Part shown: piece by piece, positions 1 through 64,000 of the stretch
Position numbering within the stretch: position 1 is the stretch's first letter
Layout of the letters: every line of letters begins with the position of its first letter
Assembly (NCBI GenBank): GCA_965198225.1
Contig: CBDAOY010000004.1
Location: 352,001 to 416,000, forward strand
Direction: 5' to 3'
DNA length: 64,000 nt
DNA from: Terriglobia bacterium
GTDB lineage: Bacteria > Acidobacteriota > Terriglobia > 20CM-2-55-15
Translations under genes and position numbers: made by a program
Notes under the pieces: model-generated
The model's database searches: none
What the model was told of the DNA's origin: nothing
What the model saw: the letters and a program-made list of their open reading frames with translations, nothing else

Positions 1-762
1 GTCGAAACAGAGCTATTCGGGACCGTCAAGGGCGCCTTCACCGGAGCGGTGGACCGGATCGGGAAACTTCAGTACGCGAACGGTGGAACCGTCTTCTTGG
101 ACGAGATCGGAGAGATGAAACTGGAACTCCAGGCCAAGCTCCTTCGGTTTCTCGAAGAGAAACAGTTCGAGCGAGTAGGTGGCCACGGTCCCATCTCAGT
201 CGATGTCCGGATCGTTGCCGCGACAAACATCGACTTGAAGAAGGCGATCGAGGAAGGCCGGTTTCGCGAGGATCTGTATTACCGCCTGAGCGTGCTGACA
301 CTGACGGTCCCCGCCTTGAAAGAGCGCCGAGAAGACATCGGAATCCTTGCAAGCCACTTTTTGAAGGAGGCTTCCAAGGACTGCGGCCGCCAGATCCTCG
401 GGATTTCGCAAGAGGCGCGGGCCTGCCTGGCTCACTACGACTGGCCCGGCAACATCCGTCAGTTGAAGCACGCCATCGAGCACGCCGTCGACATGGGCTC
501 GGCCGAGCTGATCATGCCGGAAGATTTGCCCGCCGAAATCGCCCGGGGCTTGGCCGGCGAGGGCGCTACACCTCAGGGACTGCAGCAGAGATTGCGGGAG
601 GCCGAGAGACAGATCGTGATGGATGCGATCCGATCCACCAACGGCAGCATCACGGAGGCGGCGAAGGTGCTCCGGATTCACCCGAACAACCTGCACCGGG
701 TGATCGGACGCCTAGACCTCCGCGAGGCCGTCGATGAGTTCAAACGTGGGGCCTCGGCCTGA
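1..762 (+). CDS. Sigma-54-dependent transcriptional activator (bEBP, AAA+ and Fis-type HTH), 5'-partial
   Basis: Frame from base 1 reads [15 protein letters not shown] (GAFTGA loop), then [28 protein letters not shown] and a C-terminal HTH ([12 protein letters not shown]). Confidence 0.95.
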
Positions 763-1023
763 GACCGCGCCGCTTGTGCACACCGTGGTCGGCCCCATTG
801 CCGAAGACACCTCCCCGTCGCCACCTTCCCACTCGGAGTAACGGCTTGATATCAGACCCGTAGTTATAGCATCCTGCCGTTACCCATCGTTTGTTAAGAG
901 TGCGCGGAACCTGGATAGGACGCCCCGAGTACAACGGCTCAAGGAATGGCGGCCGGCCGCAGCCGGTTATTCGATAGGCAAGGGTAGCGTGCACGACATG
1001 CTTGTGTTCCTCAGGCCAAACTT

Positions 1024-1039
1024 TGGCACGCCTCAGGCC
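1024..1039 (+). promoter_or_regulatory. Candidate sigma-54 (-24/-12) promoter
   Basis: TGGCACG-CCTC-AGGC: GG at 1025-1026 and GC at 1037-1038 with 10-nt spacing, about 135 nt upstream of the 1173 ORF and just downstream of a bEBP gene. The -12 element deviates from TTGC. Confidence 0.4.
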
Positions 1040-1172
1040 AAGTTTTCGCATGCACGCCTTCCTGGCGAGATCCGGCTAAATCGGGCCCTAACAGAGATCC
1101 TGAGAGGAGACCCAGTGTGGACGAGACCTCGTCCGCTGTGAGTTCTCGTCCCGACGGTAACGGAGTGAGACG

Positions 1173-2896
1173 ATGCCAACGACGCCCAGTGAAGGCTTTT
1201 CCGGAACGTTCAATTTGGATTCCAAGATTCTGCCTCCCGACAGTTCGGGGTCCGTCACAATCGGTGCGGAAACGGCCGCCGACGTCCTCGAAGCAATCCT
1301 CAAGAACAAGCCGTTCCCCGACCGACAGATCGATCTGGCCGGCGTCGCGGTGCACGCCGAGGCCGGGCGCGACATCAAGTTCAATGCGGGCAAGGGGGCT
1401 GTCAGGTTCGGAGGAACCGTCGAAGCGCGCACCCGGATGGGGATCTTCGGTGAAGGGACAGCGGTTCTGAAGGAATTGGACCTGGAAGACGCCGGCAAGA
1501 TCAACCTCGAACTCGCCGACCAGGATGGAGTGCGCTACCTGCTCTTGCTTGCCGGATACGGAGTCGAAGGAAAAGTGAACGGGTCGCACCCGATAGGCGT
1601 CCTGGGATCGGTTACGTTTGGAGGATCGGGCCAACGGTCGCGTCTGTACGCTGTTGTCCATCGATTTGCTGCCGACGATCCCGCACGGGATGCCATAGAG
1701 AACACCGTGAAGAGCTGGCGGCTGCCTCGCCATGTCGATGATCCGGACGACCTGCGGCCGGGGACGATGTTGGTCGGCGAAGTAGAGGGTTCCCTCGCCC
1801 TGAACCTCGGCGCCCAGCTGGGCTTCGACTTTAACTTCGTCCGGCAGACCGAAGCATTCGGTTTGACCGGTGACGTAGGTCTGAAGCTTGAGACCGGCGT
1901 GAGAGTTGCGCTCGGTTTTGAGGCCAGCGGCCGCTACCTGGTGGTCCTGGATCGCGAATCGATGGGATCCAATACAGCCATCGTGAGGTTGCAGCTCTAC
2001 AAACTTTCCAAGAAGGGCTGGAGCTTCGGCCTCAACCTATCGGCGCACGCGCAGGGCGACGTCGGCATCGCACCCGAAAGAGTGGACGACCTGGTCAAGG
2101 CAGTCTTCGGAGTCCACGGTCAACAGATCGTGGAGAACCTCCAGGCGATCGAAAAGTGGACTGATCCCAACACGGATCTTTCTGACAAGGTTGCGGGCCT
2201 GACGGGCGACACCGCGCTGGAGTTGCTGCACCACACCACCGGTATCGATCCGAAAGCGGAGTTTGATAGGGCCAAAGCCGTGTTCACGAAAGCGATAAAT
2301 CATTGGAAGTCGTTGCCGGACAAGGTCGCTGCGACAGCCTGGAAGTTGATCGAAGAGCTGGCCGACAACGAGCAGTATTTCAAAGATTTCCAATCGACCC
2401 TGACACTGCTCGCGACCGAGGACGAACAGACTCGGAAGGACGAGCTGAAGAAGATTCTCGCGAGGGTGGACTTCGACGACATCCCGGCCGGGAAGCTTCT
2501 CAACGCTGCCGCTGAAAGGGGCGTCCCGGCCCTCCTGGACCGCAGCGGGGACCTGCGGAAGGTTGCCGCGACGATACTGGACGTCCTGAACGGAGGGATC
2601 ATCAGAAGGCTGCAGGGATTCGTGAACGAGAAACTCAATCTTGATGACGTTATGAAAGTGGCAACCGAGGCCGACTTCGACGAGCTCCATGACTGGCTGA
2701 AGAGCAAGCTCTCGGCGTTCCTCGACGAGGAGCTCGAGTTTGAGAAGCTGGACGAGATCAAAGACGCCATCAACGCGGTCCTCGAGAAACGCCAGGAGCT
2801 TTACGAGAAGGCGCTGCAGGCACTGGAACGTCGCTACGATTTCGAGTTCGGCTACAACTACCAGAAGAGTCCCACGAGAACGGCTTTGCTCGACGT
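1173..2896 (+). pseudogene. Large hypothetical protein, 3'-truncated by IS5 insertion
   Basis: ORF with GGAG RBS and host-like codon usage. Its last ~18 codons (ALLHGSGWRWNSPFPKR) are read from the IS5 terminal repeat. Confidence 0.8.
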
Positions 2897-3378
2897 AGCG
2901 TTGTTGCATGGATCGGGGTGGAGATGGAATTCGCCCTTTCCCAAGCGGTAGCGTCAGGCGATGCGTTCGAACACAGGCCGTCCGAGTGCGGTCATTGTGT
3001 TCAGAACTTTCTGGCCGACCTTGATTTCCGTGATCTGCCTGGAGAAGCTGCGGGATTTGAGCTTGGGGCCGATGACGCTCTTCCAACGGCCGATCTGCGT
3101 TTCTATCCGGCTGCGCTGGTTGTACCCTGTGGCCGCCTGCCAGGCCATACGGCCATTGCTGCGGATCTGGGCAATATGGCGATCCCGAACGGTTGGGCCC
3201 CGCGCCGATTGCGGTCGGATCACTGCGTTCTTTGGCGGCGGTATAACCACATCCAGGGTCTCCCCATACCGTTCCCTCAGCAGATCCCGTGTAGACGCCC
3301 CATCATAGGCGCCGTCAGCCAGAAAGCCCGTGACCGGGGCAGCCAGTTGATCCAGGAGCCCGTATCTGGACTCCTCCT

Positions 3379-3666
3379 GTCAAGTAGGCGCAGCTGTCCC
3401 ATATCCTTTTCCCGAAGATTCTTTTCAGCATCCTGATATTTGATTTTCGAGTTGAGTGACAGATCGACTGCATCCGTATCTTCGGCCTCTCGAATGGAAC
3501 GTTTGAGTTCCGGGCCATGATGAAATTCGCGCGCGGGGTGCCAACCGGGTAAACGGCCTCCAGGGGCCACGGCTTCTCCGGCGTTTCCCCGCGCCGGTCT
3601 GACCGGTACGTCATCAACTCGAACGTCGTCGCAGTCTACTGAAAGGATGTTCCTACAGTCATGGTG
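3379..3666 (-). ncRNA. Putative bridge/seekRNA of the IS1111-type element
   Basis: Non-coding region 3' of tnp, with nested stems (3466-3471/3631-3636 and 3531-3538/3587-3594) and loop segments matching the insertion site and the element ends. Confidence 0.7.
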
Positions 3667-4701
3667 TCAGGCCGCCCGTCGGTCAGCCTCGTACGCCGTG
3701 TCCTGTGTCCAGACGGCCCAAACCGTGCGGGCCAGTTTGTTGGCTAAAGCAACCGTGGCCGTGTTGTGCCCGCGGAGTGTGTGGAGACGGAGACCCCATT
3801 TCTGCAGAGCCGAAGGTTGCGCCCCTTTTCGATGCGCACTCCATAGCAGAGTGCGGCCACCGTGTATGAGCAGCATCCGCAGGTAGACGTTGCCTTGTTT
3901 GCTGATCGCTCCCAGCCGACGCCGGTTTCCGCTCGAACGCTCACGCGGGGTGAGTCCCAGATAACTGGCAAAGTGGCGACAGGATCGAAACCGTCGGGGG
4001 TCACCGACAAAACCTACCATCGCCGTGGAAGTCAACAGCCCGATTCCAGGGATCGAGCGCAGACGGGCCACCTCGGGCATCTGACGGGCCAGGGCTTCCA
4101 ACTCCCGCTCCACCGATTGAATGCGTGCCTCCAGCTCGCGGATTTCGGTGCACACTTCCGAGAACATGACGCGTACGGTCATGGGGATCTCAACATCCGC
4201 ATCTTCGATCAACCCCATGACTCCGGGCACCAGCCGCCGGGCTCCCGTCGGCAGCACGAGCCCAAACTCTCCCAGCAGCCCCCGCACCATGTTGATGCGC
4301 GCCGTCCGGGTCCGCATCCAGGTCGACCGGATGCGGTGCAGGGCGGTGAGTTGCTGTTGCGCCACCGTCTTAATGGGTACCGCCCGAATATCGGCATTCC
4401 GGTGGGCCTCCAGCAACCCTTTTACATCCGCCCGATCCGTCTTACTCCTCGGTACGTAGGGCCGGACATACTGCGGTGAAATCAGTACCACTGTGTGCCC
4501 CAGTTTCTGGATCTCTCGTCCCCAGTGATGGGCGGCACTGCAGGCTTCCATCACGACCGTCGCCAGCTCCTGATTCGCAAAAAACGACAAGAACTTTCCC
4601 CGGCTTAAACGGTATGTCTTCGTCATCTGCCCGGGGCGGTCGGAAATCCCAATCTCGAAAACATTCTTTGCCAGATCCACTGCGATCGTTTTACTCTTCA
4701 T
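3667..4701 (-). CDS. IS110-family DEDD transposase/recombinase
   Basis: IAVDLAKNVF, VVMEAC, KTDRAD, SIPGIG, YLGLTPRERSSG, ISKQGNVYLRMLL, VALANKLAR motifs; intact 344 aa. Confidence 0.97.
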   Translation of the reverse strand: MKSKTIAVDLAKNVFEIGISDRPGQMTKTYRLSRGKFLSFFANQELATVVMEACSAAHHWGREIQKLGHTVVLISPQYVRPYVPRSKTDRADVKGLLEAHRNADIRAVPIKTVAQQQLTALHRIRSTWMRTRTARINMVRGLLGEFGLVLPTGARRLVPGVMGLIEDADVEIPMTVRVMFSEVCTEIRELEARIQSVERELEALARQMPEVARLRSIPGIGLLTSTAMVGFVGDPRRFRSCRHFASYLGLTPRERSSGNRRRLGAISKQGNVYLRMLLIHGGRTLLWSAHRKGAQPSALQKWGLRLHTLRGHNTATVALANKLARTVWAVWTQDTAYEADRRAA

Positions 4702-5455
4702 CTCGGACTCCTTCTTGTTTACACGTCCTCGTGTTTAGCCCGCACCATCGCGAGGCTTCACAATGACTTTGGCACTACGATGCCGACTCAGTCATCAAGG
4801 AGGAGTCCATCCCATCAGGTAAGGCGGTGCTGTCTCCAGCGGCATCGTCAGTCAGATCGGCGCAAACAATCGCACCGCTGGCCAGGTCCAGTCCGAGGTG
4901 GAGTTTGCGCCAGCGGCGGCGTATTCCCTTGATTTTATGCTTCTGCGCGAGCCATTCCCCCTCGCCGAAGATCTTGAGGCCGGTACTGTCCACCACCAGA
5001 TGGACAGCCACAGACCCGGCTTGCCTCATCGCCTGAGCGATGTTCAAGCCGTTTGCGCGACGTGACAGTGTGGAGTAATCCGGCACCCGTATATCCAGCC
5101 CCATGAGCGTGCCGATGGATCCCATAAGTCCCTGCGTTTGCCGCAACGCAAGCCGATACGTCGTGCGCAGCGTCAGGCATGTATCGATCGCCAAATCCGA
5201 GTATCTCCACTGGCCACCCCGTGACGTGCGGCGCGGCGCGCTCCACACACTTTGAGCCTCTTCACTGACCCAGATCGTCAGATCACCCCGCTGGCGTAGG
5301 CTCTCGTTATATTCCGCCCAGTTGATCACCCGATACTGCGCCTTATCAAACTTGTGCCGGCGGGCTGCGTTGAACTTATGTGGCATCTAAGTTATCCCCG
5401 GTGTTGAAAAACACAATGATAAGACATCCTTCGGGATGATCCATGCAACAAGGTC

Positions 5456-5687
5456 GATCGAGAAGGTCAACGGACTACTTGATGAATTTCGGGACAAGGT
5501 GGATCTTTTTGGAATAGGCGTGCGAGTCCTTGGCCTGCTGATTGACACGATCAAGAATGTCGCCAAGAGCATCGTGCTCGGGGGAGGCTGGTTCGGTTTG
5601 ATTCTCTCACTCGTGCGCATTTACAAGAACCTGAGAAAGCTCAGGTTGGTGCCCGAAGAAGCCGAGGTCGCCTGGGTGGTCGTTTAG
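5456..5687 (+). pseudogene. 3' remnant of a gene truncated at the IS5 end
   Basis: The open frame IEKVNGLLDEFRDK..AEVAWVVV* begins at the IS5 IR; its only start codon lies inside the IS. Confidence 0.55.
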
Positions 5688-5942
5688 CGGTTCTTACTCT
5701 GATTGCGATGGCCGGCCCGACCGAGAAAGCCATCACCCCGTGGATTCTAGATCCAGCGAAGGCCGTCGCCACGCTTCTTCGGCCCGGACGTTACCCTACG
5801 ATTCGTCCGCGATCGCCGAGCGTCACGAGCAAAGTCATCTTGTTCTTCCTTTGCGCATTTTTCGATCCCTCAACACGGTTTCGCGGCCTTTTTACGTCTC
5901 TTTGCTACGGTAAAGCCATTTCAAGACTCAGGAGGTCGGACT

Positions 5943-6797
5943 ATGTTCAGTTACGTCGCGCTCGTATCCGAAACCCCGCGGATTCCGAACTGGCAGGTGC
6001 AGATGGTGGCAGCGGCCCTGCAGATCCAGGTCAGCCGGGACTTTACACCGATCTGGGGGATCGACGCGACCCTCAGCGCGTTCGACCAGCTCGGGGACGT
6101 ACCTTCCGGGTTCTGGCCGATCGTCATCCGGGACGACATCGGTTTTGCCGGCGCCGCAGGCATCCACCTCGACCAGAACAAGAAGCCCTTCGGCCTGGTG
6201 CAGGCCTCCAATCGCTGGTCACTCACCGCAAGTCATGAGGTGCTGGAAATGCTTGCCGATCCCATGGGCAATCGCACCCTTAGCGCGCAATCGATCAAGC
6301 CCGGGCAGGGGATCGTTGAATTCCTGGTCGAGGTGTGCGACCCGAGCGAGGATGAAGACTTCACCTACCAGATCAACGGCGTCATCGTTTCCGACTTCTA
6401 CACTCCCGACTTCTTCCTGCCCCGGGAGTCCGGCAACGTGCGCTACAGTTTCTCCGGTGGCATCGAGAAGCCGAGAACCATTCTTCGCGGCGGCTATATT
6501 TCATGGCTCGACCCGGCGACGAACCACTGGTGGCAGCAAACGTGGTTCACTGGCCCCAATCCGAAGTTCGTCGACCTCGGCGTCCTGGATACCGCCCGCA
6601 TCAGTCCCCGGACTGTGATCGATCGGGCCACGCTGGCCCGGCGAAAAAACCCAAGATCTATCTACGGTTTGCCGAAGACCAAGAAGATTATCGTGGATCA
6701 GAAGAAGCTGTTCGGGATGATGAACGCATCGAACCGGGATCGGGCAGCGGGGTGGGAAAAACAGATCCGGAGAATCAAAAGGGCGGCCAAGCCATAG
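5943..6797 (+). CDS. Hypothetical protein with HExxE putative metal-binding motif (zincin-like)
   Basis: Strong RBS (AGGAGG); motifs AGIH, SHEVLEMLADP, VEVCDP, VSDFYTP. Confidence 0.75.
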   Translation: MFSYVALVSETPRIPNWQVQMVAAALQIQVSRDFTPIWGIDATLSAFDQLGDVPSGFWPIVIRDDIGFAGAAGIHLDQNKKPFGLVQASNRWSLTASHEVLEMLADPMGNRTLSAQSIKPGQGIVEFLVEVCDPSEDEDFTYQINGVIVSDFYTPDFFLPRESGNVRYSFSGGIEKPRTILRGGYISWLDPATNHWWQQTWFTGPNPKFVDLGVLDTARISPRTVIDRATLARRKNPRSIYGLPKTKKIIVDQKKLFGMMNASNRDRAAGWEKQIRRIKRAAKP

Positions 6798-7177
6798 CGC
6801 TCGCCTCTACGGGCGGTTCCGGTGACCCCGATGATGGACCACCGACAGACCCCCACCATCGCGAGGCCTCGCCGGTAGCGGGCGGCCCTGAATTTGAGAA
6901 AACTCGAGGCTGGATCCTCAGTCGAGCCAGATTGCGCGATTTGTGGTGTTTCACCGTAACTCCGCTTATCATCTTCCCGCAAGATTTCACCAATCTTTTA
7001 CGTCTCTTAGGACAAGAGATCATTTAAGTAAAAAGGAAAATCGTTAGTCCGGAAGCGACACCATCGTGGCGCCAGAGCGTTTGTGTCGCGACATGCAAGG
7101 GCCATAGCGGAATCGCAGCAAGTCGCCGACAGGCTGTTCGCTCGGCGATGCCGCCGGATCCTAATTTCGGGGGAAGC

Positions 7178-10060
7178 ATGCCAATGAAGAAGACACGCGA
7201 AGTACGAGTTGGACTCGTCATGTATGGGGGTGTGTCGCTCGCGATTTACATCAACGGCGTGGCCCACGAATTCTTTCGACTGGTGCGGGGCCGTGGAGTG
7301 TACCGCCTGATCAAGGCGCTGACGTCATCTGACGCTGTCGTGGATATTGTCAGCGGGTCCTCGGCGGGCGGCATCAACGGCATCCTGCTCTCGTACGCGC
7401 TCTGCAACGGCCGCGAATTCTCGGCGTGCGCCAAGCTGTGGCGCGAGTCTGGCGACATCGCGAAGCTGTTGAGGAATCCGTCAAAGGACAAGAGCCAAAG
7501 CTCGGTTCTGGACGGCGACGGATACTACCAACGTGAGTTGGAGCAGGCTTTCGACGCGATGGAGAGAATCGACCGCACGGTTTCGGAGAAGGAAGACCCG
7601 TCCAGCATCGGGGAACTCGACCTGTTCGTGACCGGCACGGATCTGGCCGGCAACGTCTACACGCTGGTGGATGACGCCGGGCACATCATCGACGTCAAGG
7701 ATCACCGGGCGGTATTCATGCTCCAGCATCGGGAAGGCCGCAAGGAACACTTTAAGGAAAGTCCGACCACGAATGAAGCATTGGCCAGGTTGGCTCGGAT
7801 AACGTCGTGTTTTCCGGCGGCTTTTCCACCGGTCGAGGTCCAGGCTCGCGATGAGCTCTACGGCGATTTCGCGGCCCTCGATGCCGATGCCCGCATTCAG
7901 CTCTGGGGACAATTGCAGGGGACAAGGATCTTCGTCGACGGGGGAGTGCTCGACAACAAACCGTTCACCCAGACGATCGAGGCGATCTTCTTCCGCACGG
8001 CGAATCGCGCGGTCGATCGCAAGCTCTTCTACGTCGAACCTGATCCGGAACGGTTCGAGCAGACCCTTGAAGCGCCGAAGCTGAACTTCCTCAAACCAGT
8101 TGTCGACTCGCTGGTGGGCATTCCGGGATACGAGAGCATCGCGGATGATCTGCGGCTCCTGCAGGAACGCAACTCGGGAATCCGACGGTTCAAGGCACTG
8201 GCCCACGAAGCGCGAGACAATCTGGCCGACGTCGGGGGAAGGCATGCGATGGCATCGGCAGGAATACCGCAGGACCTGAAGCAACCGCTGCTGAGCATCT
8301 ACGAAAGAAGCCGGCTCAACTCGATCAACGAACGGGCGATAGAACTCTTGCTGCGGGGCCAGAAGGGGCGCACGCTCTCGCCCGCCGAACGCAAGGCCGT
8401 GTCCTCGCTGGCCAAGGTACTCGCGGACTTGCCGGAGGCATCGGACATCTTCGAAGCCTTCGACTTGGATTTCAGACTCCGGCGTCTCTTTCAGTCGATC
8501 TACACCGTTTTTGAAGACCCCAAGCTCCGGGACGCAGGACTCGGGTTGCTCGAAGCACTGAACCGACAGCTGCACCTTCTCAAGATGCTGCAATGGGCAG
8601 CGCAAGGGGCAGTCGAGCACGTCAGCGAGAAATGGTATGCAACACTCGGTACGGCCGTTGATCCGAAACGACACGCCGAAGAGACCTGGACTCTGATTCG
8701 TAAGGCCCTCCAACACGTTTTGAACGGAAAGGGGGTCGAGGACGTGTTACCGGAAGATCTGGTCGACAAGGCCGATTCAAAGTCGGACGAATGGCTTCCT
8801 GAACAGACGCTGAAGAAGCTTCGAAACACTCTACTCAAAAGACTTGGCAACCTCGATGCCGTACTCGAGGCGGAATCCTGGGAGGAATTCGAGAGTCTTC
8901 TTCAAAGAACCGATGGCTACGAGCGGGGACTCTGGACTCGCTTGAGGCCAGCAGAAGACAGTGCCCTTTCGAAACAGTACAAGGGACTCACCGAAGAGTA
9001 TGAACGGTTCGCCTATCTGGATGCGTACCTTTTCCCGATGGAGTTCGCATCCGGGGTTCGGGAGAAAGACATCATCGAAACTGTGCGCATCAGTCCTGTG
9101 GACGCCCAAGCTCGATTCAGTCACCGCGAGGCCGGGGAAAAGATTTCGGGAGACGCGCTGGCCCATTTCGGGGGCTTTTTCAAGAAGGCTTGGCGGTCGA
9201 ACGATATCTTGTGGGGACGCCTGGATGCTCTGTGCGAACTGACCGAACAGCTGCTCACCACCGACAGAATCCGTGAGGTGGTTCACAACGACGAGTTGAG
9301 GAAGGAACTACGATCCGAGTTCGGCCAAGACCGTGTCGCCTATGTGGAGATGATCTTCCCCTCACTGGAGGGCGGATCGAAACAACGAATCGCCGATTGG
9401 CTTGGTGATCTAGCATCTGACGATAGCGCGAAGCGCGAGGAGGCCGCGGCAGACGTTGAGAACATGCGCGGCCTGTTCATCGAATGCGGCCAGCACGAGG
9501 TGCTCTCGACCGATCTCGAGAAAGTGTGGCTGGACGATGCCCGGGAAAGGTTCGACTGGAAGAAGCCGGGACACGAGCTTGAAGGGGGCCTAGTCGCGCT
9601 GGGAAAAACGATTGACAAGATCCAACAGGCCAACGAGACGGTTGCTTACGAGCGCCCGATGAAGAGCGTCCTGGGCCGGTACTTTACCGACGAGTACAAG
9701 GTCGGAAGTGAAGACCTCTTCGGCTCCGTCCACCGTCTGGTGCTGCTGGAAACGGCCGCCAGGGCCGGACTCGTGCTCGAGCACTGCCTCGCAAGCATGC
9801 TGCCATCGGAGGTCCTGACTTACAGGACGGTGCTCAGGTTGCCGTTAAAAGTGCTCTACAACTTGATCGGTTTTCTCCGTCGCAGCGGACGTTTCGGGGC
9901 AGCGCTCTTCGGCTTAGGGCTGGTGGGTGTCGTGCTGCCCATCGTGTTCTGGTGGTTTGCCAACGCCGACTGGCGAATTGCGGGCCCGGTGGCGGCGGTC
10001 TCGCTGATCCTGTTGCTGCTGCTTGGCATTCTGGGAAGACTGAAGAACAGGGAGGCGTAA
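7178..10060 (+). CDS. Patatin-like phospholipase with DUF3376-type C-terminal domain and two C-terminal TM helices
   Basis: GGVSLAIY glycine loop, GSSAG nucleophile, DGGVLDN, HFGGFFKKAWRSNDILWGRLD; hydrophobic tail. Confidence 0.9.
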   Translation: MPMKKTREVRVGLVMYGGVSLAIYINGVAHEFFRLVRGRGVYRLIKALTSSDAVVDIVSGSSAGGINGILLSYALCNGREFSACAKLWRESGDIAKLLRNPSKDKSQSSVLDGDGYYQRELEQAFDAMERIDRTVSEKEDPSSIGELDLFVTGTDLAGNVYTLVDDAGHIIDVKDHRAVFMLQHREGRKEHFKESPTTNEALARLARITSCFPAAFPPVEVQARDELYGDFAALDADARIQLWGQLQGTRIFVDGGVLDNKPFTQTIEAIFFRTANRAVDRKLFYVEPDPERFEQTLEAPKLNFLKPVVDSLVGIPGYESIADDLRLLQERNSGIRRFKALAHEARDNLADVGGRHAMASAGIPQDLKQPLLSIYERSRLNSINERAIELLLRGQKGRTLSPAERKAVSSLAKVLADLPEASDIFEAFDLDFRLRRLFQSIYTVFEDPKLRDAGLGLLEALNRQLHLLKMLQWAAQGAVEHVSEKWYATLGTAVDPKRHAEETWTLIRKALQHVLNGKGVEDVLPEDLVDKADSKSDEWLPEQTLKKLRNTLLKRLGNLDAVLEAESWEEFESLLQRTDGYERGLWTRLRPAEDSALSKQYKGLTEEYERFAYLDAYLFPMEFASGVREKDIIETVRISPVDAQARFSHREAGEKISGDALAHFGGFFKKAWRSNDILWGRLDALCELTEQLLTTDRIREVVHNDELRKELRSEFGQDRVAYVEMIFPSLEGGSKQRIADWLGDLASDDSAKREEAAADVENMRGLFIECGQHEVLSTDLEKVWLDDARERFDWKKPGHELEGGLVALGKTIDKIQQANETVAYERPMKSVLGRYFTDEYKVGSEDLFGSVHRLVLLETAARAGLVLEHCLASMLPSEVLTYRTVLRLPLKVLYNLIGFLRRSGRFGAALFGLGLVGVVLPIVFWWFANADWRIAGPVAAVSLILLLLLGILGRLKNREA

Positions 10061-10084
10061 CCGATCCCGGGAGCAGGGGCCTAG

Positions 10085-10270
10085 CGATGAACCGCTCAAA
10101 AAGCGCATCGTCTTAATTCACGGCCTGGCTTCCCAATGTTCAATCTGTTCGAGGTCGTCAGCCACAGTGGGAACAGCGGGCGGGAGAAGCGGAACCCTCA
10201 GTCGCTACCTGGTGCAACCGCGGTTGGGCAACTGGTTCGAGGGCTTCCTCTTTCGAAGCTCGATGTTTAG
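10085..10270 (+). pseudogene. Collapsed remnant of an alpha/beta-hydrolase-like gene
   Basis: KRIVLIHGLAS (N-terminal-type strand plus HG motif) is followed, across frames, by C-terminal-like NLFEVV..KRNP..YLVQPRLGNW; no full ORF. Confidence 0.35.
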
Positions 10271-10374
10271 CATCCGGCGCGCATCCTCAGTGCCGGTCAC
10301 CCCTTTGGCGAGGATTAATCGGATCGGGACAAGCAAGCGCTATCAGCGCAGGCGTAACGGGAGGAGAGAAGCTC

Positions 10375-11229
10375 ATGCACACAGGTATTCGAGTCACATC
10401 TTGCGGGTTGACGATCCTGTTGGCCCTGATTGGGTGCGCACAGCAACTGAAGATTGAGTTCGCGCCTTACGGTGGGGGATCTCAAACCGAGCCCGACTTC
10501 GCCAACTTGGAGCGAGAATACCCGCTCGGAGATAGCGAAGAAGCGCGCGCGGAACTCGCGAAAATCACCCCGAACTATCTTTCCAATCTGGAGCAAGCTC
10601 AGGTGGATCAGATCTACGCCCGCCTCACCGCCGGTCCTCTACCGGACGGTCCTTTCGATGGCGAAATGTTCTTCCCGAAGGGAAGGAGTGGCAAGGCCCA
10701 GATCTCCGAGGTGGTGGGCGGTGGACTTCCCGGGCTGGCGGCCGACCTCAGAGCAAAGACATTGGAAGCTATCGGTGAGGGTCTCTGGAAAGGGAAGGTG
10801 TTCTACCGGGATGATATGGTTGTGCGCAATCGTATCCAAGACCTGCTAATCCTCCGACCGATGTTTGAAGGCGGTCTCGGCGACGTTCCCACCGTCTCCG
10901 TCAATGGGCGTGAACAGTGGCTTCTGTTCCCGGCGAAACTCTACTGCGGAGAGAGCCTGCTCGACCCTCGCCGGGAATCCATCATTGTTGACTATGCGTT
11001 CGCTGATGAGATCGAAGGGTATCGAGAGCGTCCCGATGCTCTGACCGGACGCCTCAAAGTCAGAGACGAGATACGGATGGTCCGTCCTGGCTTCTACCTG
11101 GGACGCGCTTATATGGACAGGAACTTCGCCGTGAATTTCACGCTCTACAACACAGCCATCGCCGAGCAGGGGAGGGAAACGTTCATCACCAGTGGTGCGG
11201 TCGCAGAGGACTGCCGGACGGGGACCTAA
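10375..11229 (+). CDS. Hypothetical lipoprotein
   Basis: GGAGG RBS; lipobox-like LIGC; conserved-looking WKGKVF, FPAKLYCG, RDEIRMVRPGFYLGRAY. Confidence 0.75.
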   Translation: MHTGIRVTSCGLTILLALIGCAQQLKIEFAPYGGGSQTEPDFANLEREYPLGDSEEARAELAKITPNYLSNLEQAQVDQIYARLTAGPLPDGPFDGEMFFPKGRSGKAQISEVVGGGLPGLAADLRAKTLEAIGEGLWKGKVFYRDDMVVRNRIQDLLILRPMFEGGLGDVPTVSVNGREQWLLFPAKLYCGESLLDPRRESIIVDYAFADEIEGYRERPDALTGRLKVRDEIRMVRPGFYLGRAYMDRNFAVNFTLYNTAIAEQGRETFITSGAVAEDCRTGT

Positions 11230-11609
11230 TGTAGGGGAAGTTCGCCGCCTGCCTGACCGGTGGAGGTGAACCCTCACGAAGTCTTTTGAGAAAAGTTCCC
11301 AGTTCGCCCGGCTGCCTCCAGCTCTGTCGCACCATTCGACTTCCTCGTCCGGACCGGTTCGCGCCTCGTCATGCCGCTGACGGATGGCCAAGAACATATT
11401 CGGTCGAGCTTCGAGACCCCGCACCCGGAAGACGGCAGCACGTATCGCCCCACCCGGCATTCGGTTGACCGTCCACCGGATCTATGCGAGCCTGCGCCAT
11501 CTTCCATTCATGCTCAGGGCTACCGACATCAGTCGGGAGCTTTCTGAGGCGCTCCGAACTAGCGCAGGCCAAGGTGCGCGGCGAAAACGCCCGACCGCTT
11601 GGTCGGAAG

Positions 11610-11987
11610 ATGACGTGGTTTGTCATCGCCCTGGCCGTAGTGCTTGCAACCACGTCGGTCGTGGCGATAAGCGGAACACCAGCAACCCTCGCGGGTCTCT
11701 TTGTCGTTGAAATCTCCGGTGGAGACTTTGTGGATGCGGAACTGGCTAGTATGAACCTTCGAAATGCCAACGCGACTGCCGCCCGCTTCAACCAGGCGGA
11801 CTTGAGAGGCGCGAATCTCAGCTTTGCCGATCTGACATTCGCGGATCTCACCCTGGCTCACCTCGAAGCGACAGACCTGAGCCTGGCCGTCGGTTTGACC
11901 CGCTCGCAGGCAGACTCCGCGATTACCGACGAAGACACAATCCTACCGGAGCTTGAGGAAGTGTCCGCAGCCACTCCCGGTGGGTGA
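11610..11987 (+). CDS. Pentapeptide-repeat protein with N-terminal hydrophobic segment (start uncertain)
   Basis: A(D/N)L repeats: ADLRG ANLSF ADLTF ADLTL AHLEA TDLSL. Confidence 0.7.
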   Translation: MTWFVIALAVVLATTSVVAISGTPATLAGLFVVEISGGDFVDAELASMNLRNANATAARFNQADLRGANLSFADLTFADLTLAHLEATDLSLAVGLTRSQADSAITDEDTILPELEEVSAATPGG

Positions 11988-12144
11988 GTTTCTCTCGACG
12001 CTCGCTACCAAGAAATCGGTTGTTGAGATTGAGCTATGAACAAGGGTTTGGATCGCGGCCGGTGGTCTTGTGCGGTCGTAGACCATCCTTGGCCAAAACA
12101 GTTCCAGCGGAGTGAGTCTTGATGAAGCCCAAGTCCAAACGGAG

Positions 12145-12213
12145 GTGTAGGTGCGGTCTATGACCGCACACGTTTCGAACCGAAACACGTGCGCTCATAG
12201 AGCGCACCTACAC
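12145..12213. repeat. GTAG-REP doublet (REPIN/BIME-like), copy 1
   Basis: GTGTAGGTGCGGTC-TAT-GACCGCAC ... GTGCGCTC-ATA-GAGCGCACCTACAC. Confidence 0.9.
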
Positions 12214-12382
12214 CCGATCCTAGAGTTCGCTTGTCTTCGGCGCCGAGACCTCTCTGGGGACTTGACGCTTCACCTACCGATTTCGAACGGGATTATCCGT
12301 CTCTGAGGGGTTCCCTTCAGATGTCTTGGACACTGATGGTCGTAAACCGCACCTATACCTGATTGGCATTCCGCAGGAAGAA

Positions 12383-13285
12383 CTAGGGAATCGCGTCCAG
12401 CCGCCTCATCGTCTCGTCTGCCGCGGCGATGAGTCCGGCGTTCCAGTAGAGCCAGGCCAGCCTGCCGAGGATTCGTTTGTCGGACGCATCACCGGAGAGC
12501 AACCCGCGGAGTTCGCCGGCGGATTGGGCGTAGTAACCGGAACTCTCCAGCTCCATCGCGCGAAGGAGACGGGCCGCGTTGTCCGTAGCTGAATCCGAAC
12601 TCAGGGTTGAGCCCGGCTCGACCTGAAAGAGCGCGTTCTGAAAGCCGGTCGTTCTGCTGCCGGCCTGTCCCCGCAGTTCCCAGAGATAGCTGCCTTCGGC
12701 CAACTCGGGAAGAGTCGAAGGGTAGGCTGCACTCAGCTCCGTCGTTTTGTGCTCCCAGAGGATCTTACCGGCGATGTCGCTCAGGGTCAGTTCGTAGGTC
12801 TCGGTGTCCTCGGCCACGGCCCAGCTGAAACGCGGTCGTACATCCGACACCCGGCCGCCCAGGTAGAGCGGGATTGGAGGATACCCGCGCACGCGCATGC
12901 CGCCGACACGTTCCAGACTCTCGGCTCCGAGCGCCACCTGAGGAAGGAAACAACCTCCTGCCTGTTGCATGCTCGTCGGGTCTCCCTCGACAAACGTGAC
13001 CTCGTCTGCGCCAAGAGCGGCGACGGTGCCGCCAGCCAGCGTGATCGTCTGCTCCGACGGGCAATAAACCAGCGTGGCCTGGCCCGAGCCCGTGATCACG
13101 CGGTCCCCGCCGAAGAGGAGATCCCCAAGCTGAACGGGCGTCCGCTCGCCGTTACGTTCGACTTCGACCCCGCCGTCTACCCCCAGCACCATTCCAACGG
13201 GCGTGCTGTCCGACTGAGTCGCAAACAATGCCGCGGGCTGGAGCAGGAAAACAAAAGTGACGATGACGATTCGTGGAGACATCAT
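12383..13285 (-). CDS. Secreted protein with FecR-like N-terminus, DUF928-like/Ig-like middle and TPR-like C-terminus
   Basis: Signal peptide; VDGGVEVERNG..LFGGDRVITG; PRFSW..YELTL..LAEGSYLW; divergent from the CHAT gene. Confidence 0.6.
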   Translation of the reverse strand: MMSPRIVIVTFVFLLQPAALFATQSDSTPVGMVLGVDGGVEVERNGERTPVQLGDLLFGGDRVITGSGQATLVYCPSEQTITLAGGTVAALGADEVTFVEGDPTSMQQAGGCFLPQVALGAESLERVGGMRVRGYPPIPLYLGGRVSDVRPRFSWAVAEDTETYELTLSDIAGKILWEHKTTELSAAYPSTLPELAEGSYLWELRGQAGSRTTGFQNALFQVEPGSTLSSDSATDNAARLLRAMELESSGYYAQSAGELRGLLSGDASDKRILGRLAWLYWNAGLIAAADETMRRLDAIP

Positions 13286-13391
13286 TCACCCATTCTCCAT
13301 TTGAGACACGACGAGGTCCAGTAACTTATCGTTTCTTTAGACTGTGGCAACGCTGCTACGATTGAGCAAGTTGACACGGAAACAACAGACT

Positions 13392-15710
13392 ATGGATGCC
13401 AGAGCGAATTACCGTCGTGCGTTCGTTGCCGCTCTCTTGTGCCTCGTGAGCCAGGGCTCACTCTCCGCAGCGCAGGTTTCTTCCCCTCAAGACACCGTGG
13501 CGGCCGCCGAGCGGGCGTACTGGCGCGGTGCTTTCGATGAGGCTATCGAGGGTTGGCTGAAAGCGGCGCAGGAGTTCGAACTGGCGGGCCGACTCCCTGA
13601 ACAGGTCGACGCGCTTGTTCACGTTGCCGAAACCTACCAGAATATCGGCCTCTTCACCGAAGCGCTCGACGCACTGGAATCGGCCCGCGCCTTGAATCGA
13701 GAAGCCTCAAACCCGGCCCAGGCGAGGATACTCGGAACCGAGGGCAGCATCTTCCTCGCACTGCGTTCGAATCAACTTGCCGGCGACGCTTTGACGCGGG
13801 CGCTCGAAATCGCCACCCGACTCGGGGATGACCGGCTTTCTGCGTTCATCGGGAACAACCGCGGCAAGTTGTTTGCCGCCCGCGGCGAATACGACCTTGC
13901 GATCGCTTCCCACAGGGACAGTGCCCGCCTCGCCGCCGATAACGCGATGCCGGCGCTGGCGGCTCGTGCTCTGAGCAATGCCGCGACCCTTTTCTGCCAG
14001 ACCGGGCAGTATGACGAGTGCGCGGAACTTCAGCGAGAAGGTCTGGAAGTGGCGGCTTCACTCGACAACTCGCATGACAAGGCTCACTTGCTCGTGACGC
14101 TCGGGCTGAACCACGGGCCGCTCGTCGAACAGTTTCCGGACCGCTACAGCGAGCTGATGCTCCGCGCCTACGACGCCTTCAACCAGGCGTCGGAGTCGGC
14201 CGAAGCGATCGGTGACCTTCGCGTTCGATCGTTCGCCGGCGGGAGCCTTGGTCGCCTTTACGAGACGGAGAACCGACATGCCGAGGCACTCGAACTGACA
14301 CGGCGCGCCCTGTCCGACGCGCAGCAGGTCGATGCTCCCGAGTCGCTCTACCGCTGGCAATGGCAGGCCGGCCGACTACTCCGCGCTCTGGGAAACCCCG
14401 ACGAAGCCATCGAAGCCTACCGGTCTTCAATCGCGACGCTTCAGAGCATTCGGCAGGAGGCGCCCGAAGCCTATGCCACCACGGCCACCTCCTTCAGGGA
14501 ATCGGCCGGCCGGGCCTACTTCGAGATGATCGACCTGCTCCTGGAGCGTGCGTCTTCCGCTGAGCGGGCGTCATCCGCTACCGAGTCCGAAGATGCCCTG
14601 CAATACCTGAACGAGGCCCGCGAGACGGTGGAGCTCTTCAAGCTTGCCGAACTGAGAGACTACTTCCGAGACGACTGTGTCGACACATACATGGCTCGGG
14701 AGACCGGGCTGGACGAGGTCTCTCCGGATGCGGCAATCATCTATCCGATACTCCTCCCGGACCGTCTGGAACTCTTGGTGGGGATCGGCTCGAGGCTGAG
14801 CCGAGTGACGGTGCCCGTTCGCGAAGAAGCCCTCACGAACCTGGTCCGTATCTTTCGGCTCCTTCTGGAAGGTCGGACGCCGAATGCCTATCTCGCTCCG
14901 GCCCAGCAGCTTTATGAATGGCTAATCCGCCCGCTCGAGCCCCAATTGGAGTCGTCCGGAGTCGAGACCCTCGTGTTCGTCCCCGATGGACCCTTAAGGA
15001 CGATACCGATGGCGGCCCTTCACGACGGGTCGGATTTCGTGATCGCGAAGTACGCAGTGGCGGTGACGCCGAGTCTGAGCCTGTCGGACCCCCGCCCGTT
15101 GGAGCGCGAGAACATCTCGGTTCTGACCGTCGGTTTGACTGAAGCAGTGCAGAACTTCGCCGCGTTGCCGAGTGTCGCCGCCGAGGCGCAGGCGATTTCG
15201 GAACTCTACCCGGGTGCTTCGCTGCTCGATGAACGCTTCGTGGTCGACAACGTGGAGAGCGAACTGACGGAAACGGAGTTCAGTATCGTCCACGTCGCCT
15301 CCCATGCTGCGTTTGCCAGCAACCCGGAGGACTCGTTCCTGCTGACCTACGACGATCGGTTCACGCTCGACGATCTGGGAGATCTCATCGGGCGGTTTCG
15401 CCTGCGCGAGAACCCGATCGAACTGCTGACGCTGAGCGCCTGCGAATCGGCATCGGGCGACGATCGCGCCGCCCTGGGCCTGGCTGGTGTCGCCGTGAAG
15501 GCGGGCGCCAAGAGTGCGCTGGCCACGTTGTGGCAGATCAGCGACGAGGCGACATCCGAACTCATCGGGCGTTTCTACGGCGAACTCCGGAACACGTCCT
15601 TGACCAAGGCGAAGGCACTGCAGCAGGCGCAGTTGGAACTGGTGTCCGACCCGAGATACGAGCATCCGTTCTACTGGTCGCCCTTCATCCTTATTAATAA
15701 CTGGTTGTGA
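13392..15710 (+). CDS. Secreted TPR + CHAT-domain (caspase/HetF-like) protease
   Basis: Signal peptide, TPR repeats, LVFVPDGPLRTIPMAAL, catalytic HVASHA and LSACES, ATLWQISD, HPFYWSPFILINNW. Confidence 0.92.
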   Translation: MDARANYRRAFVAALLCLVSQGSLSAAQVSSPQDTVAAAERAYWRGAFDEAIEGWLKAAQEFELAGRLPEQVDALVHVAETYQNIGLFTEALDALESARALNREASNPAQARILGTEGSIFLALRSNQLAGDALTRALEIATRLGDDRLSAFIGNNRGKLFAARGEYDLAIASHRDSARLAADNAMPALAARALSNAATLFCQTGQYDECAELQREGLEVAASLDNSHDKAHLLVTLGLNHGPLVEQFPDRYSELMLRAYDAFNQASESAEAIGDLRVRSFAGGSLGRLYETENRHAEALELTRRALSDAQQVDAPESLYRWQWQAGRLLRALGNPDEAIEAYRSSIATLQSIRQEAPEAYATTATSFRESAGRAYFEMIDLLLERASSAERASSATESEDALQYLNEARETVELFKLAELRDYFRDDCVDTYMARETGLDEVSPDAAIIYPILLPDRLELLVGIGSRLSRVTVPVREEALTNLVRIFRLLLEGRTPNAYLAPAQQLYEWLIRPLEPQLESSGVETLVFVPDGPLRTIPMAALHDGSDFVIAKYAVAVTPSLSLSDPRPLERENISVLTVGLTEAVQNFAALPSVAAEAQAISELYPGASLLDERFVVDNVESELTETEFSIVHVASHAAFASNPEDSFLLTYDDRFTLDDLGDLIGRFRLRENPIELLTLSACESASGDDRAALGLAGVAVKAGAKSALATLWQISDEATSELIGRFYGELRNTSLTKAKALQQAQLELVSDPRYEHPFYWSPFILINNWL

Positions 15711-15719
15711 ACTGAGCTG

Positions 15720-18700
15720 ATGATCGCCCGCACCCGAATCCGCTTTTCGCTCTGCACCATTTCGCTGGCCGCGCTCGTCTTGACGGCCGTAGGCGCGGTT
15801 CAGGCCCAGAATGTCGTCCTCGACCCAACTCTCGGCAACCCGACGAGCCTCGGAAACGGCCCGACGTACAGCATCACCGAAGCCATGGGCCGGACAATCG
15901 GCAACAACCTGTTCCACAGTTTTTCGCGGTTCTCGCTGCTCGGCGGCGAGACGGCCGAGTTCACTACTGCGAGCGCCATCCAGAACATCCTGGCCCGCAT
16001 TACCGGCGCCGAGGTGTCCACGATCGACGGTACCATTCGATCGCCGGCGAACCTGTTCTTCTTCAACCCGAATGGCGTCGTGTTCAACTCCGGCGCGACC
16101 CTCGACATCGATGGGTCGTTCCATGCGAGCACCGCCGACTACCTGAGGATGGGTGCGACCGCCTTCTACGTGGATGAGTCCCAAGCCACCGCGGACCTGC
16201 CGAGCGTGTTATCGATCGATCCCGGCGTGCTGCTGGATCCGCCCGACGCCTTCGGATTCTCGTCTGCAACCCCGGCCCCAATCACGGTCAACGGCTCGAC
16301 TCTGACAATGGCGGAGGGCGGCAGGATTGGTCTGGTGGGCGGAGACATCACGTTTGTTGGAGGAGCCCTGAGGGCCGACGGTGGTCGCATCGACGTTGCG
16401 GGCGTCGGAGTCGCTGGAGAAGTCATCCTGACCGAGCAAGGTGTGGACACCAGCTCGTTTTCGTTGTCCGGTCTCGGCAAGCTCCGGTTGAGCGGCGACG
16501 CGACGATGGACGTCAGCGAGGCTTTCTCCGCACCGAACGGAGCGGGTCGGCTGATCATCCGGGCCGGCCGTCTGGAGATGGATTCCTCCATCCTGCGAGC
16601 CAACACAACCTTCAGCGGCGGGGGTGTCATCGACATCGATGTTACCGGCACCATCGTCCTGTCGAATGGCGCCGCCATCGCGACCTGGACCCTTGGAGAC
16701 GGCGCCGCCGCACCGATCCGGATCGTTGCGGACGACGTGGTAATTCGCGGCGGCAGCGAGATCCGATCGCTGTCAACCGGTGCCGGTCGGGCCGGCAACA
16801 TCACCCTCGATGCCTTCCGCTCGATCCTGATGTCCGACCCTGACAGTACCAGTCCGTTCGGTAACGGGGTCGAGAGTAATGTGTTCCTCGCGGAGGGCGG
16901 TGGCGGGGATATCACGATCACGGCTCCCAAGATCACGATCGAACAAAGCCACATCAGCGCCGACGTGCGGAACACCGTCCTGGTAGAAACCGCCACGAGC
17001 GGCCGGCCGGGCAGCATCCGAATCCAGACCAATGAACTGGTGATGAGCGGGGGCTCCACGATCCAGAACGACGTGCGAAACTCGGGTTCTGAGCCGAGTG
17101 CTTCAGATACACCGGAGATCCGGGTGCAGCCTCTCGACGTCCTCTCCCACTCCGAGATTCGGCTGACGGGGCCGGGGACGAAGATTCAGAGCCGCGCCAG
17201 CGACAGCAGTCAGGACAGCTCGAACATCTGGCTCGAGGCGAACCGGATCCGGTTGTCCGGTGTCTCCGGCGTCGATACGACGGTGTCGAGTGGCTCCGCA
17301 TCGGCCGGCCGGATCGACGTCATCGCGGATCGACTGACGCTGGAGGGGGGGAGTTTCATCGACAGCGAATCCCTGTCAGCGGCGACCGGGGACGCCGGCA
17401 CGATCGCGGTTCGCGCGAGCGAATCCGTGACCCTGCGTGGGAGCGAAGGCGACGTCCGAAGCCAGATTTCCAGCACGACCCGGGGCGGGGGGAACGGCGG
17501 TCAGGTCTCGGTGGCCGTCAACAACCTTGATCGAACCGGCGCCCTCGTCATTACCGACGACGCCGTCGTCCAGTCGAATAACCGATCGTCCATCGACGTC
17601 GTGCGCGGCGGAGATGTCCGCATCGATGCCGACGTCGTGCTGGTTGACACCGGTGGTTCCGTCGAAAGCGTCGCGGGTACCGGCAGCAGGGGAGACGCCG
17701 GGAACGTCACGATCGGTGCCACGGAGTCGATTACCCTCCGCGGCACGAACGCGGACCTGTTCCCGAGCTTCGTGTCCACCTCGACCTTCGGTGCAGGCCC
17801 GGGAGGGACCGTCCGGCTTTCCGCTCCCAGCATCGTGGTCGCAGACGGTGCTGTCGTCGACTCGTTGACCACAGGTTCGGGAAGTGGTGGGACCGTCCGG
17901 ATCGGTCGGGACGCGGACCTTCCGATCGATACGGCGGAACTCTCAGTTCAGAGGGAAGGAAGAATTGTCGTCGACAGCCGGGGCTTCGGCGACGGCGCCG
18001 GCCGGGCAGGGTCCATCTCGGTGGACGTTGCTCGTCTCGTCCTCGATCGAGGCGGTCAGATCACCGCCACGACGTCCGACGGGGAGGGAGGCACGATCAC
18101 GATTCGCGCGAGCGAGTCTGTTTCGCTGGAAGACCTGGGAACTGCCTCGCTCGACACCGTCATCTCTACCGCGACGTTCGGCGCGGGCGAAGGCGGCCGG
18201 GTTTCGGTAAACGCGACCAACGGTGACGGTACGGGAACGGTTCTGATAGACGGCGCAGCAGTCGAATCGAACAATTTTTCGGATTTCGGCGTCCCGGACG
18301 GCGGCGATGTCCGCATCGATGCGGATATCGTGCGGATCAAAAACGGCGGTTCCGTCGCGAGCGCCGCCGCCAACGGCGTCCTGGGCGGCGCCGGTAACGT
18401 CACGATCGGTGCGACCTCGCTGTTGTCCGTTCGCGGCTTCAACGCGGATGGAGTCCGGAGTCGTATTACGACGGCCACGGGCGGCGCTGGCTCGGCAGGC
18501 GAACTTCGCGTGTCGGCGGACCGGATCGTCGTTGCCGATGGAGCCCGGATCGACTCGCTGACCAACAACACGGGCAGTGGAGGAACCATCCGGATCGGAC
18601 GGGCGCCTGATCTTCCGATCAACACACGGGAACTCGTCGTTCAGAATTCCGCGGGGATCTCCGCCAGCAGTTCGGCAATCGGTGAAGACGCCGGACGGGC

Positions 18701-20190
18701 GGGTTCTGTGATCGTCGACGTCGATCGACTCGACCTCGAGACGGGTGGTTTCATCACGGCCATCACGTTCGACGGCGCCGGTGGGGAAATCGCGATCGGC
18801 GCCACATCGTCGATGTCGCTGAGCGGACAAAGCATCGTGTCCAGCTCCACCCTGGGCGAAGGGCCGGGAGGTGAGGTGCAGCTCTCAGCCGGTCGCATCG
18901 CCGTTACCGATGGGTCGGTGGTCAGCTCGACGACGGGTCTTGCGGGAGACGGGGGAACTGTCCGGATCGGGCGCAGCGCGGATGTTCCGATCGACACGCA
19001 GGAACTCTTCGTCCAGGATGCGATCATTTCCGCACAGAGTGTCGCTCTCGGCGAGAGCGCCGGTGCGGCCGGTTCGGTCAGCGTGGATGTTGCCCGGCTC
19101 GTGCTGGACGGAGGTGGACAGATCGCAGCGAGCACCTTTGATGGGACGGGGGGAACGATCGGCATCCGCGCTTCCGAATCCTCGAAGTTCAGTGGGCTGG
19201 CCGACGGCGAGTTCCCGAGTGGCGTTTTCACGGACACCAGCGGAACCGGAACCGGCGGTACCGTGACGATCGACACGCCGCGTCTGGAAATGTCGGCGCG
19301 CGCGCACGTCGCCTCGATCGCCCGAGCCGGCAGCAGCGCGCGAGCGGGGGACATCAACCTTCGCGTCGAAGAGATGGACCTGAGCGGTGAAGCCCTGGTC
19401 TCTGCCGAGAGCATCGGTACGGGCTCGGCCGGTTTGATCGATATCCGCGGACGTGCCGAAGGCGGGCAACCTGCCCAGTCACTGGTCATCCGCAACGGAA
19501 GGATCACGACCGAATCCCTTCAAGCCGGAGGGGGAAGCATCAGGGTCGATGCCGACCGGGTCCTGCTCTCCGAAGACAGCCTGATCACGACCAACGTCCT
19601 GAGCGGCACCGAGAGTGGAAACGTCAGTCTCGATGCCCGCTTTGTCGAACTGGACAACAGCAACGTGACCGCAGACGGCGGTGAAGGGGGCCGGCGGCAA
19701 TATCGCGATCGTCGTCGCCGGGACGGAAGATACGGGGGAGTTCGCAGTTCCCGGCCGGTTTCCTGGTTCTGAAGGACACCACCCCGACAGCCGGCGGGAG
19801 TCGAGGGTGAGGTCGGGATCCAGGCGCAATGTTGATCTTTCCGCCCTGATTGCCGCCGTCTGCCCGGACCTCCGTGCTCATCGCAGGAGTCAGCGAAAGC
19901 ATCACACCTCTCCCTGGGAACTTCCCTCGACGCTGCCGCCCTCCTCCGGGCACGGTGCGCCGAAAGGGCAAAGCGGTGGGGCGGCGAGCAGTTTCATCGC
20001 GGCTGGCCGCGACGGGCTCCGCGCTTGTACCAGGCTGGTCTGTGACGCTGTGAAGCCTGCAGCTCGACCCGCCCGAGCCGGGCGGACTGCTTTCGAGTTC
20101 GGTGTTCGATCTGCCGGTCTGGCAGCGGTCCAACCCCATATGGTTCTGGTACACGCCCACGGATCCCTCGTGCGGCCGGATCGCAGGAGG
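15720..20190 (+). CDS. TpsA / filamentous haemagglutinin-family exoprotein, frameshifted near its 3' end (main ORF 15720-19772)
   Basis: Signal peptide, TPS domain (NLFHSFSRF, NPNGV), GGxI beta-helix repeats. The repeat pattern continues in the +1 frame after G5 at 19686-19690 (GAGGNIAI..SSFIAAGRDGL). True stop not determinable. Confidence 0.85.
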
Positions 20191-20196
20191 GCGACG

Positions 20197-21882
20197 ATGA
20201 GAAACATCCTGTTGCTTCTCGTCGCATCATGTTTGGTCCTGGCCGCAACGTTTCCTCTCATCGGCGCACCCGCACAGCAGGTCCTGCCGCCCATCCCACC
20301 ATCAGCACGGGACCCGCTTGCGGGCGTTGAAATCCGCGAAATCCGCGTCGAGGGCAGCACCGTCTTCACTACCGATGAACTCGATACCATCACTGCTCGC
20401 TACGTCAACCGCAGACTGACCTCCGAAGATCTGAGCGTTCTTCGGCGGGAACTGACCGATCTGTATGTCAACAACGGCTACGTCAACTCGGGCGCCCTCA
20501 TTCCGGATCAGGTTCTCGGCGGCGGCGTGATAACGGTAGCAATCGTCGAGGGCCGATTGACGGATCTGGAAGTCGAGGAGCCGCGATGGTTTCGAGCGGA
20601 GCACATCCGCAAGCGCATCGAGCCCGGTGCGGACGGACCCCTGAACATCCGGAGCCTCCAGCAGCGGTTGCAGCTGCTGGAACAGGACCCGCGCATTCGC
20701 CGGTTTGCGGCGGAGTTGCGGCCCGGTTACCGGCCCGGGGAAGCGCGATTGAACCTCGCGATCGAAGAAGAAAGCCCCTATAGCGCTTCGGTAGGTTTCG
20801 ACAACTACCAGTCTCCAACGGTGGGCTCCTCTCGCGTGACTCTGGGCGCGGCCCACGTGAACCTGATGGGATTCGGTGATGTCCTGAGCGTGAGCTCAGG
20901 CTGGTCGAGTGGGGTGTCCCCGCAGATCACCGCGGCCTATGAGATACCCCTGACCGCTCAGGACACGTCGCTCAACTTCAGCTACACCAAGAACGATTTC
21001 ACTGTTGTCGAAGCGCCGTTCGAGAGCCTGGATGTGGTCAGCGAATCCTCGGGCTTCGGCCTGGAGCTGCGGCATCCTCTTTACAGAACGCTGAACACGG
21101 AGCTGGTCGTGGGAGTGGGTGCAGGACGGACGAGCAACCGGACCTTCCTGTTGGGAGAAAGATTTTCGTTTTCTCTGGGCGCTAAAGACGGGGAATCGAA
21201 CGTCACCGCGTTGAGAGTTTCGCAAGCGTGGACGCACCGGTCGCAGAATCAAGCGCTGGCGGTTCAGTCCCGTTTCAGTTTCGGGATGAACCTGTTCGGC
21301 GCGACCATTCATGGTGACGATTCGATCTACCGCCGGATCGACGTCCAGGACCCACCCGACGGGCGGTTCTTTGCCTGGTTGGGCAAGTTTCAATGGGCAC
21401 GGCGTGTAGGCCGCGCTCAGCTGATCTTCCGAACCGATGCGCAGCTGGCGGCCGATCCGCTCCTGGCCACCGAGCAGCTTCCGATCGGCGGGAGGAACAG
21501 CGTCCGGGGCTACCGGGAGAACCAGCTCGTCCGGGACAATGCCGTCATCAGCTCACTCGAATCCCGCCTGACACTGGTGTCGGACCGAACTTGGGCACGC
21601 AGCCTGGAGCTGACGCCGTTCTTCGATTTCGGGGAGGGGTGGCATACTACACCGGACGCCGCCGGCCGAGGCCGGATCCTGCTCCCAGTTCCCCCATCCA
21701 GGATCTACAGCGCCGGCGTAGGCGTCCGATGGGACGGGGTTTTCGGCGATTCCCTCCGGTGGAATCCCCAGTTTGAGATTTACTGGGGCGAAGGCCTCGT
21801 CGACCTCGATGCCGCGAATAGCCCCAGTGGTTCACTCCAGGATGCGGGCATCCATTTCAGTATCGGGTTGAGGGTATTCTAA
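20197..21882 (+). CDS. TpsB (ShlB/FhaC/HecB family) outer-membrane transporter
   Basis: AGGAGG RBS, signal peptide, POTRA (YVNNGYVNS), IGGRNSVRGY, C-terminal Phe. Confidence 0.92.
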   Translation: MRNILLLLVASCLVLAATFPLIGAPAQQVLPPIPPSARDPLAGVEIREIRVEGSTVFTTDELDTITARYVNRRLTSEDLSVLRRELTDLYVNNGYVNSGALIPDQVLGGGVITVAIVEGRLTDLEVEEPRWFRAEHIRKRIEPGADGPLNIRSLQQRLQLLEQDPRIRRFAAELRPGYRPGEARLNLAIEEESPYSASVGFDNYQSPTVGSSRVTLGAAHVNLMGFGDVLSVSSGWSSGVSPQITAAYEIPLTAQDTSLNFSYTKNDFTVVEAPFESLDVVSESSGFGLELRHPLYRTLNTELVVGVGAGRTSNRTFLLGERFSFSLGAKDGESNVTALRVSQAWTHRSQNQALAVQSRFSFGMNLFGATIHGDDSIYRRIDVQDPPDGRFFAWLGKFQWARRVGRAQLIFRTDAQLAADPLLATEQLPIGGRNSVRGYRENQLVRDNAVISSLESRLTLVSDRTWARSLELTPFFDFGEGWHTTPDAAGRGRILLPVPPSRIYSAGVGVRWDGVFGDSLRWNPQFEIYWGEGLVDLDAANSPSGSLQDAGIHFSIGLRVF

Positions 21883-21884
21883 GG

Positions 21885-22196
21885 ATGATCCGAATCGAGA
21901 GATGGGATACCGAACGCGACGGCCCGCTGTCTGAGCAGGCCATGCAGGAGAAGCTCGAAGCTCTCGGCTACGGTGTCGCCCGCTACGTCTACCCTCCGGG
22001 GACGTACTTCCCGGACCACACCCATGAGATCGACAAGTTGGACGCCGTCCTCTCCGGGCGCTTCCGCATGACCATACTCAACGAGAGCGCCATCCTCGAG
22101 GCCGGCGACTCTCTGAGGGTTCCGGCAGGAACCGTCCACAGCGCCGAAGTCATCGGCGACGAACCCGTCATCTCCCTGGACGCCACTCGCGACTAA
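21885..22196 (+). CDS. Cupin-domain protein
   Basis: PDHTH..VLSG..LEAGD..VPAGTVHSA. Confidence 0.85.
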   Translation: MIRIERWDTERDGPLSEQAMQEKLEALGYGVARYVYPPGTYFPDHTHEIDKLDAVLSGRFRMTILNESAILEAGDSLRVPAGTVHSAEVIGDEPVISLDATRD

Positions 22197-22304
22197 TTTT
22201 TCACCGCAAAGGGGCAAGAGGAATTGTTCGTTTGTCAGATCGTGTCGAAAACCGATCTCGTCATTTTCGTTACGCGGAAGGGACCGTGAGAGAGCCACTG
22301 TGAG

Positions 22305-22328
22305 GGGGACAGGGCTTGCCCTGTCCCC
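22305..22328. terminator. Hairpin between convergent genes (terminator or REP-like)
   Basis: Perfect 11-bp stem GGGGACAGGGC-TT-GCCCTGTCCCC; a related sequence occurs near 62122. Confidence 0.45.
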
Positions 22329-22431
22329 GGGTTTTGATCAAGCAAAAAAGTTCGCGCGGGTGTTCGTTTCACAGAAATGTTGGTGAACGAGCGGGTGTTC
22401 GTTTCACAGAAAAGTCGGCGAACGAGAATCC

Positions 22432-23679
22432 TCAGGTAAACATGTCGAAGGGTTCGAAGTCCCCGTTCAGTATCTCCCGCGTGTTCGTCTGTCCGAGCCA
22501 GCCTTCGATGACCGTCGCGTATACACGGCGGAAATCGGTGGTATAGACGAGGTTGTCGCCCTCGTCGAGTTCCGTCAGGCTGGGGATCTCGCCGTAGTGA
22601 CCGCCCTTCACGCTGTTTCCGATGACGAACATCAGGTTTGCGGCGCCATGGTCGGTTCCGAGACTGACGTTTTCGGGAACGCGACGTCCGAACTCGGAAA
22701 AGACCATCACGACGACATCGTCCGCCCGCCCGATCCGTTCCAGGTCGCGGATGAAACCCGACAGGGAATCAGCGCTGTAGGTCAATAGGCGCTGGTGTAG
22801 CTCGTTCTGGAAGACATGCGTGTCGAAGGCGTTGTTGCGGTACGTCGTGTAGTAGAGACGCGTCGGCATTTCCGCTTCGATCAAAGACACGACTTTCGGC
22901 AGGTCGAGCGACACCAACCCGTAGTCGATGGGGGAGGAATAGTTCGCCCACGCCTGTCTGACCAGAGACGACGCCTCGTTCGCGCTCCTGGCAATATCGA
23001 GCAGGAACCTTCGCGAAGGGTTCATATCACTCGTGCCGTCGGACACGTGCTGGAACAGCTCCCTTTCCTGGTAGAAGCCCTCGCGGGCGAACTTGTTCGG
23101 ATCGTTGAAGACGACGGGCGTGTGTTCCCGGCTCCGGACGGCTAGGGATTGCCTGGAGTCGATATTCACGAGGAAGTTCGGTGTCCCGCCCGGCTCCATC
23201 TCGTCAGCCAGGCGTCCGACCCACCCGTACTCCTCACCGCTGTTGGGGGCGGCGGTGTGCCAGTAGGCCATCGAGCTGAAGTGCGAGAAGGACGGATTCT
23301 CATAGCCGCATCCATGGACGACGGCCATTTTCCCGTCCTTGTACAGCCGTTCGAAACCGGCGGTGCCCCGGTTGAACCCGAAATGATCGTCGATCTTCCG
23401 GAGTGTGGCGGCCTTGAGGCCGATGCCGGGTCGATGCCGATAGTAGGCATCGTCTCCGTATGGCACCAGCGTATTCAGCCCGTCGTTCCCGCCCGAGAGC
23501 TCGAACACGACCAGAATCTTGTTGTCGTTCGCCGCCTGAGCGGCGACGGAAGAGGCGGCTCGCGCGAACAGCGGCGGCACGGGGAAAGCGCCAACGGCGC
23601 CGACACCGATGCCGAACAAGCCGGCTCGCAGCAAGTCGCGCCGGGTGATCCCTTGTTTCGAAATGTCTCGTTTACCCAT
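22432..23679 (-). CDS. DUF1501 domain protein (Tat signal)
   Basis: TRRDLL; LSGGNDGLN, SHFSS, FDTH, SEFGRR, GTDHG, DFRRVYA. Confidence 0.9.
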   Translation of the reverse strand: MGKRDISKQGITRRDLLRAGLFGIGVGAVGAFPVPPLFARAASSVAAQAANDNKILVVFELSGGNDGLNTLVPYGDDAYYRHRPGIGLKAATLRKIDDHFGFNRGTAGFERLYKDGKMAVVHGCGYENPSFSHFSSMAYWHTAAPNSGEEYGWVGRLADEMEPGGTPNFLVNIDSRQSLAVRSREHTPVVFNDPNKFAREGFYQERELFQHVSDGTSDMNPSRRFLLDIARSANEASSLVRQAWANYSSPIDYGLVSLDLPKVVSLIEAEMPTRLYYTTYRNNAFDTHVFQNELHQRLLTYSADSLSGFIRDLERIGRADDVVVMVFSEFGRRVPENVSLGTDHGAANLMFVIGNSVKGGHYGEIPSLTELDEGDNLVYTTDFRRVYATVIEGWLGQTNTREILNGDFEPFDMFT

Positions 23680-23689
23680 GGTTGTTACC

Positions 23690-25504
23690 TCAGCTGAGCT
23701 GGTACTCCGGCTCGCTCATGATCAGGTGGAGCACCAGACGAAGCGGATCCTCGAGATAGCTCTCGGCTCCACTGATGTCGCCGGTTCCCAGTTCGTCCGT
23801 CAGAAAGTCGATCAGCATGCGGCGCTTGTCGGCTCCCGGTGCAACGCGCATGAAGCGGTGAATCAAGTAGTCGACGACCTGTTCGGTGTTTGTGAGGTTC
23901 TCGTCCACAATCATTCGCGTCAGGTTGACCTGCGCGGCGTGGCGCGGAATCGGCTTGACGCGTTGGATGGCCATCTGCCATCCGCGGAAGCTGCCGTAGC
24001 GCGTGTTGAAGTCCTCGTCGCGGTCGGCCATCATGTTCGACTCCGCCATCATCTCGCCCGTGTCGGGCATCGTAGACGTGGTGATGTCGTAGCCTCGCGC
24101 GATGTTGTCGGCCACGGCGCGAATCGTTGCGCTTCCGCTGTACCGGTCGGGCGGGAGGAAGTTGATATCGGGAAAAAGGACGTCGCGGATGAAGTTACCG
24201 CGCTCCAGAAGCAAGCCCGGCGTGATCCAGCTCCGACCGTGCGCCCATCCTGCGACCGTTGGCGGGCGGAACAAAAACTGGCCGAGAGCCGAAGTCGCCC
24301 GGTTGAAATCGGGCACTCCCGGCACTTCCTCGAGCCCCAGCTTGCGGAATGTCGATATTGCCAGCTGGACCGGACTCTTGAGGTAGGTGCCGACGGATGG
24401 CGGACTGTAGAAATCCTTCGACAGGAAGATCGTCTGCAGCAGCGGGGCGATCTCGTAGTTCGCGTCCCGCAGTATGGACCCGAGCCTCGGTTGCAGTTCG
24501 GGGGAAAGTTCCTGGCGGACGAAGTAGCGGTAGATCTTGCCGGCCAGATAATCCGCCGTGACCTGTTGTCGGAGGATGATGTCGATGACATCCACCCCAT
24601 CGAAGTTTCCCGTTTCTCCGAGGACTGTTTTCGTTCCGTCGTCATGTTCGTCCTCGTTGACGACGAACGTCAGGTCTTCGTAGTTCCAGCCGGTGAAGGC
24701 GCGTGCCGCTTCCCGGATGTCGGTCTCGGTATAGTTGCCGACACCCATCGTGAACAGTTCCATGATCTCGCGTGCGAAGTTCTCGTTCGGCGCGCCCTTC
24801 ACGTTGACGCCCGCATCGAGGAACGACAGCATCGCCGGGTCCCGGGCCACGGCCGCCATGAGGTTCCGGAAGTTTCCGGTACCGTGCTGGTAGAAGAGGC
24901 CCAGCTGGTTGAGCATCTTGCGGTAGTCCCGAACCTTGCCCTCGTTGACGGCGTAATGGCCGTGCCAGAACAGGGCCATCTTTTCCTCTAAAGGATGATT
25001 GGTGGCGACCATGCGGTTGGCCCACCAGTAACCCACGCGGTTGGTCTCCAGGACGCTGGCCCTCAGCCAGTAGAAGAACTTGTTCACAACCGGCTGGAGC
25101 CGCCGGTTTCCCGATGGCTTGACCTTGATGCCGAGCGCTTCACCCGTCTCTTTGGCCAGGTCGGTCGTGGCGGGTCGACTGGGAGGGAATGGCTCCAGGC
25201 CAGCATCGTGAACCCCCGAGTGGTCAAAAGGACGGAGATGGCTGTTGTCGATCGGGTGGAAATCGACGAAGTGGAGGACCGCCTCTTCGGGCGTCATGGC
25301 GGCCACCGCCTCGATCTCTTCCGGCGTGCCACCGAAACCGGCCCGTTCCAGCAGGTGCGCTGCGCGCTCGTAGTTCCAATCGTCCGGCCCGATGGGCGCG
25401 AGATCATCCTTCCATTCGGCCGGACCAGCTCCCTGGGCGAGCCCGGCCACCGGCACAGCGAGCAACAAAACCGTTGCGAGCGTCAGCTGCAATCGTGCAT
25501 CCAT
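23690..25504 (-). CDS. DUF1800 domain protein
   Basis: AAHLLERAGFG, EKMALFWHGH, NENFAREIMELFTMG, PPTVAGW, PEYQL; operonic with DUF1501. Confidence 0.9.
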   Translation of the reverse strand: MDARLQLTLATVLLLAVPVAGLAQGAGPAEWKDDLAPIGPDDWNYERAAHLLERAGFGGTPEEIEAVAAMTPEEAVLHFVDFHPIDNSHLRPFDHSGVHDAGLEPFPPSRPATTDLAKETGEALGIKVKPSGNRRLQPVVNKFFYWLRASVLETNRVGYWWANRMVATNHPLEEKMALFWHGHYAVNEGKVRDYRKMLNQLGLFYQHGTGNFRNLMAAVARDPAMLSFLDAGVNVKGAPNENFAREIMELFTMGVGNYTETDIREAARAFTGWNYEDLTFVVNEDEHDDGTKTVLGETGNFDGVDVIDIILRQQVTADYLAGKIYRYFVRQELSPELQPRLGSILRDANYEIAPLLQTIFLSKDFYSPPSVGTYLKSPVQLAISTFRKLGLEEVPGVPDFNRATSALGQFLFRPPTVAGWAHGRSWITPGLLLERGNFIRDVLFPDINFLPPDRYSGSATIRAVADNIARGYDITTSTMPDTGEMMAESNMMADRDEDFNTRYGSFRGWQMAIQRVKPIPRHAAQVNLTRMIVDENLTNTEQVVDYLIHRFMRVAPGADKRRMLIDFLTDELGTGDISGAESYLEDPLRLVLHLIMSEPEYQLS

Positions 25505-25611
25505 CCGAAAGCCTCCCTTGCAGGGCAAAAAGGGGAATTCAATTCGCCTCCTATTCTAGTTTTTGTCCGGCCTGGGGATCAAATGATTGCTGTAGCGGGG
25601 TCCATCGGTGC

Positions 25612-25795
25612 GTGTACGTGCGCTCTATGAGCGCACGTTGTTTCGGTCCGAAGAATGTGCGGTCATAGACCGCCCCTACACGTGGCTGCCCACTGTGCAT
25701 CTCGTGGTCAAAACTCCGCTCGGGTGTAGGTGCGCTCTATGAGCGCACAGATGTTCCGGCCCAGAAGAATGTGCGGTCATAGACCGCCCCTACAC
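25612..25795. repeat. Two tandem GTAG-REP doublets (25612-25681 and 25724-25795)
   Basis: Same paired hairpins as at 12145, opposite orientation, with minor variants. Confidence 0.9.
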
Positions 25796-25802
25796 CTCGG
25801 TT

Positions 25803-28490
25803 TTATTCGTGTCTTAGCGAGTCCGACGGATCCACGCTCATCGCTCGTCTGGCCGGCAGGTAGCTGGCCGCGAACGACACGGCGATCAGGAGAGCCGCGA
25901 TCGCGGCGAAGCTGGGTGCATCGGTCGGGCTGACTTCGAACAGCAGTCCCTCCATCAGCCGGGTCAGCGCCAGAGCCCCGCCGAGCCCGATGCCGGTCCC
26001 GATGCCGGCGAGCAGCATCCCTTTTCCGACTATAAGGCGAAACACCGTGTTCCTTCCGGCGCCCAGAGCCACTCGGATTCCGATCTCGTGTGTCCGCTGC
26101 GCGACCGAGTAAGAGATCACCCCGTAGACACCGATCGCGGCCAGAGCCAGCGCGAGCGCGGCAAAAATTGCCAGCATCGACATCGAAAACTGTCTGTCCG
26201 CCATCGAGACGGCCACGAGTTCTTCCATCGATTGGACGCCCCAGATCGGTTGGTCGGGATCGCCTTCGGCCACTGCCGCCCTGAGAGACGGAACCAGGCT
26301 CGACGGTGGCAGGGTGCTCCGGATCGCGAGGCTCAGGTTGCGTCCCGTCCGCTGGGCCTGTGGCAGGTAGACCTGGAACCTGGTGTCGTCGTCGAGCCGC
26401 CCGTGTTTGATATTCCCCGCCACTCCGACAATCTCCCGCCAGATCGGCTCGTCCTGCTCGAAATAAGACAGCCGCCGGCCGATCGGATCCCGCCCCGGAA
26501 AAAGAGTGTCGGCGACGTGTTCGTTGACCACTGCCACGAGCCGGGCGTCCTCGGTGTCCTGTCGGCGGAAACCGCGCCCCCGCACCAGGGGAATCCCCAT
26601 TGTCTCGAAATAATCGGGAGTCACGATCCAACGGTCCCCGTGTAGCTCGGAAACATCGATGTCCGTCGAGCCGTCGTCGACCCGGAACGACGCCTGGGAA
26701 TGTCCGCCGGCGAGCGGCAGAAGGTTCGCTCCGGCGACGGATTCGACACCGGGTATCGCACCGATGCGGTCGCGCAGACCGTCGAAGAAAGCCAGGATCG
26801 GCCCTTCGTTGTCGTACTTGGCCGGTGGCAACGACACGTTCAGCTTGAGCAGGTTGTCGGGTCGAAACCCCGGGTCGACTCCCTGAAGCCGGACGAAGCT
26901 CTTGATCATCAGGGCAGAACCCACGAGCAGCACGAGGGCGAGAGCGACTTCCGAGACGACCAGCGCGCTGCGGAGACGGCTCTGCCTGCCGCTGCCCGCA
27001 CTCTTCGAGCATTCCTTCAGACTCTCGACCAGGCGGAGGCCGGACGACTGAAAGATCGGAGCCAGTCCGAAGATGACGCCGGTCACAACCGAGAGGCCGA
27101 GCGTCAACGCGAGGATCCGGGAGTCCATGGCCAGAGTCTGGAGACGTGGGATGTTGTCGACAGCGAAGGTCGGCAGCAGCTGAATGCCGAGGCGAGCCAA
27201 TCCGAAGCCGATCAGTCCGCCCGCCAGGCTGAGCATGATTGTTTCACTCAGGAACAGGCGCACGAGACGCGAGCGCGAGGCGCCGATCGCGGTCCGCAGC
27301 GCGATCTCCCGTTGCCGGTTGGCGGATCGGACGAGCAACAGGTTGGCGACGTTGGCGCACGCTATGAGCAGTACGAAGCCCACCGTGCCAAGCAGGATCA
27401 ACAACGCCGGCCGGACGTCACCGACCACCTGTTCCTCGAGCGGCGATATGTGCCATTTGCCGAAGCCGATGTCGGCGTAGACGGACTCCCGCAGACGTGC
27501 CGAGATGCCGTCCATCTCGGACTGCGCCTGAGCGATCGTGGCGCCCGCCCGAACGCGTCCGACAACGGCGAGGAACTCGGAGCCCCGACGATCCGGGCTC
27601 TTCATCTCCTGCGTGAACGCAATCGGCGAATACACGTCTCGATCTCCCGAGGGCAGCCAGAGGTCTTCGGGCAGGACGCCCACCACCTCGTAGCTGTTGC
27701 CGTTGATCGTCATGATCTTACCCACGATCAACGGGTCGGCTCCGAACCGTCGCTTCCAGAAACCGTCGCTCAACACCAGAACCTGATCGATACCCGGCTG
27801 ATCTTCTTCTTCCAGGAAGTCGCGGCCCATCGCCGGTTCGATTCCGAAAGTTCGGAAGAACGACCACGACACCAGCATTCCCGAAAGGCGCTCCGGCCGG
27901 TCGATACCGGTCAGGTTTGCGCTCCACCCGCTGTAGGCGGAGAGGCTTTCAATCAAGGAGGCTTGTTCCTGGTAGTCGATGAACCCCGGAACCGACACCG
28001 ATGCGGTAAGCGAGAGAGACGGATACTCGTGGTAGAGACGGACGAGCTGATCCGGTTCTTCGTAAGGCAGGGGGTCGAGGAGGACGCGATCGACGACGGA
28101 GAAGATGGCGGTGTTGGCGCCTATGCCGAGCGCCAGCGTCAGAACCGCCGTGACGGTAAAGCCCGGACTCTTGATCAACCCGCGAAACGCGTATCGAATA
28201 TCTTGAAAGGTCATCTCCAGAAGGCTCCCTTGCTGGTGTTGAGAGTGCGGACCCGGTCTGCTTTCGCTGCCGCGAATCGTCTCCAGGTGCTCTCGAACGA
28301 ACGTCCGGGCGAGATCGGACAGGGCGCGCGACCATGCTTCGTAGCGGCTAGAGTCGAAGCACATCTGCCGGAAGTCTTCGGCCATGTCCGCACTGAACCG
28401 CTTGCGGAATTCTCGGGGCAGTGCGTTCAACAAGAGGCGGTAGGCACCAGTCGAGAGGCGGAACCGCTGTCGGGAGCTCAGTCGCTTCAT
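25803..28490 (-). CDS. ADOP-type duplicated ABC permease (MacB_PCD/FtsX x2) with N-terminal extension
   Basis: QDIRYAFR..PGF..LALGIGANTAIFS, LLIACANVANLL, EIGIRVALGA, YLPARRA. Confidence 0.92.
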   Translation of the reverse strand: MKRLSSRQRFRLSTGAYRLLLNALPREFRKRFSADMAEDFRQMCFDSSRYEAWSRALSDLARTFVREHLETIRGSESRPGPHSQHQQGSLLEMTFQDIRYAFRGLIKSPGFTVTAVLTLALGIGANTAIFSVVDRVLLDPLPYEEPDQLVRLYHEYPSLSLTASVSVPGFIDYQEQASLIESLSAYSGWSANLTGIDRPERLSGMLVSWSFFRTFGIEPAMGRDFLEEEDQPGIDQVLVLSDGFWKRRFGADPLIVGKIMTINGNSYEVVGVLPEDLWLPSGDRDVYSPIAFTQEMKSPDRRGSEFLAVVGRVRAGATIAQAQSEMDGISARLRESVYADIGFGKWHISPLEEQVVGDVRPALLILLGTVGFVLLIACANVANLLLVRSANRQREIALRTAIGASRSRLVRLFLSETIMLSLAGGLIGFGLARLGIQLLPTFAVDNIPRLQTLAMDSRILALTLGLSVVTGVIFGLAPIFQSSGLRLVESLKECSKSAGSGRQSRLRSALVVSEVALALVLLVGSALMIKSFVRLQGVDPGFRPDNLLKLNVSLPPAKYDNEGPILAFFDGLRDRIGAIPGVESVAGANLLPLAGGHSQASFRVDDGSTDIDVSELHGDRWIVTPDYFETMGIPLVRGRGFRRQDTEDARLVAVVNEHVADTLFPGRDPIGRRLSYFEQDEPIWREIVGVAGNIKHGRLDDDTRFQVYLPQAQRTGRNLSLAIRSTLPPSSLVPSLRAAVAEGDPDQPIWGVQSMEELVAVSMADRQFSMSMLAIFAALALALAAIGVYGVISYSVAQRTHEIGIRVALGAGRNTVFRLIVGKGMLLAGIGTGIGLGGALALTRLMEGLLFEVSPTDAPSFAAIAALLIAVSFAASYLPARRAMSVDPSDSLRHE

Positions 28491-28849
28491 TTTGACGACG
28501 CTCCTTTCGGCAGGAGGTTGCGATCGCGGACAAGACCGGCAAGTCGGGTGATCCGGGCGGATTCCTCATGGAGCGCTCTCCGCCCCTCTTCGGTCAGCGC
28601 GAAGGTGCGTCGAGGCCGCCCACGGCCGCCGGGTTTGCCTTCGACTTCCGCCACCAGACCGGCGTCTTGCATCCGCTGGAGCGAACCATAGATTGTTCCC
28701 GGCCCCATCCGGATCGCCTGAGGCCCGGAGCTTTCTTCGACCGCTTTCATGATCGCGTACCCGTGTTGCTTGCCTTCGGCCAGTGCCAGCAGGATGTGAA
28801 ACACCGCTGGAGTGAGTGGCGAGGTTCCCGCCTCGTCGCTGGACTTCAT
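28487..28849 (-). CDS. PadR-family transcriptional regulator
   Basis: HILLAL..HGYAI..GPGTIYGSLQRM..GLV..RRTFALTEEGR; stop overlaps the permease start. Confidence 0.92.
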   Translation of the reverse strand: MKSSDEAGTSPLTPAVFHILLALAEGKQHGYAIMKAVEESSGPQAIRMGPGTIYGSLQRMQDAGLVAEVEGKPGGRGRPRRTFALTEEGRRALHEESARITRLAGLVRDRNLLPKGASSK

Positions 28850-28896
28850 CGCGTTGAACCTGTCCGTGTCTCTTGAAGACCGTCGTCGCTTATTTT

Positions 28897-28947
28897 GGTT
28901 ACTGATATTTCCGTCACAGATATTACCGTAACAGTAATAAATGACAA
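28897..28947 (-). promoter_or_regulatory. Putative padR promoter/operator
   Basis: On the minus strand TTGTCA-N16-TAATAT overlaps three imperfect 15-bp tandem units and the imperfect palindrome ATTTCCGTCACAGATAT. Confidence 0.5.
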
Positions 28948-28961
28948 TACGAAGAAAATAA

Positions 28962-28979
28962 GGGTCAGAGCCCCCATTT
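28962..28979. repeat. Second palindromic repeat family (GGGGGCAGAGCCCCCATTT); other copies at 30679, 35777, 53243, 57461 and 57517
   Basis: Near-identical 18-23 bp intergenic copies in both orientations. Confidence 0.8.
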
Positions 28980-29088
28980 CCCTGTTTTGTTCATCAACTA
29001 TCGCAGTTTCATGAGAAGAAAAACGGCAAGCGTTGTGCCGATTTCCCCTCCGCGTTACGGTTATCGCTGTGGTTAAATCTAACGACTT

Positions 29089-30612
29089 ATGAGACACACT
29101 TTTCTTGCCTTGTGGCTCCTGCTCCCGAATTTCCTGTCGGCCCAGGACGCCGCGGTGGAGGCCGCACGCGACTACCGCCATGCGAACGGCGCCAAGATAC
29201 TGGCGGATTTTGCCGAACTGCTTTCGATCCCCAACGTGGCCAGCGATGCGGACGGCATCGGGAGAAACGCCGAGTACGTCCGCGACCAGTTTCTCGAGCG
29301 CGGCGTCGAAATGGAGCTGCTGACCCTGCCCGGAGCACCACCCATCATTTTCGGTGAGATCACGAGACCGAACGCCACACGGACCCTCGCCGTCTATGTG
29401 CACTATGACGGTCAGCCGGCCGACCCGTCGCAGTGGACGCACGCCCCGTGGGAGCCGACTCTGTACACCGCGGCCATCGAGTCGGGAGGGGTGGCCCGGG
29501 CCTTGCCGGCCTCCGGAGAGGAAATCGATCCGGAGTGGCGTCTTTACGCGCGATCGGCCGGAGACGACAAAGCTCCGATCGCGGCGATGCTGGCCGTCCT
29601 GGATGCTTTTGCCGAAAACGACATCGCGATTACCTCGAACATCAAGTTTTTCTTTGAGGGCGAAGAGGAGGCCGGGTCGGCCCGCCTGCCCGAGTACCTG
29701 GAAACGTATCGCGACCGCCTGAACGATATCGACGTGTGGCTTTTCTGCGACGGCCCCGTGCACCAGAGCCGCGCGCCTCAGCTTGTATTCGGCGCCCGCG
29801 GTGTAACCGGAATGGAAATCACGATCTATGGCGCCAACCGATCGCTCCACAGCGGTCACTACGGTAACTGGGCCCCGGTCCCTGGAGCGATGCTTGCCAA
29901 CCTGCTGGCGAGCATGAAGGACGACACCGGCAGGGTTCTGGTCGAGGGTTTCTATGACAGTGTCGTACCGATTGGCGACGAGGAACGCGCGGCGCTTGAA
30001 AACCTGCCCGACATCGATCCGGAACTCCGTGAGTCATTCGGGTTGGTCGAGACCGAAGCCGATAACGCGCCTCTCGCTGAACGGTTGCTCTTGCCGGCCC
30101 TCACGGTCCGTGGACTCTCGAGCGGCAACGTGGGAGCCCTGGCCCGTAACATCATCCCTTCTTCGGCCACGGCGACGTTGGGTATTCGTCTCGTGAAGGG
30201 TAATGACCCGGAACGGATGAAGGATCTTGTCGAGAACCACATCCGCGCCCAGGGCTACCACATCGTGAGCGAAGACCCCGATGCGGAGACGCGTCTCGCC
30301 TACCCGCGGATCGCGAAAGTCACGCGGGGAGGCGGGTACCCGGCCGCCCGAACCCCGATGGATCTACCCATCTCCAAAGCCTTGTTTGAGGCCGTGCAGC
30401 GCGCGGCCGGCGATGCGGCTTTGAAGGTGCCTGCCCTGGGCGGGTCCCTACCCCTGTACCTGTTTTCGGATCCGGCTCACATGAACCAACCGGCAGTCAT
30501 CGTGCCGGTCGCGAATCACGACAACAACCAGCACGCGGCGGACGAGAACCTGAGAATCGCCAACCTCTGGTACGCCATCGACCTCTATGCGGCTCTGCTG
30601 ACGATGCCTTGA
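29089..30612 (+). CDS. Secreted M20/M25/M40-family metallo-hydrolase
   Basis: Signal peptide; HYDGQP, ARSAGDDK, EGEEEAGS, LHSGHYG, NQHAADEN. Confidence 0.92.
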   Translation: MRHTFLALWLLLPNFLSAQDAAVEAARDYRHANGAKILADFAELLSIPNVASDADGIGRNAEYVRDQFLERGVEMELLTLPGAPPIIFGEITRPNATRTLAVYVHYDGQPADPSQWTHAPWEPTLYTAAIESGGVARALPASGEEIDPEWRLYARSAGDDKAPIAAMLAVLDAFAENDIAITSNIKFFFEGEEEAGSARLPEYLETYRDRLNDIDVWLFCDGPVHQSRAPQLVFGARGVTGMEITIYGANRSLHSGHYGNWAPVPGAMLANLLASMKDDTGRVLVEGFYDSVVPIGDEERAALENLPDIDPELRESFGLVETEADNAPLAERLLLPALTVRGLSSGNVGALARNIIPSSATATLGIRLVKGNDPERMKDLVENHIRAQGYHIVSEDPDAETRLAYPRIAKVTRGGGYPAARTPMDLPISKALFEAVQRAAGDAALKVPALGGSLPLYLFSDPAHMNQPAVIVPVANHDNNQHAADENLRIANLWYAIDLYAALLTMP

Positions 30613-30781
30613 TGGGCAAACCCAGGTGGTCACAGTGGCAATCCTCTCGGCCTGGATTCTGTGTATTGTGAAATAGGGAAATGGGGGCTCTGCCCCCTCT
30701 TTTTTCATTCATTCAGTGGTTGGGAAATGTGTGGGAGAGGGTGTGCGGGCGACTATCCATGGTCGCCCGACAGAGAGTATC

Positions 30782-33037
30782 TTAATTCAACTCCGAAATC
30801 GCCCGGGCTCTCCGAACCAGCTCGATGAACTCGGCCCGGTAACCTTCCGCATCCACGCCCCTGCTGGCCCTGGCAATCCGGATGACGTCATCGAAGGTCA
30901 CGCTGCCCTTGTGGGGCGAGTCCCTCAGAAGCATCCCGAAGCCGGCCACCGCAGTCGCGAAACGGTAGTCGTCGCTCGCGTCCGTCAGTCGGGTTTGACG
31001 ATCCACCACCGCCACATCCATCAGCTTGCTCACATCGCCGTCCGGCTCCTTGTAGCGGATCTTCATCGTCAGCAATTCGCCGGTTCCGGCGCGCTCGCTC
31101 GTCGATGTCGGAGTCTGGTACTTGAGCGGATCCACTCCGGGCAGGTTGATGGCGACGCCGGCCGGCACGATTTCGAACAGCGCTGTCACGGTGTGGCCCG
31201 AGCCGATCTCGCCGGCGTCTTTCGTGTCGTCGTTGAAGTCCTGGTGTTCGAGGACCCGGTTTTCATAGCCGATCAACCGGTAAGCATTCACCTCGTTGGG
31301 GTTGAATTCGATCTGGATCTTCACGTCTTTGGCGATCGTGATCAACGTGCTGCCCATCTCCTGGACAAGGACCTTCCGCGCTTCCTTGATCGTGTCGATG
31401 TAGGCGTAGTTGCCGTTCCCCTGGTCGGCGAGGGACTCCAGACCGGCATCGTTGTAGTTGCCGGTACCGAAGCCCAGGACGCTCAGGAAGACTCCGGTCT
31501 TCGCCTTTTCCTCGATCAACCGGGTCAGCGCGCCGTTGTTCGTCACGCCGACGTTGAAGTCGCCGTCGGTCGCCAGGATCACCCGGTTCGTGCCGCCCTC
31601 CACGAAGTTCTGAACGGCCGTTTTGTAGGCGAGGTCGATACCCGCCCCGCCGTTGGTGGAACCGCCTGCGGAGAGGCGATCGAGTGCCCGGATCACGGCT
31701 TCCTTCTTGTCTCCGGTCGTCGAGGGCAGAACCATACCCGACGCACCGGCATAAACGACGATCGCCACGCGGTCGTTCTCGGTAAGCTGTTCGACGAGCA
31801 GCTTCATGCCGTCCTTGAGCAGCTCGAGCTTGTTCCGGTCCCGCATCGAGCCGGACACATCAACGAGAAAGACGAGGTTGCTTGCCGCTCGCTCGTCGCG
31901 GGGAATCTCGCGGCCCTTGATCCCGAACCGCACCAGCCGGTGACTCGGGTTCCAGGGCGCTCGGGCCACCTCGGAGTGCACACGTAGCGGGTGTTCGCCG
32001 GTAGGCCCCGCGTAGTCGTAGGTGAAGTAGTTCACCATCTCTTCGATCCGCACGGCGTCGGGGGGCGGCAGCATCCTCTGGTTCAGGAAGCGCCGCACGT
32101 TCGCGTACGCGGCGGTGTCGACATCGATTGAAAACGTCGCCAGCGGATCCTGGGATACCGAGACGAAGGCGTTGTCGACGATCCGGTCATACTCCTCGGT
32201 GTTGAAGCGGTTCCGAGGCGGCAGGTCCGGCCGGAGGTCGCCTCTCATTCGGGAGAGCGCGTCCACTTCGTCCTCCGCAGCCACGAATCTTTGCCCCGCA
32301 ACCCGCTGACTGGGCATGGCGGGCTGCTCGGCTCGCAGCGTTCCTCCCAGCACCCCACGCAGCTCGGACAACTCCCCGGCGCGGGTTCCCTGCGCCGGGG
32401 CCGGCCCGGGCGCCGGGGGAGGTGCCGGTGGTGCGCTCTGCTTCTGCAACTGTGCAAATTCGACGATCCCGGAATCCCTATCCGCCGCGACCGGCGCGGC
32501 CGGGCCTGCATTTCCGGCCGGAGACGGCTCGGTCGGGACGGACTGCGTGTCCTGCGACGAGGTCGGCTCGGCCTGGGCGGCCGTGCCCTCCGGCGGCGGC
32601 ACCTGTTCGTTTTGGTTGCGGACCACCAGGCGCGGCGCCGGTGTGCGTTCGACCGGGACGGGGGTATTCAGAGCGAACGGGGTCGGTCCTGACGCCTGAC
32701 GCGATCGCAGGAGGCTCGGAGTCATGATCGACACCAGGCCCATCAACACGAGCGCCGCCGCGGCCAGGCCGCCGGCCCAGGAAATGACTCTGCTTCCCGC
32801 CGTGATCTCAGGCGCGGCCTCGAGCTCGACCGTTCGCCGTTGTTCCGCCGACAGGTAAACCTGTTCTTCGGAGGCGTAGCCTTCGCCGAGCAGACCGACC
32901 GTGTCTCGGATCTCCTTCAGGACCTCCTCGGCCTCCGGCGACGACTCCATTTCGCGCTCGAACGCAGCGCGTTCGTGGTCGTCCAGTTCTCCCAGCACGT
33001 AGGCTGTCCAGCGTGGATCGTTGCGGTCGATACTCAT
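30782..33037 (-). CDS. YfbK-like VWA protein: anti-sigma-like N-terminus, TM helix, vWA and DUF3520-type domains
   Basis: [19 protein letters not shown]-like, [44 protein letters not shown]; ATG 33037 with AAGGAG RBS. Confidence 0.9.
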
Positions 33038-33228
33038 GGGATTCTCCTTACCAGGGACGGTGTCGGGGACGACGCCTTCGTCGGTGACGACGCCTTCATC
33101 CGCTCGCGAATCGTTTTGACTCCCGTGTGGATGAGGAAACCGACGTTGCTGACCGATAGTTGGGTGATGCTCGAGATCTCCTTGTAGCTGAGGTCGCACT
33201 GAAACTTCAGGCAGAGAACTTCGCGCTG
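33034..33228 (-). pseudogene. ECF sigma factor, region-4 remnant (5'-deleted)
   Basis: Reads [44 protein letters not shown]. Stop overlaps the VWA ATG (ATGA). An in-frame TAG lies immediately upstream, next to the repeat complex. Confidence 0.85.
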
Positions 33229-33280
33229 CTAAAACAGTTCGAGGGAAGCGGATTTTAGAGAAGCCCGCGTCCAAGCGGAG

Positions 33281-33551
33281 GTGTAGGTGCGGTCTAATGA
33301 CCGCACACTCTTCGAACCGAAAACTGTGCGCTCATACAAGCTGTGAACGAATTATGGGAACGGAAAATCGGGTGGCGGGGCTTTTCAAGTGTAGGTGCGG
33401 TCTATGACCGCACAACTTGTGGTCCCGCGGGCATTTGTGTGCTCATAGACCTCACCTACACTTGAGGATCGCAGGTTCTTCGTGAAAAGCCCCACCACCC
33501 GATCCTCCAACAAATGACATTCGTTCACAGCTTGATCGAGCGCACCTACAC
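33281..33551. repeat. REP doublet interrupted by a MITE that itself contains a REP doublet
   Basis: Outer doublet 33281-33336 + 33535-33551; inner doublet 33389-33461. Confidence 0.85.
33337..33534. mobile_element. 198-bp MITE-like element
   Basis: Perfect 16-bp terminal IR CAAGCTGTGAACGAAT / ATTCGTTCACAGCTTG; inner 21-bp IR (20/21) at 33367-33387 and 33483-33503; flanks ATA/ATC. Confidence 0.8.
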
Positions 33552-33656
33552 TCGATCCAAGAGTTTCGCTTCTCTCCGGCACCGACACGACGGCGGCCCG
33601 TGGTTACGTGAAGTTCCGGACGAACGAAGACGGAGAGGATCTTGAAAGACCGGGTC

Positions 33657-34073
33657 TCACTCCTCCAGGTAAATCCGGGCCCCCAGAAGCAGGGCGACCA
33701 CGGTACCGACGAGCATCCAGCCAAGGTGCATCATGACGGTTCCGGCCGGCTCCATCCCGGCCCTTAGCAGGGCCATGTCAGGGATCAGTCGGAGCAGGAT
33801 CCAGCAGTAGACGGCAGCGAGGATGGCGGTGCGAGGGCCGGGGCCGAACCGCGTCCGGATTGCTGCATAGAACCAGACCAGGAGTATCCCGCTTGCCAAA
33901 CCGATGATCGCGAAGCTGGATAGCGTTCCCGAGTCGATCGTCAGACCCATACTGGATGAAACCTGTGCCAAATCCTCTCCGAACGCCATACCGAAAATCA
34001 GCTCGAAGATGTCGATGACCACCCCTGCGGCGAGGCCGCCCATGACGACACGGCCCGTGTTGATCGAACTCAT
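33657..34073 (-). CDS. Small multi-pass membrane protein
   Basis: GGAGG RBS; INTGRVVMGGLAAG..YAAIRTRFGPGPRTA; four hydrophobic segments. Confidence 0.8.
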   Translation of the reverse strand: MSSINTGRVVMGGLAAGVVIDIFELIFGMAFGEDLAQVSSSMGLTIDSGTLSSFAIIGLASGILLVWFYAAIRTRFGPGPRTAILAAVYCWILLRLIPDMALLRAGMEPAGTVMMHLGWMLVGTVVALLLGARIYLEE

Positions 34074-34316
34074 GTGCCTCCTCCCGATTTCGGCGCTCGG
34101 CGACCAACCTTTTGCAAAGCACACATGCGTCGTTCGAGCGTCAAATGACGGTCGTACGATAGCACGGACGGAAATGTAATAGGGCCAGGCACCGGGGTGG
34201 CCCTTTTTCTTTCATTGATCGGATTCCAGATTTTTCTGGAAGACCTGCCCCATTGAGTTATAAATTCGGCGGACACACAGAAACTGAAACACACCCGCAG
34301 CGGTCGGAGGGGCCCA

Positions 34317-35753
34317 ATGAGGATTTCGTCAGCCAGGTTCTGCATTCTACTGTCACTCATGCTGTTGTCGGTCGCGGTTGCCGCGACGGCACAACAACCC
34401 ACGGAGATTGTCGTCCGCAACGGGACGATCGTGACGTCTGAAGGTCGCTACGAAGCCGACGTCCGTGTTCGGGGCGAGACGATCGTCGAGATCGGCCAGG
34501 ATCTTGCGGCATCGAACGACGCTCGGGAAATCGATGCGGAAGGCCTGCTCGTGGTCCCCGGGGGAGTCGATCCTCACTCCCACCTCAGCATCGGCGCCGA
34601 CGACTACACGAGCGGTTCGTCGGCGGCGCTTGCGGGCGGTGTGACGACGGTGTCGGATTTCTCGACTCCGCGAGACGGGGAACCTCTCGCCGCGGTGGTT
34701 GAACGGGCGGCCGCGAGGGTGGCGGCCGAGGGAATTGCCGACTTCATACTGCACGCGACCATCGCCGACCCGCGAGGCCGTCCCGCGGAGATGGAGGCGC
34801 TAGCCGAACTGGGACAGACCAGTACGAAAGTCTTCATGAACCGCCCGGCGTTCGAAGAACACATCGATGAATACCTGGCGATGCTGGACGCGGCCGGTGA
34901 GGCCGGCGTAATGAGCATGATGCACTGCGAGGATGGACCAATCCTCGCACACGCCGTTGCTGAACTCACCGCTGACGGTCATACGTCGCTCGAGTACTAT
35001 CCTCAAAGCAGGCCCCTCGTCGGCGAGGTAGTCGCGACGCAGCGCGCCATCGGGATGGCCGAGGCGACCGGGTCTCCGATCTACATCGTTCACATGTCCT
35101 CGGAGGGCGCCCTGCGAGTCGCCCAGGAAGCGCAGGCCCGCGGGCTGCCGGTTTTCGTCGAAACGCGCCCGATCTACCTGCATTTGACAGGGGAACGCTA
35201 CGAGGGTGATGACCGGGGGCTCTACATCGGCCAGCCTCCGCTCAGGAAGCAGAGCGATCAGGACGCGCTCTGGACCGGCATCGCCAACGGAACGGTCCAC
35301 GTCCTCGGAACCGATCACGTGCCCTACCTGAAGGAAACAAAACTCGATCCGAGCCAGACAATCGCCAACCACAACGCCGGGATGAGCAACCTGCAACTGA
35401 TTCGGCCGATGTTGTTCTCGGAGGGCGTCGCGACGGGGCGCATTTCCGCGGAACGTTTTGTCGCCGTCACCTCGACGAATCCGGCAAAGCTGTTCGGCCT
35501 CTATCCGCGGAAAGGAACGATCGCTATCGGTTCCGACGCCGACCTCGTTCTTTGGGATCCGAGCGAGACCCGGACCGTTCGCGACGAAGACATGTTCTCG
35601 AAGGCTGGCTACTCGACGTATTCGGGCCGTGAAGTGACCGGCTGGCCGACGATGACGATCCGCCGGGGCGAGATCGTTTACCAGGACGGCCAGATCGTCG
35701 GGGAAGTCGGCAGCGGCCAACTCCTCGAGCGGGGTCGATGGCAAGCTCCTTAA
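34317..35753 (+). CDS. Dihydropyrimidinase/hydantoinase-like amidohydrolase with signal peptide
   Basis: PGGVDPHSH, ALAGGVTT, KVFM, MHCED, IVHMSS, GTDH, STNPAKLFGLYPRKG, GSDAD. Confidence 0.9.
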   Translation: MRISSARFCILLSLMLLSVAVAATAQQPTEIVVRNGTIVTSEGRYEADVRVRGETIVEIGQDLAASNDAREIDAEGLLVVPGGVDPHSHLSIGADDYTSGSSAALAGGVTTVSDFSTPRDGEPLAAVVERAAARVAAEGIADFILHATIADPRGRPAEMEALAELGQTSTKVFMNRPAFEEHIDEYLAMLDAAGEAGVMSMMHCEDGPILAHAVAELTADGHTSLEYYPQSRPLVGEVVATQRAIGMAEATGSPIYIVHMSSEGALRVAQEAQARGLPVFVETRPIYLHLTGERYEGDDRGLYIGQPPLRKQSDQDALWTGIANGTVHVLGTDHVPYLKETKLDPSQTIANHNAGMSNLQLIRPMLFSEGVATGRISAERFVAVTSTNPAKLFGLYPRKGTIAIGSDADLVLWDPSETRTVRDEDMFSKAGYSTYSGREVTGWPTMTIRRGEIVYQDGQIVGEVGSGQLLERGRWQAP

Positions 35754-35889
35754 AAATGGGGCAAGAAAAAGAGAAAAAATGGGGGCAGAGCCCCCATTTC
35801 CCTAATTAGTTCTCCACTTATTGCAGTCTTTAATTAGGGTAATAATATACTTGACGAATCAATCTTCATAGCGTAGACTAGTTTGTGTT

Positions 35890-36880
35890 ATGAAGACAAT
35901 ACGCGAACCCAAGACACTCCAAGAAGCCGTTGTCCACTTTGCCGACGACGACAACGCGCTGAATTACGTAGCGAGCCGCCGTTGGCCTGATGGCGCTGTC
36001 ATCTGCCCTACCTGCGGTCGAGATGATGTAACTTTTCTTCAAAAGCAGCGCAAGTGGCAGTGCAAGAGCCAGCATAAGAAACGCCAGTTCTCGGTGAAGG
36101 TTGGAACGATCTTCGAGGGTTCGCCTATCGGTCTGGACAAGTGGCTCTGCGCCGTCTGGATGGTCACTAATTGCAAGAACGGTGTCAGTTCCTACGAGAT
36201 CCACCGCGCTCTTGGCGTGACTCAGAAAACCGCGTGGTTCATGCTCCAGAGAATCCGCTTGGCCATGCAGGATGAGAAGCCCCAGAAGAAACTCTTCAAA
36301 GGTACGGTCGAAGCGGACGAAACCTACATCGGCGGACTTGCGCGGAACATGCACAAGAGCAAGAAGGCGGAGAAGGTTCACGGTACTGGTGGACTCGCCT
36401 CTGGAAAGACCGTTGTGCATGGACTGTTGGAGCGAAACGAACGAAAGCACGCTTCCACCATCCGTGTTGCCGTCGTCGCAAATGCTAGGAGGAAGACCGT
36501 ACAGAAACGAGTGAAGGATAACGTTGAACTTTGGATCGGCCGTGTTTACCGATGCGTTGCTGTCCTATGCAGGGCTCGAATCTGATTACTTTCATAAGTT
36601 CGTAAATCATGCCGAGCGATATGTTGATGGCGTTGTCCACACTAACGGTTGTGAGAATTTCTGGACACTCTTGAAGCGATCCATTAAGGGAACCTACGTT
36701 AGCGTTGAGCCGTTCCATCTCTTCCGTTACCTCGATGAGCAATCCTTCCGATTCAATAATCGCCGCAAGGCGAGTGACGGTGACAGGTTCAGCAAAGTCA
36801 TCGGCCAGATCGTCGGCAAACGAATCACTTACGCTCAACTGACAGGCAAGATGGCAACCGCGACGGGTTACTACATCTAA
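35890..36880 (+). pseudogene. IS1595-family transposase, +1 frameshift at TTT 36530-36532
   Basis: Zn-ribbon CPTCG..WQCK, HTH (GVSSYEIHRALGVTQKTAW), VEADETYIGG; second frame FTDA..VNHAE..HTNGCENFW..YLDEQSFRFN. Confidence 0.9.
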
Positions 36881-37050
36881 ACGCCAGCGGCGCGGGAAAC
36901 GGCGGAAGCCTTAGCGGGCCTCCGCTTTTTCTTTCTGCGCTCTTCAACCTCCAGTCGGCTCCGTAGTTCCTCATAAGAGATCAGCAACAGTGTGCCAACG
37001 GCATTCTCGAATCGCTCAAGCTCCGTACTGCCCTTTATGTGTATCTTCAC
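36877..37050 (-). CDS. 57-aa basic protein (IS1595 passenger)
   Basis: GTG start overlaps the stop of the HEPN-like gene (GTGA); MKIHIKGSTELERFENAVGTLLLISYEELRSRLEVEERRKKKRR..; below the ORF-track cutoff. Confidence 0.55.
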   Translation of the reverse strand: MKIHIKGSTELERFENAVGTLLLISYEELRSRLEVEERRKKKRRPAKASAVSRAAGV

Positions 37051-37347
37051 TTGGTAGCTGCCTTTCCGTTACCGCTTGCCTCGAATGGCAACGTTGCGGA
37101 TACGGGTCTTCGCATCGCCTCAATCATCTGTGAAATGGAACTTAGACAAACGTTGAGAAACATCTGTGCCTGTTCGGTGGTTAAGACTTGATCCGGGTGA
37201 AGGAGAGGGTTTCTGTACTCTTCTCGGATGTGATCTAGAAACCCAGTAATGCGCCGGTCAGCCTTGCCTGATTGCTCAAGGTTTTTTATGTATCCTCAGT
37301 GGTCACTTCAAAACCGGCCAACGGGGATGGCCCGGGACGGTGTTGTT

Positions 37348-38103
37348 CTACCTCTTTGGGACTGGACTCGGCAAGCCCGTTTTAGTCCTCCAACTCCGAG
37401 GGCCGCATTTGAGGATGTGGCCGTGATGGAGCAGCCGGTCCAGCATGGCTGTGACGGCGGCGCTATCACCCAGTAGTTTTCCCCAGTCTTGGACGGGTCG
37501 ATTCGATGTCAGTAACGTACTGGTCCGTTCATAGCGTCGCATCACGATCTCGAGGAGTTCCTCTGCTGCAGTGGGAGGAAGCTTCCGCATCCCCAGATCG
37601 TCGATGATCAGCAGCGGGACCGTCGCCAAAGCTTCCATGCACTCCTTTCGGGTACCGTCAATGGTGGCTTCGGCGATGTCGTCGAGAAGCGCATGAGTTT
37701 CACGGTAGACGACCCGATAGCCCTGCTCAATCGCAGCCAAGCCGATGGCCTGAGCCAGATGACTCTTGCCGGTGCCAGGAGGACCGAGAAACAAGGCATC
37801 GTCGTGCCTGGAGATGAAGGCGCCCGTCGCCAGGTCGAAGACCAGACTACGATTCATCTTCTTGTTGAAAGTAAAGTCGAAGGAGTCGAGCGTCTTCTGG
37901 GGATCGCGGAACCGGGCCTGTTTCCGACGCCGTTCCAACAACCGGATGCTGCGACGGTCCAGTTCATCCGAGACCAGACGAGAGACCAAGTCGATCGGCG
38001 CCATGGCTTCGGTCTGGGCCTGGTGGAGGCGTGTTTCCAACACCTCGGCAATGCCGCCGAGCCGGAGTTGTCGGAGAGCCCGCTGGAGTTCGATCAGATT
38101 CAT
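37348..38103 (-). CDS. istB: IS21 helper ATPase IstB
   Basis: GPPGTGKSH, LLIIDDLG, LTSNRP, LDRLLHH. Confidence 0.97.
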   Translation of the reverse strand: MNLIELQRALRQLRLGGIAEVLETRLHQAQTEAMAPIDLVSRLVSDELDRRSIRLLERRRKQARFRDPQKTLDSFDFTFNKKMNRSLVFDLATGAFISRHDDALFLGPPGTGKSHLAQAIGLAAIEQGYRVVYRETHALLDDIAEATIDGTRKECMEALATVPLLIIDDLGMRKLPPTAAEELLEIVMRRYERTSTLLTSNRPVQDWGKLLGDSAAVTAMLDRLLHHGHILKCGPRSWRTKTGLPSPVPKR

Positions 38104-39740
38104 GAGTGTTCCTGCTCCTGGATTTTGAGGTTGATGAGATCGCGATACTGAGTCAGTTCGCGAATGAGAGGATCGACCTGACGCAGGGCGAGTGGAGGTC
38201 GCCGCTCCAGATAGCGGCGGACGAAACGATACTCGTAGACGTGGAGTTCCAGTGCCGCAGCCGAAGCATCCTCCACGGCGGAGACACCGTACTTCTTGGC
38301 CAGGGAGAGCACACCCAGGATGCGGCGGACCGCAGCTTCCCCTTGTCGGCGGTGAATGGCGTCACAGAGTGTGCCGATGTGGGTGCCAGCGCGGCGGGCT
38401 CGGGCCAGCAGTTGCACCGTCGTTAACGGGGTTTTCTTCGGGTTGTCTTCAGCACGGACACGGTATCCACCCCGCTTCTGGCGGACATGCTCGCGGAGGA
38501 GTGGATAGGTGTTTGGGTCCAGGATCCGGACGTGAAGCGTGTCCCACTGGACCTTGACACCCCGTCCGATCCAGCCCGGCGGTACACTGTAATAGGCGGC
38601 TTCGACTTCGACGCAACCGTCGAGATGGACGACACGTTCACCGAATTGGTAATAGCGAAACGGTTCGATCGGCAGCGGCTTAAGAGATGGTTTCTCTTCG
38701 GCGAACATGGCCGCCACCTGCCGCTTGGTCGTGCCGTGGATGCGGGTGTCGGCCCATCGGACTTCCCAGCGATCCAGATACCCCTGGGCCTGGTCGAGGC
38801 TCTCGAAGCGCTGTCCCTTCAATGGGGTCTTCTGGGCGTGCCCGACACCGGATTCGACTTTGCCTTTGCGGTCTGGATCGCGCACCCGGCATGGCATGGC
38901 CACCACGCCGTAATGGGTCAGGACATCTCGAAACAACGGATTCAGGGTGGGGTCGTAATGGTCCGGGACGATCACGCCTTCGCGCAGGTTATCCAGCACG
39001 ATGAGGCGGGGAGTGCCGCCGAGTCGGCGGAACGCGGTCTCGTGCAACTGGGCCCAGATGCGGGAACTGGACTTGAACGTCAGCAGCCGGACCGATTTGC
39101 GGCTGTAGCCCAACGTCATCACGAACAGCCGCGTCCGTCGGTACTTGCCCGTCTTCGGATCCCGGACCATCGGTCCGGTCCCGTAGTCGACCTGCGCTTC
39201 CTCTCCAGCTCCGGTCTGGATGATTCCGACCGCTTCCGGGGATCGCACTCCCCGGAGTTTGCGAACGAAACGCTTGACCGATTCGTAGCTGCCGACAAAA
39301 CCGTGATCCGTGACCAGGTCCTGCCAGATCGCCATCGCGTTGCGGCCACGCTCCAGCGCCTGTTGGATGGTCTCCCGGTACGGCTCGCAGGAACTGCCCG
39401 ACGGTGGGCTTGGAGGGGGAGCCGACGACTCTGCCGAGACCGGATTCCCGGCCTCCGGGTCGGTGGTCACTTCGTTGGCCGGTTTTGAAGTATCGGAACC
39501 GCCAAACCCCTCAACGACACCATTTACGCCGTCCGGGTCGGTGGTCACCTCGTTGGCCGGTTTTGCCGGTCGCCGGCCCCAACTCCCGGGCGGCCGAATG
39601 GGGATTCCGGCCGCTCTCAGATACGCACTGGCCGTCTCACGACGCACGCCGGTGGTCTGTTCGATCCGACGCAGCGGCCATCCAAGCCGCCCCAATGCAA
39701 CAACTTGCTCTCTCTTTTCTGTGCTCAAGACATTGCTCAT
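38100..39740 (-). CDS. istA: IS21 transposase IstA
   Basis: EAQVDYG, LGYSR, VLDNL, KGKVES; a duplicated KPANEVTTDP linker. Confidence 0.97.
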   Translation of the reverse strand: MSNVLSTEKREQVVALGRLGWPLRRIEQTTGVRRETASAYLRAAGIPIRPPGSWGRRPAKPANEVTTDPDGVNGVVEGFGGSDTSKPANEVTTDPEAGNPVSAESSAPPPSPPSGSSCEPYRETIQQALERGRNAMAIWQDLVTDHGFVGSYESVKRFVRKLRGVRSPEAVGIIQTGAGEEAQVDYGTGPMVRDPKTGKYRRTRLFVMTLGYSRKSVRLLTFKSSSRIWAQLHETAFRRLGGTPRLIVLDNLREGVIVPDHYDPTLNPLFRDVLTHYGVVAMPCRVRDPDRKGKVESGVGHAQKTPLKGQRFESLDQAQGYLDRWEVRWADTRIHGTTKRQVAAMFAEEKPSLKPLPIEPFRYYQFGERVVHLDGCVEVEAAYYSVPPGWIGRGVKVQWDTLHVRILDPNTYPLLREHVRQKRGGYRVRAEDNPKKTPLTTVQLLARARRAGTHIGTLCDAIHRRQGEAAVRRILGVLSLAKKYGVSAVEDASAAALELHVYEYRFVRRYLERRPPLALRQVDPLIRELTQYRDLINLKIQEQEHS

Positions 39741-40688
39741 GCCGACGGAGCCTGTTTCGGCTTCCCGTCGGTGTCAATGTCCCGGGCTTATCTATGTTCG
39801 TTGGCCGGTTTTCAGGTGACCACCATTGGCCGGTTTTGGGTGACCGCCGAGGATGTATGTTCCCCAGTTCCGCATTTTGGCTTTAGGCTTATTGCCGATA
39901 GCAAACTCATAGTAATTCCTGATGATCGTTTCTGTTGCTCGGACGATGTGGAATCCTGCGGCAGTCGGGATATCGAAAGCTATGCATCTGCCGGCTTGCT
40001 GGATATCTCGTATCGCGGTATCAGGTAACTCCCTGCGGGTGGCATCTGGAAGAAGCCTCTCTGCTTCGTCTATGAGGATGCGTGTGTCGTAGGCCAACTT
40101 GCGCGATACGAAATAGGTGTCCAAAGATTGGCACTCAGCAGCAAGCACGGTTTCAAAATCCTGAACAGCTTTCTTGATACCGGCTATTTGCCATTGGTGT
40201 ATTTCTCTTTCAAAATCAAAAGCCGCTTCACCTTTCGCTATCTCTGGAAATTTGTCGGGCACTATCTCAACCAAAAGTCTCCACAAATCTGCACATGCAG
40301 GTTTACATACCGACAGTGGGTGTGAAAAGGCGTCCGAATAGATACTTGCAAGCACGTTCTTGGCCGTGAGGGCCTGACCAAAGACATTGCCAACCGTTGT
40401 TGCAGCATCCGGTAATTCGGCGAGTGGACGTATAGTCTTTGCGAGCCTATAGAATTGATATTCATCAACTTTTTGCATACGGCCTCCAAGGAGGGGGCAA
40501 AATTTAAGCGCAACTTTCATTGTCGCTTCCCAGCCTTGATTCGGCAAGTATATTGTTGCCCTTATTTGCTGCCCCTCGTTTTCAGCACCTTCTTTGGAAT
40601 GCGGGCCGCAAATCCGTTCCCTCCAACCAACACCTTCATATAAAATCAGCCTTTCTCGAGACCGATTTTACCCAAGCGGAGGTAAGCC

Positions 40689-42446
40689 GTGACGATGAAC
40701 ACGAGCGAGACCCGACGGCGCTTCATGGCCCATTTTGCGCAAGCCGGCCTCGGCGCGACGCTTCTCCCCGGAGTCCTGTGGGGAAAGATGCAGGAGGCCG
40801 AAGAAGCCCGAATCAAGGCCGACATGCTGCGCGATGCGCTGGCGATGTCCGGAATGGAATTCAGCGAGGAACAACGGGAGGAGATGGTCGAAAGGGCCAA
40901 CAACGCTCTAGAAGACTACGAAGAGCTCCATGACTTCCACATCCCGAACGACATCTCGCCGCCGTTTCATTTCGATCCGATCGTGCCGGGCATGAAGGTG
41001 GACCGGACTGCGCGTCCGTTCCGGATCAGCGATCCGCCCAGCGTCGAGCGCCCCTCGAACCTCGAAGGCGTTGCGTTCTGGCCCGTCCGACACCTGGCCG
41101 AGCTCATCCGCTCGCGCCAGGTAACCTCCGTCGAGCTCGCGACGATGTACCTGGAGCGGTTGAAGAAGTACAACCCCGTCCTCAACTGCGTCGTGAGCTT
41201 CACCGACGACATGGCGATGAGCCAGGCCCGCCAGGCCGACTCCGAGATTGCGGCCGGCCGGTACAAGGGGCCCCTCCACGGCATCCCCTGGGGCGCCAAG
41301 GACATCATCGCCGCCAGGGGTTACCGCACGACATGGGGATCGGGCGCCTACCAGGAACAGGTCCTCGACTACGACGCCACCGTCATCGAGTTGCTCCGGG
41401 ACGCCGGCGCCGTCCTGATCGCCAAACTGACAACGGGCGAGTTTGCCGGTGGAGCCAACTGGTTCGGAGGCCGCACCAACAATCCATGGAATCCCGAACG
41501 GAGCTCCAGCGGGTCCTCGGCCGGTCCGGGTTCGGCAACTGGCGGCGGATGTGTCGGCTTTTCGCTCGGCACCGAAACCAGCGGGTCTATCCTGGGACCT
41601 TCTTCTGCGTGCGGCGTCACGGGATTGCGTCCCACGTTGGGACGGAGCAGCCGCTACGGTGTGATGGCGTTGTCGTGGACGCAGGACCGCATCGGTCCGA
41701 TGTGCCGATACGCCGAAGATTGCGCCCTCGTGATGGCTGCTATTGCCAAACAAGACGACCGCGACCTGAGCGTGCAGGACATCCCGTTCAACTGGGACGC
41801 CAACCTGGACATCACCCGCCTGCGCGTCGGGTATATTCCTGAAACCTTCGACGACATCGAGGACACTGCCGTTCGCGCCATCCACCAAGCCACGCTCGAT
41901 CAGCTCAAAGCCCTGGGCGTCGAGCCGATTGCCTTCGAGGTGCCTCGATTCCCGGTTACCGTCACGGCTCACAACGTCGAGATGGCTGCCTTCTTCGACG
42001 AGTTCGTCCGCTCGGACCGAGTGGATCAGATCACGAGGGAGACCCGTGCCGCCGGTTTCCGGGCCAGCCGGTTGATCCCGGCCGTCGAGTATCTCCAGTC
42101 GCAGCGCGCTCGAATGATGATGATGATGGACCTGGCCAAAGCCACGGAGGGTATTGACGTCTTCCTGATCCCACGCCGCCAGCGTCGGCCTACTCCCCCG
42201 GGTGGCGGTGGAGGTGGCGGAGGCGCTGCCGCCAATCAACAACCGCCGGGCCTGAGCGCTTCGACGCAGTGCAACTATGCGACGTACCCGGCCGTGGCGC
42301 TTCCGAACGGATTCGACGAGGAGGGCATGCCCACGAGCATGACGTTCTACGCTCGCCCGTTCGGCGAGTCCGAGCTGCTGGCCGTGGCGAAAGCGTACCA
42401 GGATGCCTCCGGCCACCACCTGAAACATCCCGAGATTACCCTGTGA
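40689..42446 (+). CDS. Amidase-signature family enzyme, Tat-exported
   Basis: TRRRFM; GPLHGIPWGAKD, SSGSSAG, GTETSGSI. Confidence 0.92.
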   Translation: MTMNTSETRRRFMAHFAQAGLGATLLPGVLWGKMQEAEEARIKADMLRDALAMSGMEFSEEQREEMVERANNALEDYEELHDFHIPNDISPPFHFDPIVPGMKVDRTARPFRISDPPSVERPSNLEGVAFWPVRHLAELIRSRQVTSVELATMYLERLKKYNPVLNCVVSFTDDMAMSQARQADSEIAAGRYKGPLHGIPWGAKDIIAARGYRTTWGSGAYQEQVLDYDATVIELLRDAGAVLIAKLTTGEFAGGANWFGGRTNNPWNPERSSSGSSAGPGSATGGGCVGFSLGTETSGSILGPSSACGVTGLRPTLGRSSRYGVMALSWTQDRIGPMCRYAEDCALVMAAIAKQDDRDLSVQDIPFNWDANLDITRLRVGYIPETFDDIEDTAVRAIHQATLDQLKALGVEPIAFEVPRFPVTVTAHNVEMAAFFDEFVRSDRVDQITRETRAAGFRASRLIPAVEYLQSQRARMMMMMDLAKATEGIDVFLIPRRQRRPTPPGGGGGGGGAAANQQPPGLSASTQCNYATYPAVALPNGFDEEGMPTSMTFYARPFGESELLAVAKAYQDASGHHLKHPEITL

Positions 42447-42477
42447 GACGGCGAAGCTGTCGCGAACCGAGAATCGT

Positions 42478-43005
42478 GATCACATCAGTTGGCTCTCCGA
42501 TGTCTACGGCCCGCGCCTGACCGGCTCGCCCGCCATCAAGCAGGCCAGCCAATGGGTTCAAGGGAAGTTCGAAGAGTGGGGACTCGCCAACATCCACGAA
42601 GAGGAATTCGAGTTCGGGAAAGGGCTCTCGGCCTACTTCAACATCGATAACGGCACTGGGAGAGCCCGCGGCTGGATGCAGAGCAACATGGCGGTACGGA
42701 ACGTTTTCGAGCAGTGGATCGCTCCACTCGCCGACCTTGGCGTGACGACGCTTGGCCCACGCTCGGTTGGCGGAACCGACCATACTTCGTTCGATGCGGT
42801 CGGCCTGCCCGGCTTCCAGTTCATGCAAGAGCGCCTGGAATACAACTCCCGAACCCACCACTCGAACATGGACGTCTACGATCGGATCCAACGCGAGGAC
42901 GTCGTGCAGCTGGCGACAGTGGCCGCAATCTTTGCCTACAACGCTGCCATGCGTGATGAGCTGATGCCCAGAAAGGCCTTACCGACGCCGCAGGAGGGAA
43001 ACTAA
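42478..43005 (+). pseudogene. M28 peptidase (carboxypeptidase Q-like) with large internal deletion
   Basis: N-part LSDVYGPRLTGSP..WGLANIHEE..FGKG is joined out of frame near 42625 to C-part SAYFNIDNGTG..GGTDHTSF..GLPGFQF..HHSNMDVYDR. Confidence 0.85.
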
Positions 43006-43330
43006 CCACGGAGCCGGCGACGGATTCTTCGAAGTAGAGAGTCGGGAATAGCGCCTGGCCGGCCCGGCGCCCGTGCATGCCACCGCCGGGCTGGCTGGAT
43101 TGCCTCGCAATCCTGCCCCCGAATTCCAGCCGTCGAGCTGGTTCACCATTGGTCGCGGAGCCGCTATTTCCCGGACCGAACCCATCGGCGATGGTGCCGA
43201 TAGCACTGTTACAGGCCACTAGTAGCGGTGAAGTCTGAAGGAACGGGCTCGCGGTGCCGTAGATACACCCGCTTGGGACCTGGTAAATAAAACACAATCA
43301 ACAGGTCCTTGCTCGATCGGAGGTGCAGCT

Positions 43331-43711
43331 GTGAGTGACATACCCTTCTGGCTCTCGGTTCTGTTTCTCGTATTCCTCGTTATCTTGTTCGGAGAATTGA
43401 TTGCGTGGCTTATTTACACCTTTTTTCTCACTGCCTGCCGGCTACGAAAAAGCCTGGTGCGCAGGGACAAGTGCGGGGGGACATGCATAACTCCTGGTCA
43501 AGTCTGCGTTGCGACCGCGACTAGACCCTACGGCCCGTGGGGGCTATTCGGCCTGCAGGACTCAGCGTGTGCCTGTGGGGCTCCTGGAACAGGCGTGGTA
43601 GGAGGAACCGGTGCTCCGCTGATAGGTGCTCCCGGGGGCGGCCTTGGACCCGTCGCGCCCCCACCTCCTCCGGGTCCCGGAAGAGGCGACCCGGAATCTT
43701 TAGGTCATTGA
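43331..43711 (+). CDS. Small membrane-anchored Cys-rich, Pro/Gly-rich protein
   Basis: GGAGG RBS, N-terminal TM helix, six Cys, low-complexity tail. Confidence 0.6.
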   Translation: MSDIPFWLSVLFLVFLVILFGELIAWLIYTFFLTACRLRKSLVRRDKCGGTCITPGQVCVATATRPYGPWGLFGLQDSACACGAPGTGVVGGTGAPLIGAPGGGLGPVAPPPPPGPGRGDPESLGH

Positions 43712-44099
43712 CCTTACCTGGCGCGGCCTGAACCTACAGGAGCCTTGCGCGGATCAAAGAACCCGCCGCACTCTGAAATATGGGCGCGGAGCCCCTGTTC
43801 CCCCTAGCTGTGACAGTGAGTTGCGTCCAATCATACCGTCGGGCTCCTCGACGACTCCGTCCGTCCCGAAGTGGCCACTCTTCTCTCATCGATCATCTAA
43901 TGAGAAGACGTACAGATTTTCAATAAAGTTCCATCTCAATGGCGAGAATAACGATGTACGGTAATCGATCTTGAAGCTGCCGGCGTTGAGTTGCTGGATC
44001 TGCTGACGGGTATGAGTAACTTGTCGGTCGTCCGTCAGTATTCATCTGAGTTGGGGGGGGGGGACGGGGTGGTTTAACCCCGGGGAACGGAGGTTTGGA

Positions 44100-46496
44100 A
44101 TGTTCGCAAAGGAAGTCCGCTACGCCGTCCGTGTGCTTCGGGCGAAGCCCACATTTTCGGTCCTCGCGATCGCGATGCTGGCGCTGGGGATCGGGGCCTC
44201 GACGGCGATCTTTACGGTTGTCAACAGCGTCCTGGTCCGCTCCCTGCCGTACGAGGAGCCTGACCGGATCGTGCAGCTCTGGGAGGTGTCGCAAGAGGGC
44301 AACCGGATGGCGGTCCCGGAGGCAAATTTCGTCGATTGGAAGGCCGAGGCCGACAGTTTTGAGTTGATGGCGATGTACGGTGTCGGCGAGACGACCGTCC
44401 TGGGTGGTCTCGAGCCTTTTCGAACTCGTGTCGCGACGGTTTCGGAGGGGTTCTTCGAGGTCATCGGCGTGCGGCCGGTCGTGGGTTCGGGTTTCCTTTC
44501 CGAGCACCAGCGTTCCGGCGCCAGCCCGGTCGCAGTCGTCAGCCGACGGTTCTGGCGGGACGTCCTCGGCTCCCCGGAGGGTCTCGACAGCGTTCGCCTG
44601 AGCTTTTCAAACCGCATCCATCCCGTCGTAGGCGTTCTGCCTGAGCGAGCTGATTTTCCCGTCGACACCGACGTCTGGACCAATCAGGAAGGGGTGGGTG
44701 CCGCGCTCAATCCCAGCCGAAGCGCCCACAACTGGAGGGCGATCGGTCGGCTGGCAGCCGGTGCGACTCCCGCTCGGGCGACGCGACAACTGGAAACGAT
44801 CGCCGCGCGCATCCACGGCGAATACTCCGACGTCACGGCGGTCGGGGCTGTGGCCGTCGGGCTTCAGGAGCAGTTGACCGGCGGGGTTCGAACGCCGTTG
44901 CTCGTCCTGATGGCGGCGGTGGGGATCCTGCTGCTGATAGCGTGCATGAACGTGACGAGCTTGTTGCTGGCGCACATGGAGGCGCGGTCCAGGGAGTTTG
45001 CAGTCCGCACGGCGCTGGGAGCGACCCCGCTGCAGTTGGCGCGCGGGTCCCTGGCTGAAACGGTGATCCTGGCCGCGGTCGGTGGGGTACTTGGAGTGAT
45101 CCTGGCGCGTTGGGGGGTGGCGACGATGCTGGCAACCGTCGGGGGGGACCTGCCTCGGGCCGCCGAAATCGGACCGGACTGGAGGGTCTACACGTTCGCT
45201 TTGCTCCTGGCGTTGGGGATCTCTGTTCTGGTCGGTCTGCTTCCGGCAGTGCGCTTCTGGACCGGCAACCTCGTGGACGCGCTGAAAGCAGGAGGCCGGG
45301 GCCAGGCTGGAGCGCACAGCCGGGCGCGGAGCGTTCTGGTGACGGCTCAAGTTGCGATGACAGTCGTCTTGCTGGTCGGCGGAAGCCTTCTGGCTCGAAG
45401 TCTCGTCGAGATGCTCGAGGTCGACCTCGGGTTTCAAACACGGAATCGTCTTGCGGTCGAACTGGTCCAGCAGTTCCCGCAGGGCGAAGAAGCCACGAAC
45501 CGGCTCGGCGCGTTCCAGCAGGCCTTCGAGGAAAGGGTGGGTGCGCTGCCCGGCGTTGTGAACGTCGGTGGCATCGATGCGTCGCCCCTCTCCCGGCGGG
45601 GCAGCAACGGACGCTTCAAGATCGACGGCGCGGGCGACAGCGGCGATTACTGGCCCGACTACCGCGTTGCCAGCCCCGGCTACTTCCGGGCGCTGGGAAT
45701 CCCGCTGCTCCGCGGACGACTCTTCGATGAGACCGATGGCGCGGGGGCCCCCGGCGTTGCGGTGATCAGTGAGTCTGTCGCCAACATCGTCTGGCCGGGC
45801 GAAGACCCTATCGGCCGGCGGATCGACCGCAGCAACATGGACGGCGTGGACCAGCTGATGACGATCGTGGGCATCGTGGGGGACGCGCGGCATTACGGGC
45901 CCGACAGCGAGCTGCGGGGAGAGACCTATTTCAACTACCTCCAGCGTGCGCGGAGGACCGCCAGGTTCACCTGGATCATCGAAACCGCCGGCGACCCGGC
46001 CGCGATCGGGACTCCGGTCATGGCCCTGGTCAAGGAACTCAACCCGGAGCTGCCGATCCGCCTGCAGACAATGGACTCGATGCTGTCTCTGATACTTTCG
46101 AGCCGGTTGTTCAACCTGTCTCTGCTGGGCGTGTTTGCGGCGGTGGCGTTGACGCTGGCCGTGATGGGCGTCTACGGCCTGATTGCCTACACGGTGGCTC
46201 ACCGTAGTATGGAGATCGGGGTGCGGACAGCCCTCGGGGCGCGTCCGGGCCAGGTCGTTGGGCTGTTTGTCAGGGAGAGCGCTCTCCTGATCGGCCTGGG
46301 TGTCGTCGTCGGGGTGTTGGGGGCATTTGCGACAACTCGGGTACTGGAGAGCCTGTTGTTCGGAGTGGAACCGACCGACCCGGCCGCCTTCGGGATTGGC
46401 GTCGTCGCCCTCGTCGTGCCCGCCCTGCTGGCGGGTTACGTCTCGGCTCGCCGTGCGGCCAATGTCGACCCGCTGAATGCAATTCAGTCCGAGTGA
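44100..46496 (+). CDS. ADOP-type duplicated ABC permease
   Basis: LALGIGASTAIFTVVN, LLLIACMNV, EIGVRTALGA, ARRAANVDP. Confidence 0.92.
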   Translation: MFAKEVRYAVRVLRAKPTFSVLAIAMLALGIGASTAIFTVVNSVLVRSLPYEEPDRIVQLWEVSQEGNRMAVPEANFVDWKAEADSFELMAMYGVGETTVLGGLEPFRTRVATVSEGFFEVIGVRPVVGSGFLSEHQRSGASPVAVVSRRFWRDVLGSPEGLDSVRLSFSNRIHPVVGVLPERADFPVDTDVWTNQEGVGAALNPSRSAHNWRAIGRLAAGATPARATRQLETIAARIHGEYSDVTAVGAVAVGLQEQLTGGVRTPLLVLMAAVGILLLIACMNVTSLLLAHMEARSREFAVRTALGATPLQLARGSLAETVILAAVGGVLGVILARWGVATMLATVGGDLPRAAEIGPDWRVYTFALLLALGISVLVGLLPAVRFWTGNLVDALKAGGRGQAGAHSRARSVLVTAQVAMTVVLLVGGSLLARSLVEMLEVDLGFQTRNRLAVELVQQFPQGEEATNRLGAFQQAFEERVGALPGVVNVGGIDASPLSRRGSNGRFKIDGAGDSGDYWPDYRVASPGYFRALGIPLLRGRLFDETDGAGAPGVAVISESVANIVWPGEDPIGRRIDRSNMDGVDQLMTIVGIVGDARHYGPDSELRGETYFNYLQRARRTARFTWIIETAGDPAAIGTPVMALVKELNPELPIRLQTMDSMLSLILSSRLFNLSLLGVFAAVALTLAVMGVYGLIAYTVAHRSMEIGVRTALGARPGQVVGLFVRESALLIGLGVVVGVLGAFATTRVLESLLFGVEPTDPAAFGIGVVALVVPALLAGYVSARRAANVDPLNAIQSE

Positions 46497-46497
46497 C

Positions 46498-46567
46498 GTG
46501 TAGGTGCGGTCTGTGACCGCACATTCTTCGAGCCGAAACCTTGTGCGCTCACAGAGCGCACCTACAC
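46498..46567. repeat. GTAG-REP doublet
   Basis: Same structure as copy 1; both loops changed (TGT/ACA). Confidence 0.9.
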
Positions 46568-46586
46568 TCGATCCCAGGTTTCGGCG

Positions 46587-47471
46587 TCAGTTCCGCCCAC
46601 CGCCTGCGACCGGGTAGCCTGGCTGCCGCCGCCAGTCCTCCCATGAACCCACGTAGACCCGGGCCGGAACACCGACGTACCGGGCGGCAAAGTACATGAG
46701 GCTGGCGCGCATGCCGACGGCGCAGTAGGTGACTGCCTGCTGTCCCGGTGCCAGGCCGGCGTTGCGGAGTAGGGCGTGTATCTCCTCCCTGGACTTGAAC
46801 CTCATCTCGTCGAAGTTGGCATACAGGTCCTGCCACAGAACGAGCTGCGAACCGGGCAGGTAACCCCGATTACGTTCTCTTTGGGTTCGGACATCGAGGA
46901 CGTGAGTATCCGGATCTTCCAGACGGTCCCTGACCCAGGGGGCGGCGACGATCACGTCGGGCGCGGGTCGTGGCGTCAGGCGTCCGGGCTTGATCCCGGC
47001 CGTGTCGGTTGAAACCGACCGACCTTCACTCCGCCAGGCCCGAATGTTTCCACTCAGCATCGATACATGGGCCCCGTGCCCGATGGACGCGAACGCCATG
47101 TACAGCCAGCCGACCTCCATCCCGTTCTCGCCATAGATGACGATGCGTGCCTCATCCCGGGCGCCGGCCCTGCCCAACACACCCGCCAGGGCTTCGGGTT
47201 CGAGTAAACCGTGCCCGCCACCGATCGTCGCCATATGGGGAACGAAAGCCGCTCCCGGAATGTGCCCGCGGTCAAAGTCGGGTCGCGAGCCGGTGGCCAC
47301 CACGACCACGTCAGGGTCATCGAGGTGCTGCCCCAGCCAGGCTGTTGTCACAATCAGGTCGGCCCTCGACGCCTCTTGAGCCCTTTGCGTTGCCTCGCTT
47401 TCCGTGATCAGGAACAGGATCGCGACGATCTCGAGCCCGACCCAGAGCAGGAGTCCGGTCCTCAGATTCAT
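46587..47471 (-). CDS. Two-domain sulfurtransferase (rhodanese)
   Basis: GHIPGA, LDVRT, active-site YCAVGMRAS, YVGSWEDW; N-terminal hydrophobic segment. Confidence 0.9.
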   Translation of the reverse strand: MNLRTGLLLWVGLEIVAILFLITESEATQRAQEASRADLIVTTAWLGQHLDDPDVVVVATGSRPDFDRGHIPGAAFVPHMATIGGGHGLLEPEALAGVLGRAGARDEARIVIYGENGMEVGWLYMAFASIGHGAHVSMLSGNIRAWRSEGRSVSTDTAGIKPGRLTPRPAPDVIVAAPWVRDRLEDPDTHVLDVRTQRERNRGYLPGSQLVLWQDLYANFDEMRFKSREEIHALLRNAGLAPGQQAVTYCAVGMRASLMYFAARYVGVPARVYVGSWEDWRRQPGYPVAGGGRN

Positions 47472-47612
47472 GTGTTCCAACCTCCGTCAGCCATCAGCGC
47501 AGCCGGCCCCAGACCGTTGCCACTACCCCGGGGCTTCTTTTGTAGATATTCGACAAGAATAGGTAGTTTCGTGTCGATTGTCTACAAGAAACGCATGGAG
47601 GATGGCCTGTCG

Positions 47613-47681
47613 GTGTAGGTGCTCTCTATGGGCGCACGTGTTTCGGTTCGAAGAGTGTGCGGTCATAGACCGCACCTACAC
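47613..47681. repeat. GTAG-REP doublet
   Basis: Same structure, reverse orientation, with the conserved flank CCTCCGTTTGGAC. Confidence 0.88.
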
Positions 47682-47842
47682 CTCCGTTTGGACGCGGGCG
47701 CCTCCAAAATCCTTGAGGCGCGTATGATAGCTCCAACGGCTCAAACCTGTTGATTGCGGCAGTAGGGCACTCTCACGCACGACGGGATGTGCCGAGTGGC
47801 GGCCGAGTCGACCAATTTTTGCGGACTTTGAAGGGAAGTACC

Positions 47843-48403
47843 ATGAATCGTGAAGAGTTGATGGAGCTGGAGAAGCGTTACATCGAGCTCGGACGGGAGC
47901 TTACGGAAGCTCGCCGCTCGGTGGAACCGGAGACGGTTTCGGATTACGAGCTGCGGACCCTCGAGGGTCCGGTTTCGCTTTCGGGCCTGTTCGGAGAACA
48001 GGACCATCTGATCGTTGTACACAACATGGGCAAGGGATGTCCCTACTGCACACTCTGGGCGGATGGGTTTACCGGGCTGCACGATCACCTTCTCAGTCGT
48101 GCCGCGTTTGTCGTTTCTTCTCCGGACAGCCCCGAAGTCCAGCGAGAGTTCGCCGAGTCCAGGGGATGGCCCTTTCGGATGGTCAGTACGCAGGGGAGCG
48201 AGTTTGCCGGCGACATGGGATACCAGACCGAACAAGGCGGTCCCTTGCCCGGAGTCAGCGTGTTCCACCGGAACGAAGATGGAAGTGCCGTTCGCACCGG
48301 ACACGGACCGTTCGGTCCGGGAGATCAGTTTTGTCCGGTGTGGCACTTCTTCGATCTACTCGGCAACAAGTCCGGCGATTGGGCACCTGAATACTCCTAC
48401 TGA
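47843..48403 (+). CDS. DUF899-family thioredoxin-like protein
   Basis: CPYCTLWADG, PGVSVF, DQFCPVWHFFDLL. Confidence 0.85.
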   Translation: MNREELMELEKRYIELGRELTEARRSVEPETVSDYELRTLEGPVSLSGLFGEQDHLIVVHNMGKGCPYCTLWADGFTGLHDHLLSRAAFVVSSPDSPEVQREFAESRGWPFRMVSTQGSEFAGDMGYQTEQGGPLPGVSVFHRNEDGSAVRTGHGPFGPGDQFCPVWHFFDLLGNKSGDWAPEYSY

Positions 48404-48414
48404 GCGAAAACCCA

Positions 48415-49272
48415 TCAAGCCAGAATCGAGGGCAGATAGGGGGCCGTGGGCTCGTTGTACATTCCGAGGCTCATGTAGGTCATCTGTTGGACCACCCGGA
48501 GGCCGTGACCCAGGCACCAGCGGAACAATTCTCCGTTGCTGGTTGGCAACAGAAAACCGGGGCCGAAGAATTCCGGCGCCGCACCGATCAGCGCCTTCAA
48601 CGCTTCGTTGCTCTCCCCGACCGCATGACCTGTGAACCCGACGTCAGTGGCGTAGCCTGACACGCGTCCCCCGTGCTCGACGACCCTGGCGGTTCCGTGG
48701 GTGATCGCGTCGGCGACCTCGCCACTTCGATCGTTTCCGTGAACGCGACGACAGAGTTCATCACACGCGGCCAGGTGCTCGTCCGCTGCAGGCCGGACCT
48801 CGTAGCCGGGAATCCGCACATCGAGCGCCGGCCCTTGCATGTTGGACAACATCTCGCGCGCCTCGAACCCGAGCTTCGAATACAGGCACAGAGAACGGTT
48901 GTGGTACGCAGCCTGGACCAGCCGGACTCCCGGGCGGCCGCGCTCGGCCACGCGATCTAATGCTTGCCGCATCAACTGCCTGCCGATGGTGCTGTCCTGG
49001 ACTCCGGGGTCGACCGTGATCGGGCCGAGGCCGGCAATGCTCGAACGCTCGTCGAGGAAGTTACTCCCGACGATCCGGCCGTCGGTCTCGGCGACGACTC
49101 CGTAGAAACCAGGGTGCGACAGGAATTGCGACACAAACCCCGTCGCCATTTCGGCGTTGGGCAAGTCGCACGGAAAGTTATGCGCGTCGGCGAGGGTCTT
49201 GAACGCGTCGTAGCAGATCTGCCCGCACTGCTCGGCGTCGGCCGTGGTTGCCGGCCGCAGGGTCAGGTTCAT
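48415..49272 (-). CDS. GNAT-family N-acetyltransferase
   Basis: GPITVDPGVQDSTIGRQLM, LYSKLGF; GGAGG RBS. Confidence 0.9.
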   Translation of the reverse strand: MNLTLRPATTADAEQCGQICYDAFKTLADAHNFPCDLPNAEMATGFVSQFLSHPGFYGVVAETDGRIVGSNFLDERSSIAGLGPITVDPGVQDSTIGRQLMRQALDRVAERGRPGVRLVQAAYHNRSLCLYSKLGFEAREMLSNMQGPALDVRIPGYEVRPAADEHLAACDELCRRVHGNDRSGEVADAITHGTARVVEHGGRVSGYATDVGFTGHAVGESNEALKALIGAAPEFFGPGFLLPTSNGELFRWCLGHGLRVVQQMTYMSLGMYNEPTAPYLPSILA

Positions 49273-49547
49273 GGTGGCCTCCGTCTGGTTCCGAGTAAGC
49301 CAATGGTAGTCCGCACTCGAGAGACGTTCCAATAAATTCACGGTTACGCTGAGAGTGGATCGGATGACTTGTGGAACACGTCCCAACATGGCATTCGTTG
49401 CCACAATCATTCGAATGACGGGATGTGTCCGACTATACTTCAGCGTTGTCTGCACTTGGCTGCTGCATCCCTCCGCTCGTGCGGCTGTAGCGACCACTGT
49501 ATATTGGCCCACTTCAGGAATCTGCTTCACATTTCAGAGGAGAAGCG

Positions 49548-50372
49548 ATGAGAGTTTCCCTAGCTCTGTTGATCTTTGCGGTGACGGCTTGCGGTAGGGT
49601 TGAAGCCCAGGAAGTTCCCTTGTACCAGATCCGGCAGGCCAAAACCGACACCGGGCTCGAGGTCGGTTCCTTTGCGATCTCCCTGGCCGATGGGTCCCGG
49701 ATTTACGGCGTGGCCGGCGACAAGCTTTACGTGTCGCGGGACGCGGGGGCGGAGTGGTCGCCTCTGACGACGCCCGAATTCGTTGTCGAGATCAGCGCGC
49801 TGGCGGCTTCGGACCGGAACGCGGATGTGGTCTGGACGGCCCGGTCGAACCTGCTCTGGCGGAGCGCTGACGGGGGGGCGTCCTGGCGGCAGCTCTCGAG
49901 CCCCAGTGTCTGGAGCGTCAGCAAGATCGAATCGACTCCGGCCGGCGGTCTTTTTGTCGCGACGACGGGCAACGGCGTCTTTTTCTCCGACAGCGGTGGG
50001 GATTTCTGGCAGTCGCGGAGCCTGGGGCTTCCGGCCGGCGTCGGTGCCGCGCCCATCATCGAGATCGAAGACCTCCTCGTCAGTCCGACGGACTCCGGCA
50101 CCGTGTTCGTCGTGACACGTTTCCTCGGCGTCTTCAAGAGTAGGGACGGGGGACGAAGCTGGCAGGCCCGGAACAACGGCCTACCCGTGCCACTTCTGTC
50201 GCCGACCCGCGAAAAAGGCCGCCTCACCGTCAGTCCATCATCTCCGGACGACCTGTACCTGTCGCTCACCGTGCCGATTCACAGCCACAAGTCGGAGCAT
50301 TCCGTATTCAAGAGCTCCGATGGAGGCGATAGCTGGGAGTTGGTTGAAACCCGGGAGAGCGGCGAACGATGA
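49548..50372 (+). CDS. BNR/Asp-box beta-propeller lipoprotein
   Basis: Lipobox VTAC; five SxDGGxxW-type repeats. Confidence 0.85.
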   Translation: MRVSLALLIFAVTACGRVEAQEVPLYQIRQAKTDTGLEVGSFAISLADGSRIYGVAGDKLYVSRDAGAEWSPLTTPEFVVEISALAASDRNADVVWTARSNLLWRSADGGASWRQLSSPSVWSVSKIESTPAGGLFVATTGNGVFFSDSGGDFWQSRSLGLPAGVGAAPIIEIEDLLVSPTDSGTVFVVTRFLGVFKSRDGGRSWQARNNGLPVPLLSPTREKGRLTVSPSSPDDLYLSLTVPIHSHKSEHSVFKSSDGGDSWELVETRESGER

Positions 50373-53131
50373 AGCGATCACGGAACACCCCGATCTTGTT
50401 CGTTGGCCTGCTCGCTTTGATTTCCTACGTGTCCGCTTCGCGCTTGCCAGTCCACGGACAGGCGACCGCCAGCCAGGACGTCGGCAATATCCACGTGATG
50501 TTTGCCGAAGGCGACACGCTCAGCTCGGACAGTCCACCCCGGTTCGATACGCAGGGGGCGGCGCGGCAGTTCTACCAGAATCACGGCGACGACTACGACA
50601 TCCTCGTGTACTTCACGAACTTCCAGACCGCCGACGACGCGGACGGTTTCTTCTACGAGACGCTACGGAACTCCACTACGGGAATCGGCGTAGAACTGAT
50701 GGATCCGTCGGACGCCCTCGCCAACTACGGAAGTGCCAGCCGCCTGCAGGGGTCGGTCTTCCAGGGCCGGCTTTCGATATACCCGGACGACGATCTGGAC
50801 GCCCCGTTGATGGATGGAAGCTCGCCAGGGCAGACCGTCACCTCGAATACCCTCCTCGGGCAGGAAGTGATGCACCGTTTCAACGCGTTCGTCCGGTTCG
50901 ATTCCGACCCCGGACCCGGTATTACTCCCAGCCGGGACATGCTGGGACGCGAGCAAGCTCATTGGAGCTTCTACCTCGAATCCCAGGCGTCGGTCTTCGA
51001 TGGGCTGCAGTGGCGGGCCGATTCGAGCACCAATTTCACCGCGATCGACAGCTTCCGCCGGTTCAGCCAGCTGGACCTCTACCTGATGGGGGCGAAGACG
51101 GCCAGCGAAGTGGAACCGTGGTTCCTCATCGACGACCCGGTTCCGGTATTCAGCGACACGGCTCAGAGTGTGACAACTTCCGGCGAATACCCCGTCGTCG
51201 TCGTTCTGAGGAACTTCGGTCCCGAGGGCTCTCTCATCGACGACGTCCTCGTCTCGAACCCGGGGACGTCGCGTGAGCAGCAATTTTCCGTCGTCTCCAG
51301 TGGCCAGGACGTGACCGATTCAAGCCTCGGCCAGATCGAGATCGGCGTCAAGGGGACGGGACAACCGCCCACCGACATCGACTTCAAAGCCGGAGACCCG
51401 TTCCTCGTCAAATACGACGCGACCGGCCCGGTTCGGCACAAGATCGGAAACAGCGACAGCGAGGGCAACGTTCAGTTTCTTACCGGAGCTACCATCATCG
51501 TCAACGGCACGAAGAAAGACATCACGATCGACGACGTCATTGCCGTGGAAGGTCCGCGCGTTCCCGACGCACAGAACGGGGCGTCCGTGCGCGCAGCATT
51601 CATCCTGCTGCAACTGCCGGGCACGTCGATCAACCAGACCGAGGTCACGAAGCTGGACAATATTCGCAAAGGCTTCACGACCTGGTTCAACGATCAGACC
51701 GGTAGCCGCTTGACGATCGATACCAGCCTGGCGCAGACGGGTGTCACGTCGTTTACGCTTCCCGACAGCGGAGGGTTTTCCGCGACGACGTCGGCCACCG
51801 CGTCCGATGTCAGCAGCGGATACGCCAGGATCCTGCCCGGCAGCGGCAGTTCGGCCCCGGCCGGCCTGGCGATCTTTGGTTTTACGGCTGGAGGCGTGCT
51901 CGTTTCCGAGGCCGGCGTTCCGGCTTCACCGCTGATCCAAAGCGGCAGGATCTATGCCGAAGTCGCGGGAGCGGTCAATACGGGTCTGGCCATCGCGAAT
52001 CCGAGCAGCCTGGTCGCAACGGTGACATTCAGGTTCACCGACGCGACCGGGACCGATTTCGGAAGTGGCACAACCACGATTGCAGCGGGCGGCCAGATTG
52101 CGAAGTTCCTGAATCAGGATCCGTTCAACAGTGGCGACAACGTCAACGGGACGTTCACGTTCAGTTCGGATGTTCCGATCTCCGTGATTGCGCTGCGCGG
52201 TTTCACGAACGAGCGCGCGGAGTTTCTGATCACGACCCTGCCCGTGGCGACGCTTTCGACGACTTCGACGGCCACCGGCCTGTTCCCTCACTTTGCCGAC
52301 GGCGGTGGCTGGACCACGCAGGTCATACTGGTCAACCCGACCGATGGAGTGCTGGCCGGCAACGTGCAGTTCTTCAGTCAGGGCGACGACACGACATCCG
52401 GGGCGCCGGCAACGGTAACGGTGGACGGCGTGGCCGCCACTTCGTTCGCCTATTCGATACCGGCCCGAAGCTCGCGCCGGTTCCCGACATCGGGCACTCC
52501 GACGTCGACCACGTCCGGTTCGGTTCGAATCGTGCCGGCAGCGGGCAGCACCACGCCGTCCGGCCTGGGCGTGTTTACTTTCAAACCGGCCGGGTTCACA
52601 GTTGCCGAAGCGGGCGTGCCGCTGCTTCAGCCCGCCACGGCCGTGCGTATGTACGCCGAGTCGGCCTCGCCGATCCAGACCGGCGTCGCGGTCGCGAACC
52701 CGTCTTCGGATCCGGCCACGGTGATCTTCGAGTTGACCACCCTGGCCGGGGTATCGACGGGGCTGACCGGGACCGCTACGATTCCCGGCGACGGCCAGAT
52801 CGCGAAGTTTCTGGACCAGATCGCGGGTTTCGAGAACTTGACCACGCCTTTCCAGGGTGTGCTGCGGATCTCGACATCCTCGACATCGGGTCTCTCTATC
52901 GTGGGATTGAGAAGCCGCATCAATCAGCGCGGAGATTTCTTGATCACAACGACTTCGCCGGTCGACGAGAACGCTGCCACCTCGACGGCCGAGCAGCTGT
53001 TCCCGCACTTCGCCGACGGCGGCGGCTGGTCGACCCAGTTCATCCTGTTCGGGGGCTCGGGAGCCTCGACGGCAGGGGAGCTGCGGTTCCTGTCTCAGAC
53101 GGGACTGTTGATTGATGTGACCTCGCCGTGA
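50369..53131 (+). CDS. Large secreted protein: metallopeptidase-like N-domain (QExxH) plus duplicated beta-rich C-terminal module
   Basis: Signal peptide; GQEVMHRF..AHWS..FSQLDLYLMG; two copies of EAGVP..TG(L/V)A(I/V)ANPS..QIAKFL..FPHFADGGGW. Confidence 0.75.
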   Translation: MKRSRNTPILFVGLLALISYVSASRLPVHGQATASQDVGNIHVMFAEGDTLSSDSPPRFDTQGAARQFYQNHGDDYDILVYFTNFQTADDADGFFYETLRNSTTGIGVELMDPSDALANYGSASRLQGSVFQGRLSIYPDDDLDAPLMDGSSPGQTVTSNTLLGQEVMHRFNAFVRFDSDPGPGITPSRDMLGREQAHWSFYLESQASVFDGLQWRADSSTNFTAIDSFRRFSQLDLYLMGAKTASEVEPWFLIDDPVPVFSDTAQSVTTSGEYPVVVVLRNFGPEGSLIDDVLVSNPGTSREQQFSVVSSGQDVTDSSLGQIEIGVKGTGQPPTDIDFKAGDPFLVKYDATGPVRHKIGNSDSEGNVQFLTGATIIVNGTKKDITIDDVIAVEGPRVPDAQNGASVRAAFILLQLPGTSINQTEVTKLDNIRKGFTTWFNDQTGSRLTIDTSLAQTGVTSFTLPDSGGFSATTSATASDVSSGYARILPGSGSSAPAGLAIFGFTAGGVLVSEAGVPASPLIQSGRIYAEVAGAVNTGLAIANPSSLVATVTFRFTDATGTDFGSGTTTIAAGGQIAKFLNQDPFNSGDNVNGTFTFSSDVPISVIALRGFTNERAEFLITTLPVATLSTTSTATGLFPHFADGGGWTTQVILVNPTDGVLAGNVQFFSQGDDTTSGAPATVTVDGVAATSFAYSIPARSSRRFPTSGTPTSTTSGSVRIVPAAGSTTPSGLGVFTFKPAGFTVAEAGVPLLQPATAVRMYAESASPIQTGVAVANPSSDPATVIFELTTLAGVSTGLTGTATIPGDGQIAKFLDQIAGFENLTTPFQGVLRISTSSTSGLSIVGLRSRINQRGDFLITTTSPVDENAATSTAEQLFPHFADGGGWSTQFILFGGSGASTAGELRFLSQTGLLIDVTSP

Positions 53132-53300
53132 GGCGATAGAGGCTTTCGGATTATTGCTCGGAGAAGGTGTCCAGCCCCACGACCGAATTAGGAGTTGGTG
53201 ATCACCGAACCGAACCTGCAATAACTGATGAACCAATTAGGAAAATGGGGGCTCTGCCCCCTTGTTTTTTTGATAGGGTGTCGGGAACGGAGGAGCATTC

Positions 53301-53996
53301 ATGGGATCAGAAACTTTGCGGGTCGGACTGATAGTTCCGTCCTCCAACACCGTGATGGAGCCGGACATGCACCGCGAGCTGGGCGATTCGTGCGCGATCA
53401 GCACTTCACGGACGATGCTCGAGGAGGCCTCGCGAGAGGCCGAAACGCGGATGCTGCAGGAAGAGCTGCCTCGCTCGATCAGGCTGATCGCGACGACGGA
53501 TCCGCATGTGACGGTTTTTGGCTGCACCTCGGCCGGGTCGTTGGGCGGCGTGGCCCACGACCGGGAGATCGGGGAGAGCATCCAACGCGAAACCGGCGGC
53601 AAGGGCGTTACAGTCGTCGCCTCCGTCCTGGCCCAACTGAAGAGACTGCGGGTTCGTCGGCTCGCCGTATTCACTCCCTATGTCGAGGAGCTAACCGAAT
53701 CCGTCACAGGATGCCTGCGCGAGGGCGACTATGAACTCGCCAAGGTCGCCGGGATGTGTCTTCTCAACAATCGCGACATCGGCGAAGTGACACCGGAGCA
53801 GATCGAGGAGTTTGTCGCCGGTCATATGGAAGGAGTAGAGGCCGACAGCATCTTCCTTTCGTGCACGAACTGGCAGGCGATTGGCGCGATCGCTCCCTTG
53901 CGTGAAAGATTCGGTGTACCAGTGGTTTCCAGCAACCAGGCCACGATCGACGCAGTCCGAGGAGTTGTTTCCGAAAGAGCTGCCGTTGAGGTGTAG
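53301..53996 (+). CDS. Maleate isomerase / arylmalonate decarboxylase family (Asp/Glu racemase fold)
   Basis: GLIVPSSNTVME, FGCTSA, LSCTN, VVSSNQA. Confidence 0.9.
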   Translation: MGSETLRVGLIVPSSNTVMEPDMHRELGDSCAISTSRTMLEEASREAETRMLQEELPRSIRLIATTDPHVTVFGCTSAGSLGGVAHDREIGESIQRETGGKGVTVVASVLAQLKRLRVRRLAVFTPYVEELTESVTGCLREGDYELAKVAGMCLLNNRDIGEVTPEQIEEFVAGHMEGVEADSIFLSCTNWQAIGAIAPLRERFGVPVVSSNQATIDAVRGVVSERAAVEV

Positions 53997-54059
53997 GTGC
54001 GGTCTATGACCGCACATTCGTCGAGCCGAAACCCTGTGCGCTCATAGAGCGCACCTACA
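53991..54059. repeat. GTAG-REP doublet supplying the upstream gene's stop codon
   Basis: GTG-TAG at 53991-53996 is both the last codons of the CDS and the REP start. Confidence 0.9.
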
Positions 54060-54065
54060 AAACCC

Positions 54066-54170
54066 ATGACCATCTACTTGATCCTCCTGTCCGCTATGGC
54101 CATCGCCTTCGTTCCCCTGATTGTGGCCCTGATCCTCGAACGCCGCGAATCCGATGAGGAGAACCGCTGA
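54066..54170 (+). CDS. 34-aa single-TM peptide, putative SSS accessory subunit
   Basis: MTIYLILLSAMAIAFVPLIVALILERRESDEENR*; TGATG overlap with the symporter start. Confidence 0.65.
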   Translation: MTIYLILLSAMAIAFVPLIVALILERRESDEENR

Positions 54171-55609
54171 TGGATGGTGTGCTCCTGGCGGCGTTCATCA
54201 TCTATTCGTTGTTCATCCTTGGAGTCGGGGTCTGGGGCTACAGGAAGGAATCGTTCTCGGCCTATGCCGTGGCGGGCCGCTCGATCGGGACTTTCCTGGG
54301 CACGGGATCGTTCATTGCGACCTTTCTGTCGGCCATCACGGTCATCGGAGTTTCCGGCTACGCTTCGCGCTACGGCTGGTCCGCCGCGGCCTTTACCTGC
54401 TACGGCTACGCGATGGGCTGGGTGCTGCTGGTCGTTGCCGCGAAGAAGATGCACCGATCCGGGCTGACCACTGTTCCGGAGTTCCTGCGCACGCGGTATG
54501 AGTCGACCGGTCTGGGAGTGTTCTCGGCCCTGGTGATCATCGGTTTGTACTCCCTGACCCTGGTCGTGCAGCTCCTGGGCGTGGCCATCACGCTCAACAC
54601 GCTCATCGGATTCGCGGTGCCAGTTGCAATTCTGCTGGTCGGGGGCATCTTCCTGACCTACACGGTTCTGGGAGGATTGGCTTCGGTCGTGCGGACCGAC
54701 ATGATCCAGGCGGCGTTGCTGGGTAGCGGCGTCCTGATCGGAGCGATCGTCGTGATCTGGAAGACCGGCTTCACGGTCATCACCGCGCCTCCCGAACATC
54801 TGTCGCGTTTCTTCGGCGGCGATGTCTTGAGTACCGGCGATCTGATAGGCTGGGCGCTGGTCTGGGGTCTGGGCATCCCGACGCAGTCCTACTACCTGCA
54901 CCGTTTTTACGCCAGCCGGAACACCGAGGTCGCCCGGATGCAGATCGCGCTGGCGAGCATCATTATTATGGTGCTCCTGCTGTCGGTGATCATATGCGGA
55001 GTCGGAGCCGGGATGCTGATCCCTGCGGATCAGGTCGGCAATGGCGCATTGCCCTATCTGTTCAAGAACGTCATCGGCGGGTGGGTCAGCGTCTTCATCC
55101 TGCTGGCGATCACCGCCTCGGTCCATTCGACGACGGACGGGTTGCTGCATGTTGTCGGCCTGTACTTTGCGGTCGACGTCTACAAGCGGGGCGAGGGTCA
55201 GGCAAGTAACGCTCGACTGCTGAGCGTCAGCCGGCGGGCGACGCTGGTATTCGGGTTGACCGTCACGTTGATCGCCACCTATATATCGCTGAATCCAGTT
55301 CCTCTCATCAGCCTGATCGCAGGTGTCGCGTGGGGCGGCATGGCGTCGACGCTCTTCGCCCCGTTGTTCTTCGGCCTGTTCTGGTCGAGAGCCACTCGAG
55401 CAGGGGCGCTCGCGAGCGCTATCGGAGGGTCGACATTCGCGGCCGCAGGCTTCTACTTGAAGCAGGCCGGCGTGTTCGACTTTCACGAAATCTATCCCGG
55501 GTTGATCGCTTCCCTGGCCTTGATGGTGACGGTGTCGCTCGCGACCCGACCCAACACCGAGCAAGTCATCAACCGGTTCTTCGCGACAAGCGTTACAACC
55601 GACGTCTGA
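54170..55609 (+). CDS. Sodium:solute symporter family protein
   Basis: YAVAGRS, TVPEFLRTRY, YTVLGGLASVVRTDMIQ, about 13 TM segments. Confidence 0.93.
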   Translation: MDGVLLAAFIIYSLFILGVGVWGYRKESFSAYAVAGRSIGTFLGTGSFIATFLSAITVIGVSGYASRYGWSAAAFTCYGYAMGWVLLVVAAKKMHRSGLTTVPEFLRTRYESTGLGVFSALVIIGLYSLTLVVQLLGVAITLNTLIGFAVPVAILLVGGIFLTYTVLGGLASVVRTDMIQAALLGSGVLIGAIVVIWKTGFTVITAPPEHLSRFFGGDVLSTGDLIGWALVWGLGIPTQSYYLHRFYASRNTEVARMQIALASIIIMVLLLSVIICGVGAGMLIPADQVGNGALPYLFKNVIGGWVSVFILLAITASVHSTTDGLLHVVGLYFAVDVYKRGEGQASNARLLSVSRRATLVFGLTVTLIATYISLNPVPLISLIAGVAWGGMASTLFAPLFFGLFWSRATRAGALASAIGGSTFAAAGFYLKQAGVFDFHEIYPGLIASLALMVTVSLATRPNTEQVINRFFATSVTTDV

Positions 55610-55615
55610 ACATCG

Positions 55616-55640
55616 GTGTAGGTGCCGCCTATGACCGCAC
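55616..55640. repeat. Single degenerate GTAG-REP
   Basis: GTGTAGGTGCCGCCTATGACCGCAC. Confidence 0.7.
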
Positions 55641-55674
55641 AGATGTAGGCCATTGAGTAATTTGGAGGTTTCTG

Positions 55675-57459
55675 ATGAATCGCATACGAGCGGGACTTCG
55701 CCTCTTGCTTCTCTTTGTCTTCGCCATCGCCTGGATGATTGCCCCGGACGCTCCCGGCCACATCGAGGCCCAGTCGGAACAGGCTGCGCCCGACGTGCGC
55801 CTCGAGCGCAACGTCCTGGTGCCGATGAGCGACGGCGTTCGCCTGGCGGCGGACGTCTACCTGCCGGAGGGAGACGGCCCCTTCCCGGTCCTGCTCACTC
55901 GCACTCCGTACAACAAAAATCGAGGCGAGCGCGCGGCGCGCCGCTACGCGGGGGAAGGCTACGCGGTGGTGGTCATGGACTCGCGCGGCATCTACGCCTC
56001 GCGTGGGGATTGGCTGCCCTACACGACCGAGGCCCAGGATGGATACGACACGCAGCAGTGGGTTGGGGACCAGGAGTGGTCGAACGGGAAGATCGGCATG
56101 TACGGGACCTCCTACCCGGGCTTTACACAGTTGCTTCCGGCCCGCTTTCGGAGCCCGTATGTGAAAGCCATCGTACCGATCGCCGCACAGTCGGACAATT
56201 TCGGGAGCATCTGGTCGACAAACGGTCTCTACCACCTGGCGCTCGGTCTGAGCTGGGGGACCCGGCAGGAGGCGATCGCCACCGAACAGACCATGCCGGA
56301 GTTGACATGGATGCAGGCGATGAACCACCTGCCGTTGAACACGGCGATGGACGAGGTTGGCGTGTATTCGGAATTCGTCGCCAACACGATTGGCCACGAG
56401 ACCTACGACGACTTCTGGCGCCAGATGAGCGTCCGCGACGACTACGCCGAGATGGACGTGCCGGCGTTCCACGTCACCGGCTGGTACGACGACCTGGTGT
56501 CGGAGACGATCCTGAACTTCACGGAAATGCGCGGGCAGTCGCGCTCCGAGCATGCGCGGCGTTGGCAGAAGCTCTTGATTGGTCCGTGGGGGCACGGTGT
56601 GCGACCGAATCCGATCTACGGCGATGCCGACTTCGGGGACGAGGTCGCTCGAGTCGACGCCTTCGACTTTCACATGCAGTGGTTCGACTACCATCTCAAG
56701 GATGTCGACAACGGGCTCGATGAAGAGGCGCCGATCCGTATCTTCGTGATGGGCGACAACGTCTGGCGCGACGAGTGGGAATGGCCGCTCTCCAGAGCCG
56801 AATCCCGGACTATGTACCTTGCGAGCGGCGGGGCGGCCAACACCCGCTTCGGGAACGGCTTGCTGAGCTCGGACGAACCGGAAGGTGCGGAATCGGATCA
56901 GTACCGTTACGATCCCCGGAACCCCGTCCCGACCTACGGCGGCCACGGTTGCTGTGGGGCGGGCACGACACCGGATGGCCCGCTGGACCAACGGGCGACC
57001 CAGCAACGCCAGGATATCCTCGTCTACACCACTGACGAGTTGACCCAAGACATCGAAGTGACCGGGACGGTCGAACTGCGGCTGTTCTTCTCCACCGACG
57101 TGAGCGACACCGACTTCTTCGTGACACTGTCGGACGTGCGGCCGGATGGCCGTGCCATCCTGATCACGGAGGGCGCACTGCGGACTCGCTTTCGGAACTC
57201 TATCGAACGCGTAGAGCTGTTGACGCCGGGTGAGATCTACGAAGTTACGATCCCGATGTGGGAGACCAGCAATGTGTTCAAGGAAGGCCACCGCATCCGC
57301 CTGCATGTCACAAGCAGCAACTTCCCGCGTTTCGCCCGGAACCTGAATTCCGGAAAGGCGCTGGGAGAGGAAGCGGAGGCCGACATCCGTGTTGCCACCC
57401 ACACGATCTACCACGACGCGGCGCGCTCCTCGGCGCTCGTCCTCCCGGTCATTCAATAA
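55675..57459 (+). CDS. CocE/NonD family hydrolase, secreted
   Basis: MSDGVRLAADVY, RTPY, GTSYPG, GWYD, GPWGH, SSNFPRF. Confidence 0.93.
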   Translation: MNRIRAGLRLLLLFVFAIAWMIAPDAPGHIEAQSEQAAPDVRLERNVLVPMSDGVRLAADVYLPEGDGPFPVLLTRTPYNKNRGERAARRYAGEGYAVVVMDSRGIYASRGDWLPYTTEAQDGYDTQQWVGDQEWSNGKIGMYGTSYPGFTQLLPARFRSPYVKAIVPIAAQSDNFGSIWSTNGLYHLALGLSWGTRQEAIATEQTMPELTWMQAMNHLPLNTAMDEVGVYSEFVANTIGHETYDDFWRQMSVRDDYAEMDVPAFHVTGWYDDLVSETILNFTEMRGQSRSEHARRWQKLLIGPWGHGVRPNPIYGDADFGDEVARVDAFDFHMQWFDYHLKDVDNGLDEEAPIRIFVMGDNVWRDEWEWPLSRAESRTMYLASGGAANTRFGNGLLSSDEPEGAESDQYRYDPRNPVPTYGGHGCCGAGTTPDGPLDQRATQQRQDILVYTTDELTQDIEVTGTVELRLFFSTDVSDTDFFVTLSDVRPDGRAILITEGALRTRFRNSIERVELLTPGEIYEVTIPMWETSNVFKEGHRIRLHVTSSNFPRFARNLNSGKALGEEAEADIRVATHTIYHDAARSSALVLPVIQ

Positions 57460-57460
57460 A

Positions 57461-57535
57461 GGGGGCAGAGCCCCCATTTGCCTCAATTCGTTTCCACTGC
57501 AGTTTCGAAATCAGGTAAATGGGGGCTCTGCCCCC
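57461..57535. repeat. Inverted doublet of the second palindrome family
   Basis: GGGGGCAGAGCCCCCATTT (57461-57479) ... AAATGGGGGCTCTGCCCCC (57517-57535). Confidence 0.8.
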
Positions 57536-57643
57536 CCTATTGAGTTATTTAGTTCTCCTCTTATTTCATTTTGCGGAACGTAACCTTTCCGCAGACCAGC
57601 GGTATTGACAGCATTTGGGCCAACCGCGTCCAGAGGAGATCCC

Positions 57644-60055
57644 ATGCTGCAATCGCTGGTTCAAGACTTTCGTTTCGCGGTCCGTACGTTTCTGAAGATC
57701 CCCGGTTTCACTCTGGTTGCCGTCCTGACGCTGGCGCTGGGTATCGGCGCCAACACGGCGTTCTTCAGCGTCATCAACGGCATCCTCATCGAGCCCCTGG
57801 CGTATCCGGATCCGGATCGTATCGTGGTGATCCGGAATACCTATGGTGGCGGTCCGTCATCCAACGCGGTTCCCGACTACATGGACCGCGTTCGGGACGG
57901 GTTGACGCTGGAAGCGGTTGCGGCCATCCGTCGAACGGACTTCAACCTCACCGGCCGAGGCAGCACGGCTCATGTGGAAGGGGCCAACGTCACGGCCGGC
58001 TTCTTCGACGTGATGGGGGTGCAGCCCCTCCTCGGGCGGGTCTTCACGGTGTCGGAGGACCTACCCGGCGCGAACGATGTCGTCGTCCTGAGTCACGGGA
58101 CGTGGCAGCTCTACTTCGGAGGAGATGGGAACATCGTCGGCCAGCGGATCGAATTGGACCAGCAGCCCTACACGGTGGTAGGTGTCATGCCCGAGGCCTT
58201 CCGCGCGCCGATGAGTGAGGCGGAAATCTGGAGACCCATCGCCTTCACCCTGGCCCAGATGGACGAGGGCAACCGCGGGAACGAATTCCTGACGAACATC
58301 GGGCGCTTTAAGGCGGAGTTCACTCTCCGGGAAGTCGACGCCGAGATGGCGACGCTCGGGGCCCGTGCGGTCGATACGGCCGGTCGGCGAAGAGACTTCC
58401 TGATCAACGCGCAGTTCAGCGCCGAAGCCGTCGCTCTGGCGGACGAAACCATCGGCGAGGCCCGGACGCCGTTGCTCGTCCTCCTCGGCGCCGTGGGCAT
58501 GGTCCTGTTGATCGCTCTGGCGAATGTGGCCAACCTGCTCCTGGCCCGCGCGTCCGGGCGCCAGCGCGAGATTTTCATCCGGACGACTCTGGGCGCGCCA
58601 CGCGGGCGGATCATCCGGCAATTGCTGACCGAGAGTGTGTTGTTGGCGTCCGCCGGAGGCGTGCTGGGGCTGCTGCTGGCCTATTGGGCTGTGCGTGCCT
58701 TTGTCGGAATGGGCCTGGAAGGTATCCCGAGGCTGGAAGACGTCGTCGTCGATCCGGCGGTGGTCGCTTTCGCCGCCGGTCTCTCCATATTGACCGGGAT
58801 CCTGTTCGGATTCGTCCCGGCCTGGTCGACATCTGGCGTGTCTCAGGGCTCGCTCCAGGAAGGCGGCCGAGGATCGAGTTCATCGGGTCGCGGTCTGCGG
58901 AACACGGTTGTCGTGATCGAAGTGGCCGTGGCGCTCATTCTCCTGGTCGGTGCGGGACTGCTGGTGGGTAGCCTTCGACAGTTATTGGAAATCAGCCCGG
59001 GGTTCCAGGCGGAGGGTCGACTCGCCTTTCGTCTGTCGCTGCCCAGCAACGCTTATCCGGAGCCGGAACAGAAGAGCGCGGTCTTCGACCAACTGATCGA
59101 ACGGATCGTCGCGCTGCCGGGGGTCCGTTCCGCGGGTTATACGACGCTCCTACCGATGGACATCCGCAACGATACGGCGACATTCCACGTTGAAGGATAC
59201 GAGCTGGCGGCAGGGGCCGACCCGCTCGGAGCGGAACTGCGTCGGATCAGCGGCAGCTACATCGAGACGATGGGCATCCCGTTGTTGCGCGGCCGCACCT
59301 TCGATCGTGGCGATACCTACGATAGCCAGCTCGTCGTCCTCGTCGATCGGGATACCGCCGCGTTCTTCTGGCCGGCTGAAGACCCGATCGGCAAGCGACT
59401 GCGCTTCGGGCATAGTTGGCGGGAAGTCGTCGGCGTGGTCGGGCGTGTCAAGAACGTGGGCCTTGATGTTGACGGACAGTTCCAGGTCTACGGTCCCATG
59501 GCGCAGGAGCCTGAAAACGACATGGTCGTGACGATTCACGCTGAAGGCGACGCTGCGGCGTTGGCCAGTGCGGCACAGGCCGAAGTTACCGCACTGGACC
59601 CCGCGCTGCCCATCTTCGATGTCCGTCTGGTGGAAGATGTTTTCAACGAGTCCCTCGCCGCCCGGCGCTATTCGATGATGGTCCTGGGTGGGTTCGGTCT
59701 GACAGGACTGCTGCTGGCGGCCATCGGAATCTACGGCGTCATCTCTTATTCCGTCCGCCAGCGCGCTAAGGAGCTCGGCATCCGAATCGCTCTCGGCGCG
59801 CAGAAAGGCGACGTCCTCCGGCTGGTGCTTGGGCAGGGGATGGGTCTGACGCTGATGGGAGTGGCGATCGGTCTGATGGGCGCCTTCTGGCTGACCCGCT
59901 TTCTGGAGTCTCTCCTGTACGGCATCACCCCTACGGACCCGATGACCTTCGCGACGATAGCGGCAGTCCTGATCGGCACTGCATTGCTGGCGACCTACAT
60001 CCCGGCTTTCCGGGCGACCCGCCTTGACCCGGTCGTGACCCTGCGGGACGAATAG
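57644..60055 (+). CDS. ADOP-type duplicated ABC permease
   Basis: QDFRFAVR..PGF..LALGIGANTA, ELGIRIALGA, LDPVVTLRDE. Confidence 0.92.
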   Translation: MLQSLVQDFRFAVRTFLKIPGFTLVAVLTLALGIGANTAFFSVINGILIEPLAYPDPDRIVVIRNTYGGGPSSNAVPDYMDRVRDGLTLEAVAAIRRTDFNLTGRGSTAHVEGANVTAGFFDVMGVQPLLGRVFTVSEDLPGANDVVVLSHGTWQLYFGGDGNIVGQRIELDQQPYTVVGVMPEAFRAPMSEAEIWRPIAFTLAQMDEGNRGNEFLTNIGRFKAEFTLREVDAEMATLGARAVDTAGRRRDFLINAQFSAEAVALADETIGEARTPLLVLLGAVGMVLLIALANVANLLLARASGRQREIFIRTTLGAPRGRIIRQLLTESVLLASAGGVLGLLLAYWAVRAFVGMGLEGIPRLEDVVVDPAVVAFAAGLSILTGILFGFVPAWSTSGVSQGSLQEGGRGSSSSGRGLRNTVVVIEVAVALILLVGAGLLVGSLRQLLEISPGFQAEGRLAFRLSLPSNAYPEPEQKSAVFDQLIERIVALPGVRSAGYTTLLPMDIRNDTATFHVEGYELAAGADPLGAELRRISGSYIETMGIPLLRGRTFDRGDTYDSQLVVLVDRDTAAFFWPAEDPIGKRLRFGHSWREVVGVVGRVKNVGLDVDGQFQVYGPMAQEPENDMVVTIHAEGDAAALASAAQAEVTALDPALPIFDVRLVEDVFNESLAARRYSMMVLGGFGLTGLLLAAIGIYGVISYSVRQRAKELGIRIALGAQKGDVLRLVLGQGMGLTLMGVAIGLMGAFWLTRFLESLLYGITPTDPMTFATIAAVLIGTALLATYIPAFRATRLDPVVTLRDE

Positions 60056-60130
60056 CTTAACGCTCAGTAAGATAGGGAGAGACTCATGCCGCCAGCTGGA
60101 ACGGGCGGCGGGAGGCGCACTGGTCCGGCT

Positions 60131-60658
60131 CTAAAAGACCGGCATGCCCACTTCTGCCTGTTTGGACAGCCAGGTGGTTTCCAGTTGCTTGACGATCACC
60201 ATCAGTGAGTCCGGGGGCTCGAGTTTGCCCCAGCGGAACGTGTCCGTGAAGGAGATCCCGTAGCGCGACCCATTCCGACGCCGGGCAACCCCGCGTAGAT
60301 TGACGCACTTGGACGCGTACTCCAGCTCGACCTTAAGGTTCGTATTCAGCGGCAGCTCGTGAGCATGGCCTTGTAGCTCCACGAGGATGCCGGACAGGCT
60401 GATGTCCAGGGTCCGCACCAGCCAGATCATCTTTCCGTTGGACACGCAGGCCTTGATCCCGCCGTCGGGCGGGATCGGGACGCGAAAACCGGCCCGCAGG
60501 TCACTTTCCTCCGGATTCAAACTCTCCAGGTATGCGACCAGTTCCGGTAGAGCTTCGGCCCCGACTGTAACCTCTCGGTTCGGATACCCCACCTTCTGGA
60601 AAATCAGTCGGTCGCCGCCGGAGCTGACCGTGATTCCGCCTAGTCGAATTTCAGACAT
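60131..60658 (-). CDS. PilZ-domain protein
   Basis: RxxxR (RAGFR) and DxSxxG (DISLSG) c-di-GMP motifs. Confidence 0.85.
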   Translation of the reverse strand: MSEIRLGGITVSSGGDRLIFQKVGYPNREVTVGAEALPELVAYLESLNPEESDLRAGFRVPIPPDGGIKACVSNGKMIWLVRTLDISLSGILVELQGHAHELPLNTNLKVELEYASKCVNLRGVARRRNGSRYGISFTDTFRWGKLEPPDSLMVIVKQLETTWLSKQAEVGMPVF

Positions 60659-60918
60659 CTTCTATTCACAATTAACCAGCCGTTTGACAGACAGTTACCC
60701 TAACGTCTGCCTTATCTTCCCTCGTCGATTATCCAGGTGCCTACCTTCACAATCGGCAAATAGCCGCAGAAACTGCACCCTGAACAGTTTGAAAATTAGG
60801 GACATAAGTGCCGGTTCCCATTTTTCTCGAGGCCGTCCCTCACTCACGATAATGGCGCAGAATCGTCTACTTACTTAGGCGACCGAAGACGCACCATCGC
60901 AAGGGCAAGGAGGTCCAG

Positions 60919-62066
60919 ATGTCTAGAGGAACGCGGTTAGATCCGGAAAAGCGGAGTCCTGAGTTCGTTGAATTCGAAAGCGGCCTTCGACAGAAGGTTG
61001 TCGGACAAGACCGTGTCATTCAGCGTGTCGCCCACATGCTGCAGGTATACCAGGCCGGAATGAGTATGCCGGGGCACCCCTTGGACCTGCTGTTCCTCGC
61101 AAGGGAAACCTGCTGTTCCTCGGCCCCACCGGCACGGGCAAGACGCGTGTCGTGGAAGCGGCCGCGGACATCCTTTTCGGAAGCCCGAGGGCGTTCATCA
61201 AGATCGACTGCGCCGAGTACCAGCATGGTCACGAGATCGCGAAGCTCATCGGCTCCCCTCCCGGGTACCTTGGACATCGCGAGACGCCACCGCTACTGAC
61301 CCAGAAAGCCCTCGATGAGCATCACACCGAGGACGCGCCGTTCGGTTTTTTGCTGTTCGACGAGATCGAAAAAGCGCACGCGTCGCTGTGGCAGTTGCTG
61401 CTCGGTATCCTCGACAAGGGGACGCTGACCTTGGGGGACAACCAGAGGGTCGACTTCTCCCGGACCGTCGTCTTCATGACTTCAAACCTGGGAGCCAAGG
61501 AGATCACGCGGTTGATGTCGGGAGGGATCGGCTTCTCGCCCGGCGGGCCCGACGAGGACGGCAACCTCGACCAGAAGATCTACAGGACCGCGCTCGAAGC
61601 TGCTCGCGGAAAGTTCTCCCCGGAGTTCATGAACCGCATCGACAAGGTGGTCGTGTTCCGCGCGTTGAACCGCGGTCACTTGCGGCGGATCGTCGATATC
61701 GAACTGCGGCAGGTGCAGGAACGGGTCATTGCGTCAGAGGCAGCTCGGCCTTTCGTCCTGCGCTGGACCGAGGATGCCAAAGACTTCCTGCTCGACGAGG
61801 GTTGGGATCGAACCTACGGTGCGCGCCATCTGAAACGCGCGATCGAGCGGCACCTGATCTTCCCGCTCTCCAGCCTGATGGCGACCGATCAGATCTATCC
61901 GGGCGACACAGTGCTGGTCCAGCTGGACGAGCGGAAGTGCAGACTCTCGTTCCGCCGCCACCCGACTTTTCACTTGATTGCGAAGGCCGCCCAGGCTTCT
62001 TCGGGTGGCGAAAGCACAACGCCTGAGCCTGAACCCGACGGTCCCGTGGACTCGATTGCGAGCTGA
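60919..62066 (+). pseudogene. Single-domain ClpA/B-like AAA+ ATPase (second NBD only), frameshifted by a ~20-nt duplication
   Basis: VVGQD; Walker A LFLGPTGTGKT in the second frame; IGSPPGYLG, FDEIEKA, MTSNLG, PEFMNRID, YGARHLKR. ACCTGCTGTTCCTCG occurs twice (61085 and 61108). Confidence 0.85.
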
Positions 62067-62201
62067 TATGGCCGCCATCCCCTCGTTAAGCGGAAAAGTG
62101 CCGCGAGGGAACCGATGTGAAGGGACAGGAGCCTGACCCTGCCCCCGCGTGTTCACTAAGCAGCAGAGTTGGGGAACGACAGACACCCACATACGCCGTG
62201 G

Positions 62202-62567
62202 CTACAGAAGCTTCAGCTTCGCGTAGTGTCGAAAGTCCGCATCGCGGGTAACCAGCGTCATGTTGTGGTCCAGGCAACTCTGAGCGATCAGTGCATCGGC
62301 GATGCGCGCCCTCCGTTTTTTCGCAAGGAGACGTGCCCGGAGCAAACCCGCCCGCTCCCAGTAACCGTCCAATACTTGCAATAAGGGAAGTGCCGTCAGT
62401 AGGGTCTTGAGCGCTCGCGCCAGTTCGGGATCACTGAGCAGCTCCGTCAGAACGACGGGAGGCAGGGCCGCCTGACCATGCTCCAGTGCCGCGTCGACCG
62501 CTTCAACGTCGGCTCCTGTGTCTCCCTGCAGATACGCGATCAGCGAACTCGTGTCGATCGCGATCAC
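62202..62567 (-). CDS. vapC: VapC-type PIN-domain toxin
   Basis: IDTSSLI, VLTEL, IADALIA, TRDADF. Confidence 0.92.
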   Translation of the reverse strand: MIAIDTSSLIAYLQGDTGADVEAVDAALEHGQAALPPVVLTELLSDPELARALKTLLTALPLLQVLDGYWERAGLLRARLLAKKRRARIADALIAQSCLDHNMTLVTRDADFRHYAKLKLL

Positions 62568-62773
62568 GTTCGGTCCTCTCGAATCGTTTCGAGTCGTAGG
62601 GAGAAACGAACTTTTCCTCGAAGTTCCCGCAGCTTTTGGGCGGCTTCCCGCGCGGCGACCAACTCCAGTCCCTTACGGATCGTCGCCGTCACCCCTTTGC
62701 CCGTCGTTTCTTGAGCTCGTTCGAGCAGGTCGTCAGGCAGCATCACTGTCACCTTTCTTTGTCGCGACGGCAT
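62564..62773 (-). CDS. vapB: VapB-type RHH antitoxin
   Basis: KVTVMLPDDLLERA..TATIRKGL; overlaps the toxin start. Confidence 0.8.
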   Translation of the reverse strand: MPSRQRKVTVMLPDDLLERAQETTGKGVTATIRKGLELVAAREAAQKLRELRGKVRFSLRLETIREDRT

Positions 62774-62835
62774 ATCCGATGATACCAGCATTGATACCGT
62801 ATGGATATACGGCATTCTGTACGCATTATCGCTCT

Positions 62836-63126
62836 ATCGTGCAGGTCCTGAACAACATCCTGCTGTTCGGCATGACGCCCCAGGACCCGATCGATGCTCC
62901 CCGGCTGGGCCGGATGCCGGACGGCACTCTGGCGATCGAGGATCGGGTGTCGCAGGATGTGCTGGACGCTTTGAGGGCACCTGGATACAACGTGGATCCG
63001 CGCAGCGGTTGGGCCGCGACCTTCGGGGGTGAGCAGGCCATTCTGGTTCGACCAGTCGACCGCTGTCATGCCCTCGGGAGCCGACCACCGGCGGGAGGGA
63101 TACACGCCGGCGTATTGAGGACGTAG
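62836..63126 (+). pseudogene. ggt: Gamma-glutamyltransferase C-terminal remnant
   Basis: IVQVLNNILLFGMTPQDPIDAPR..FGGEQAI; no upstream body, and the tail is degraded. Confidence 0.7.
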
Positions 63127-63147
63127 GCCGTCGTCCGTAGGCCGTTC

Positions 63148-63217
63148 GTGTAGGTGCGGTCTATGACCGCACGTTCTTCGAGCCGACACGATGTGCGCTC
63201 ATAGAGCGCACGTACAC
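63148..63217. repeat. GTAG-REP doublet
   Basis: Same paired hairpins as copy 1. Confidence 0.88.
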
Positions 63218-63227
63218 TTGCTGAGGC

Positions 63228-64000
63228 TTACTTCTGTCCCAGAATCTTCGCCCGCAGCTTCTCGACCTGCGTTCGGGCATCCCCTTCGGGATTCTCTTCC
63301 AGGTACGCGTCCAACTGTTCCATGACTTGGCCGAATTGACGCCGCTTCAGGTAGATGTTTGCGAGCAGCAGGCGGATCATTCCGGAATCCGACAACTCCT
63401 GCGCCCGCAGAACTGCCACCTCCGCTTCGTCGAGCCGGCCCAGCCTGTGGTACGCCAGTCCGAGGTTGATGAACGCGTCGGCCGGGGGCGGACTCATAGC
63501 CGAAGCTTCACGCAGTATGCTGGCCGCAGATTCGTTGTCATCCCGGATCAGATAGATGGTGCCGAGATTGATCAGTGGCAGGGCACGGTTCGGGGACAGC
63601 GACCGGGCGGTGTTGTATTGCTGTTCGGCTTCATCGAGTCGGCCTTCATCCTGGTAGAGAACGCCCAAGTCGAGTTGGGCGTCATAGTAGTCGGGCGCGA
63701 GTCGGACGGCTTCTTCCAGGTGTTCGATGGCACCGTCGAGCCTGCCCCGATGCTTGTCCCGCAGCCCCTCGTCGAACGATTCGAGCGCCTCTTTCGGAAA
63801 ATTCTGACGGAATTGACTGACGTCGATCGTGGGATCGTTGGCTGTGACGAAGGTCCGCTTCCCGACTTCCATCGGTCACAGACGAACGCGCATGCCAATC
63901 TGTTGCTTGCCCTCCGCGTGCACGGTTCGGCGCACTGGCGCGAAACCTTCGTGGTTGATTACCACCTGGTGCATTCCCGGTCGCACGTCAAGAAAGTCGA
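63228..64000 (-). CDS. Carboxypeptidase-regulatory-like + TPR protein, 5'-partial, with an in-frame TGA at 63876-63878
   Basis: TPR repeats in 63228-63872; the same frame upstream reads DFLDVRPGMHQVVINHEGFAPVRRTV..RVRL*PMEV. Confidence 0.75.

Follow-up and report, generated by a model that had tools for sequence, protein, structure and literature searches.

The insertion sequence and its host gene

Within the window (the whole stretch of 64,000 nucleotides that was analysed, from a Terriglobia bacterium), an IS5-family transposase gene is split by a second mobile element (Table 1). The inserted element is very probably an active-looking IS1111-family insertion sequence, in which a DEDD transposase is guided by an RNA from the 304 nt downstream of its gene. 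It is an RNA-guided mobile element nested inside another mobile element, and an ordinary but very clean example. When the element is removed, the two host parts join into a frame of 325 aa, the length of three uninterrupted IS5 paralogues, with 304–305 of the 325 residues identical, as an earlier note on this DNA had predicted for precise excision.

Four copies in the genome are identical to one another (100% across positions 1–1455), which bears out the element length of 1455 bp given previously. Two of these copies lie in an IS5 transposase gene and two in a group II intron, and two other genomes carry transposases 99.7–100% identical to that of the element. A candidate orphan guide RNA at C5:758163-758325 was rejected as the remnant of an element, adjoining decayed transposase fragments.

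Table 1. Features of the interrupted IS5 gene and of the inserted element, with coordinates in the window
Feature	Position	Strand	Description
IS5-family transposase, 3' part	2954..3362	-	Pfam PF01609
Insertion sequence	3363..4817	-	1455 bp; TGATGGG...CCAGATA in transposase sense; defined by copies, paralogous empty sites and metagenome joins
Right subterminal inverted repeat	3367..3378		12 bp, perfect complement of 4798–4809; outward 4-nt extension 3363–3366
TTGACA	3378..3383	-	Right end; candidate -35 box of a junction promoter, in the circular form only
Long RNA domain	3446..3623	-	178 nt; closed by 10-bp helix 3614–3623 / 3446–3455, in the minimum-energy fold
AGAUACGG	3474..3481	-	Equals right end AGATA plus the CGG that follows in the integrated state
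Second-domain hairpin	3484..3516	-	GGCC/GGCC and GGAAC/GUUCC; 100% and 98.2% of cells paired
Short domain	3518..3617	-	100 nt; alternative helix UGAUGA 3612–3617 / UCAUCA 3518–3523; holds the whole target loop
UUUCAUCA	3518..3525	-	Possible partners: left end TGATGGGA (6 Watson-Crick plus 2 G-U pairs), or RNA segment UGAUGA
Target loop	3531..3594	-	Closed by 8-bp stem 3587–3594 / 3531–3538 and 4-bp GCCG/UGGC stem 3579–3582 / 3540–3543
3' target guide UUACCCGG	3545..3552	-	Equals target top strand (TTACC^CGG); 8/8 at 5/5 distinct sites
Hairpin UGGCC-loop-GGCCG	3554..3569	-	Between the two target guides; 55/55 cells paired
5' target guide GAGAAGCCG	3570..3578	-	Complements target top strand from CGG rightwards (CGGCTTCTC); variable, tracks right flanks
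Transposase gene	3667..4701	-	344 aa; DEDD/RuvC-like domain and IS110-family C-terminal domain; from ORF and Pfam
Left subterminal inverted repeat	4798..4809		12 bp; outward 8-nt terminal extension 4810–4817; conserved in relatives
IS5-family transposase, 5' part	4818..5386	-	Pfam PF13737, 2.3e-33

Assignment to the IS1111 family

Members of the IS1111 family are recognized by a transposase of 330–350 aa with a GL-P----S(T)G motif, and by subterminal inverted repeats of 7–17 bp with short terminal extensions. The IS1111-type identity proposed earlier is upheld by Pfam domains, by these family features and by relatives. The transposase carries PF01548 (2.4e-08; 34.3 bits, cut-off 29) and PF02371 (5.9e-24), its translation contains GLTPRERSSG, which fits GL-P----SG, and S257 and G258 are invariant among seven relatives. 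The inverted repeats are perfect over 12 bp with extensions of 4 and 8 nt, and the right one, GTCCAGATA, is present with at most one mismatch in 50 of 69 RNA-bearing metagenome loci (exact in 49). Furthermore, the element has the asymmetry of IS1111 members, with 304 nt of non-coding DNA downstream of the transposase gene (3363–3666) versus 116 nt upstream (4702–4817). It also shows their site- and orientation-specific insertion without target duplication (five distinct sites, one orientation), and target guides arranged as in an IS1111-type seekRNA, GAGAAGCCG being 5' and UUACCCGG 3', with an overlap on CGG. A structure search matched only the IS621 and ISCro4 transposases, both distantly (about 1e-11); the IS621 structure 8wt6 was matched at 3.8e-11, in the C-terminal domain only.

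Element boundaries and the empty site

The ends were formerly placed at 3362 and 4816, with an empty site of CCTTACCTG|GGCTCCTGG. Both coordinates proved to be one base off, since all ten paralogous sites and three of four public runs give 3363 and 4817. At the uninterrupted paralogous sites of the same genome (five IS5 paralogues and five group II intron copies), the junction base is C and not T in ten out of ten cases, two of which have flanks 99.6–100% identical to an occupied copy; T stands at this base in all four occupied sites. In addition, metagenome contigs from three of the four runs join 3362 directly to 4818, skipping 3363–4817, free of ambiguous letters. This makes CCTTACC|CGGGCTCCTGG the real empty site, and no duplicated base is present at the empty sites, whether paralogous or in the contigs.

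The former placement, in which the target would be TTACCT|GG and a C-A mismatch beside the crossover would be tolerated, is very unlikely. It accords with TTACCT preceding GATGGG at all four occupied sites and with T preceding GATG in 44 of 51 relative loci, and the IS5 frame is preserved with either version of the ends, CCT and CCC both encoding Pro. It conflicts, however, with the C of the paralogous sites and with the 3362-to-4818 contigs, and a T that stays constant across unrelated targets is more easily taken for part of the element than of the target. With the ends at 3363 and 4817, the 7/8 match of TTACCCGG that had been taken for a tolerated mismatch becomes a boundary artefact, the segment matching the real target 8/8 at all five distinct sites. 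A scan for TTACCTGG(G)CT sites was set aside because it rested on the wrong empty site.

The circle junction was not seen in contigs of the four public runs. If the ends abutted, TTGACA would stand 18 nt from the TGGGAT of the left end, which makes it a candidate -35 box by comparison with the published junction promoter of IS1111-type elements. Contigs of two runs contain internal joints from 3384 to 3579/3585, with fewer than 30 letters on one side.

Structure of the non-coding RNA

Re-reading of the sequence found every previously listed motif in its place. The 8-bp stem of the target loop is present (CCCCGCGC / GCGCGGGG on the plus strand), and the minus strand reads AGAAGCC at 3571–3577, TTACCCGG as the next segment beyond a separating hairpin, TTCATC at 3519–3524 and AGATACG at 3475–3481. 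AGATACG recurs at 3361–3367, and the longer AGATACGG is found at both 3360–3367 and 3474–3481.

When the non-coding region was folded, as the earlier note had recommended, the single sequence showed an unexceptional energy (z = -1.73, with 2 of 100 shuffles folding equally well), but the helices are conserved across relatives. Over the whole structure, 92.7–99% of cells are paired, compared with 30–55% when the partners are slid. The 8-bp and 4-bp stems closing the target loop are paired in 96.6% and 100% of cells, two pairs of the former having changed on both sides, and the 10-bp helix closing the long domain is paired in 73.6% of cells (11 relatives), with three pairs changed on both sides.

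A search of Rfam returned no family; its sole match, to mir-191, fell below threshold (21.5 bits, the gathering score being 54) and was taken as chance. The promoter and terminator scan yielded one weak promoter-like site inside the RNA, and neither a noteworthy sigma-70-like promoter nor an intrinsic terminator. Contigs from two RNA libraries span the non-coding region, with the element at low depth, although contigs cannot show transcription, RNA ends or strand. By analogy with published relatives, the RNA would be made, would bind the transposase and would be needed for both excision and insertion.

Proposed target recognition by the two guides

The segments enclosed by the 8-bp stem were correctly identified as target guides: their order is the published one, and they covary with the flanks. 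At all five distinct sites the target reads TTACC^CGG(G)CT in the same orientation, and the flanks of other copies, whose collection had been proposed, thus agree with those of this copy, while the guides of relatives track flanks of their own. In the proposed mechanism, GAGAAGCCG would pair, right of the insertion point, with the top strand, and UUACCCGG, left of it, with the bottom strand. Because they would pair on either side of the insertion point and overlap on CGG, the two guides would together direct insertion at TTACC^CGG(G)CT, in one orientation and without target duplication.

The two guides differ in how closely they fit. The 8-mer UUACCCGG is intact at the five uninterrupted intron sites and matches 7/8 at the five uninterrupted IS5 sites; among the IS5 copies, the two that are occupied read TTACC and the five that are unoccupied read TTGCC. 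The mismatches reported for the 5' guide are real, with 6–7 of 10 positions matched against the element's own targets, no better than against one non-cognate class. A genome-wide motif scan found both motifs together only at the five known loci. Vacant targets comprise the five intron copies and six other TTACCCGGCT sites without the element.

Comparison of relatives adds a further line of evidence, the guides being the only parts of the RNA that differ between them and changing together with the flanks. In a relative 74% identical to the element, the stems are kept and exactly two segments, the guides, have changed, both matching the relative's own flanks. The 3' guide is TTTATCGG in the relatives L034, L041, L049 and L050 of the alignment. 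With six target classes, the 5' guide's cognate assignment ranks first among 720 permutations, and for the 3' guide the cognate score is reached by 2 of 120 permutations. Among metagenome relatives, 36 distinct 5' guides match their cognate flanks at 7.9 of 9 positions (5.1 when shuffled) and 40 distinct 3' guides at 4.0 of 5 (2.7 when shuffled), and neither score is reached in 2000 shuffles, although these tests overstate significance since the relatives are not independent.

It is scarcely credible that the guide-flank matches are due to chance and that the protein alone picks the site. Short matches are common, as 8-mers like AGATACGG are expected about once per 64 kb and AGATACGG itself occurs six times in the window against 1.03 expected, and the fold of the single sequence is unexceptional. 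Chance is nevertheless contradicted by the permutations on six classes and by the shuffles, which used 36 and 40 distinct guides. The positions at which the RNA varies are those of the guides, and published experiments on relatives argue against site choice by protein only. The single-sequence evidence is weak, and it is the family-wide match between guides and flanks that places the finding above chance.

The second domain and probable recognition of the element's ends

The second domain of the RNA probably reads the element's own ends, the left one through UUUCAUCA and the right one through AGAUACGG; this is the least secure step of the mechanism. The third base of UUUCAUCA pairs with position 6 of the left end in 20 of 29 distinct combinations, against a shuffled mean of 16.4, and 0.25% of shuffles reach 20. 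On the right, AGATACG is kept in all 11 genome relatives and in all but one metagenome row, and the right end is invariant too. The proposed pairing of AGAUACG with the right end therefore rests on one identity of 7–8 nt.

A competing account, less probable than end reading but to be taken seriously, is that UUUCAUCA does not guide the left end but pairs with UGAUGA as one strand of an RNA helix closing a short seekRNA of 100 nt, that the protein reads the ends through the subterminal inverted repeats, and that AGAUACGG is conserved structurally or for protein binding. All 66 cells of this helix are paired across 11 relatives, one of its pairs covarying (GC 7, AU 2, GU 2), and in 18 of 21 metagenome combinations UUUCAUCA pairs with the upstream RNA segment UGAUGR, a score reached by 1.9% of shuffles. 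The RNA base in question finds a left-end partner in just 7 of the 10 genome relatives with a known left end (hand count), and the two 3' strands of the RNA share the ending CGR-N-UG(G)C, a possible protein-binding motif. Moreover, in the seekRNA study, an 82-nt short seekRNA of ISEc11 with target matches only sufficed for transposition, and end recognition is called unknown by its authors (PMC11187229). Pointing the other way, in addition to the covariation with left-end position 6, a U as third base of UUUCAUCA is seen exclusively with an A in the left end (7 of 7 metagenome combinations), the segment of one subfamily, UCCCAU, is the exact complement of left-end bases 3–8, and a published prediction has IS1111 bridge RNAs carrying donor-binding bases in a multi-loop. 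Helix pairing and left-end pairing also need not exclude each other. The earlier proposal of TTCATC as a left-end guide accordingly finds only partial support: the segment covaries with the left end (20/29), but also with its RNA helix partner (18/21).

As to a core shared by donor and target, the target core is CGG, the donor core deduced from the ends is TGA, and the RNA's two 3' strands both finish with CGG; C precedes GATG in 5 of 51 relatives, giving a shared CGA. The element supplies the T at the left junction and the C of the target stays at the right junction, and AGAUACGG matches the integrated right junction 8/8 and the inferred circle junction 6/8. A copy of the left end, UGAUGR, lies in the RNA as well and is able to pair with the proposed left-end guide. 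A rather speculative scheme, to which only a small probability is given, would have crossover in this clade proceed without a core shared by donor and target, AGAUACGG being matched to the product in the manner of a three-base 'handshake' guide, and the RNA switching between two forms, a closed one of 100 nt ('seek') and an open one of 178 nt ('bridge').

Comparison with known systems

Descriptions of guide RNAs in IS1111 elements date from 2024, and such RNAs have been predicted in 93% of these elements. ISEc11 and ISXne4 (PMC11187229) resemble the present element in their transposase of about 340 aa with a GL-P----SG motif, their subterminal inverted repeats, the long non-coding region downstream of the gene, and overlapping target matches of which the one complementary to the top strand is 5'. 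The same study reports natural redirection among IS1111 seekRNA elements, relatives about 72–77% identical having kept their stems while their guides differ, as here. Plausible long and short RNAs are 178 and 100 nt in the present case, compared with 145–170 and 70–100 nt as published (PMC11187229). The present element differs from ISEc11 and ISXne4 in its host lineage (Terriglobia) and its target.

The IS621 bridge RNA (PMC11208160, PMC13626964) likewise combines a target-reading part with a part reading the donor, the latter being probable for the present RNA, and the two transposases belong to one protein family. In each part, the 5' strand complements the top strand on the right and the 3' strand equals the top strand on the left, and the sizes are close, at about 178 nt here and 177 nt in IS621. 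In contrast, the RNA lies downstream of the gene here and upstream in IS621, with the guide order reversed, and the candidate donor bases surround a multi-branch junction instead of lying in a simple internal loop. No shared core is visible here (CGG in the target, TGA in the donor), whereas IS621 has CT in both (PMC11208160, PMC13626964).

Site- and orientation-specific insertion into repeated or mobile DNA is also a property of IS4321/IS5075 and of the IS1111/IS110 members that target REP sequences. The present element differs from these in what it targets: it inserts into the coding sequence for an IS5 transposase and, in a group II intron, into the 5' part.

Significance for the family

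The principle of seekRNAs and bridge RNAs is already published (2024), and the element described here adds another case. For annotation of the genome, it accounts for the disruption of one IS5 gene and of two group II introns, and it illustrates that the ends of such elements are to be set from empty sites, not from reading frames. From the loose match of the 5' guide, about 10 target bases would seem to suffice.

RNA-guided recombinases of this family are under development for the insertion of large DNA segments. The IS1111 branch is less understood, because structures were found only for IS621 and ISCro4 and because the seekRNA authors state that end recognition is unknown. The paralogous targets of the present element offer a natural case of one-base discrimination, TTACC being occupied in 2 of 2 copies and TTGCC in 0 of 5. 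Furthermore, the clade constitutes a natural series in which at least 36 guide sets are carried by one conserved scaffold with constant ends.

Element boundaries, host repeats and the uninterrupted target

The transposase ORF carries both Pfam domains of IS110-family transposases and splits an IS5-family transposase gene in two (table below). Excision of the element in silico yields a 325-aa IS5 frame, equal in length to three uninterrupted paralogues and sharing 304-305 of 325 residues with them, which bears out the earlier proposal that excision restores the IS5 transposase. Searching with the stretch 3362-4816, as first delimited, four genome copies were found with 100% identity across all 1455 bases, along with one further relative at 72%; these four full-length copies confirm how long the element is and, nearly to the base, where it lies. 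Three different flanks occur among them: two of the copies sit within IS5 paralogues, and the other two within a repeat whose encoded reverse transcriptase includes a group II intron maturase domain. Each host repeat has seven copies in the genome.

Several observations concern these surroundings. The second target is a group II intron of about seven copies (RVT_1 1.7e-32, GIIM 1.5e-12), which directly adjoins another IS110-family element, with a 37% identical transposase, in two places (loci L015 and L016). In the IS5 copy hosting another insertion of the element (L001, covering 838647-840101 of contig C5 of the same genome with its flanks), GG stands immediately to the right of the insertion point instead of the GGG of the window copy, so that this frame would remain broken after excision; GGG also occurs in IS5 copies of another genome (L030, L039), and the difference could be a real frameshift or an assembly homopolymer error. 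On the opposite strand from the IS5 gene, a 592-aa ORF (1173-2951, plus strand), for which no Pfam family was found, stops three bases from the IS5 stop. Its last residues may derive from the IS5 end, and the gene may therefore be truncated by the IS5 insertion.

Coordinates of features (window positions unless a locus or contig is named) and helix pairing in the alignment of 11 distinct RNAs
Feature	Position	Strand	Description	Cells paired	Pairs altered in both strands
IS1111-family element	3363-4817	-	1455 bp		
Transposase ORF	3667-4701	-	344 aa; PF01548 2.4e-08, PF02371 5.9e-24		
IS5-family transposase gene part	4775-5386		PF13737 2.3e-33		
IS5-family transposase gene part	2954-3361		PF01609		
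5' guide	3578 to 3570		GAGAAGCCG		
3' guide	3552 to 3545		UUACCCGG		
8-bp stem				96.6%	2
GCCG/UGGC stem				100%	0
Hairpin between guides				100%	0
Two second-domain helices				100% and 98.2%	0 and 1
10-bp outer helix	3614-3623 with 3446-3455		closes 178-nt domain; in minimum-energy fold	73.6%	3
6-bp outer helix			UGAUGA with UCAUCA; closes 100-nt domain holding target loop only	66/66	1 covarying pair
Group II intron target	L002:98-1537; C5:744258-746912	-			
Uninterrupted group II intron copy	C4:146915-148117				

At the insertion point, five uninterrupted IS5 copies read GCCTTGCCCGGGCTCC and five uninterrupted intron copies read CATTACCCGGCTT; in occupied copies the element stands between TTACCT and GG(G)CT. 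In two uninterrupted intron copies, the flanks are 99.6-100% identical to those of an occupied one except at the junction base. As independent evidence, contigs from public sequencing runs connect 3362 straight to 4818, skipping 3363-4817 with no letter assignable to either side; this joint occurs in three of the four runs compared (one contig in X15, two in X16, one in X3, none in X1), and a second joint in the run contigs represents the TTGCC paralogue. In the transposase sense the element is thus TGATGGG...CCAGATA and its target TTACC^CGG. The earlier note, working from the reading frame, had placed a T where the real site has C; both versions are in frame, CCT and CCC alike encoding Pro. 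The tolerated mismatch that it described beside the crossover was accordingly wrong by one base, and the corrected target matches the 3' guide at 8/8 positions.

Among 51 relatives, the left-junction base is T in 44, C in five and A in one, with one locus lacking a readable upstream base, and the right-junction base is mostly C. The target core here is CGG and the donor core presumably TGA, no circle junction having appeared among the run contigs. This would differ from IS621, where the core is common to donor and target; a shared core of that kind is not apparent, except in the five relatives with C, in which CGA is repeated at both junctions.

Target guides and their redirection among relatives

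The 3' guide equals the target top strand at 8/8 positions in all five distinct insertion sites known (three in this genome, two in other genomes). Both occupied IS5 copies carry TTACC and the five unoccupied ones TTGCC, a split to be expected of a guide able to discriminate a single base, seven copies being few. The 5' guide is complementary to CGGCTTCTC, the actual right sides matching it at only 6-7 of 10 positions, and CGG is the overlap of the two guides. The same arrangement has been described for IS1111 seekRNAs, in which the segment complementary to the top strand comes first in the 5' to 3' direction and the target stretches matched by the two segments overlap (PMC11187229). The genome contains no perfect 15-base target site, and eleven TTACCCGGCT sites, five of them in intron copies, are without insertion. 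Separately, the window contains six occurrences of AGATACGG where 1.03 would be expected, and no IS features were found near the four occurrences outside the element (11069, 14846, 19728 and 56736).

When 400 genomes of the class were searched, close relatives (E 1e-90 or better) turned up in nine of the 33 others belonging to the same family, and the 366 from the remaining 13 families yielded none. The relative in the same genome, with a 74% identical protein, keeps all RNA stems and changes at exactly the two guide segments; against its own flanks, its 3' guide matches at 7/7 readable positions and its 5' guide at 7/10. This is the pattern described as natural redirection between ISEc11 and ISXne4 (PMC11187229). 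When the genome-derived elements were sorted into six target classes, the cognate assignment of 5' guides ranked top of all 720 permutations, and the cognate 3' score was reached by 2 of 120. The element's own 5' guide scored 5.6/9 on its own targets, no better than the 6.0 on one other class.

A metagenome scan added 80 loci at 54-77% identity, 69 of them with the RNA domain. Against their own right flanks, 36 distinct 5' guides scored 7.9/9 (shuffled, 5.1), and 40 distinct 3' guides scored 4.0/5 against their left flanks (shuffled, 2.7). None of 2000 shuffles equalled either score, figures that overstate significance because the relatives are non-independent; the direction is nevertheless unambiguous. 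The target segments picked by eye in the earlier note proved to be the right ones, and every short segment that it listed was found where it had been placed.

Further observations concern three relatives. The 74% relative (L005, C4:92181-93569), single-copy with an intact transposase frame, ends in GGAGTCCAGA followed by GGAAAC; this falls three bases short of the CCAGATA plus C typical of the family, and the relative may be immobile. A decayed relative (C5:757851-758325; L009, L018, L020) retains two pieces of the transposase C-terminus at 49-55% identity, one of which contains a stop, and downstream of these a stretch that matches the guide-RNA region at 68% identity. An RNA-library contig (run X16, record 18) tracks the element over 3325-3652 with indels at 3552, 3563, 3573 and 3578. 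These indels lie within or next to the guide segments and the loop of the hairpin, and the contig probably represents a relative in the same community whose guides differ.

RNA structure and the second domain

The 8-bp stem named in the earlier note holds up in the alignment, being paired in nearly all cells with changes on both sides (table). As a control, partners slid by one to three columns gave only 30-55% pairing. Two outer helices are possible and mutually exclusive; the predicted domains of 178 and 100 nt are similar in size to the two reported seekRNA forms, a long one of 145-170 nt and a short one of 70-100 nt (PMC11187229). In addition, contigs of X1 and X3 join 3384 to 3579 or 3585, skipping 194-200 bases, with fewer than 30 letters on one side; such a joint would take out half of the target loop together with the second domain, and it may reflect either an artefact or a derivative with a deletion.

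The earlier note also read a second loop against the element's own ends. On the right, AGAUACGG (3481 to 3474) consists of the right end AGATA plus target CGG, and this 8-mer recurs at 3360-3367. AGATACG is retained in 11/11 genome relatives and in every metagenome row except one, and of the 50 right ends identified among the 69 loci, 49 carry GTCCAGATA unchanged, an invariance that leaves covariation unable to test this pairing. The 3' strands of both domains share a common build of GAGGCCG, a short guide, CGR, one base and UG(G)C. On the left, six Watson-Crick and two G-U pairs could form between UUUCAUCA (3525 to 3518) and the left end TGATGGGA. Among 29 distinct combinations in metagenome relatives, 20 have the third base of UUUCAUCA matched by a pairing partner at position 6 of the left end (shuffled mean 16.4; 20 reached by 0.25% of shuffles), and U as this third base occurs only with left-end A (7/7 combinations). 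The upstream UGAUGR offers the third base another partner: its own last base can pair with it in 18 of 21 combinations (18 reached by 1.9% of shuffles). The data therefore support both pairings, which may alternate. The donor-binding bases predicted in the multi-loop of IS1111 bridge RNAs argue for a donor loop; the sufficiency of the short ISEc11 seekRNA for movement (PMC11187229) counsels caution. The donor-end reading is plausible but unproven.

The non-coding region matched no Rfam family, and its low-depth coverage by contigs from two RNA libraries indicates presence in the library, not RNA. The earlier note had recognized the element type correctly, and the element is a well-preserved and probably active member of the kind described in 2024.
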